This document shows, piece after piece, positions 1 to 64,000 of a stretch of DNA of 64,000 bases. The DNA lies in assembly GCA_037379345.1 (NCBI GenBank), contig CM074511.1, positions 16,554,001 through 16,618,000 on the forward strand. Direction: 5' to 3'. How positions within the stretch are numbered: the first letter of the stretch is position 1; each line of letters begins with the position of its first letter. This stretch comes from Perna viridis (taxonomy: Eukaryota). Made by a program: the position numbers and the translations under genes. The notes under the pieces were generated by a model that made no database searches, had not been told where the DNA came from, and saw only the letters and a program-made list of their open reading frames with translations.

Positions 1-11140: not shown

Positions 11141-14100
11141 CGATACTTTTAGCAATTGTCCTGAAATTTTGATATGCTTTTACTAACCACAAATGGAGAG
11201 TACCTATTTAATGTGGACTTTGTGGCCCCTTATGTTTTCGGAAAAGGGACCAAAAAGAGTAAAAATAGTTTTTTTTTATTAAAACCTATGTAGAATATTT
11301 GTTTTATTCCGATTTTAATTGCTCTTTTTCGTGTTCCTTATTGAATTATTGTAAACAAATTTTGCAGCTGATTCCATGTATTTTGGAACATTCTTAAGTT
11401 GTACATGTAGGAGATCAAAATATGGCAACGTCCAAAAAACTCAACTTTTTTTAAATCCGATTTTAAAATCCTTAATTTCGTCATATTTTCTGATTAGTCT
11501 AATTGAATAAACAAAATATTAAATACATACATGTTTTTCAATTTTTACGTACAGTATAAATAAGGTGCACGTTCACCGGTTTTATTTGTGAATACACTAC
11601 ACAAATATATGTAGCGCCTTCTAGCGAATTATCACGAGCTTTCAGATAAGAATATAAACAGTAACAGTAACAGGGACACAGTTAAATGACCATGTTAGTC
11701 TTTTCTGAAAAAAATGTTGAAATTAAAACTGAGCTTGACATGTTTTCTTCAAGACCCAAATAAAATTTCACATTTCAAAGCCAAAATTTCTCTTATTCTG
11801 TAGGCAACTAAAAGGTTTTATGTCAAGTCCCGTGAAAATTCATGAGCAGAACTCGTGTCAACTAAAATCTGATTGAATTTACTTTTATTCTTAAATTTCG
11901 AAGAAAAGTTTTACATTACATATAGATTGGATCAAACAAATAAAATGTCAAAAATTGTATTTTATTTCCTTTTCTCTTTTTTCTTTACAGTTTTGCTCCC
12001 GGCCTGTTAACTACAAACAATAACGATCCAATTAGCCAGACATGGATTATAAACTTAAACAAAACAAGAAACAGCGTTTCATTATGAAAATGCTCATCAG
12101 GCAAGGTAATGCTTTATATGACTGCTAAGTTAAAACTTATAGCAGTTTTGGAAATAACAGACACAGCATATAAGCTTGAAACATCTTTCTACATGTATAT
12201 CTAGGCTGTGATGTAGGAATTTTCTCATTAGTATGAAATTAAGCTTTAATTTTGTAATCAGACATTAAGGAAGACATATCAATGGTTCTTGTTGGTCCTT
12301 ATTTCACAACTGATAAATATTAGTCCATAATCCCTTTAACCTGTCAAAATTTACTGTTTGTACTAAGTTCAGTTAGTTTCTTAAAATTTTTAGCTTTTTT
12401 TGCCAAAAAAGAAATGCTGTATACATGGTATACTAAAATTTTGTTAGAACAAATACTTATCAAAATACTGTTGGAATTAATAACAAAAATGAATAATTTC
12501 TACTTTAAAGTAATTCTAATTTTTTAAGATTAATTTTAATTTAGTATACACAAATAATTTCATATTTACATTAATTCAAAAGACTTAATCATTTTGCCAA
12601 TACTTCAAATGCCATGAAAATACATTTTCAATGACATCATCAATTTTTCTCAAAGAACAGTAAAAATAAAGATGAAATGACTCAACTTTAAAACTGATAA
12701 ATAACAAAATCGTAACATTCAACTGCAGTTAACAGGCATTTGCAGAAAATAAATATGCCTTTACATGTACATGTACCTCTTTCAGTGGACATAAAAAAAA
12801 TGTCTTATTTAATACTAGTTCTTTTCTAGGAGTTCAATAAACTAGAAACAGGCCTTTCAAATCTCACATACCCTATAATATAACAGACTTCCCATTTCAC
12901 AGTGTAAGTCATGAACTATATACATGTACATGTTCAATGTTTGCTTTAAAAATATCAAAGATTTAATACTAAAATAGACTATTGGTATAAAGAACAGCCC
13001 ATCACATTTTCCACAAAATGAAAAACTACTTGAACTGCTGTTAAAGTTACTGTAATGTGATTATTATGATGCCACCCAGAAATAAATATAGCGCAATAGA
13101 AAATTCAAAGAAAGACCTTCATGCATGTATCAGAACCTGGTATTTTTAGTAGCTAGATGCCAAAACTAGATTTTCTTAAGAAACCAGATTTTGTCTCTCT
13201 GAGTGTTAAATGAAATGATTGGACTTGCACAAATTCTTTACATACTGTGAATCTAGACATTTTTTACACCTTAAGTACTTTGTACACCATTCGGTTGCAC
13301 CTCAGGCCTTACTTCAACACTCCAGGTATAAAAATCTCCAATAGAATGCATTTCAACTTATTTATCATATTATTTGAAAACTGGGCATAACAAAACAAGT
13401 ACACAATACACTAGAAACTGTCTAATCCGACAAAATATGAAGAAAAGTGTTAATAACTATGTGAAATTTTGTACAAATCAGTAAGAAAACAAGAATACTA
13501 AAGGAGATATTTTAATTGCTTATTACAATGTACCATAAACATTCAACAGAGCTAATTTTAAAAGGGTGAACGAGATAATCGAATTCATGCCATTGAAATT
13601 GAGCGTGAACGAGTAAAGTACAAGTAACAGAAAAAAACTCAACAAATCGTAGCTTAATGTCTCCAACGGCCACAAAAAAAGTCGGAAGTGCAAAAGTCCC
13701 ATAACTACTGTAAAATTCGTTGAATAATGGGACACAATATAATTACAAATAGTGACTAACAATCCTACAAAATTTTAACAAGATATGCCTAGCAGTTTCT
13801 GAAGAGTTGCGTCAACAAATGTCACAAGAAGGACAGACCCACACTAGTATTTCTATGTCTCCTTCCATGTAAGGGTGGATGACAAAAATGTGAGAAAATC
13901 CAGTCAGATTTAATCTTTCAGAATGAGATTGAATTCTTCATGAAACACATGCATTGATTACTTGTGCGAACCACTTATAAGGAGAACAATTTATTTCCTT
14001 TGAGAAATTAATATATAGACTCTAATTTGAAAAAAAACCCCAAATATTTCTACTACTAGCTAAAGTTACATATTATATGTATGTATATTCAGACCTACAA

Positions 14101-16354
14101 ACAAATGTAACTAACATTTTTTGTTAGTTTAAAGTAAATCCAAAATGACACTTTCAAAAAAAAGTGATAGCAAGTACAACCTTGACCCTCCTCCTATCTT
14201 AGTTAATCTAAAAAAAATCAACCCTGAATAATCAATAATGTCCGAAATTGGGCAATTACATGTATAATAAACAATTTGGTAAACTGGAAGATTTGGGGGT
14301 TCTCAAAACATTTTAATTACTATAATGCGACTAGTGTTTGATTATCGTATTCAGGTACATGTAAAATGCAGAGGACACTTTCTTGAAAGATGCATGGTTC
14401 ATTCAAGTATCCGTATTATCAAGATGAATGTACTGTAATTAATCTGTTGTAACAGTGTTCTAGGATTTATCAGAAATTAAGGTTTCTTTGAGAAAAATCC
14501 ATAAAAAATCAACTTTCCCACAGTCAATGACTGCTTTCCTAACAAAACAAATCCTTACAGCATATGAAGTTTTCATAACTAAGTAACTTTAGTAACTAAG
14601 TACCTAACTTTCCCTGACCCATATTTCACTTGCCGCGACTAACAGGAAATAGGAATCCTAGAGCACTGTGTAAACTTGAGGCCCTTTGAGCTGGTCGTGG
14701 TTTCCCATGGTTTACATGTACATCAAAATAACAAATTTGCTTCTAGGAATTTCAACAACTTTGTGCAGTGAAAGGAAACAATAATACATCTATATAGGTC
14801 TCATATTTAATATTTCTATTATACGAGAAGAATGAAATAAGACGGTTGCATGTGTTAGCTTAAAAATAAGTCTGAAGTCAATTTTATAAATCATGACTGT
14901 GTCATAGAAATGGCACACTGAAAATGTGAATATGATTAAAAACTGAAAAAATTCTTTAAAAAAATTGGTTTCATTTATAAAAACAAAATTACAAATTAGA
15001 AAGTCGAAAAAAAGATAAATGATGAATGAAAAATTAATAACATAGTGCACAATGAAGCCAGGTTCACAAATAAATGTACTACATGCAACTGATTTCCAAG
15101 AGACCAATATAAATGTATTAATAGATAATATTTTGGTGGGAAACTTATCATACATACATATATACTAGGGAACTCAAAACAGATCTTTTTAACAAATGTG
15201 TTGTCTAACATGTACATTTACCCAAATTAAGAAAATGAACTACCTGAGTATATGAGGTGCAATACAAATGACGGTATTAATGAAAACTAGAAAAAACTGA
15301 GCAAAGCTGACTAAAGGTTACCCCACTGTAGAACACATTAACCCTACGGTTGAAATAAAAACTAAGTCGATAAGGAAGTTGATTTACATGTAGAAATTTT
15401 TGAAACATAATCTGCAAAATAGCCAAATATACATGGATCATTACAAAGAAAACTGTTAAAAAATTCAGTATTCAAAAAATATTCTTGATAATTCCTAGAT
15501 TAAGGAAGCCTTCAAATACATGAACAGTGTGTAAATACAAACATGTATCGCTTATTATCTATATAAAGTTGCTTTCAAAATATTTAATGGCTGTGTACAA
15601 GTACACTACAGAGAAAATGCCTATTTCAAATTCAAACCATGTATAGAGTAAAAATGTAAAAAAAAAAACAAGAACTAAAAAGAACATAGCAAGTTAATGT
15701 GTTCATGTACAATATATCCAGTCTTAAATGTAAACTAATGAAATGCATAAATACAAAATACACATGTACCATGTTAAGCTTCTTTAAATCATCCAGTGGC
15801 TGCGACAAGTACATTCATATACATTGTATGCACATGTTATTGTAATGGAAGTGGCAAGATTTGATGATCGAACAGACATGATAACTATAGGTACAAATGT
15901 ATTTACCTCCTGCTTTCAAAGTGTGACGATTTAGAAAATAAATTTATTTTGAAATGATTTAGCCGAGTAGATCAAATATTGCACTGTGCAGAAGATTTTA
16001 ATATTATTTAATAATACTGCAGTCAAATTTAGATGCATTGCATACATATACCAGAGCTAAACTAATGAAAATACTCAAGGAAATAATTTCTGATCAAATT
16101 AATTGATAAAACAGAATTTTAATGTGCTTTGTTGTACATTGACATTCAGTTCATATCCACTAACTACATGTAGCACAAAGTTATCTTGTAGATTCACTGT
16201 TTGACAATTTGGGGTGTTTTTTTATTATCTTATTTTTATTATGCTTTGTCACAAACGTGATATATATATACTATTATACATGTATGACAATAAATAAGAT
16301 AACGGTTTTAACTGGACTCCAAATATTAATCAATATTCATACATGTAATTAAAG

Positions 16355-16590
16355 TATGGCAAGCCGTTGTGGAATTTATTCCCTATTTATTGATATCAAT
16401 AAATATTTAATAACATGTTAATAAATGATTTATTGATATCAATAAATATTTAATAACATGTTAATAAATGATTTATTGATATCAATAAATCGATGAATTA
16501 TGAACGTGTTGATAAATATTTATTAACGTGTTGATAAATCATTTATTAATATAAATAAATTGAACGAATTATTAACATGTTATTAAATCT
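16355..16590. repeat. AT-rich array of palindromic subrepeats following a TATGGC-type terminus (probable DNA transposon end)
   Basis: A 43-bp unit starts at 16385, 16428 and 16471. Each contains the perfect 20-bp palindrome atttattgatatcaataaat, and degenerate copies follow. The array is preceded by tatggcaagccgtt at 16355. Confidence 0.75.
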
Positions 16591-17629
16591 TGTTCCGGAA
16601 GACTTGCATGCCGGGTAATGTCCAATGTTATTGTCATTTCGGTACTTATCGATTTCGGTACCTGAAAACGGTAAACGAGATACCTGTATTATGCACTAAT
16701 TTGTTACCAGATTTTGATTCAGATTCTTTATTGGTTTTAAATTTTACAGCTAATTCCTGGTCATAAAATGTGTTTATAATTCATTCATGGAAACTTTCCT
16801 CGCCATAAAATGTGATTATAATTCATTCATGGAAACATCGGAATGAAGATAGATCATAATAAAAATACAAAAATGAGCATAAATTATATGAATTATAGAA
16901 GTTTTTTAAGACTTAATATGTATACATCTATTAAATACATTTAAAAAATATACGTATTATAGCAAGTCACTATGAAATTGAACTGTTAAATATAGAGATC
17001 TATTTGTCTCTACGAATTAGCATAACAGAAACTATAGGTTAAATTCCATTATAGTGAACTTCGGAGGCAAGAATAAGCGTGTCGTCCAATTTTCAGAGCA
17101 CAGTCGATAAACTTCCCTACCTTACCCTGGAGAACATTTGATTCTCTACCTAAAAGAAACTTCAGTTTGTGAATACTTGGGCACCTATTTTAATATTTCG
17201 GTAATAGCGTAGTCTAATATTACCATCAGTGGCTAGGACATACCAAACGGGTCTATGTATGTATATTATTCAGTAAGAAATTGAAAAAGTTTACTTCTAC
17301 AAAACACAAAGGGGCGACCATCAATATTTAATTTATTGATAGTAAATGTAAATCTGAGTGTTAGAATACATTATATAGTTACAGCCGAAGAGTTCCAATC
17401 CCTTCAAAAAGTATTTCACTATAACGGCAACGCTTTTTTTGTTTTTTGTTTTTTGTTTTTTGTTTTTTATTTTTTATTTTTTATTTTTTATTCAATTATA
17501 TTTTTAGATTTTTTTGGGTTACTTTTTTTCGAAACTTGTTACGTCATAATTATATATATCTTATCTTAAATCCAAAAATGTCAATGTCACGTTAAAATCT
17601 ATAACAATACCTTTCATGTATGTAGTGCT

Positions 17630-18224
17630 TCATATACATGTGACATATGCAGTCGTGGTGTCTCGACTTGCGGAAATGGAAACATAATGGAAAGTCTCTG
17701 AAGGTGAAGTGAAATTGGAACCATGATTTCTCAGCATTCCACTGATCCACAGCTGCAGTGGGGAACTATGGTTACTAGTTCGTATGTTGTGTGCATTCCA
17801 GCCATTCTGAAATGATGCCATTCTCTTGTTGATGACTGGCAAATACACATAGTGCAACGCCTGGATGTGCGTGGCATTATCTGGATTCAGCTGGATGGCT
17901 GGATCATCTTCCATGGCATAAAATTCATGGTAGAAGGTGGACGTAACTTCTTAGTGCAGATCTCGCCACAATCTCTCGATGCGCTGATTATGGATGGATC
18001 TTCCAGTGATGTGGGATGACGGATCTCTAATAAGGTTCGTGAAGAGGGCAACCTTAGTGTTCTCCAACCCATGGTCTGATCGCACTTTGGAAGGTATACC
18101 ATAAAGACTGCAGGCCCTAATAAATGGCGTCAGAACAGAGGAAGCAGAATTACTGGTTCCACATACCATAAAAGTAATAAGTCTGCTAAAGCCATCAATA
18201 CAGCCATGTGTTGAAAGACCCCAT
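17630..18224 (-). pseudogene. DDE integrase-core transposase fragment (IS3/IS481-like, IS3EU-type), in-frame stop
   Basis: RWGLSTHGCIDGFSRLITF...YGIPSKVRSDHGLEN...[33 protein letters not shown]...LHYVYLPVIN...WNAHNIRT...SPLQLWISG. ORFs 17951-18277 and 17630-17914 are in one frame, separated by a TAA at 17951-17953. The exon starts after the acceptor ttttccag (18225-18226). No upstream exon was found. Confidence 0.85.
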
Positions 18225-19504
18225 CTGGAAAAGAAACAGAAAATATCATTATTAACTCCATTAGAAAACACATACATGTAATTTTAAGTCCTCAAATGTA
18301 ATATCTGGATATAATTTTACAATACTAATGAATGGATATTTAGTTGATGATAATGAACACAAATATACAATAATGCAAAGCTCCTCACAGAACAGCTTGC
18401 AACTGTGTAGGAAAAAAATCAATTTTCTCCTTAAAAATAAATTTTAACTTGTGATACGTAGAAACAACACACAAAGACGGGACACATATACGCTTCCGTA
18501 ATTAATATACAGCGATCATAAGGACATTTCGGTAGCTTCTGGCCTATGGAAATTTGAAAATGTAAAGACTATCTTCAGTGAAATATACACGTGATTTCAA
18601 GATTTAATACTCGTGCCAGGATAAAAACTTTCATCCAAATAACCGAAACAGCAATATGCAAATGAGGATAATTCATAGAAAATCTACCCGCCAATAATGA
18701 AAATATTTGAATGAACAACATGCAAATGACTATAAAAGAAAAATCCATTCGCCAATGAGAATTACGTGGAGACTAATATAGCACTTTCAAATAATTTGAC
18801 TTGAATGTCGTGACAAAAATAGTTCAATTACGCCACTGGCTAGTGTTTATACATTTGACATGGACGCCAAGACAAAAATAGATTTTACCTTGTAAACACC
18901 GAATGATTTCCAAAAAAACTTCGAAGACATATAGTTCGATACAAAGATTGATATATTTCAACAATATAGATAAGCAATATCGTACAAAAATATTATTTTA
19001 AGTTGGTATGATTCGGCTAACGCCTTACCCTCGCAACAGAATCTACTGACTGACTGAATAACCATAGACGGTCATATCGGAGCTTTTAACTTATATTAGC
19101 CTTCTGTCAAGTCTGTTGCCTTCTATATTTTGAACTCTTAGTTTTCAGTATGTGCATATGAATGGAATGTTGAAAATGAAAGTGGTAAATAAAAAAGCAA
19201 AAAAATGATAGACAGTAAAATCAAATGTAGAACCAAGAATAACCACAATTGGAGCGATATCCGAAAAAAAAACGACTTTCGAGGAAGATAAACGTAGTAA
19301 GAAAACATGGACAACACGACAAAAACAAACAAGAACTATCTTTTATAAAAAAAAAATATCCGACGCAGTAAAATTTGTTCTTTTTTTAGTTTCTATATTT
19401 CTTTGAAGAAAATAACACATGGCACGCAATTTCAATTTTCGAATGTCTTTTAGAACGCAATATCAAAATTCCGATACAGTTTTTTCGAACGCCATTAAGT
19501 TAGC

Positions 19505-19616
19505 AGTATTTGGCCCATCGGGAAACAATTTCGATCAGGTGATTTGTGTTTCCATAGAAGAGCGTCCTTAAGGTCAAGGGGTAAAAACTGAAACTATAAC
19601 CACTGCGTCGGAAAAA
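19505..19616 (+). repeat. Short dispersed repeat (copy 2 of 9301-9415)
   Basis: Aligns by eye with 9301-9415. Confidence 0.7.
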
Positions 19617-19940
19617 TATCAATAACAGAAATATTAAAAACATAATTGAATACTATACCTAATATACATAAAGCTTTTAACATTCAGGGACATGGTTAAA
19701 TTTTGTGTCAATAATTATCAAAAAAAGTCATGAAGCCCCCTTTTTACAATAACATTGAACATTTGGGTTTGTTCATAATTTTGTTCTTGTAAAAAGTGAA
19801 TCGATCACGGAATACACACATGCTGATTTATCCCCAAGTCATCTGTCGGTATCTTATCAATATTACGCGTGAAACTTCAACACGTAATATCGTTTGAATT
19901 ATCATTCTACATTCCGACTTGTTTTAAAATTGATGACTGT

Positions 19941-19948
19941 TATAAAGA
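19941..19948 (+). promoter_or_regulatory. Candidate TATA box of peptide gene 1
   Basis: TATAAAGA about 30 nt upstream of the signal-peptide ATG. The context is AT-rich, so the evidence is weak. Confidence 0.3.
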
Positions 19949-19973
19949 CCGTGATCTTATATTTCTGATGACA

Positions 19974-22465
19974 ATGAAGCTTGTATGTGCTTTACTTGGT
20001 TTCTCTGTAATTGCCGTAAGTTTCACATAAGTTTCGTCTTTTTACAAAGTTTCTTACACTTCAATTTTGAAAACAAACTGTTAAAGCACTTTTTAAGAAT
20101 AAATAAGATATGTTGCAGACCAAAAATTGATCAGTCAAAGTTATTTTAATTATTTTTAAACGTTTAAAGCTCTAAATAATGAATTCATATCGTTATCTAA
20201 GTAATACCTGTTTGCAGATACATGTCTCCAAGGAAAAGAAACATAATTAAAATTCTTCCAAGTAACTTCAGTTATGGAAATAAAGGACTAACTGCATATA
20301 CATGAACGCGCATTAAAATGATCAACCTCCAACTGACAGATGAATTCTCTTCGTATTAATTTTTTTAAACACGAAAAAAAAAAAGAAAAAAACTAGTAAG
20401 TCAATTTTTAGTAAAATATCTTTCCTTTGAGAGTTTTCTATATAATTATTATATATATATAACATGCTAATCTTCACAACAATTTGTCAAAGACAATTGT
20501 GAAGGTTTTCATCATGACTTTTGTAGCGCTTTAATTTGATATGTAAAAACTCTACTTTCTGTGAAATTTATCATTTTTTACACAGGGGCTTGCTCCCACT
20601 ATCAAATATGCAGCCCCACTAGTATATAAAATATACTAGTGGGGATGCATATTTGATAGTGGGCGCAAGCCCCTGTGATTTTGCACTTATTAACCTTACC
20701 CAGATTCTTTCTCCGTAAAACGAAATTCATATTTGTAATGTTATCGTTACGATCTCTCGTTTCACATGCAGCAACTTATAATAAAAAGAAATGCTTAATT
20801 TCCTGCACTCATTGGCCCAATTAAACCCATTTTTGGAGGACAAAACTTCGATATTTCGGATGTACGCTTAAGTCCTTTCATTTGACTGCGTCAACCTTGC
20901 CTTCAAAAACTTTTAATACTTGCACTTAATGACCCATCCCTTTGAACATGTATGAAATGTCAGGTTTGAAACTTGGATTTTTGTAATCCGCTCATTCAGA
21001 TCTTCAAAATGTTACGATATCACATGACCCCCTACGAGGAAGTTGAAAAAAATGCTGTCAAATTATGCAATTTCATAAATAGGTTCCGATGAAATATACA
21101 AGACCATTGCAAAATAGGAAAATTTCAAGTACTTGTAGTTTTGTTGCGTTTCGATATTGCCCCTTGTTATTGTGTCAAACAAATGTACTTGAGCAGATCT
21201 TTCAATCTGGGTAAACATTATTTGTGTATCTGTAAGTTGTGAATTGTGAAATAAATATCGCCGCTCTAAAATACTAAAATTTCAATAGGTCCAAAACAAA
21301 ACATGATATCTTAAATCTGAAAAATGTATGATAATTTAAAAAAAGAACATGTACAACACGTTTACAAAACAAGTTTAGAGCTCGTTTTGGGGGCAATGAA
21401 CAATTGAATTATAATGCAATACAAAACTCCCGAACCGGAAGTCGTAAATGCATGCGACTACCACCGTACACCTTAGGATCAGTTGTCCAGGTCACGGTCA
21501 TACAATCTTGTCATGGTCACAAAATTGATTTCGTGAATCAATTAAATTTTCATGATTTTTGAACAGACGGTCTGACTGATGTAAACTTGGGCTCAAAATG
21601 TAGAGCTTATCGAGAGGGTCACTTCATACCTGCATGTATGCACTTATCTCTATTCAATTTCCATTCTGTGACATTTGACCTTGGGTGCAAATGGAAAGGT
21701 CACATATAATAAAAAGCGCAGGTGAAGGTCCTATGTCTCTACATAGGACTTCCGGTTTTCGGAATATAAGCTTTCAAAAACTGAAGTAAGATATTTCAAG
21801 GGACGTAAGTTTTGATGTATGTTTATTTATGATAATGTCATGTGTCCTTTTACGTGTAACAGTCTATCTTTAGTGGTTTTCAAGATAGAAGCAATTAAAT
21901 TGCTAAAAAAATATTCTTAAAGAAAATGGCGGAATCCTTAGCAGGGTCATCTTCTAATATTACATTGTGACCTCTAATTTTGACTGAATATGTTTGTAAT
22001 ATCCTTTATATGAAAAGGGGGACCATGTTTCTTAAACACAAATTAACTTTATACTCAAAGTAAAAAAGTCAATGAAATGATACATGCATCAAAAAAAAGA
22101 AGGCAGTGTCTTTTGAGTAGGTTTAAGGGTACATTGTTTATGTACGAATTATACATGTATTCTGCATGTATTTAACATTGTAGATTGTAAAATGTCAAAG
22201 TGAATGCACACAAGCTTCTGACTGTAATACAAACGAATGTTGTATGGAACAATCCCAAAGTAAGCGCTTTCTGGATGAAACTTCAAAAGGAATGTGCCGA
22301 GCTAATCGTAAACAATTTCAACAGTGTGACCCATCAGATGCAGTGTCCAGAGACAATCCGAATTTACGAGTAATAGAATGCCCATGTGAATCGGGATATG
22401 CTTGTAAAAGTAACATTGACCCAGCAACGTACAGTAATTCATTCTGTGTTAAAAGTTTTAAATAA
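19974..22465 (+). CDS. Secreted 10-Cys prokineticin/colipase-fold peptide, paralog 1 (107 aa; exons 19974-20015, 22184-22465)
   Basis: Exon 1 MKLVCALLGFSVIA|gtaagt splices in phase 0 to ttgtag|IVKCQSECTQASDCNTNECCMEQSQSKRFLDETSKGMCRANRKQFQQCDPSDAVSRDNPNLRVIECPCESGYACKSNIDPATYSNSFCVKSFK*. The pattern is C-x5-C-x4-CC-x17-C-x9-C-x17-CPC-x5-C-x13-C. AATAAA/ATTAAA lie at the stop. Confidence 0.88.
20581..20677. repeat. Near-perfect 97-bp palindrome (47-bp arms, 3-nt loop), MITE-like with CAC...GTG ends
   Basis: cacaggggcttgctcccactatcaaatatgcagccccactagtatat-aaa-atatactagtggggatgcatatttgatagtgggcgcaagcccctgtg, with two mismatches. Confidence 0.95.
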
Positions 22466-24118
22466 ATCCATTAAAGTGATTTTTTAAGTTCCGTTTCTAG
22501 GTCAAATTTTCTAAATTAAATGTGGATATTTCGAGTACTTATTATATTCAAATGCGAAATGTTTTAAGTTACGATCTCCCCTACAGACATAACAACCACT
22601 TCCTGATTTACTACGAATTACTACGCTTGCTTATTATAGGGACTTTTTGCGACCACAATATCATTTTGTGTGTACAATTTAAATTATGTACAGTGATGTA
22701 TACTAGCTTGCATAAGAAGACGAGTTCAGTACTGAGTATGGCAGAGTTGTTTTAACCTTGCATTAGTCAAAATACTTCCTCGTTTTAACCTTTTGACAAT
22801 GCAGGCCTAATTTCACTTTAGTTTTCCTTGACTTACAGGCAAGCGGGTGCAGCTAGAAAAAAATCAGACTAAGCATGCCCTAGATAGGAAAAAGATACAT
22901 GGGGTTTATGTAAAATGAAAATTGAATAAAAAACAAACTTGATCTGCAGAGCATTTTTTTTCCATTCTGAAAAATTTAACAAAGTGTAACATAGGTATTT
23001 TTCTTCTTTTGGTCAATTTGGTCAACAAGAAGAAAAATACCTATGTTACACTTCATACGGTCCACTCATTTACACAGTTTAAAATCACATTGTCTGTACA
23101 TGTGCCTATTGTTTTTAAGCATGGCATAAGAGCTCACCTTAGTGATTGGAAAACATGTAAAAACGTTTCCATAAGTCTCTGTTTTGGCACTTTCTGCAGA
23201 ATTGGTGAAAATGCGCAGCAAAAATAAGGGTTTTTTTTATCAATTTAGATTGAAGATCAGACGCGAGAGACTACAGCTTTGTAAAGCCTGTTAGCATCTA
23301 AAACCATTTCTTACATCGCCGCGGGAAGAAAAGTTCCACTGACATTCATCATTTAAATTAACAAGAATCCAAATAGAGTCAGTTGAACTCTAACCTCTTA
23401 TCAGTACCAGCTGTTCACGTCGAAGCCAGTCGTTTAGTTGTCTACATATGTTAGACACATATGCCATTTGTAGTTTAACTAGGAAAGCAATCCTATGAGA
23501 TAATACAACATCTAGAGAGATACTGAGTACCAATCGAAAGAGCTACACAGTCTTTGCATTTAACTGTTATGCCGAAAGTATTAATTTTCTACTATATTTA
23601 GCCACAGAAGACGTTCTTATCCCATATCCCTCAGAATGAAAACAATAACAAATAAAAAAAAATAAACAATTAAAACAAAAACAAAACGCCAATTCAAACG
23701 AACCTGACAGTTAGATTGATAACAAATTGTGTACAGATTTTAATCAGAACAGATTCGCCTTATGACATCAGAATATGACAAATAATATATCTGCATGATA
23801 ATAATTTTGATAATGCAATTTTCCAAGGAATGGTGTAAGTCTTCGGTCTGGTGTTTCTGTTATTTGAACTCTCCTATAATCATTCTATTTTTGGTCATTT
23901 TGAAGGGTTTTTATTTAATTGAAATTAAAGGTTTGCTCGGTCCGTGATAAAAATCTACCTCCCTTAACTAAAAGCTTCAGTCAACATGGCCGTAAGTGGA
24001 ATCATTATATATACACCGTAAACGTTCTACTAATGATAACCCAGACCTTATCACTGCAATGACTTTTTCCCCTGCTTTAATTTACATGCAGTATTTATGA
24101 ATGTACAAGTGATTATCA

Positions 24119-26505
24119 ATGGCAATGAACAGCAAATTCTTCTGGTTGTATTTCATGTGTACATTTGTTTCGGTGAGTATTGACTTATGTAAGAAACCAT
24201 TTGATAAAACTACGAGAGCAGCGTTTGTAAAATCAAAGTACGATAGTACTGTTAACTCGGTAATCAATCTAACGCAAGCAAATTACATTTACGTTTTATC
24301 ATTCATAATTTGGTTTAACTTAATTTAAAACAGAACTATTTATACTGGCACTTTATTCTTGTTTGTCTCTTTCTCTGTAAAATGCATAGTGATAATTCCT
24401 ACAAGGGTGTAATAATTATAGCTGACAACAAGTTGAGAATACTTATCATTTAGACTACATATACATGTACTTTATATAAGTTATCCTAATACAAGTATCA
24501 CGACAACCATTTCTTTATACAATAAGATAATAACAGGCAAGTTTGCAATGACGAGGTAATATACTTATAAATGATAGAACAAATAGAGTAAATGTCGTTT
24601 ACTTTCATATTAATATTTTGACAATACCATAATGTTGAACATTTATCAAAATATTCGATATAATATGCAAAATAATTTTATTTATTAATTTAATTACCAC
24701 CCGTGTTGTAACTGAGATCGAGTGGGTACGTAGGGTACATACAAGACACGCCATGCGAAGAGAGGTTGTTTTTAATCACAGTGTAAAGAATGTATTAGGA
24801 TGTTCATAGTTGAAAGAATTAATATTGAATGTGGGTATAGCATGCAAGGCACCAACCTTTTATTTTCACGAGTATCACAGTACATGTACCAAAATCAAAT
24901 CAAGGGAAGAAGACAAATTCATAATCTAGACGTTTTTTTCAGAGCATGTTGAAGACCTTAATGTGACCTCAGGTTGTATTTACTGTTTCAGATTTCAGTT
25001 GTTTTGCGTTTCACTACATTCGTCCCCCACTGCCTACATGTGTAAAATGGATAGATATTAGTTTATAGTGCATCATCTCCAGTTTTCCCATGGTAGAGCA
25101 TAAAACAAGAATAAGATATTTGTAACAAATGTTTTGTTAAAAAAAAGAATTGTCTTGAATCAATACAAAAAGCGATTATTTTTTTCTTCTGATTGTTAGG
25201 AGGTTCTAAATCTAGATATTGATAGGCTTTATTATGCATTTTCTTGATTACAATCGAAAAAAAGTACATTAAAATCGCTGTTTCAGCGTACAAACAAAAG
25301 AGAACTGCTGCACTGCACTCGAACAGTTTTCTTTCGATGGCGGTCAAAGTTTATATATAAGTATATAGTTATAATATCAACGTTAAGATGAAAATGACTT
25401 TGTCTTTGGATAATATTTGGTCGAAATTGACAGTCTTGCGACTTCCGATAAAGAAAATTCTAGAGAACATTATTTGTTAAATTATTTTGACCGAATTGCT
25501 TCTGTTTGATTTAAGAAAAAAATTCCTAAGAATTCTGAGAACAAAGTTTGCTCTTCTTATGCACCTGTATTGCCCATTCAGTTTTAGAGTTCCACTAAGG
25601 CGTATACTCTGCTATAATCTTTTGCACTCATATCGGCATTACATAGGAAAAAGAAATCCGCGATTTGACATGCAATTTTCGTCAAATATTTGTTAACATG
25701 ATCAAAGAAACGTCTATTACACGAACAAAAAATAAGTGGTTAATACATCTAAAAAATAATTGTGCCGTTGCGTTCCTGTGACATCATCGACTGGAAAAAT
25801 GAATTCGTGAAAAACATTCGTTTGTCCAACTCGGGATCACAGTGCTGAATAAAACAATAAACATATGATCAGAGTTTTAGAAAACCATTTGCTATATATC
25901 CATATGTCAAATATGCTCTTCCTGGGAAAAATACCCAACAATGTAACGGAATCTTTTCAATAAAGGTCATTGCCATTAGTGATCATTATTTGTTTACGAC
26001 TTTTATACCATCACAATAAATATAATGTATAAAATTCTATAAGGAACAGGTAGGAATAAACTTGCGCTATTGATCATAAGATGAACAGCACAGAACATAT
26101 TTTACCACCCTTTTTACACAAATTCAAATAAATCGCATTTGATTTAAATAAAAAAATGGCTCAAATTGTGTAAAAAACTTGTCTTACTATATTCAGGTCA
26201 TAAGTCAGCTACAGCAATGTAAGAATTCGTCAGAATGTGGACAAGATGAATGTTGTGTAGAAGAGGACCGTACAAGGCGGTTTTTATTTGAAAGGTCATC
26301 CGGATTCTGCCGCCCCGGTCGAGGTCAAGGTCAAGCCTGTCATGTTTACATGCAACACTCCCTTGGTAACCCAGACATGTATCTTAATTATTGCCCTTGC
26401 GTCGATGGTCTTGTATGCGGGGGAATGTCGGTAGACGGTAAAGTACATCATAACCCAATCTGTATGCCTAGTGATGGAACCACTACATTACCAACTACTG
26501 CATAA
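24119..26505 (+). CDS. Secreted 10-Cys prokineticin/colipase-fold peptide, paralog 2 (120 aa; exons 24119-24172, 26197-26505)
   Basis: Exon 1 MAMNSKFFWLYFMCTFVS|gtgagt splices in phase 0 to attcag|VISQLQQCKNSSECGQDECCVEEDRTRRFLFERSSGFCRPGRGQGQACHVYMQHSLGNPDMYLNYCPCVDGLVCGGMSVDGKVHHNPICMPSDGTTTLPTTA*. It has the same Cys framework as paralog 1. AATAAA lies at about 26531. Confidence 0.88.
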
Positions 26506-26707
26506 GACTAACATATATCTCCCAAGCAACAATAAAGTGATTTTACCTTTTTATCTCTCATTTTGATGAAGTGTTATAATATAGTCGTTCATCTTATCAA
26601 TGAACTGCGATTAAGTACCAGACCTATGAACTCTACATACAGGAAAATCGGTCACATTGATTGTTTCTAGAATTCACACTACGCCAAAATGTCCTATGGA
26701 TCTGGCA

Positions 26708-27024
26708 CCCATGCTTGCAGTTTTGTTTTGAAGGATGCCAGGTTGCCCATTTTTGGTTTCGATACATGTATGTCTTTCATTGTTTCTACTTCTTGACTTT
26801 TGATTTTTCGGACGTCGCTCAGACCGCTGACTTCATTTCGCACAGGATATAAGGAGAATTTAAAACCCATGCTTGCAGTTTTGTTTTGAAGGATGCCAGG
26901 TTGCCCATTTTTGGTTTCGATACATGTATGCCTTTCATTGTTTCTACTTCTTGACTTTTGATTTTTCGGACGTCGCTCAGACCGCTGCCTTCATTTCGCA
27001 CAGGATACAAGGAGAATTTAAAAC
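26708..27024. repeat. Tandem duplication, 158-bp unit x2
   Basis: cccatgcttgcagttttgttttgaaggatgcc...ggagaatttaaaa begins at 26708 and 26866, with only a few substitutions. Confidence 0.95.
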
Positions 27025-27699
27025 TTCAAGGCATCGGCGAATCATGGATTAGCGGCAAACGAAGTTGAATTGTAGACCGAGCTGATGTCGTTACTTTCAA
27101 TCACATGCCACTAAACATTTCAGTTTTAATCACAGAGGCATGTCTATAAACCCTTTCGACTGCGGGACAGTTGATTCATATGTATGAGCTAAACTTTCCC
27201 GAAGTAGGGCTTGGGTAAAACAAAATAATTGTCTGCACGAAAGTGTATATAATTGAACATCCTCACCGACCACCCTGTAATTAGTACAGAAGGGTCGCTA
27301 TTTTTAATATAATCACTCTTTTCACATCCAGGATAGCAGAGCTAATACACTAGTGGGTTATAAAGTGATCATTAAGTTTACGGGAGATTATTTACCGTCA
27401 CGACCAGGGAAGATTTTTCATTAGATACGAAATTGTTTTTGTGTTATCACCCATTTCCGGTCACACTTTAACTCATGTAAAAAACACACCGACTAATTTT
27501 GGGGTAATGTCAGAAAGATTTCCAATAGCACCACATATTTTACCAAAATTGTCATCATTTACATAATTGCCAATGTAGTACAAAGATACGAGTACAAATG
27601 ATATTGATCGGATTATATGTTGTTCCTGATCTAATCTGATCATTTCAGTCATTGAAAGATATTTGCTAAACCCAACGGTTTGGGAGATAATTATATACA

Positions 27700-28069
27700 A
27701 AAATGTACTGACTGACCCCTATGTTCTATTTTTAGTAACAACCGCCCTTTTCTCATCAATCTTAAATCCAAACGGTAATTTTGTTCAGGATACCATAAAA
27801 ACAAAAATACCAACTTTCATTGAATTCTGTATATTAGTTTCTGAGTAGAAGATTTTTGAAAGTAATAACATAAATAAAAAAGCAGATCAAAAATACAAAC
27901 GGGAATTTTGTGCAGGATACTCTAAGAAACAATTCTTTTAAGCTTCAAATCCATTTTCAGTAGTTTCAGAGGAGAAGATGCTTGATGAAATTGTTAACGA
28001 CGAAGACCACGACGACGGACGCCAAGCGATAGCAATAACTCACATGGCCTACGGTCATGTGAGCTAAAA
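27700..28069 (+). mobile_element. Non-autonomous Helentron/HINE (pearl-like) element
   Basis: Two degenerate core repeats (aattttgt..caggatac...tagtttc.gag..agaagat), a GAC-rich tract, and a terminal hairpin ctcacatggcc-tac-ggtcatgtgag (28039-28063) followed by ctaaaa. A similar GAC microsatellite lies at 28295-28328. Confidence 0.65.
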
Positions 28070-28687
28070 CAAAACACTTCAAAATCGGACCAGAAAACAA
28101 AAAAAAAAGAGATGAATTTTGTGGGCGCTGTCGAGTTTCGTACCTTAACTCGAAAACAGTTGAGGATAAGTCTAAAAAAAACTTTCCAGAAATAATAGAA
28201 CCCCGCCATGTCTTATGAACGATATGTTAAAATTCCAAAAAGTACTGACAAGGTTTACCCAAGTTGTCGTAAATAAACGAAAGTTAACAGACGCAAACAA
28301 CGACAACGACGACGACGACGACGACGACTACAGTATGATACAATTATACGTCATAACAAATTTGCAATTGTATAAAATAAGAACAAATATTCATGGGATA
28401 TTTTCCAAAAATGTTAAATTTAGATTTTTTTCGGTAGAGTAGAAATAGATACATCACTCTTTTTCGAAAGTGACCTAAAAGTATTAACTGCAATGGGTAC
28501 GCGCATATAATCATTTCTGAATTTACATTTTTTTTCACGTTTGATGAAGATGATTTACAAAGCTGAAATATAACTTCTATGATTTACTAATACCTTTATT
28601 GCATTAATTAATTGAATATTTGCATTATACAAATACAGAATGCAAAGACAAAAATTCTGCTTACAAAGGCAGGATTTATTCATATTA

Positions 28688-30696
28688 TCAATTGCTTTCC
28701 ATGCTTTGACATTTTGGGTTGATATGTTGAATACTTCCAGGGGTTTCGTGCACCGTCTCCCCTCGGCATTCAAGTTGTTTCTCACACGGACAATGGGTCT
28801 CGTACAGCTCATGGTTAAAAATATCGTGTGTCAGAATAGGCGAACATGTTTCATTCTAAAAAGAATAACGAAGATAAAACCTGGGTTGTTTCGAAAAAAA
28901 GAAAGATAAAGCAAAAATGTCTTTTGTTAATACTCACGAAATAATACTACTAAACTGTGTTATGCAGTCAGACAGTTTATATTATTTGTGCAATCCTAAA
29001 CTTGCTTGACAAGACAGCATGTTTTTGATGATCAGAAAAAAAAAACAGGATCGTAGAAATATTAACGGAATATTCTTTGTTTACATATTAATATGCAGTA
29101 CTTGTGTCAATGCCAAACCGACTTAGTGATGTCACGAGGTAATCGGAAGCTATCGGTAAAATTCAAAGTTTGCGTATGATCAACACTATCTATTCCTTTA
29201 AATACAAGAGTTCTGTAAGATGACTATTCACGTACATCTCAAAGATTTCGAATTTTGGCATAGCTTTATGCTTTTTGCAAAAGCGCATTATTTTACATTT
29301 AACATTATTTATTTTGGTAACGTGTATGATTTTCCATAAGAGACTAAGGCCTTTCTCTTTAACCATATGTTCGCTAATTTACAATTGCTATATTTTTGCA
29401 GATAAGTCGTACCGCATAATTCGTATTTTACCGTGAGAGAAGCATTAACTGTCCGTTGTTATGACATTATTTTAGGCTCTGGCTATGAGGGACGGAAGTG
29501 CATTTGACTTTGTTGATAATAGACCGTTATTTTGTCATATTGCTAATGTCTCGACCAACGGGTATCGGAATTACGTTTTCATGCATGTACAGTACAAGCG
29601 AGACTGGGTGGGTTGTATTAGCTGAAATTTCTTTGATGCTCTTTGGGAGTTTAAGATCAATAAACAATTCAGAAAATTTCACTCCATCCTCACCAAAAAT
29701 TGTTAAACACATACATAAAAATCTGGAATACAGGCATGTTCTACACTTCTAGTCATTAGACATTTTTAAGATGCTCTATTTTGCAAATGATTAAAAGGTA
29801 CATACCATTTGTCTGTAAAACTGACAATGTCCGACATGGTGGAATAAAAATCTTTTGCGCCCCAGGAGACCACCATCGAACAATGAGTGTACACAGCACT
29901 GTCCTTGTGGACAGTCACTCTGGTGGGAGCATGATGGACTCTGGGCCTGAAGTTGAATGAAAAATAATGATAAGCTTTCAGATGATACCCAGTTTGCATA
30001 TGCTGGCTATATCACAAAAAATATACAAGTCACCCTAGGAACTTTGAGGACTACTTTCAGGCATGTGGAAGGGACTGGTTTCCCTTAATAGTGGTATTTT
30101 ACCTTAAGGTTGCTTTTAAATGTACAAAAATTTTGTGTACACTGAAAAAAAAACAGGTGCCAATCGGAAGTGTTCATATTGTGTATGACTTGAAAGTCCG
30201 TCCGATGAAGGAAACAATATCCGGACGCCTTTATTTTCGTTTTTCTCCAAAAATAACCCAAACTGATTAAATTAATCATAAATAAAGATGACAAATGACT
30301 GGGTTATCGACGCATGCAGACACAATCTTCGGCAAATAAAAATATTTCGAAATCGAGTGTTTTTACCCACATTCGGCAATATGGACCCCTGTTTGCAGTA
30401 ATTATTGTTCCAATGTAATGCATAGATGAACTACAAAAAAGGTTTTGATGTCAAAATAAGCAATCATTTAACCAAAAATGTTGAGAATATACTGATTTGG
30501 CTAATAAACTTTCAGGACCGACTTTGATCATAATCGAACATAACCCTCATCAAATTGAAAGTTATTTCAACCTCGTTCTGTCTGCATAACAAAGGTAATT
30601 CGAGTATTGAACTATGGTGAAATAGATTGAATAGAAAGTTGGTGTTCTTACCACTACAGCTACTACAACACACAACAGAACAACACAGAATTTCAT
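28688..30696 (-). CDS. Secreted 10-Cys prokineticin/colipase-fold peptide, paralog 3 (117 aa; exons 30696-30652, 29946-29806, 28855-28688)
   Basis: MKFCVVLLCVVVAVV|gtaaga ... cttcag|AQSPSCSHQSDCPQGQCCVHSLFDGGLLGRKRFLFHHVGHCQFYRQM|gtatgt ... ttttag|NETCSPILTHDIFNHELYETHCPCEKQLECRGETVHETPGSIQHINPKCQSMESN*. All junctions are phase 0, the Cys framework matches paralogs 1 and 2, and AATAAA follows 7 nt after the stop. The ORF track shows exons 2 and 3 in the wrong frames. Confidence 0.9.
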
Positions 30697-30824
30697 ATTA
30701 AGTTTAATAGTTCTGTGAGATATTGCCAGATGTTGTCCCAGATCAGTTAAATGCATTATCTACTGTCTACAAAGATTTGAAATTTTAAAATGGATACGTA
30801 ATATCGTCCTATGTTGCACTTAAT

Positions 30825-31270
30825 CTTTATACGACCGCAATAAAATGTGTAGGTCTACCTATAATGGTATTACACTGTCGTCGTCGATCGGCGTCAGTAT
30901 TCACGTTAACTTGATTCAAACTTATCAGATCTCTTTGAAATTTTAACAAATTGGTACTAGGGACATGGCAAAGGGTCCAAACGGTTTTGGAGATTTTTGC
31001 TTATCCCCTCAGAAAATGAAAAGCTAAACATGGTTAAAATAGATGCTGTATTATTGATAGAAATACTTTTTTACAGAATAGACTTAACAATATTCATTAA
31101 CCAACTTACTACAATATGTATAAAAATGCCCATCCTTTATGAACCGAAAATTCCGACAACTGGTCATTTCGAAGCGTAAATTCATTCAGCCGGTCATTAC
31201 GAAATCACAGCCACGCATTACGAATTTTTAAACGGGGCATCAATGCGGGACTATTCTATCAACATGGCGT
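30825..31270. mobile_element. HINE-like non-autonomous element (related copy at about 58112-58400)
   Basis: Begins tttatacgaccgcaa...ggtctacctataatggtatt...gtcgtcgtc. The same start, tttatatgacc...tggtcgtgtaatggtat...gtcgtcgtc, occurs at about 58112. Confidence 0.45.
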
Positions 31271-31654
31271 ACATTTCTTACAATAAGTGACAGCTTTAAT
31301 AAAGAGTGGCCTAATAATTCAACTAATCAGATAAGAAGATTTAAAGTTTCTGAAAGATGGTACTGAGACTGAGTATATATTGAATTATTAGGTATGTTTA
31401 ATCTTGTACTATAATTTGCGTTTTTTGGAGGGTTTAATTGAAAAGACAATAAAACCTTCATTATTTATTTTCATAAATATTTGATTCATCGAGATATGAA
31501 CATATTTAAAATAATGGTGAAATAATATGTTTTAATAAAAGACTCTGACTATGTCCTGAATAAAAAGTCAGTTAATAAAAGCATCAATGCATGGCCTTTT
31601 CACTACGGAAAAGGCCATATAATAATACTATAGTCTTTACCCTTTTTGGAATTA

Positions 31655-33200
31655 TTAAGGTATGAAACTGGACCACGCCTCAAAAATCAACTTTTTAAAA
31701 CAAATTTTGGCCCAGTGTGAAGCTAGCCGTCAATATCAGCCCACACGGAAGCTAGCCGTTAATGATATTCATGAATATTCATAAGATTGGGGTGCGTTCA
31801 AACATTTTTTTTAAACTGAAATACGCGAATCGATTTTGCTATTCTTAATATTTTGCGTGCAGAAAATAAGAATAATGATAGAATACGTCTAAGTCTGTAT
31901 ACTAAGGCAGACTTTAATTTTTAATGATGTTATGAAATATAAAAAAAAAATGAGTTAAGTGTTATAAACTAAGGTATCAAATACGCAATGGGGTCGATCC
32001 AGGATTTCAAGTTAGGGGCGTAAATAGAACGCTAAGTAAGAAAATTATGTTGGTTAGAATTTTTAAAAAGTTAAGATTTCAGACAAAAAAAAATACAAAT
32101 TTTAGGGGAGTGTGGCCATTATGAATCAACGCCCGTGCAGTTACTTTTTCAACATGTACACGTGCATTGTAGAATTATCTTCTAATCCTAAGAATTAGAC
32201 TGTTATTATACTAATAATACAATATCTAATATCTTATTAGTTTTAATGGTAATAATAAAAAAAAACTTTGACCCTGGGAACTATGATAATTTCGCTTATT
32301 GTCTTCCTTGAAAGTCATTTTCCTAACAGAAAAAAAAACTATATCATTATTACTAAACTTTAAAATTTCTTAAAAAACTATAAAATTAGTTCCTATTAAA
32401 GACGTAGGCATGTTATTGCAAGGTTTACAAATCTATTTCTCTTTGAACTTTCCCCACGGGTTTAAAATAGGAGAAAGCGTAAATAATACCAACGTTGTGA
32501 AAGGTTTTAGGTGTTATCTGAATAGAAAATAAGTCTAATAAATACAATTTATGAAATAAAACGTTACATGTACTTGTTACATAAATGACAGATCTTTGAC
32601 TTCAATAATATGAGGCATATAAAATTGCATGGTAACTATTTAAATACGTAGACTATTCAAGATACTTTCCAGCGCTATCAATAGCATTTCAAACTTTCCG
32701 TTACACATGTATTGATAGCAAAGGAAGAGATTTTGACAAAAGATACAAATTTGCTACCAAAATAACTCCTTGTAGTATCTTGTTGAAATCTCGTGCAAGA
32801 CGAATAAAATGTGTAGCTTTTTTCAATTCCTTTTTTTAAATACAAACCTGTATATATTTTCTCACAGTCAAAATAATGGATTGGTTCATTCTGATATTTA
32901 CATTTATTCAAATTCAATTTATACAGAGGGCTTCTTTAGGATTTGACACCTGGGTCCCTACTAGGGCTAAGCCTCCATATACTGGTACCTATAATGCAAC
33001 CAAAGATATATGTACCTCGCCCCGTTTTGTAAAAAGAAGTAAGATCTAGTAGTGCTTCTGAAAAAAAAACGTCGAAAATAAAATAATGAACCAAATTCGA
33101 AGGGGACCAAGGTCTATCAGTCCGTTAGTCCATCTTGGGACTGAGATTTTAAGCATACTTAATGACTATCAATTCCCAAAATATTTTGAATTTCCATATA
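31655..33200 (+). repeat. Diverged, interrupted third copy of the 9889-11140 repeat family
   Basis: Contains gaagctagccgtcaat..cagccc.cacggaagctagccgttaat (31719-31763) and gggaccaaggtc...ttagtccatcttgggactgagatttt (33103-33150) in the same order and orientation as the 9889-11140 copy. Confidence 0.6.
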
Positions 33201-33364
33201 TTCCTTTTCCTTTAGACAATTTTAATAAAAAGCTTGATTGATCACAGCATGATACAACCGCTGTGCTTACATAAGTGGTAAGGGGGGCCCTTTGTAAAAA
33301 ATTTCTCAACGACAGGGGAAGATACGGAAATTCCCAATATTTTGGGAATCGATAGTCCTTAAGT

Positions 33365-34507
33365 AGGCCTAAAATCTCACCCCAGTCCCAAGATGGACTA
33401 AGGGACCTTGGTCCCAGCCACCCACCTAGAATTTGATTCAGAAATGACCGTTTTTTTTAGAACTTTTGGAGTTGTTTTAATCGGATTTATAATTACTTCT
33501 TTTAGGTTTACGTAAGAGAGTGAAATCTTATTGATTTTTGTGATATTTTTTTTCTTTCGTTTAGTTTTTTTTTATTCATACTGCTGTTTAGTTGTCTGTA
33601 TTATTTCTGATAAAGCTGCGCAACGAATTAGAGAAGGTCAACTTTATTTTTAAATAATATGTAGTTTTAAATAGGGATTTTATTCGAGGTTACTGCGCGG
33701 GTAAAGATAATACCAAACCTCAGTTTTCGAATCTGTATTTAATTAGGATAATGTCGTAACAATAGATTTTTATTTCTCCATGTAAAGACTATGTTGTTGA
33801 ATGAAAAACTTTTCATTAAAAAAAAACTCAGTACCATTACAATGGTAACTTATAATTGTTTATTGAACTCGAAGTTAAGAACATAATCAGACGTGAATCA
33901 CTCTTGAAGCTCCAAATATCCACAAGGATGTGTGGATTATTGTGAGGAATTTACATTATCTAAATATCTTTGTAAGACATTCGTTTGTTATCTTAAATGA
34001 ATCATCAAATGAATTAATTTACAAGTTACCGCTTTCTACATGTATATCTAATTTTATTGTGTGCATCAAAACAAGTCCTCGATGTGGTCTGATCTAGTCT
34101 GGTTAAAAAAACTCGGAAAATTAAGAAAATACCGGAAAGATTTTTGCGATTTCTTAACTACCGCACAAGTGATTAATACATCTCACACGGACAATATAAA
34201 GCACTAATACAATTTACATGTACATTGTACATACTTCTTTTTTCGGAAAACCATCTAGAACCCCCTTTTTCAAAATTTCTGGACCCGGTCCCGCCATTGA
34301 TAGGACTATTGAAGACAAAAAAAAATATAACAATATTTAGGAAAATCGACTTATTTTTATTCATATTTAACGTATTCATTATATGAATAACGTAATTCAA
34401 ATCTTGATCGCACCACTCATGAATATTATTGACGGCTAAGTTATTGACGGCTAGCTTCCTTGCGGGCTTGTAATTGACGACTAGATTCACTTTAATAAAT
34501 TTTGGTC
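33365..34507 (-). repeat. Inverted copy of the 9889-11140 repeat
   Basis: Reverse-complement match over about 1.1 kb. It carries a ~145-bp insertion (~34050-34195) and lacks the segment equivalent to ~10150-10360. Confidence 0.9.
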
Positions 34508-36426
34508 CGAATTTGATTTTTTTTTCATCGCAAAAATCCCGCCTGCGTTTTTCATTCAGATTACATATATATTACGGTTTTCTAATTTTTAAGGGGGCAA
34601 AGTGGGCCGCATCCAGAAAATTCAACTTTTTACATTTGTGGTCCGATTTCGAATTTCGTTTTATTAGATCCCTCTTGAAAATCCCTGTTTGTGTCTCCAA
34701 TCAGATTTCAGATATCTCTTACCATATTTGGGTTTTAATGAAACGAAGTCATGATCCTTGATGAACACCTATAAAACAGATTGTGCATAATATTGTTCCA
34801 AAAAAGTTGTAGTTTCTACTATGAGCTATAAGTGGTAACGCGTAAACAAATTAATGTTGTGTCATATGCCCCAAGTGAACACAATTCAATGTGCTGCGGT
34901 CGTATCATGTTGCGATCGATGAAGATTATTTTATAATTAGAAGCAATTTTTTTTTTGTAATACCATTTGTTTATATTGATCAATTTAAAACTAGATATAT
35001 TTAAGTTCATTAAAGTTTTATAAGAAAAATGTCATAATTTTCATCAGAATGTGCATTATCTATACTACTAAAGAAAGAGACCAATTTCTTGGAGCCGCAA
35101 CTCCCTTAAAACCATACAAGGTCGAATATATTTGTGATATGAGGTATAAATGTAGTGTTGTGTACTTCCTAAATTTGTCTTTGAAACAATCTTTTTTCTA
35201 CGGAAAACGCGTAAAATATCCAAAATTCGAAGACCGTCATTGGTCCGTATGCTCAATCGACCTATTGCCCGGATCATGTGTACATGTGTTACGCGAGTAT
35301 CTAAAGTTCATTATTTTGCTTAATTAAACGACATCCACCATTTTTCTGGGGTGCAAAACTGTCCAGACATGGAAAGGCGTAGAACGTGCCAAAATAAACC
35401 TTCCCCCTTCTATGTGTAAACATCTGCGTCCAAAGTCCGGACCCCTCCCACTTTTTATGTGTATACTGGCATGACTGGTAAACCCCTACCCATTGTTTTG
35501 AGTAAATTATGAACTTATTATGCACCTTTTAACTGGGTGGAGCAGAACTTTCAGAAAATTAAAGGGTGTTCAACCCGACTCCCCTTTCCTCTCACCTACA
35601 CCTCCCCCAAAAAGAACAAAAAAAAATGACTGGATCATCAATCACCCATTAAAAATTACGAGCGAACAATTCCCAGTTTTGGGGTTGATCACATATTTGT
35701 ATATACATATAAAAGGTTGGTTATGGAGTGAATGTGCGTCTGAGAAAACTTTCGATACATTGAAAATAACCGATATCAATGAACAGGGCTTTAATGCCTC
35801 TTCTGCGTCTTGATGTTGTATAAGGGTCTTTAAACCAGACCAAGGAGGCCCCCTATAGCGTGCACATAAGCGAATTTCCTGATAACATAAAAATCAAAAA
35901 TAGAAAAAAAATTGCTCAAAAAGAAAACCAAGTCCCCCTGAAAAGTTAATGGTCAACTCCTCTTAAACCACTTAAGCAATTCGAACAAAACTGTACACCA
36001 TCGATGTATGGTTGATGATCGAAGATCCTTACAACGATTACTCATTTTGTATGGATCCGTCAAATTAGTACTGTGTCCACACTTTGCTCAATCGACAGCG
36101 CGTATATAGTATCTTTATACATTATCGCTTTCCCTTTGCGGCAGTACCATTTGATATACTTTGCAATTTTCTCGAAATTGTTCTTTCGATAGTTATCCTA
36201 TTGTAACGGCGTGGTTATTAACTTCTGTCGCATATTTTGTCATTCATTTATATAATAACTAGCATGTTTCGAGAACGGATATTTGAAATGATTATTGATT
36301 GTATTAGGAAATCACGTGACTATGTTGCCAGACGACAACCTCCTGGCTGCTAGAAGGATGCTGTTATCGATCGTTTGATGGTGGGAATCTATTAAAGCAA
36401 TGTGATTTGAAATTCATTTTTTCATC

Positions 36427-37607
36427 ATGATGAAAATTTGGTTTATTGTGTTTGTATTCTGTTGTTGCGTCTTGGTGGAAACAGCAGAGACAGACAAGGT
36501 AGGTTATTTGATTTTTCTCGGTAGGTTTTTGAAGTAGTGTTTTGTGAAAATATTTTTTGCTAATAGAACTTACAATGACGCATTTTGTAATGGAGTCATT
36601 TTTTTATACGAAAAGTGCTTGTGGCCTAGGGAAAATCCGAAGTTCGACTAATCAAAGCAGTTTAAGTAAAACATTTTGTCGTAGTAAACAAAAGTGCAAG
36701 ACTACACGGAAATACCCTCTTGTTGCTTAAAGCGGTCTTTGTTGTATTGCTAGCGTATTTACTTATGAGTCACAGTTGGTTCATAACTTTTTTTGCTTTC
36801 ACTTTTTTCACTGTCATTTTGTAGAGTCATATAATTACAAAGAGGGCAGCGGAAGAGCCTACAGACCTACAACTTGAAAACGAGTTAAGGCGAGTAAAGC
36901 GTATAATAGAGCCACAAAATGCTCTATCAAGAGCAAAGCGTATGAAACGACAAAACCATCTTGAAAAAGACCTGTTGAGATTAAAACGCGAGAAAAGATC
37001 CCTTCCAGAACCAGAACTTTCGAGAATGAAACGGGGGAATATAGATGATTCTCCAGAATTGTCAAGAGTTAAACGTTTTAATGATCTCAAGGCTAATATT
37101 GCTACACTAGTGCGAGTAAAAAGACTAAGACGATCGGTTCTAAATTCAATGAGAGCGTTGGATGAGCCTGATTTGGCGCGCGTGAAACGCATGAAGAGAT
37201 CTATAAACCCAATGGATTTCGCTATGCCTACATTATATAGGATGAAACGTAATCATGATCGAAACGCTATTGAATTATCTCGAGTTAAACGAATGAAGAG
37301 ATCAGCAGCCATGATGAAACGGATACCCCCAGACCTTCACAAATTAAAGAGACTGCGCAACAGAAATTTGGAAAAAGCGGCAAATGCTAAAAGAGCACAT
37401 TTTAAGGCAATGAAAGGATATTCCGCAAGAAACAAAGACTTTCACAAACGAGGAAATCATTCTAGAAATGTCGAAAGTTTTAAGCAACGTGTACAAAATA
37501 GACTACGTTCCAGACACAGAAAAAGACTCAGCCATAGAAAACAGAAAGCAAAGAACGACAAACATCACGTACAAAGTCACAGACTTAACAAGAAAAGTTT
37601 GATTTAA
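36427..37607 (+). CDS. Secreted multi-copy peptide precursor, LXRX-neuropeptide-like (284 aa; exons 36427-36498, 36825-37607)
   Basis: Signal peptide MMKIWFIVFVFCCCVLVETA...TDK|gtaggt splices in phase 0 to ttgtag|SHIITKRAAEEPTDLQLENELRRVKR..., in frame with ORF 36942-37607. Ten repeats follow: LRRVKR, LSRAKR, LLRLKR, LSRMKR, LSRVKR, LVRVKR, LARVKR, LYRMKR, LSRVKR, LHKLKR. The C-terminal tail is rich in Arg, Lys and His. Confidence 0.85.
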
Positions 37608-38859
37608 AACAGTGTGATAACAACATATTCAGAACAAACCGAAAACAATGTGTTTTTTTTTGTACCTTTCTAGATCAAATTGTAGTGCAGCACAATCTTA
37701 AAAGAATTTTGTAAGGGTTGTAATTTTTTTTAGCGAAACCTTTGTATTGAACATTTTTATGTTAAAAAAAACATTTGTATTAAAATATAGAATTTTTGCA
37801 GTTTTGTGATTACCTCAAAATTAACAAGATCCTTTTAGAACAATTGAAATAAACTACTAGCAATATGAATCGGGAAAATGTGTGAATCACTGACAGATGC
37901 TAAGCTATTAAACATCGTATGGTCCCGTGTAAAATAACCTTTGTAGTCCTTCTGGCTATACAAATAATAACAGTGAAAATTGACTGGATTATAATTTGAT
38001 ATACAATTCTGATATGACATATTTGTAATCATTTTATGATAATTCAGTAAATTAGATATGTGATAAGTAACTCTGTAATATAGTTTTGTACATATTTGAT
38101 TGCATTTAACATATAAGCAAATCTATTAGGGGATTAAATGTAAAACCAAAAACAATACAGTTAATGCATTTTCATACACTTTCGTAACATCAGTATAAAA
38201 TAAGTAAAACATTTTTTTTCGTTGAATTGCCTTTAACATAAGGACTAGGGCAAGGATTGGAATTTTATTCTTTGATACATTTTATGTAATTTTATGAAAG
38301 CAACTAATATACCGATTACAGAAAATTCACTCCCTTTGCGGCCAAAAAAATATTGCTTATATATTGTACTACGTGTAATTTAAGGTCTAATTTATTTACG
38401 TTATAACACATGCTTTAATCTAGTAAACTTGCTATAATTCAACAGAAATGGTAAATTTTCCGATACCCCTCGCAATTAAAGTGAATGTTTCTAAAAATTG
38501 ACATTTTGTTTATTAAAACACATAAAATTCCAACACTAATGTATTAAAATACACATTGTTTTATTAATTGAAGTCCAAGTTGTTAATAACAAGTAACATT
38601 TGAATAAATCTATTTGGAAAAATCTAAATGTGTCTTGAATGCATACTTAGTCTATTGAAAATTACTACAAACGAGAAAAAACAGGACTATTTACCTGGCT
38701 TTAAAGGTAGCCACGTGACATTTGACAGGTGAATGGCCAAACAAAACCTCGATGAAGCGCTGTGTTTGAATCGTGGCGTTATTCCAAATATGTTATTCTG
38801 GGTGGAATTAGGGTAGACTGTCGAAATATGGTGGCGATATTATAAATCCGTTCATCGAT

Positions 38860-41800
38860 ATGGCTACAAACAAAAACTATGGGTTGAAAGGCGGCGTAAG
38901 TAACAAACGTATAGTTTGATTAAATGTAAACACGGAACTGTATGGCTTAAACAAACAGTATACATTCAGCTTTAAGATATTGCTTAAAATCTCACGCTGA
39001 TTCCAGGCATTCAAGAAGTCAAAAAACATAAAAAGACACATAATATTATGAATTTTAATATTAACTATACACAGTGCTTTGAACCCGTATAAAAAAAAGG
39101 CTAATATTTTGTTAATCTGTGTCATTGGCCATGGATCAATGATCCTAGTTATTTATTGGAAAACCACGCATTAACCTTCATAATGGTCTATTTTTGTAAT
39201 TAGTACTACTTTAGCCAGCATGAATATACTAACAAATAAGAATAATTAAAAGAAAAACAACGTATCGATCTATTTATGAACAGGAAAACGAAAATTGCAA
39301 AATTATCCGATATGTTCAGAGATACGCAGACGACTGCATGGGTATCAAGTTCCATTTGATTCGTTATATAATAGGATTCTGTTATGAATCGCTTCTAAAC
39401 AAGGAAGAAATGTTATACCAATACGAATAAAAATAATTTATTAAATCCCGGCTTAAGCTTGATATTCGAATCTGTTTCTAAAACTGCCTTTTCTCGTGGA
39501 ATAAATCTCGTCAATATTTCCTTTGATTTTGATAAGTAAGTGGAACGCACATCAATAACAATTAGCATAATGGCTAAAATTTGAAGTAAAACTTTTACAA
39601 GTCAGAAAGAATAGAATGAACGCGATAACAGTTTTCAGTATTGTAGCAGAAAAAATGTGTTTTCGTTACAAATTTGACAGTTAACAAAATGATTTACATA
39701 GAGGTGTTAGGAACAGAGAGAAAGAAGAAGTAATACCTAACGTAAAATTTGACAATAAGTAAGCACCAACATACATGTAATAACATAAATACATATAGGC
39801 TATGTAAACAGCGAATTTTCCTGAGCTTTTTCATTATGGTTGAATATAGATCTACTGGCAGTGAATGTCAATTCATAATTCTTAAAACTAAGCTGAATAC
39901 CTGGCACGTTTAATGTTTTTTTTTGTGTCTCTTCCTAATCACATTTTGTTTCTGGAATGTAATAGGCTAGAAAAGACAACTATGATTCAGAGAGCCGTTC
40001 TGTGGACAGTAGACAGGTAAATCCGACTTTCGATCCCGACCCTGATTTATACGCAGAAAGGAGAGGTCATAGGGTAAGATCAGGTTATATGTTAAAATGA
40101 AATCATGGGATTGGTACTGGGATTCGTCCCATTGAGCATTCAAGTATTATATATGTATCCTAACATAATGGTTTTATACATGTAACTGTAAAGGACATTA
40201 ACGAGTAATATGAGTGCTATAATCAGTCAACAGAAATAATGTTTACTATCTTGACTATTTAAAAACAAAGGAATTCACGCACTTCTTTTGTGTATCTCAC
40301 CATATTTAGGTTACAGACCACGAATTCAACCAGTGAGCATTTGGAACGTACGTAAAAATAGTCCTACGCAGAAATTACTCCTGTTCCTCATAGTGCTGTG
40401 AAAAAAGTTCTCATCTTATTTAAAAAATTTGAACAGTTTCTGAAAGGAAAAACATTTCTGTACATTTTATAGGTGCATTTTGCTTCTTGTGATGTGAAGC
40501 CTAATCTCCATAATGATTTCTAAATATACCCCTATCTTGTGAAAACACTGCTATTTATAGACACTTCACTTCCGGTGACCAGTACTGCACTGTAAGTCTG
40601 CTAACCTCACATGCCATTCTGAGGATTGTGAGCTGACATATGTAGAATCATGCTGATATATAGTCCTCTGCAGGTTAAAGTTAAGGTAAAGTCCAGAGAA
40701 GCCATTGAATATTGAAGTGAAATTAGTGGTTTCTAGCCTTAATGAATACATGTACCTGTTTTGATTATCTCATCTTGAATTTGCGCATTTGTACATTTAT
40801 ATGGTGTATGTAACTTACAGAATAGAGAGAATCATTATGACTCAGAGGAAACTTCATTAGGAAGCCGACAAATATCAACCAAACGAGACCCAGGAGTGTA
40901 CAACGATAAAAAGGGCTACTCAAGAACGCCATCTACAGTAGGTAACACAAATAATGTTCTTTCTATAACTACAGACGACCCGTAACCTTAATTTCAAATG
41001 AAAATTTGATGTCCAAATATTGAGGTTTCGTATGACCTCCTCTCGAATTGTAACCTTTGTCTGTGAAGCAATTGACACAAAACAACTGATCAACATAAAA
41101 CAACATGTAATATTTTAAAACACCTATTTCTTTTTATTTTTCCTGTAAACAGAAGAACGAATGAATCTGATAATATGTTTGAATAGAATGAATCTGATAA
41201 TATGCTTGGATTGATATAATTTTGAAGTGTTTGTTTCAGGGCACTGGAGCTACTGTAGAAACAACGGACAGCAAGAAGCAGATTTTTGGAGAAGATGAAA
41301 ATGAAGAGCGTGGGAACTGGACTGGGCGTTTTGATTTCCTCCTTTCCCTATTAGGATACGCCGTAGGACTCGGCAATGTTTGGCGGTTTCCTTATTTATG
41401 CTACCGTAATGGCGGAGGGGCCTTCTTGATCCCCTTCGTCCTGATGATGGGATTAATTGGGGTTCCTCTATTTTTCATGGAGGCATCACTTGGGCAGTTT
41501 TGTAGCAGTGGGCCAATGACTTGTTGGAAATTTGCTCCGATGTTCAAAGGAGTTGGAATTGCCATGGTTTTAGTGTCAGCATTTACATCATTGTATTATA
41601 ATATGATTCTTGCCTGGTCGTATTATTACCTCTTCGTTTCTTTCACCAGTAATCTTCCATGGGCAGGCTGCAACAACGCTTGGAACACAAAATGTAAGAT
41701 GAACATACAATGCACGCATGTTATAGAACAAAATAAACGAAGTTATCAGCTATTCTGAAGTGTTCAAAACAGATTATAAACCTACAAGACTTATCAAATT

Positions 41801-44800
41801 CAGTATTTTTTACAATTATATAAGCACTTATTTAAATAATTATATGTCACTGGGTTTTTCGTGAAGCTTTGACTTTCGATTGTTTCAAGGGGTAGCTTTA
41901 TATCATTTATATCTTTTAAAACCTTTTGAAAAAGTAGAATTATTAATACATTGCAAGTAAATATCGCCTATATTTTAATTTTTAAATATATTTCACTGTT
42001 CCTTCTTTTCTAGATTGTGCAGACAAGCTGCCATTAGTAAAATGTTTGTCAGAAACAAAGTACTTGAATGGGACATGCTACAATGGAGAAGAGTTCATTG
42101 GACTGTGGAATGATACTATGTTTACTAAGGTTACTGGATTAAAAAGAATATCAGCCGCTGAGGAATACTGGAAGTAAGTGTAATATCTGTGGATAAACAC
42201 AAACTTAGTACTTAATTCAGGTGGGACTAATAATAATTATGGTAAGCTTACGCTTTTAAGTACAATATTATACTGAAGCATTTCTCGATCTTGTGCCCAA
42301 TGAATTTTGTTTGTGTTAAATGGACTGTGACATAAAAAAAGTCATCTTTAGGGACATAACAAGGGAACACAGAACAACAACGAAACAAAAATCAATCAAT
42401 CAATCAATCAATCAATCTTTTTGTCAAGAAAGTACAATACTGCAATAAACAGTTTTGACTTAATTGTTTCAGTATGGATACAAAAATCAAATTGCATTGT
42501 TAAGAAAATTACTACAATTATTTCCCTGATATAAAAGCGTCAATAAGTCTTTATCTCATGTCAGATTAAATTGAGATTTTTATAAACTTTGCTTATTCTT
42601 CCAGTAATAAGGCAATTACTATTACTGATGGCATCGATAACTTTGGTCAACCTAAATGGGAGTTAGTCTTGTGTCTTATGTTGGCTTGGTTTATTTGTTT
42701 TCTCTGTCTTCTGAAGGGCATCAAAACAACAGGAAAGGTATGTGGTTATTATTTAATTATGTTCACTAAGATTCAATTGTAAAACTGTTAAAACGGAAGT
42801 GAACTAACAAAGAAAGATTTTGAAAACAACTCATATTCGTTGACGATGCTACAGTACCGAGAGTACAAACAAGGACACAATAATACCAGAAGTAGACTGA
42901 GAACACATCGCACAGCACAACAAAATAATACCAGGAGTAGACTAAGAACACATCGCACAGCACAAAACAAAACAAAAAAATATAAGCAGAAATAGCAAGA
43001 ACTGCAACTAAAAAGAGAAAATGTAATCAGGTGCCTCGCTTGCTGCTTCAAAGACACAAAACATCTAATTGTGAAATGAATATTTAGTATTATTCCAGAA
43101 CACTGACCGGAGCTTTATCAGATTATAGTTATAGTATTTACAAAAATTCAATTTTCAGGTTGTATATTTCACCGCCATATTTCCATTCGTCGTTCTTATC
43201 ATATTATTTTTCCGTGGTGTAACGTTAGACAATGCTGGAGATGGCATTTATTATTTCATTGTTCCAGACTTCGAAAGGCTTTTAGATGCTCAGGTACATT
43301 TGTCTTATATACAGTGGTATTGTGATGTTAATTGTGCTAATGTTAGCGGAAATCCCATACTCATAGTATCATAATGCTTAACAATTTGTAAACTTTAAGA
43401 TATATTTGACCAGTGCCAATGCTTTGAATCGAATTCTTTTGGAGGAAACCCCTAATATACGTTGGGGAAAAAATCTGAAATAGTACTGGAAAAGGGAAAT
43501 TCCAATTATCGATGTTTTATTTTGACGACTCGAGTAATAACAGTCCTCTGAGTTCTTTATCAGAACAAAGCTGATTACGTAACTTCAATTGCTAATCGAT
43601 ACAACAAATTTTCTGTCAAATCATAAGTATTGTTTTTAGTTTGCATACTTATCTTCACTATAAGGACACATTTGCATTGTTCCATATCTTTTACTGGAAA
43701 AAAAGATTTGAATCTTATGCATGCAAATGTTAAGATCTAAGTTTCTATACGTTTGACATTCATATAATGTGTTTTACCGTTTTCTCTCTGTCGTAATAGT
43801 TGTTTCTATTGCCACAAATTTGTTAAATTTATAATGGTAATTTAACAGCAAATGATATAACTTTTACGTGATCTGGTAGGTATGGAAAGATGCAGCAGTA
43901 CAGATATTCTTCTCAATGTCTATAGCTGGTGGTGGATTGGTTACTTTGTCAAGTTACAACAGATTCCATAATAATATACTCAAGTAAATATATCAGTGTT
44001 TAATCTATTGCCTTCATGTCAAGTTTTGTCTTTAAAGTTACACTATGTATAAGTTATACATCTACATATGTGTATGGCATGTCCATCATTGGTATATTTA
44101 ATCTTGGGGTGCCAACAGTTTGATGTTTACGACAATTTCATCTTCATTTCTCCAACACTTTCAATCCAATTGTGAACAAACAAACACAGAGAAAATGCAT
44201 TGAGGGGTTAAAACGGTGTACACATTTGGATCACCAATGTTTAAAATCAAGGAAGAATACGAACAAAACTAATCAAGGGACACAATTGGTATGCGGTCAA
44301 TAGTTTTTACAAAATAATAAAGTATCATCATTGGTCGAAAATCTCACAAATTTTCTGTCTCTTGTCTTTTATTGTTGTCTTCCAACACAAAATGAAGCAG
44401 ACGGGGGTTTTATATCCAAACATCATGTCAGCGCCCTATTTAAATAAAAAAATTGGGTTCTGTGTGGCCATTTTAGTATCGTAGCAATGTTATTATCCTC
44501 GAGTGTTATTGTTTGTCTTGCAGAGATTCTATCATTGTATGTGTGGGAGATACATTTACGTGTATTTTTGCTGGTTTTGTCATTTTCTCATTCTTGGGTT
44601 ACATGGCAGGGCGATTGAAAGTCCATGTCAAGGATGTTGCACAAGATGGTAAGTGCAATGTCAATCATTTATAATATCGATATCTTAATAATATGATAAA
44701 TATTCGTTTTCATTTCGATGTATGTCATTTTCGATATTATAATAATACCTTTGTTATTGATTTATTCATATACGGAATAAATGATATTTCAGAGAGGCTT

Positions 44801-47800
44801 AGATTTTTCAAAATATTGTGTAAACTTGATAGGGAATGTATAACACACATTGTTTCTTGCCGTTTTTAGACTACAACATTTCTGAATCTATTTGTACAAC
44901 TACATTATGTATCCGATTTTATAGAGAATGAAAATGCAGTTCTTTGGTTCATATTATGATCTCGTCCCATAAACAAATCGTAGTTTAATGTTCGAATAAA
45001 GTCAAACATCGATCGCGTGTATTTATTAACATAAACTACCCGAACTCGATGTGTTTACTATTGTGTTAAAATATCCCAATTCAAAGCTATCTTTGTTCTT
45101 ATACTTGTAGCAAATAAAACGCAACATAAAAATAATACACAGTCTAGCATATTGTTTATCTAATTGTAAGTATTACTATAAATAACGTATTGTCGTTCAT
45201 GTTTTTAGGCGCAGGTTTAGCTTTCGTTGTATATCCAGAGGCAGTAACAAGTATGCCTGGTGCACCATTCTGGTCGATATTATTCTTTCTGATGTTAATC
45301 ACACTTGGTTTAGATAGTCAGGTTAGTTAAAACAACTGTTATAATTATATTCGTTGACATATCAAGCTTTCTTGTCACTTTACTTACCCGCCGGGCTATA
45401 TGTCTGCCATATTTATTGAAAATACTGCTAAACAAAACAAAGTAAAAAAAAATATGGATATCAGGACGCCAAAAAATATTTTAAAAAATACAAACAAAAA
45501 GACATTAATTCTTATATTTTTCTCTCACAAAGACTGAACCAATGCAAAAAGGGTTTTAATTGATTGATATAATACCCCATTCAATGAATGGGAGCTATAT
45601 TGGAATCACATTGTCCGCAGGTCCATCCGAATTTCGTCCCAATTTTTCTGGTGACATTATAGATACATGTACTAAGTAATCGACTTTTGGGTGCTTTCCG
45701 ATATCAACTAACCAGTACGAGTTGGGATTATACCTAGCAATACAAAGCGTGCCACTGCATGTTTTGTTTTAACTAAATTAGCTTTGAAGATTACAAAGAC
45801 TGAAGTGGCTATTTTTAATAGTAAGACATTCATATTCATAAAAGTCAAAGTGACACAATTTACTGATTCATATATTTTATTCCAACTTTATTCAATAAAT
45901 TGCAGTTTGCTATGTTGGAAACAGTATTGACAGGAGTAACAGACCAGTGGCCGCATTTACGAAACTCAAAGACATTGGTTATCTACTTAATCTGTACTGT
46001 ATTCTTCCTTGTAGGACTTCCACTCACATGCCCGGTAATGAAACATGGTTTGAAGCCAACTCGTTGGCTGTTTAATATTATTTAAACCATTCATGTGCAA
46101 TAAAAGTCCTATTAAAATCTAAAGCACGGGTCAATTGTATTAATGCTGTCTATTTTCTGTCATAGAAAAAAAATCCGTAACTCATTATGTACTGAAAATA
46201 GATAATGTTATAACGGAATAGATATCCAAGATGTATTGTTTTGTAAATACCATTTACATTGTTTAAGTCAGTATGAAACTTGGTTCACCCAGTCCGTGCT
46301 CCCAGTTTTTAGTGGAGTCCGGGTTACTCATTTACTTTTGTTTCGATGTACATGTATGTTTTATATTGGTTTTATTTTTTTGCTTTTACCTATATCACTA
46401 TCTAATTGTTATCCCTGGTTTACCTTCCATAGTAAACAGGAGTTAAATTAAAGAAAACGTACACAAATTTACAAAGCATAAAACTAGAAAAAAAACTTTA
46501 TATATTTTTATGAATATTGAATCATACTTCCCACACTTGTAAAACATAGCAGAAATATGCGAAAAGCTTTTAGGTCTGTCATAATAAGATATTTCAACTT
46601 ACGTTCAGGATTACTTCCTTCTATCAATTTTTTAACTTATGCAAATATGCATTGATTTTATTCATCACCAAGACCATCTAAGTATATTGGACATAACCTC
46701 CCCTCCCTTCTTATGTTCTCTGTTACCAGTTTTTGTATTACAATGTATACACAATCATAAGAATACACCCGTACCTTATGATTTTTTAGAAAATATAATA
46801 AACATATTTCAGGGTGGTATATACCTGCTTCAAATACTCGATAACTATGTGGGAGGTTGGACCCTTCTGTTGATAGGTTTTGCTGAATGCATATGTATAT
46901 CATATGTATATGGTAAGTGGTATACCGTTTGTTTAGTTCTCAGTGATATACTGAAGGGGCTTTTTTTGTAACTGAAATACTCGTGAAATTAAACAGGTAG
47001 CGTTTTACTTTTGCATCAAATGATAATCAAATTGCTTAAAAAAGTGACTTTTGCACAACTGAGTGTATTACCTTTGTGCCACAAAAATCATATACTTTTT
47101 GCTCCGTAGAACAGGTAAAATACACTCAGGTTAATTAGAGTATAAAAACATGCTCTGTATTTAAGATGTTTTCATCTTGATATTTAATAAAATCAGATTC
47201 GTTCTAGTCAACTACAACATTTATAAGAAATATCACCGAAACTAGTGACGGCAGGTGCAAGTGAGTTCTAAAGAGATCAACAGGAACCCATGTTAATATG
47301 GATCTGTTTGAATTCTTCATATTAGACCTTGGTAATAAAGTTTTAATAATGAAAAGAACCTTTTTTTATTCACTAAACCATAAACAAGTAGCACTACGAA
47401 TTGATATGACTTATCTTCTATAGTTGCTTCTAGCTGTGAATTTTCTAACTGTATAACATTACATTGATATCCAGAGGAAACGACAAAACGCATGAATGAT
47501 AATCTAGGGACGAAAACTATACCTAGTCTTTATTGAGTATATACATATCGGCAAAATATACAAAAATATTTCTATTCATTATGAATTATGATTTCCATTA
47601 TCTTTATCCACCTGTATATGGCGCAAATTAAAACATTCATTCAATGGCGTTAAAATAATACACACCCATGACGCAAAAGTAATATAGCTCAATTACAAAT
47701 TTGGCGAAAAAGTAAGACGCCTCAAACAGGAACGTTATTAGTATCGCAACAAACCTAAAAAAAGACGATTTTAATACTAGTAAAACTCGCTACTGATTTC

Positions 47801-50722
47801 CAATTCCGGCAATTCACATTCAATCTGACAATACGCGTTCATACATTCGTAGATTTAAATATAAATGGTTATATTAATAGAAGATGTATACATATTTTGT
47901 CAAAAATATAGTTTTATCTATATATTTTGAAATTGCAATGTGCATGATATTCAAAATCAATGTGTTATACAAATAAGATGAGAAAAAAAGTACATCAAAT
48001 ATAAGTATATAAGAAAGGGACTAATTATCTTATCTAGTCACACAGTTGTCCAAAGTAAACACATGGAAAAATATACAACACAAGCAACCAGAGGATAAAC
48101 GGAAGCATGTCAATGGTCTTCCGATAGAGCATGGATGAACTTTATTTTCGAAATTTATAAATACATATCAAATGTTTAATATGCTGAAAAAAAAACATTA
48201 TTTGGATTATTCGAATACAAATACATGACATCTTGAATGTTGTACATGTGTCACGGCCTTGTATCCGATCCCATATTTACTGAAAGATCATGACATTTCG
48301 GATATTGTACATGTGGCACAGCCTTATACCCGAACATCATTTACTGATTTCTTTTAAATTTTTAATACAATGTGAGGTCAACTAATTACGTATGCATGTT
48401 TTGTGGTGCAATAATTATTTCAGTAAGTGTACGATTTTTTCTAAGAGCAAGTAGGTAAAGTAATATAATCTTTTTTTTTTGCCCAAACATGATGAGTACT
48501 TTTATGCTGATTAGTTTGTTTCTAAGAATTTATCATATTTATTGACTGTTGTAACAAAGAAATTGTATTCCAGGAATTAATAGATTTATGAAAGACATAG
48601 AGGTCATGCTTGGATTTAAAATGCTATTTGTTTGGAAAGTGTTATGGTTGGCAATAAGTCCTCTTGTACTAGTTGTAAGTTTTATTGAGATAAAAAACGA
48701 CACGAAACAAAATATTTAAAGTAAAACATAGAGTTTTTGTTAAACCACATTTTACATAAAAGACTTAGGAATATTTATAGATCTCGTAGAGCATGTAGTT
48801 GTTCAACAGTTCTTGTCAAAGAAAGATAACTCTTAACAGCTTATGTTGTTAATAAGAAATCGTATTTGAATGTCAGTAAAATGGTGCAAAATTTTATGAT
48901 TTATGATAAATAATTATTTGTGTCAAGAGAAATGAGTTATCTGTTTTCAAAAAAAATATATTTTAAAGAATAATTCGATGTTGTTAAACAATTTTAACTT
49001 TTCAGTTTATCTTTGTGTTTACATTTGTGGATTATGAACCCTCGACGTACGGTGTTTATAAGTTTCCAACATGGGCTGATGGTTTAGGATGGTTCCTGGC
49101 TGTAATGATGGTTATTTCAATACCTATAGTAGTACTTTACAGAATTGGACATGCTGACTCTTATCTTACGCTGCGTGAGGTGAGTCAAACACACTTTAAA
49201 TGTCCTTTGTTATGTGGTAATATGTTACCGAAAATATTTTAAAGATGCATTAACTGAAACTGTACAGTCAAAAGGGACATCAGATAGGCAATTTTAGCTG
49301 GTACATAACATTTAAGTAATCAAAGGAACCAAGGTTATAGCGGTAATCAAAAGAATGTAATCCAGGGACAAAGACCCGACATGGAAAACAGACATACACA
49401 ACAAAGAACATACAGTAACTAAAATCATACATACAAAGTAACAAAAGCAAATGAGCAACTCGGACTCCACTAAAAACTGGGAGCATGGACCAGATGCACC
49501 GGTAGGGTAAGCGTCCTCTGCTTTTCTAGAAACACCCGCCGAGTTGCTCACAAAAAGTCGTCCGGGGTAGACAATTGAGGAAAGGAAAACTATGACCCGT
49601 TGAATAAATCTTTTTTCATGGTGCAGATTTAAGTGCGATGAAATGCTATTTCACTTAATTCTGTAGTGACGCAACAAAAAATTCGTCAGGACCTCTATAT
49701 TAAATAACACCTCGTGCTATGAATAAGCTTACTTTTGTTTGGTGTTGTTCATAATATAAAATACAAAATAGCCCTAATAATCAGGATATATAAATAACAA
49801 ATGGTTGAATTTGTTCTACAGAAAGTGCGAGAATTGATGTCTCCTACAGATGAATGGGGACCTGCATTGGTGAAACATCGTCAGTTAGTTACGTATGTAG
49901 ATGATTGGGTCTTAGATCCATGGGTTGAGAGAGGAGCGTACCTTAATAAAGCATACTCCAGCTCCCGGTCTTTGGACAAATCTTACATATCATCTAGGGT
50001 AGGATATGTTTAATCCAATTAAGTTAAGGCAACTGAGTGTTTCTGATTTTGACTAAGCACATATAATGATGCATTTTGGGGAAAGTAATGCATTGAATTA
50101 CCATTACCTTTGAAGCAAAATTAAGAGCATTACACATTACATTGAATAACTTGAAAAAAACTAATGCATTACAAAGCATTACCATTACACTCATTAAAAT
50201 TACCCCATGCCTGATATGAACTAACAGATGAGATATCATATTCTACTAATATACATGTATGACAAAGTATAGCAACAGAGGAAACAAAAATTCTAATGAA
50301 TAAAACAAAGATGAATAACGTGAAATGATAGGGCTTTAAAACTATAAACATGTCGGTTACTTTTTTGTGTCAAATGGTTAGTGTCAAGGTGTTAAACTTT
50401 AGATAAAAGTTGAAAAGATTTTCATGCAAAAATAACATTATACATATAATACATGTATCAAAATTTAAAATAACATTTCAATGCTACTAACCTCAAATTG
50501 AAAAATTAACATATGTCTTATTATATATATATTTTTCTAATTTTTTTAAACTTTTTATTTATGTACATGTCGCATACAAAAATTGAAGCATTTAGACATG
50601 CATTGTCATTTTCATAGGCTTCCAGCGTATATTCAATACCAGGATATCGAAAATCAGCTGGGCAGTTATCAGAAGCTGGAGTATCGAGAATAACAACCCA
50701 GACGCTTGAATCGACAGTGTGA
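38860..50722 (+). CDS. SLC6: SLC6/NSS Na+(Cl-)-dependent transporter, amino-acid (GlyT/PROT-like) subgroup
   Basis: The core exons are all phase-consistent: 41240-41693, 42014-42173, 42605-42737, 43159-43293, 43880-43983, 44524-44648, 45209-45321, 45906-46034, 46813-46912, 48574-48674, 49006-49179, 49822-49998 (or read-through to the stop at 50013), 50618-50722. Motifs are [70 protein letters not shown] and WGPA. The 5' exons 38860-38895, 39966-40073 and 40821-40937 are less certain. Confidence 0.93.
42390..42417. repeat. (AATC)7 microsatellite
   Basis: Read directly in an SLC6 intron. Confidence 0.9.
42879..42965. repeat. 45-bp tandem duplication inside a diverged interspersed repeat
   Basis: aataatacca.(a/g)agtagact.agaacacatcgcacagcacaa starts at 42879 and 42924. 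Confidence 0.85.
46285..46430 (+). repeat. Partial copy, opposite orientation, of the 49317-49630 repeat family
   Basis: gctcccagtttttagtggagtccgggttactcatttac matches the reverse complement of about 49447-49485. Confidence 0.75.
48224..48347. repeat. Diverged ~65-bp tandem duplication
   Basis: catgacat..ga..ttgtacatgtg.cac.gcctt..t..ccga...catatttactga occurs twice. Confidence 0.7.
49317..49630 (-). mobile_element. ~310-bp structured interspersed repeat (SINE-like or retroelement-derived, class unassigned)
   Basis: Copies lie at 49317-49630, 54860-55012, 56345-56616 and 46285-46430, with diverged ones at ~52948-53110 and ~42780-43060. There is an internal 12-bp inverted repeat, tgagcaactcgg (49452-49463) / ccgagttgctca (49539-49550). 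Confidence 0.75.
50075..50213 (-). repeat. CATTA-rich MITE fragment ending taccccatgcctg
   Basis: Repeated cattac/gcattac words and a CAGGCATGGGGTAAT-type end on the minus strand. Confidence 0.45.
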
Positions 50723-53384
50723 AATATGGAAAACAACATATGCTTCTTATTTATGACTTGACAAAACACATTATTGTTTTATAAAACTCCCGGTGTTACA
50801 ATCAATCTAATTGATGGCAAATGTCGGCTCGTTGTTGCAGTCTTGTGGAAATGGATGACAATCAACCAAATAATTGTGTGATAAAAACTGTTGGTTATTA
50901 CAATTTCAAAATATTAATTTACGTATATACTCTATTTTAAGATATTAAGCTGTCTTATACATTGTCTTTTTACAAACGCGTAGTTATTTTTTTTTAAGTA
51001 GTTATAAATTTGTAATTTTTGATTTTGCATTTTTTGTTGTTGTAACGTTATATATGATATGTTAACAATGTACCAGGATGTATTTTTTATTGGATTATTT
51101 TGGGAATTACTTCTGGTAACTTATATTACTGATTCATTTTACTGAGATGAGATTACACTTTAGTTTTAATTGAATTTCCTTCCCATTGTATATCGTATTA
51201 GTAATATTCGTCATCGGCATTTACATCTCTGTATCTTTTAACTTTAAAGATTGTTTTTAATACATTTCAAATGTTCATAAAATCATTTAAGTGTCAATAT
51301 AAAATAAAAATGATGATTTTAAGTAACTAAAATGTTGGTGAATGAAAGTGATACATCGCGATGTTGCTACATTTACCATCATCCCAAACTTTATTCGGGA
51401 CACAATAAACAATTGGTTTTAATTAAATGAAAATGAATAAGTGCATTTGCTGTTCTAAACATATATATTTCAAAGAAAAGCTGTGCTCACATATCGGTAA
51501 TGCATGTTCAATATTATAGAATGAATATGTACTGTTGCTTATTTATAAGAAATGAAGTAAGATACAAAGAGTAAGTTTGGCACTCTAGTAAAACATTTGT
51601 ATTAAGAAATGCTATCAAATATTTAATGCGATACGTTTTGAGTTATGTACATATGTAAATACTTTAAAAAACTTGAAATTATAAAGGATTAATACAACGG
51701 AATTTGATGATGAGAATTCCTGTCAGTTTTATTCATGTTGATGAGGTTCAGGGAATAAACGATAAAGATACTTCACTCATACTCTAAACAATTGACTGAG
51801 ATGCCAACAAGGCATGTACGTGTGAGCTTAACTATGTAAACAACGGTGGAAAAAGTTTTAAGACGCGAGTTTGAGCAGATTTGATATTAATTATCTTCAA
51901 ATATGAAACTAAGTGTGCTGCAAACTACATAATTAATTTTCAATTTGGTAGATGATTCAAATTACAGAGTCTTAAAAACGTTAATAAACAGCATGATATA
52001 ATGATTTTTGGGAGCATTCAGTTATTAATCAGCTTCCAATTTTCTGTTTGATAAGACTATGTAAACGGAACTATTTAGCGAATTGGTTACATCACTCTAT
52101 CTCATACTACAGATGCTGGAGTGATTAATCTCTTGGGAGTAAAATTGTAATTTGACGAGTATTCAGAAAGGTAAGAGCATTTTGCTTCCTTTAATACTTT
52201 AACTGTGTAAGTGCTGAGTAACCTAACTTGCATTTACATTTAGAGATATAATGTTTGTTTTTCTGAATCGAAATATAAGAATTAAATCAGTTTCAAATAC
52301 AGCTTCCCCAGTTCTAATAGTATTTACCTGTGCTTTTTCTCACCTGCCGCGATGAGTCAGAGAAATCGACATAAAAATAGGAGTGATGGTTAATATGACA
52401 AACTTGCAATAATATAGGCACAAAAAGGTAATTTAAGGTGAATTTGACCGGTTGATTCTTCAAGAGCGAGAGATAAAAATAAAATATCTTGTTTGATGTG
52501 TGTAGTAGTCTGATAAGTTTAATCAATACTTTTCTGGCAGACGATTCTTTGTAGCGCGTGCAAAAAGTGTTGAAAGGTAAGAAAAGTTTGTTTACAATAC
52601 TATTTTTGCTCCTGTAGTTTCCCCTTTTCTCGCTCTTTTCCTGTAATTACAAGTAACACATTCGTCAGTACGCCTAATTGACCACTATTTTGTGCATCAG
52701 CGCTTTGTTACTATATAAATAGATAAGAGATGATTTTTTTCTTCATAGGAATGTATTATATTTCATACGTTTCATATTATTACACAAACTCATAATAATT
52801 ATTTTTACTCGTATCTGAAAAAGACGCTTGAGCTTGTCTGAAATGTTTGTGTTTTGTTTTATTATGAGTATACTCGTCGTTGTGGAAAGGACTTCCCCAT
52901 CATAAAACCAGATTCTATCACAATGTCGTAGTTCATTAGGATTTGACATTATATGAGTAACCCGGTGAGTGGTTCTTACGGGTTCACTTACTTTGTACCC
53001 AAAGGTTTTAGCGGAGTACGGGTTTTATATTTATTATTTACTTTGTGTGTGTTTTCTTTTAGTTAATTATCTTGTTTATGGTCTGTGTCTGTATCAAGTC
53101 TATGTCGTCAGATGCATGATATCCTGTTCCTGAAAGTATTGTCTCCTCCTAGCTTTTTCACCCTTAATGAAACTGATAAAGAATGCAAAATATATACATT
53201 AACCACAAAACAATTCTTTGCGTCTGGTTTTGTTTTGGCAGCTGGTATTGCGAATATTTGAATGCGTGCTTATTTTTGTACAGGTATAATCTTAACCGTA
53301 TCATAAATCATATTTAAATTATATAAATAGGTATTCAAGGTAAATTAATGAAATAGATCAGTTAGTAAGATGTTAATCGTTAGG

Positions 53385-53843
53385 CATGTCCCGACACAAC
53401 TAATCGATCAAACTGACCATGATCAGTTATCGGTCACAAATCGAATTATTATTGATTGATTACCTCTGTTCATCGGACAATTATCGATCAAACTCCCTAC
53501 AGAGTTTGATCGATGTTTAAGATGAATAAAAAGTGATCATTTTTTTATAAGTGATCGGTTAAAACTTAATTGTTGTTAAGTAGTCAGGAATAGTTCAAAT
53601 GTCTAAGAAATATACTTCTTGCCCATTTTAATGCAATTTAATTACCAAAAGTAATTTACTTCAAAGATTTTTTCAAAGTAACCAATAATCGATCAAACTT
53701 TGACCAGAAATTTCTAATCGAAATCCTCGATCAAACCCTTTGGGAATGTGATCGACAAGTGTTCGATAAACAAAGCTTATCAATTGATTATCATTCGATT
53801 TATATCCGATGAGTGGTTGATGATCAATATATGTCGGGGCTTG
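53385..53843. mobile_element. ~460-bp MITE with short TIRs and ATCGATCAAAC subrepeats
   Basis: The left end catgtcccgacac and right end atgtcggggcttg are near reverse complements. Several internal atcgatcaaac words occur in both orientations. Confidence 0.65.
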
Positions 53844-54859
53844 TGTACATTGGTCTCTATTCTCTTGTATGTATTATATTTAAAAATTATCACATTCTAC
53901 ATGCTTTATGTCCTTAAGAAGTATACACATGATATTATTTCGAATGATATTAATTAAATCATTTCATATTCAGCATTTACCCTAAACATTTATTTTTAAG
54001 TATATTTAAGTTTCAATACACATAATATTTGAAGGCCTGAATATTTTGTTTAAGCTTTCAAATGTCAAATAGTCAAATTTGGCGACCAAAACTGACACCA
54101 AACACCTAAACGTTCCTAGTGTACAGTGTTATAACAGGCTTAAATATAAATATTTTTATCTAATACGATATTTCTTTCCTTGTTATATTAAACATCTGAC
54201 TGAACAAAGTCGCAAATTTCAGTTTCGTTTCTTTCTAACTCACAAATAGTTAATCTGCAAAATGCTTTTCTAAATCTCGATTTGATACCTTCAACAACGA
54301 AATAAAAAAGAGTTATCTTCTCTTTATCTACAAACCTGCATGTGTTGCAGACAGTTAATTTTTACTTTAAAAAAACCCACTTAAACAAAGATGAACTTTC
54401 CACTTTCTACCTGTTATATAAATAAATAACTGGGAGCACCTGCTTACGCCTGTTTTAGACAGTTTTATATTGTTTCAATGGCCCGGGTCATTATTCTTCA
54501 GAAATTTAATTGTCTTTTTGACAGATTATGGTGAAAAATGATGAAGACATTGCTTAAGTAAAACCAACTAGCAGAACGAAAGGCTCGCAAAACGCAACTT
54601 TCAGGAAAATAATCTAAGGCAAACTGACAAATTTGTCAAGGCTAAGTCTTATAAGCTTTTTCAATACACTATCGAACTTCAAATTATTACTTCAATTATT
54701 GGATACACTGTTAAATATCAGATTCTAGTAATGATTGACTGTAAGTCAGTTTCGAAAGACATGCAAACTATGTTGTTCGTTTGAGTGAAGGTTTGATTCC
54801 TATTAAACGAACATTTTATATATTCTACTAGTTTCAACGTTACGTAGTCCATGCAAAAG

Positions 54860-55012
54860 AGGGAACCAAGGTTATAGCGGTAATCAAAAGAATGTAATCC
54901 AGGGACAAAGACCAGACATGGAAAACAGACATACACAACAAAGAACATAAAGTGACTAAAATCATACATATAAAGTAAAAAAAGTAAATGAGCAACTCGG
55001 ACTCCACTAAAA
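54860..55012 (-). repeat. Truncated copy of the 49317-49630 repeat
   Basis: Near-identical ggaaccaaggttatagcggtaatcaaaagaatgtaatccagggacaaagacc...gagcaactcggactccactaaaa. Confidence 0.9.
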
Positions 55013-56344
55013 GTAGTCCTGTCTTTTTAATCACTGCTGCTCGATAAATAACATAGTACAAACTAGTATTGGAGTTTTATTTTACCTCGAGTGCTTAATT
55101 CTAAAATCAAAACTGGTATTTGAATGCTCGCATATTGCATAGATTTACTTTTAGTAACTTATAGATGTAGAGTAACGGCCGTTCCTTTCATTTTGCTTTA
55201 TAACTATATTTGTGGTTTCTATCCATGAGGTTTGAATAATCGTTAAAATTAAATTGTCGTAAGTAAGAGCATTTTTATTTCAAGAAGATCTTTTCATGTC
55301 TCCCTGCTCATATTTCGAGATTATATAGTAATACCATCAAAATTCTTTAATGTAGACAACTTGGGTGAAAATGTCATTTTCCTCTCAAAGAACACAGAAT
55401 GTTTTATTTTACACTTTATGAATACCCGCCCCTCCGACTATTAAATGCGCCTGTAATTTGGAACCAGCTTGCTTCTTTCATGTTGTAAAAGCACAATTTA
55501 AAAGCATCTGGATAAAACATATATTTGCTAAATGGCACGTGCGATGAGTTCAAAGGCTCCCAATAATAGTGTCTAATTAATTACAAACCAATATTTTTGC
55601 TTAAGCTAAATACAACATACTTATTGTTTGATTTTCATAAAATCCTAAAGCTGATGTTTGTTTAAGACTTAAAAGTTTACGGTTGAAGACATGATATATA
55701 TTCATTACTCCAAGTAGATTTTTTCAATCTATCGTCTATAACTTTTCGTTGGTCCCTCTTTGAAGATTTGGTGTATAGTGGAATGATGTAGTTCCCGGTC
55801 ATAAATTTGACATTATTTCTAAAATGTTTCATTATTTATTTTTGTACCCAATTCAACAGGTATGTTTTTGGCGTGTTAGCCCGTTCCTCTACCCGTCAAT
55901 TAATTTGTCCTCTTTTTATCATAGCAATTTCCCTAAAAATGCTGATAAGAATTTCATAAAACATGGTGTGTAGTAGGGACATATTATGTAGTTATGCATG
56001 TGTGCAGAAAATATTGAGCCCTCACAATTTGAGGAAAGTATGATTTATAAAACTTACATTTCTAATTTTACACATCTGAAACGCCTTTTTCTTGCAACAA
56101 TATGTAAATATGCATATTACCACGGTTTATTTCGTGGTGGGTATGTAAACTCCCTTTTTATTAATAAATTTCCAATTTTAACATTTTTGAATTTGGACTT
56201 ATCTATACGTCCATTCTTATGAACAAGTTACATATATATCTATTAATTTTATAAACTTAGCACTCATTACAATTGTTACTTACTGTAATATTCCTTTGAA
56301 ATATATTCATAATTGTCTCTATGGGATCCTTATATAGAAAGAGA

Positions 56345-56616
56345 AATCAAGGGAAGCAATATTATAGCGGTAAAACAGACAAACACAACAAAGAAGACAA
56401 AGTAAATAAAATCATACACACAAAGCAACAAAACCAATTGACCAACTCGGACTCAACTAAAAACTGGGAGCATGGACCAGGTGCACCGGTAAAGTAAGCG
56501 TCCTCTGCTTTTCTAGAAATATCCACCGAGTTGCTCATAAAAGTCAAGTCCAGGGTAGACGAAAGAGGAAAGGAAAACTATGACAAGTTGAACAAATTAG
56601 TTTTCATGGCGCAGAT
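56345..56616 (-). repeat. Copy of the 49317-49630 repeat
   Basis: aaaaactgggagcatggaccaggtgcaccggt..gtaagcgtcctctgcttttctagaaa...ccgagttgctca...gaggaaaggaaaactatgac. Confidence 0.9.
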
Positions 56617-57148
56617 GAGTACACCGTAACGATCCGCGAATTCATGATGACGACCATAACAATGACTTCAATCTTGTAGCAATATAAACCTGTTCCAGAA
56701 GCCTATTTGTTAGAATTCTAGCACGATACAAAAAGTATAGAAGTATATGATAACTCATTTCAGTTCCACGACATTTCTCACACTTCTCACCATTTAGAGA
56801 TGGAACCTTCACGTTCTCATTCAGATTCCTCATTATTTATTTATGTGTGCCTTTAATAAAGGTACAATCATCAACAGCGCAATTCGGATTTAAAATCAAT
56901 GTTTTGATCTTGAACTTTGTTAGTTTTATGCTGAAGAAAGATATCGGTTATCCGAAATATTCAATGTAAATTGTACTATCATTTGGTGATGATAAACATA
57001 TTTAAAAATTCATTTATTTTTTTGTTATGTTCCGCATCGTTGTCAATGATCTATCACCCCGTAAAAGTGTTTATTGATTTCAATTTAGACGATTAATTAA
57101 TATATGTAATTTAATATAATTAATGCAGATTACACTTTTTTCAGAACA

Positions 57149-60100
57149 ATGAGAAGACAATTTAGAAAACATCCCGTGTTTTGGTCTTCGACAGTTAATA
57201 TCATTTGCTTTGGTATTGTTTACTTTGTTAATGGTTGTTCTTGTACCTTATTCAGAAGAATACGTGAGTACATATTTCATCCATATGGGACAAACTATAA
57301 TACAAAACGATGCCATCTTTTACCATATTTAGTATAACATAGGTTTATTTTGTATTAAACTGACCTATCATACTATAAAAATATAGGTGTAGGTTGAACA
57401 TTGTTAAGAATAACGCTAGCTTCAAATATTTATTATAAAATTCATGTCAACAACCGGCTCATGTTTAACTCATTAAACAAATTACATAACACACTTCAAA
57501 TAGACACAGACAATGACGTATACTACACTTCGTTTGATGTCTTGTCTCCTTTAATTTTTAGACCATATCTTATCTGATATCTGTTTAATTGCATTTCATA
57601 CTATGATACCTCGAGCACCGTCTCTCCTATTAATAACATGATACCAGATGCATGATCTCAACATCCTTACTCTGGTTTTACTATTTGCTATACTGTATAC
57701 CAGCTGTATCATTTCCCTTCCGTTGGTAAGGCCTGCAATATACATCTAAAATGCTATGCCTGACCAAACTTTTAGCACGTCTTTGATAGCATTCTTGCCA
57801 TACGTAAGAAAGATAAATTCATTTAGCTGTCAATTGCTGCAGAGGTTGCTTCGTACGTTTTAATTTATATGACAAAGTTGCACTTATTACCAACCCAGAC
57901 CTCAGGTAAACATACTTACATGCAGCCCGTAATACAAAACAAATCAATATTGGTTTATTTTCGCATCTTTCAAACTCATGGTACATGTACTGTGGATAAA
58001 GGGAAAAAACAAACAGAAATATTTTAAAAGTAAAACAATTACAGTTAGGTTTCGATATTAATCAAAATGTATTTGATTTATGTAGATGTGGTAATATAAC
58101 CTGGTGTTACATTTTTTATATGACCCAAACAATTTTGTGGTCGTGTAATGGTATAAGGTGTCGTCGTCCTTAGACACTTGGTTTTCTTGCAAAACTTGAA
58201 TATCAGTTGTTTGATCTTTATGAGATTTTATAACAACCTTACAATAGGGTTCTTAACTACAAAAGAAGGTGGATGTTAAGTTTTGGGGTTGTAGTCCTAA
58301 CTATGTTAGGATTAAGAGTTAATAGAGGGCCAAAACAAGCATGTCATAGAATTTAACTATGTAACTCCAGTAACAGAAAAGTAATGCCTATAATAGTGTT
58401 GTGTATGCCCCTAACCCTACTACAAAGGCTTCTGTTTGTTGTTTTGCTACGTCAGATCTGACTCCTCCTTATCGACAGTCTTTATGGTCACTTAGTTAAT
58501 ATGCGACAGACTGAGATTCTTACCCTCACAAAAATACAGTGTCACGCCATTGCCTAAAATAATCCTGATGTTGTAAAGAAAATGTGTAATAATAAATATA
58601 TTTTAATGAAAATTGTCTTTCAGTGAATGCAAGTGATGTAAACACGTGTAAACAACCCTTATATTACGAGGTTGACACTTTATATGTAATACGAGCAAAG
58701 AATAGAATCTATAGCAGTGAATGTGAAATAAATTTCCTGGACTGGAATGATGCAATAGTAGGGCAACCTTGTGTTAGTTTATGTGTTCGTGTACATAATA
58801 ATTCCATGAAGAGTTGTGACTTTCAAATGACATATTATGATGGTCTAGGAGACTTGAATGAAAAGGTATTGTATGTTTTTTTATAAATAAAAAAAAAATA
58901 TTATTGTGCTTTGGAATCTTGTTCCGAATAGAATCTTCAGGTCGGACGTTAGTATCATGCAAATCTACAAACAAGAGATTTTTTACAAATAATTCTCTTT
59001 AAGCCATACACTCATGCGGGTACGGTTCTGCTTAGTATTTTTTTTTAACTCTTATTAAAGTGTACCGAAGGTTTTGGGGATAAAAACGAATAATTCAGAA
59101 AATAAGAAATAAAAATGCGAACTTATTTGCTGTTGATATATATTGTATCTACATTAGAAAGCCTTTAATCGTGGACACTACTAGAAATTTGTCTTACCCT
59201 ATACTTTAGATTATCACCAAGGAAAAGCAAATTATTGGAACTTAGTCAAACAGTTCTTCTACCAATTCAAAAATGCTATTCATCATGATCTCATAATCTC
59301 TGCATTTTTTGTCAAGATTTAAATTTACGTTAATTCGTCTAATGCAATTGGAGTTTGAATATTGTACAAGGTCATAGTTGCTCATTGGTCATTGTTAATT
59401 TTCAACCGAAACATTTGTCGATGAAAAGTATTGTATTCACAAAATGTGTGGTTAAATGTTTAGATTCTTAATACGATACAGATAAACATAACATTCAAAA
59501 CATAGTTAAAATACAAAAAAAAAATTTAAACAGATAAAAATATCACATATGATAAATAATGATGATGAATTGAATAAACGGTTTCATTTCAGAGCTTTAA
59601 TTGTCATTCTTTTCCTCCTATTCTTTGGTGTTCGAGGAAAAATGAAATAAAGATTGCTTTCAAAGAGTTAAAGAAATATAGAGGTGATGGTTATGACATT
59701 ACACTAGAAGTTACGTCTTATTGCTCCGATGATGATGACTCAACAGGTAAGTAATACAATAAAGATTACCTGACATTTGTAAATACAAGTCTCTCTACTT
59801 TTTGTCTCGTTTGTGCTATACGGTTATGTTATTATTCCAGTGTTTTCACGTCATAGATATCTCCTCGTTTGCAAATCAGTATCACTACTTCTTCAGTGAA
59901 CAAGATCTTGAAAAGAAAAATACTTAGCATCATTGATATTACTGATCTTAGTAAATGTGAAAAAATTCATTCGACTAGGATTGTTTGTATCAATATATTA
60001 CATTGTCATTATTTTCAGCGATGCAACTTCTGCAATATTATAGGTATTTAGAATTTACCTTAATCGAACTTCCAAATAAAAATACATTTGTAAGGTATGA

Positions 60101-63100
60101 ATTGTAACATACATTTATACAGAATTATACTTTGTTGTGATACTTTACTACATTTTATCTGGTCATGACCTTTCCTTTTTAATTCAATTGATTTCTCTTA
60201 TTTGGATAAGATGAGATATCGGACAGTATTAAGTTAATATATTTACTACTGTTCAAAACTCTTTTTGATACAGAACAAGCGGTTGAGATTAACAATAAAA
60301 ATAACACGAATTCTTTCTTTTGCATTATTTTGGATTTTTTATTTACGATTTGAGCACTAAATATCCGACTTTTATCTTTGTACCTAATTTACCAGTATAC
60401 CAAATGCACTTATGCAAATAAATCATTAATGGGCATTAAACCCTACTTCCTGAGTAATGCATTTTGCAAATGATAAAATTAGTATTGATGATTTCTGGAG
60501 ACTGATTAGTATGAGACTTTTTTGTCTTGTTTCCGAATCCTCTGTTTAAGGAGGTAGACTTAGAGCAAGGGAAATAACTCTTGAAATCAGTGATATGCTT
60601 TTCTATTACACCAAAGCCTTTCAAACTTTCCTATGAAACAGTATGAAATCAGTCCGAGGTACTTAGATTCTTACCTGAGATTCAGATGTTAAATGTTGAA
60701 TACAAACGTTCCAATGATTTGTAAGAGTTGTTTCCCTTGCCCTAGGTCTACCATAATGTATAGTACATTTGACTCCATTTTAAATTGATTAATAAATGTG
60801 TTTACACTAAACAGATTAAGGCAAGAAAATGAAAAATGGTATTATTTGTTGAAAGATGGTCAATCGATTGAAAACTTCCCATCTCGCATAACATCAGAAC
60901 GAATGCAAGATTTTTTATTTATAGGTTCATGTATCATCCATTGAGATCCAATGTTCAAGTGATCGGACTAAAATATGACAAGCTCATATCAAATGACATG
61001 TTATGAATTAACTCCTTGCTTGAAGCAGAATACTATAAAATTATGAACACCAAGAAACAAATTTCGCATCTCTACTTAAATGTAATGCTCTCTTTGCGAT
61101 TGCAATATATTGTCCCATCAGGATATGAGTGAAATGACATATTTTATCACGGATACATATTTAAGTGTGTGAGGTCGTACTATATGGCTTGCAGGTTTCA
61201 AGTAAAGAATTCAAAGCATAGTAACTTTAATACCTTCTCTGTCAGTGTCAAACATAAACACTTCAACATGTTACAAAGATGTACATTATATAATATTTCT
61301 TTGATATTTTCTTTTTGTAAGTGACAGGGTTCAATTGACCTCAGGGCGCGTTTGATTATTTCACCACCTACAAAGTTATGATAAAACAAATGAAATCTTC
61401 GTAATACAAGATAATTATGTTTACTCAAAAGAATCTTCAGTGTATAAATATAATTTCCTCAACACAAATGTTATCGTTTTCCATTATTTATAATGCAAGA
61501 TGTATTTTACAGACTGGTATATCAAAGCAGATTTGATTTCTGGAGTTGTGTTTATTGTGAGGTTATTTGTATAATGTTTAATGGGAAACTTTTGCGGAAG
61601 GACTTGCAATGCATTAATGAACAGCGAGAAAAAAAAGGATATTTTAGCGTCATGCTTCTTTATTTTCAGTTTTAAATTACATAAGAACTAATTGGTCAAG
61701 CGAGTGAGATACGTATAACTTTATCAATTAATACTTTAATTAAGCAATCAAAACATATAAATCGTGTAATAAATACTTTTTTGCATTCGATTGGAGTGCT
61801 TTTGGCCAAATTGTTCCCCCATTTTAAATCAGTTTCTATGGCTCTATGATTTTTTTCGAATTTTTATTTTGTGAGAGAATGGCGGCCACTTTTTAAATTT
61901 TATGTGACCGATAGGAAGCCCTTGTTGAGGCCTATTTTTAAATCTAGTATGAACTTTCTACGACTTTTTGTTATTTTATGACTATTTAAAAAAAATGCAC
62001 ATCTACATGCGGTGGTCCATTTTTGTGTCAAGTTTGATTTCAATCCATTTAGCCGTTTATATATGTATATAAACATGACAAACTAGTTTTGTCTCATATT
62101 GTATTATGTGCTTTTAAGTGTTAAATCAATTCAGTAACTGTTACTAATCATTGTACGAAGTTGATGGAAATGTGTTTTTTAACTATGCTTTATAAGTATC
62201 AAACGTGTTCTTCAAGATTGCATATCAGATTGTTTTCTTTCAAATTTTGTGTATAGTTGATTTTTAAGACTTATCATAGAGACAAATAAAGTTTTAGCGT
62301 TTATAGTTGACCTTGCACATGTACTCTTGCATTCTCTGCCACAGAAAGACTAATAACTCGCAAACACTGGTTGTAGATTTACCAGACATAACTTGAATTA
62401 TTGGGAACAAATGTACGAATAGTATGTATGTCATGTGTCTTTAATCATGTTTACAAATGTCTTACTGTTAACCAGACATAACTTGAATTATTGGAATCAA
62501 ATGTACGAATAGTATGTATGTCATGTGTCTTTAATCATGTTTACAAATGTCTTATTGTTAACCAGATATAACTTGAATTATTGAGAACAAATGTACGAAT
62601 AGTATGTATGTCATGTGTCTTTAATCCTGTTTACAAATGTCTTAATGTTAACCAGACATAACTTGAATTATTGAGAACAAATGTACGAATAGTATGTATG
62701 TCATGTGTCTTTAATCATTTTTACAAATGTCTTACTGTCCTGTATAAGTAATAAACTGAATCAATTTTGTAGGAAATGATTCCAGCAATAAACGTGGACC
62801 ATCATATAATGAAGAAAAAAGGAGAGAGGAAAAACGTACCAGAGACACTGTAATAATTGCAGGTTCTCTTGTCAGTACTGTTTCGTTCATTCTTGTCATA
62901 TGTTGGGTAACATATTGTTGTTGGAAAAGGCGGCATCCGTCAGATTCGAACAGATCTCAAACAGCAGGAAGTGCTACGTCTTCATCGACGCCAAAATCGG
63001 AAGGTAGACGTTACCACATATGATTTTGCTTTCAAATTTACGAAAAAAAATAACATTAAATTTAAAATATGTCCTGATAAAAGTTGTAATCCAGGACATT

Positions 63101-64000
63101 GTGAAATTCTATTTGAGTTATGACCTACTCAAAATGTTAAATGTTAAGGGAGTAACGTAAACAATATATCCCTCAGCAGGTAATTTTAAATTGAGAATTC
63201 TAACTTAGCTGAATAATGAGTTGAGATAAGTATCATCTTCCTGTCAGTCTGTTGCATAACACATTTTTCCGTATTACATAACTAAGTGATGAAGAAAGAG
63301 ATAAAGATGATCTTGTGTCTGTTATAATCAAAAGTTACACAAATTAAGTAAAAACCCCATAGGATTTTAATAGTAGATCGGTTACATTTCCGTGTAAACT
63401 GAAAATTCACATTGGATTTCAAAAGAGTACTTGACAGGAATTGCTCAATTTTCACACTCGTATGGAAATTTTAACTTAATGCCGTAGGTCGTTTTGATAA
63501 ACAAGACCGTTTATCAAACATATTCAAAGCGTTTTCAACTTTTATTCATTTTTGGTACGTTATGGTTGAATGTGGTTTAAGGGCATTGCAATAGAAGGTT
63601 TTATTTCAGAGAACGGCGTATATTGAATGTTGATTTGAAGTTAATTTACACCTGCTTTTTTGATCAGTTAATGTGTATTTCAATACTAACCGTTCGCCAT
63701 TTTATGAGTTTTGTCAGATGAACGTGTTACAACAACAATTATCATTAGACAAATAATGAATATTGTTTTAAAACATATTAACGCCAATGTAAGTATTTCA
63801 AAAGTTTCTAAAACAAATATAGAAGTTGTTACCATTTTCAGCATCAAGCCATAGACCAGGTCAATATACCACATATACTGCAACGGGAACGACAACTCAA
63901 CAGTATCCTCAGCCTCAGTGTAGACCATATTTACAACAAAAACCATCAAACCCTTATGTAAATGCATACAACTACCCACAAAGGTCAAATCAAGACAGGT
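57149..64000 (+). CDS. Uncharacterised type I membrane protein: signal/hydrophobic N-terminus, Cys-containing CUB-like ectodomain, TM, Pro/Gln/Tyr-rich tail (3' partial)
   Basis: The exons are phase-consistent: 57149-57263 (MRRQFRKHPVFWSSTVNIICFGIVYFVNGCSC...), 58624-58865 (LNASDVNTCK...CEINF...CVSLCVRV...CDFQMTYYDG...EK), 59593-59746 (SFNCHSFPPILWCSRKNEIKIAF...GYDITLEVTSYC), 62773-63003 (TM VIIAGSLVSTVSFILVICWVTYCCW then KRR) and 63842-end (ASSHRPGQYTTY...QQYPQPQ...NPYVNAYNYP). The CUB assignment is by eye only. Confidence 0.8.
62381..62738. repeat. Intronic tandem repeat, 90-bp unit x4
   Basis: accaga(c/t)ataacttgaattattg...cttactgtta starts at 62381, 62471, 62561 and 62651, and the copies are nearly identical. 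Confidence 0.97.

Follow-up and report, generated by a model that had tools for sequence, protein, structure and literature searches.

What do three neighbouring genes of Perna viridis encode, and what is the role of the short basic motif that their products share? The initial annotation of a 64,000-nucleotide stretch of this genome (the whole of which we call the window) had singled out three divergent paralogs with a prokineticin-type cysteine framework and an internal (K/R)R-F-L, and had proposed that cleavage at this motif produces a two-chain ligand. Six-frame translation of the window, which contains zero runs of N, placed (K/R)R-F-L within a C-x5-C-x4-CC framework in exactly three reading frames. 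The frames belong to three genes, intact and spliced, whose secreted products have 10 cysteines. A and B lie on the forward strand and C on the reverse, and the introns are all GT..AG and all in phase 0. The features are:

19968..20015, + strand: gene A exon 1, signal peptide; ATG at 19968 and a second in-frame ATG at 19974, with donor GTAAGT following
22184..22465, + strand: gene A exon 2, the whole cysteine-rich domain (11 Cys) and the stop; preceded by acceptor TTGTAG and aligning with the paralogs
22262..22267, + strand: gene A dibasic codons K-R in the C4-C5 loop, context QSKR/FLD
24119..24172, + strand: gene B candidate exon 1, a predicted hydrophobic leader; donor GTGAGT, phase 0
26197..26505, + strand: gene B exon 2, the whole 10-Cys domain and the stop; preceded by acceptor ATTCAG
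26269..26280, + strand: gene B multibasic site R-T-R-R (furin-type R-x-R-R), then F-L-F
30652..30696, - strand: gene C exon 1, signal peptide; 30696 is the first base of the ATG, and the donor is GTAAGA
29806..29946, - strand: gene C exon 2, Cys1 to Cys5 including the C4-C5 loop
29851..29856, - strand: gene C dibasic codons K-R, context GRKR/FLF, with a Gly ahead of the basic run
28688..28855, - strand: gene C exon 3, Cys6 to Cys10 and the stop; preceded by acceptor TTTTAG

The cysteine framework of the three products, C-x5-C-x4-CC-x17/22-C-x9-C-x17-CPC-x5-C-x13/14/18-C, agrees with the one first described. The spacing from CC to the next cysteine is x17 in A and B and x22 in C, and gene A has its 11th cysteine right behind the signal peptide. 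The shared motif was likewise recovered in all three, always between Cys4 and Cys5, as QSKR-FLD (A), RTRR-FLF (B) and GRKR-FLF (C). The count of three paralogs holds for the window, but the local cluster comprises five, two more lying 15 and 22 kb upstream of it. These five are clear tandem duplicates, 30-35% identical, and at least nine further paralogs are found on other contigs of the same genome.

For gene C, a contig of the public run X5 with a depth of about 1968 crosses the joint 29806/28855 and includes exon 3, and its loose end at 29947 is the reverse complement of exon 1, so that it joins all three exons at the predicted splice sites. For gene B, an X5 contig covers 26273-26526 at a depth of about 322, against 1-5 in the flanks. 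This contig begins at 26273, and the candidate exon 1 at 24119-24172 had no depth support in the same run. For gene A, a near-identical open reading frame to exon 2 (P0002) is present in a public assembly, encoded by a single 840-nt contig of low coverage that carries no splice information. The junction between exons 1 and 2 of gene A is predicted, and the hydrophobic leader of its exon 1 is similar to exon 1 of the upstream paralog L004. Spliced transcripts, which the initial annotation had made a test, were obtained for gene C, and for gene B it was exon 2 that was well covered. We conclude that genes B and C are expressed. A pseudogene or chance reading frame was rejected on the basis of intact frames, canonical splice sites, the spliced contig of gene C and the deep exon coverage of gene B. 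Raw RNA-seq runs X21-X23 had zero reads on B or C, which indicates lack of expression in those samples only. Where these runs do show depth in this region, it belongs to dispersed repeats: most of it at 27650-28050, less near 28850-29250 and 29850-30049.

To which family do these proteins belong? A profile built from 49 family sequences matched Bv8 (6.2e-9), MIT1 (2.9e-8), Dkk1 (7e-6) and colipase (3.5e-4). Single-sequence searches of Pfam were less sensitive: gene B exon 2 scored 17 bits against PF06607, below the gathering threshold of 21.6; gene A exon 2 had no match; and gene C, for which homology searches were run per exon, gave a weak Colipase_C match with exon 3 (17.1, cut-off 23.7). 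Sub-threshold single-sequence scores together with clear profile matches mark these proteins as divergent members that are seen by profile only. A word-indexed homolog search with gene B exon 2 as the query returned nothing, and one with the 49-sequence alignment only 4 proteins; a full HMMER profile search was required. The AlphaFold (AF2) model of gene B exon 2 had a pLDDT of 83, and its top 10 Foldseek matches were all of colipase fold (Dkk, MIT1, Bv8, colipase and a spider MIT-like toxin). VIA gave Z scores of 7.3 (Dkk1), 7.0 (MIT1) and 7.0 for the top three, a middling range by the tool's own note. Profile matches, model, Foldseek and VIA thus bear out the proposed prokineticin/colipase fold. 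Dickkopf identity was rejected, since only one domain is present and CRD1 is absent.

The exon 2 products start with IVKC (A), VISQ (B) and AQSP (C), confirming that AVITGA is missing. Without this mature N-terminus, the proteins should not be filed as PKR1/PKR2 agonists. Given the profile matches to Bv8 and MIT1 and a model that matches the colipase fold only, we place A, B and C, as new members, in the AVIT-less spiralian family already known as prokineticin-like/astakine-like. AVIT-less prokineticin-domain proteins are already well described in molluscs and other protostomes, in papers that treat them as single cysteine-rich peptides and leave the internal site undiscussed (PMC8398477, PMC6425005). 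The mussel products combine a signal peptide with an AVIT-less prokineticin domain, as astakine-type proteins do. They do not differ in kind from the five Cragi-prokineticins and CgAstakine of the Pacific oyster, lophotrochozoan proteins that also have a signal peptide and one 10-Cys domain, lack AVIT and form multigene families. The best database matches were oyster, Dreissena, Haliotis and Patella proteins with the same (K/R)R-F-[I/L]-F loop. Elsewhere, family members are annotated as prokineticin-like, astakine-like, 'venom protein 164' or 'CSTX-20-like'. The arthropod matches were distant (E 1e-5 to 1e-3). The vertebrate prokineticins, Bv8 and MIT1 (the AVIT family, PF06607) share the fold and the cysteine framework, but their C4-C5 loop is shorter than the mollusc one by about 6-11 residues and has no dibasic site.

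A lack of KR-FL conservation in orthologs had been named in the initial annotation as grounds for refuting its proposal; the basic pair proved to be widely kept. Of 87 homologous domains, drawn from molluscs, annelids, a brachiopod and a rotifer, 75 have a dibasic pair in the C4-C5 loop, which is enlarged and variable in length. The number expected is 18.4 ± 3.6 from whole-domain shuffles and 40 ± 3.8 from within-loop shuffles, figures that treat related sequences as independent, which kinship makes untrue. A glycine stands directly ahead of the site, giving G-basic-basic as in the amidation-type G-K-R, in 57 domains (7.3 expected). In the 83 sites that were analysed, Arg occupies P1 74 times, and L, I or V occupies P2' 50 times. 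Proline makes up 5% of loop residues, yet it occurs at P1' in none. Each of the 14 paralogs identified in this genome has a C4-C5 site that is dibasic or multibasic, GRRKR or GRKRR in several. Bivalves, gastropods, annelids, Lingula and a rotifer have it too; the spider, scorpion, krill and Daphnia homologs examined, like Bv8 and MIT1, do not. The (K/R)R-F-L of the three genes is the local version of a motif that runs through the family, roughly [G]-[K/R]-R followed by x-[L/I/V]. It is the breadth of this occurrence that is new, not the AVIT-less proteins themselves.

The likeliest function of the site would be recognition by a furin- or prohormone-convertase-type protease in the secretory pathway. 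The sequences fit such recognition, with QSKR in A, RTRR, a strict furin motif, in B and GRKR in C, each with Phe at P1'; A and C have no Arg at P4 and are therefore not strict furin sites. In the model of gene B, the site falls in residues 23-35, a stretch without secondary structure, which overlaps the residues of lowest confidence within the domain (21-30, mean pLDDT 70). A cut would separate an N chain (Cys1-4) from a C chain (Cys5-10). The two-chain topology first envisaged agrees with a disulfide map assumed by homology (C1-C4, C2-C5, C3-C7, C6-C9 and C8-C10, experimental in MIT1 and in the AVIT-less spider protein CsTx-20; PMC6468893), under which C2-C5 and C3-C7 would hold the chains together. 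Where a Gly precedes the basic run, which holds for gene C and for the majority of the family, the N chain could also be amidated at its C-terminus. Proteolytic processing has a precedent in the family, PK2L, which has an internal basic insert, being converted to PK2beta, a form of different receptor selectivity; this insert is, however, a vertebrate-specific alternative exon elsewhere in the molecule, and the product is shortened rather than two-chain (PMC8877203). The literature searched, which left out most subscription papers, held no report of cleavage products, internal cleavage or a two-chain astakine- or prokineticin-like protein. On the strength of the motif and its conservation, we regard convertase cleavage to a disulfide-linked two-chain form as plausible, with an even chance of being correct.

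A further element of the original proposal, that cleavage unmasks F-L-(F/D) as a pharmacophore, was weakened and is not general. The residue after the basic pair varies across the family (F, Q, A, S, G and others), and what recurs is only an aliphatic residue one position further on. Protostomes are reported to have no prokineticin-receptor orthologs, which also counts against such a pharmacophore (PMC8398477, PMC8557429), and no cognate GPCR is known in them, unlike in vertebrates.

Prokineticin- and astakine-like proteins occur widely among protostomes, where they have been linked to hematopoiesis and neuroendocrine signalling. If the G-K-R-type site is processed, the mature molecule would be a two-chain, often amidated species; single-chain recombinants used in assays and peptidomic searches for the intact peptide would then be aimed at the wrong molecule. 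We tentatively extend this to the whole group: spiralian prokineticin-domain proteins may be convertase-nicked two-chain ligands of colipase fold, with the N chain mostly amidated, and the C4-C5 nick an ancient spiralian innovation that replaced AVIT-dependent receptor engagement and could help to identify the receptor.

Could the motif instead be an uncleaved surface epitope on the C4-C5 loop that binds a receptor, glycosaminoglycan or membrane, the proteins acting as single chains like all characterised relatives? Bv8 retains an uncut-looking G-K-R in its C6-C7 loop, a different loop of the same fold, and was purified as a single chain from convertase-rich frog skin; a dibasic pair in a loop of this fold thus need not be cut. 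CsTx-20 is also a single chain, of 9.9 kDa, which likewise counts against cleavage (PMC6468893). The C4-C5 loop of vertebrate prokineticins is itself a functional hot spot: its Trp24 is exposed and crucial to receptor binding, and heparin is bound through basic clusters (PMC8877203). The conserved basic-hydrophobic patch might thus serve as a binding surface. In the subfamily found in the window, moreover, the residues at P1'-P3' (F-[L/I]-F) are strongly hydrophobic, a property that cleavage by itself would not call for. Against this, the motif moves widely within the loop, 4 to 18 residues from CC and 2 to 19 from C5, a variability more in keeping with a linear recognition motif than with a fixed three-dimensional epitope. 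The residues downstream differ from member to member, K/R-R and the Gly ahead of it being retained, G-K-R without Pro at P1' is a classic processing/amidation signature, and arthropod and vertebrate relatives dispense with the motif. We consider an uncleaved binding epitope somewhat unlikely. Should the site be uncut, it would still mark a conserved functional patch on the loop that bears the receptor-critical Trp24 in vertebrates.

The site might also be cut for another end, either inactivation and turnover or release of a small product, rather than to activate a two-chain ligand through a hydrophobic N-terminus. The family-wide variation at P1' and the reported lack of protostome receptor orthologs would suit such a role. 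So would the prokineticin precursor of Platynereis, where x-L-F-V-G-K-R peptides stand separately ahead of the domain (PMC3890597, supplement), showing that family precursors can be peptide sources. Two interchain disulfides, however, would keep the pieces joined, with nothing freed unless they were reduced, and conservation over many paralogs and phyla suggests that the cut form is the functional one; we judge this alternative improbable. That the motif is a functionless similarity inherited among recent paralogs, as the 30-35% identity of the five tandem duplicates might suggest, is highly improbable, since distant phyla and paralogs on other chromosomes retain the site even though the residues next to it in the loop, and the length of the loop, differ.

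Convertase cleavage to a linked two-chain form would have parallels outside the family. Insulin/relaxin-type peptides and two-chain spider toxins such as omega-agatoxin IA arise from folded, disulfide-bonded precursors that are cut internally at basic sites to give covalently linked chains. They differ in having unrelated folds and in usually excising a connecting peptide, whereas a single site would be nicked and trimmed here. Procolipase, also of colipase fold, matures by tryptic cleavage after Arg, but this removes an N-terminal pentapeptide and is not a loop nick. Two-chain spider toxins have been discussed alongside CsTx-20 (PMC6468893). Arthropod astakines, CsTx-20 and the MIT-like atracotoxins share the AVIT-less colipase fold with the mussel proteins, and it is the dibasic site in the C4-C5 loop that sets the latter apart from the arthropod matches.

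Six-frame translation of the window, which is eukaryotic, AT-rich DNA (GC ~0.32) with no runs of N, yielded exactly three frames combining a C-x5-C-x4-CC framework with (K/R)R-F-L. They belong to three genes (A, B and C) for secreted 10-Cys prokineticin-domain proteins, modeled as follows.

19968/19974-20015, + strand: gene A exon 1, signal peptide, donor GTAAGT
22184-22465, + strand: gene A exon 2, entire domain encoded (six-frame translation)
24119-24172, + strand: gene B candidate leader exon, predicted only, donor GTGAGT, phase 0
26197-26505, + strand: gene B domain exon (exon 2), acceptor ATTCAG upstream
30696-30652, - strand: gene C exon 1
29946-29806, - strand: gene C exon 2
28855-28688, - strand: gene C exon 3

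The gene A model is based on canonical splice sites and a leader resembling that of a paralog; in gene C, an additional phase-0 intron separates Cys5 from Cys6. The translated cysteine spacings match the framework proposed in the initial annotation, and its other two readings held as well: the loop between Cys4 and Cys5 carries QSKR|FLD (A), RTRR|FLF (B) and GRKR|FLF (C), the bar marking the presumed cut, and AVIT is absent, all three mature N-termini being unlike AVITGA. Gene A (IVKC; window 22184-22195) and the upstream paralog L003 (ISC; L003:1495-1506) have an eleventh Cys directly after the predicted signal peptide and thus an odd cysteine count, which, judging from the sequence, might permit covalent dimers or a free thiol. 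A 158-bp unit lies between genes B and C in two tandem copies of 98% identity (window 26707-27024), and an (ACG)n trinucleotide microsatellite at 28300-28328 would read as poly-Asp in one frame.

Expression was assessed by aligning reads and contigs over 24050-30049 (genes B and C). For gene C, a single contig from the public sequencing run X5 (depth ~1968) connects 29806 with 28855, omitting a 950-base stretch bounded by GT..AG on the minus strand, and the loose end it shows at 29947 matches exon 1 in reverse complement, so the predicted splicing holds for all three exons. Gene B exon 2 reached an X5 depth of ~322 over 26273-26526, versus 1–5 in the flanks, and no junction with its first exon was seen among these alignments. 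The sole well-covered gene B contig begins at 26273, adjoining the RTRR codons (26269-26280), with almost no depth over the initial 76 bases of exon 2 or on the predicted exon 1; the contig graph probably breaks here, and the 5' end of B stays predicted. Three raw RNA-seq runs contained zero reads on genes B and C, indicating that their expression is sample-dependent. RNA reads from all runs pile up on window 27650-28050, where many loose ends and non-canonical "joints" occur; in this the stretch resembles a dispersed repeat with transcribed copies at other genomic sites, as opposed to part of gene B or C.

Single exons scored below the Pfam thresholds for both Prokineticin (17 bits vs 21.6) and Colipase_C (17.1 vs 23.7), gene C being searched per exon. 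A profile of four paralogs recovered 74 proteins at E <= 1e-3 among 1.84 billion, and a 49-sequence profile matched Bv8 (6.2e-9) and MIT1 (2.9e-8) in the PDB, along with a spider MIT-like toxin, Dkk1/2 and colipase. The AlphaFold model, made from gene B exon 2, had a pLDDT of 83; its best ten Foldseek matches were colipase-fold chains (10/10), and VIA gave Z of 7.3 against Dkk1 CRD2 and 7.0 against MIT1. Profile matches and modeling thus support the prokineticin/colipase fold initially suggested.

Homologs were found in bivalves (Crassostrea, Ostrea, Dreissena, Mizuhopecten, Solemya), gastropods (Patella, Lottia, Haliotis, Aplysia, Elysia, Lymnaea, Gigantopelta, Batillaria, Pomacea), annelids (Lamellibrachia, Owenia), the brachiopod Lingula and the rotifer Seison. 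Spiders, one scorpion, krill and Daphnia gave weaker matches. Records carry such names as "Prokineticin domain-containing protein", "prokineticin Bm8-f-like", "venom protein 164-like" and "toxin CSTX-20-like". Prokineticin-like peptides are known from nearly all lophotrochozoan phyla (PMC6425005); with the prokineticin GPCR missing from protostomes, they rank as orphan ligands (PMC8557429). We conclude that A, B and C are additional members of an established family, in which the absence of AVIT is already known: the five Cragi-prokineticins described in oyster have no AVITGA (PMC8398477).

Within the P. viridis genome, the local cluster comprises five genes, the two further ones lying 15 and 22 kb upstream with sites RKR|LIFGD and RKR|LILGD. 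At least nine more paralogs form small clusters on three other contigs, every one with a dibasic or multibasic site in the C4-C5 loop (e.g. GKR, GRRKR, GRKRR), so that the site is carried by 14/14 family members found. Most of these other-contig paralogs have P-I-G-K-R-like or G-R-(R)-K-R(-R) sites and an intron after Cys5 or Cys6; in L006 the intron precedes Cys5.

Among database homologs, which share ancestry and do not provide independent counts, this loop contains a basic pair in 75 of the 87 complete domains, compared with 18.4 +/- 3.6 (maximum 32) after whole-domain shuffling of non-Cys residues and 40 +/- 3.8 (maximum 53) after shuffling within the loop. Other loops of similar length have such a pair in merely 4–6 domains. 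In 57 domains (7.3 expected) the residue just before the basic run is Gly. Of the 83 sites examined, 74 have Arg at P1, 61 have Lys at P2 and 50 have Leu, Ile or Val at P2', while Pro, 5% of loop residues, never occurs at P1' (0/83); ties between equally long basic runs were settled by taking the first, which makes some P1' Gly counts artefacts. Spacing varies (4–18 residues from CC to the site, 2–19 from the site to Cys5), and the loops of arthropod homologs and of Bv8/MIT1 are shorter, without the site. In the prokineticin precursor of the annelid Platynereis, the C4-C5 loop is short and has no dibasic site; two x-L-F-V-G-K-R amidation units precede the domain (PMC3890597, supplement), so that this type of signal is placed elsewhere in the precursor. 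In the gene B model, the site falls within residues 23–35, a stretch without secondary structure overlapping the 10-residue block of lowest within-domain confidence. Conservation of KR-FL was upheld for the basic pair, whereas P1' varies outside the window subfamily.

G-K/R-R with an aliphatic P2' and no P1' Pro is the standard prohormone-convertase/furin signature, with amidation where Gly is present, and here it lies in a variable-length, putatively exposed loop of a secreted protein. A cut would fall between Cys4 and Cys5. Given the disulfides of the fold (C1-C4, C2-C5, C3-C7, C6-C9, C8-C10), determined for MIT1 and the AVIT-less CsTx-20 (PMC6468893), the products would remain joined through C2-C5 and C3-C7, in agreement with the linkage initially reasoned for a two-chain ligand. 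The proposed pharmacophore, an unmasked F-L-F N-terminus, would be confined to the subfamily of the window genes, since P1' varies elsewhere, and it has no receptor at present. Proteolytic maturation has a precedent inside the family in the conversion of PK2L to PK2beta (PMC8877203). We judge the chance that the site is really cut to be about even. Bv8 has a G-K-R in another loop and, as far as is known, is isolated uncut, which counts against cleavage. So does CsTx-20, a single chain (PMC6468893). The exposed Trp24 that vertebrate prokineticins need for receptor binding sits in the same loop (PMC8877203), making a basic-hydrophobic binding patch a serious rival to a cut site.

Predicted convertase sites are colored in the precursors of the oyster paper (PMC8398477, Figure 2 legend); a discussion of an internal site or of two-chain products was found neither in the body of that paper nor in the other openly available literature searched. 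Our analysis adds that the site is conserved family-wide and spiralian-restricted, in an amidation-type form, making its cleavage a specific, testable prediction. Elsewhere in the window (36427-37607), the initial annotation described ten L-x-(R/K)-x-KR units in one precursor; the lophotrochozoan neuropeptide precursor types listed in PMC8398477 include LXRX.
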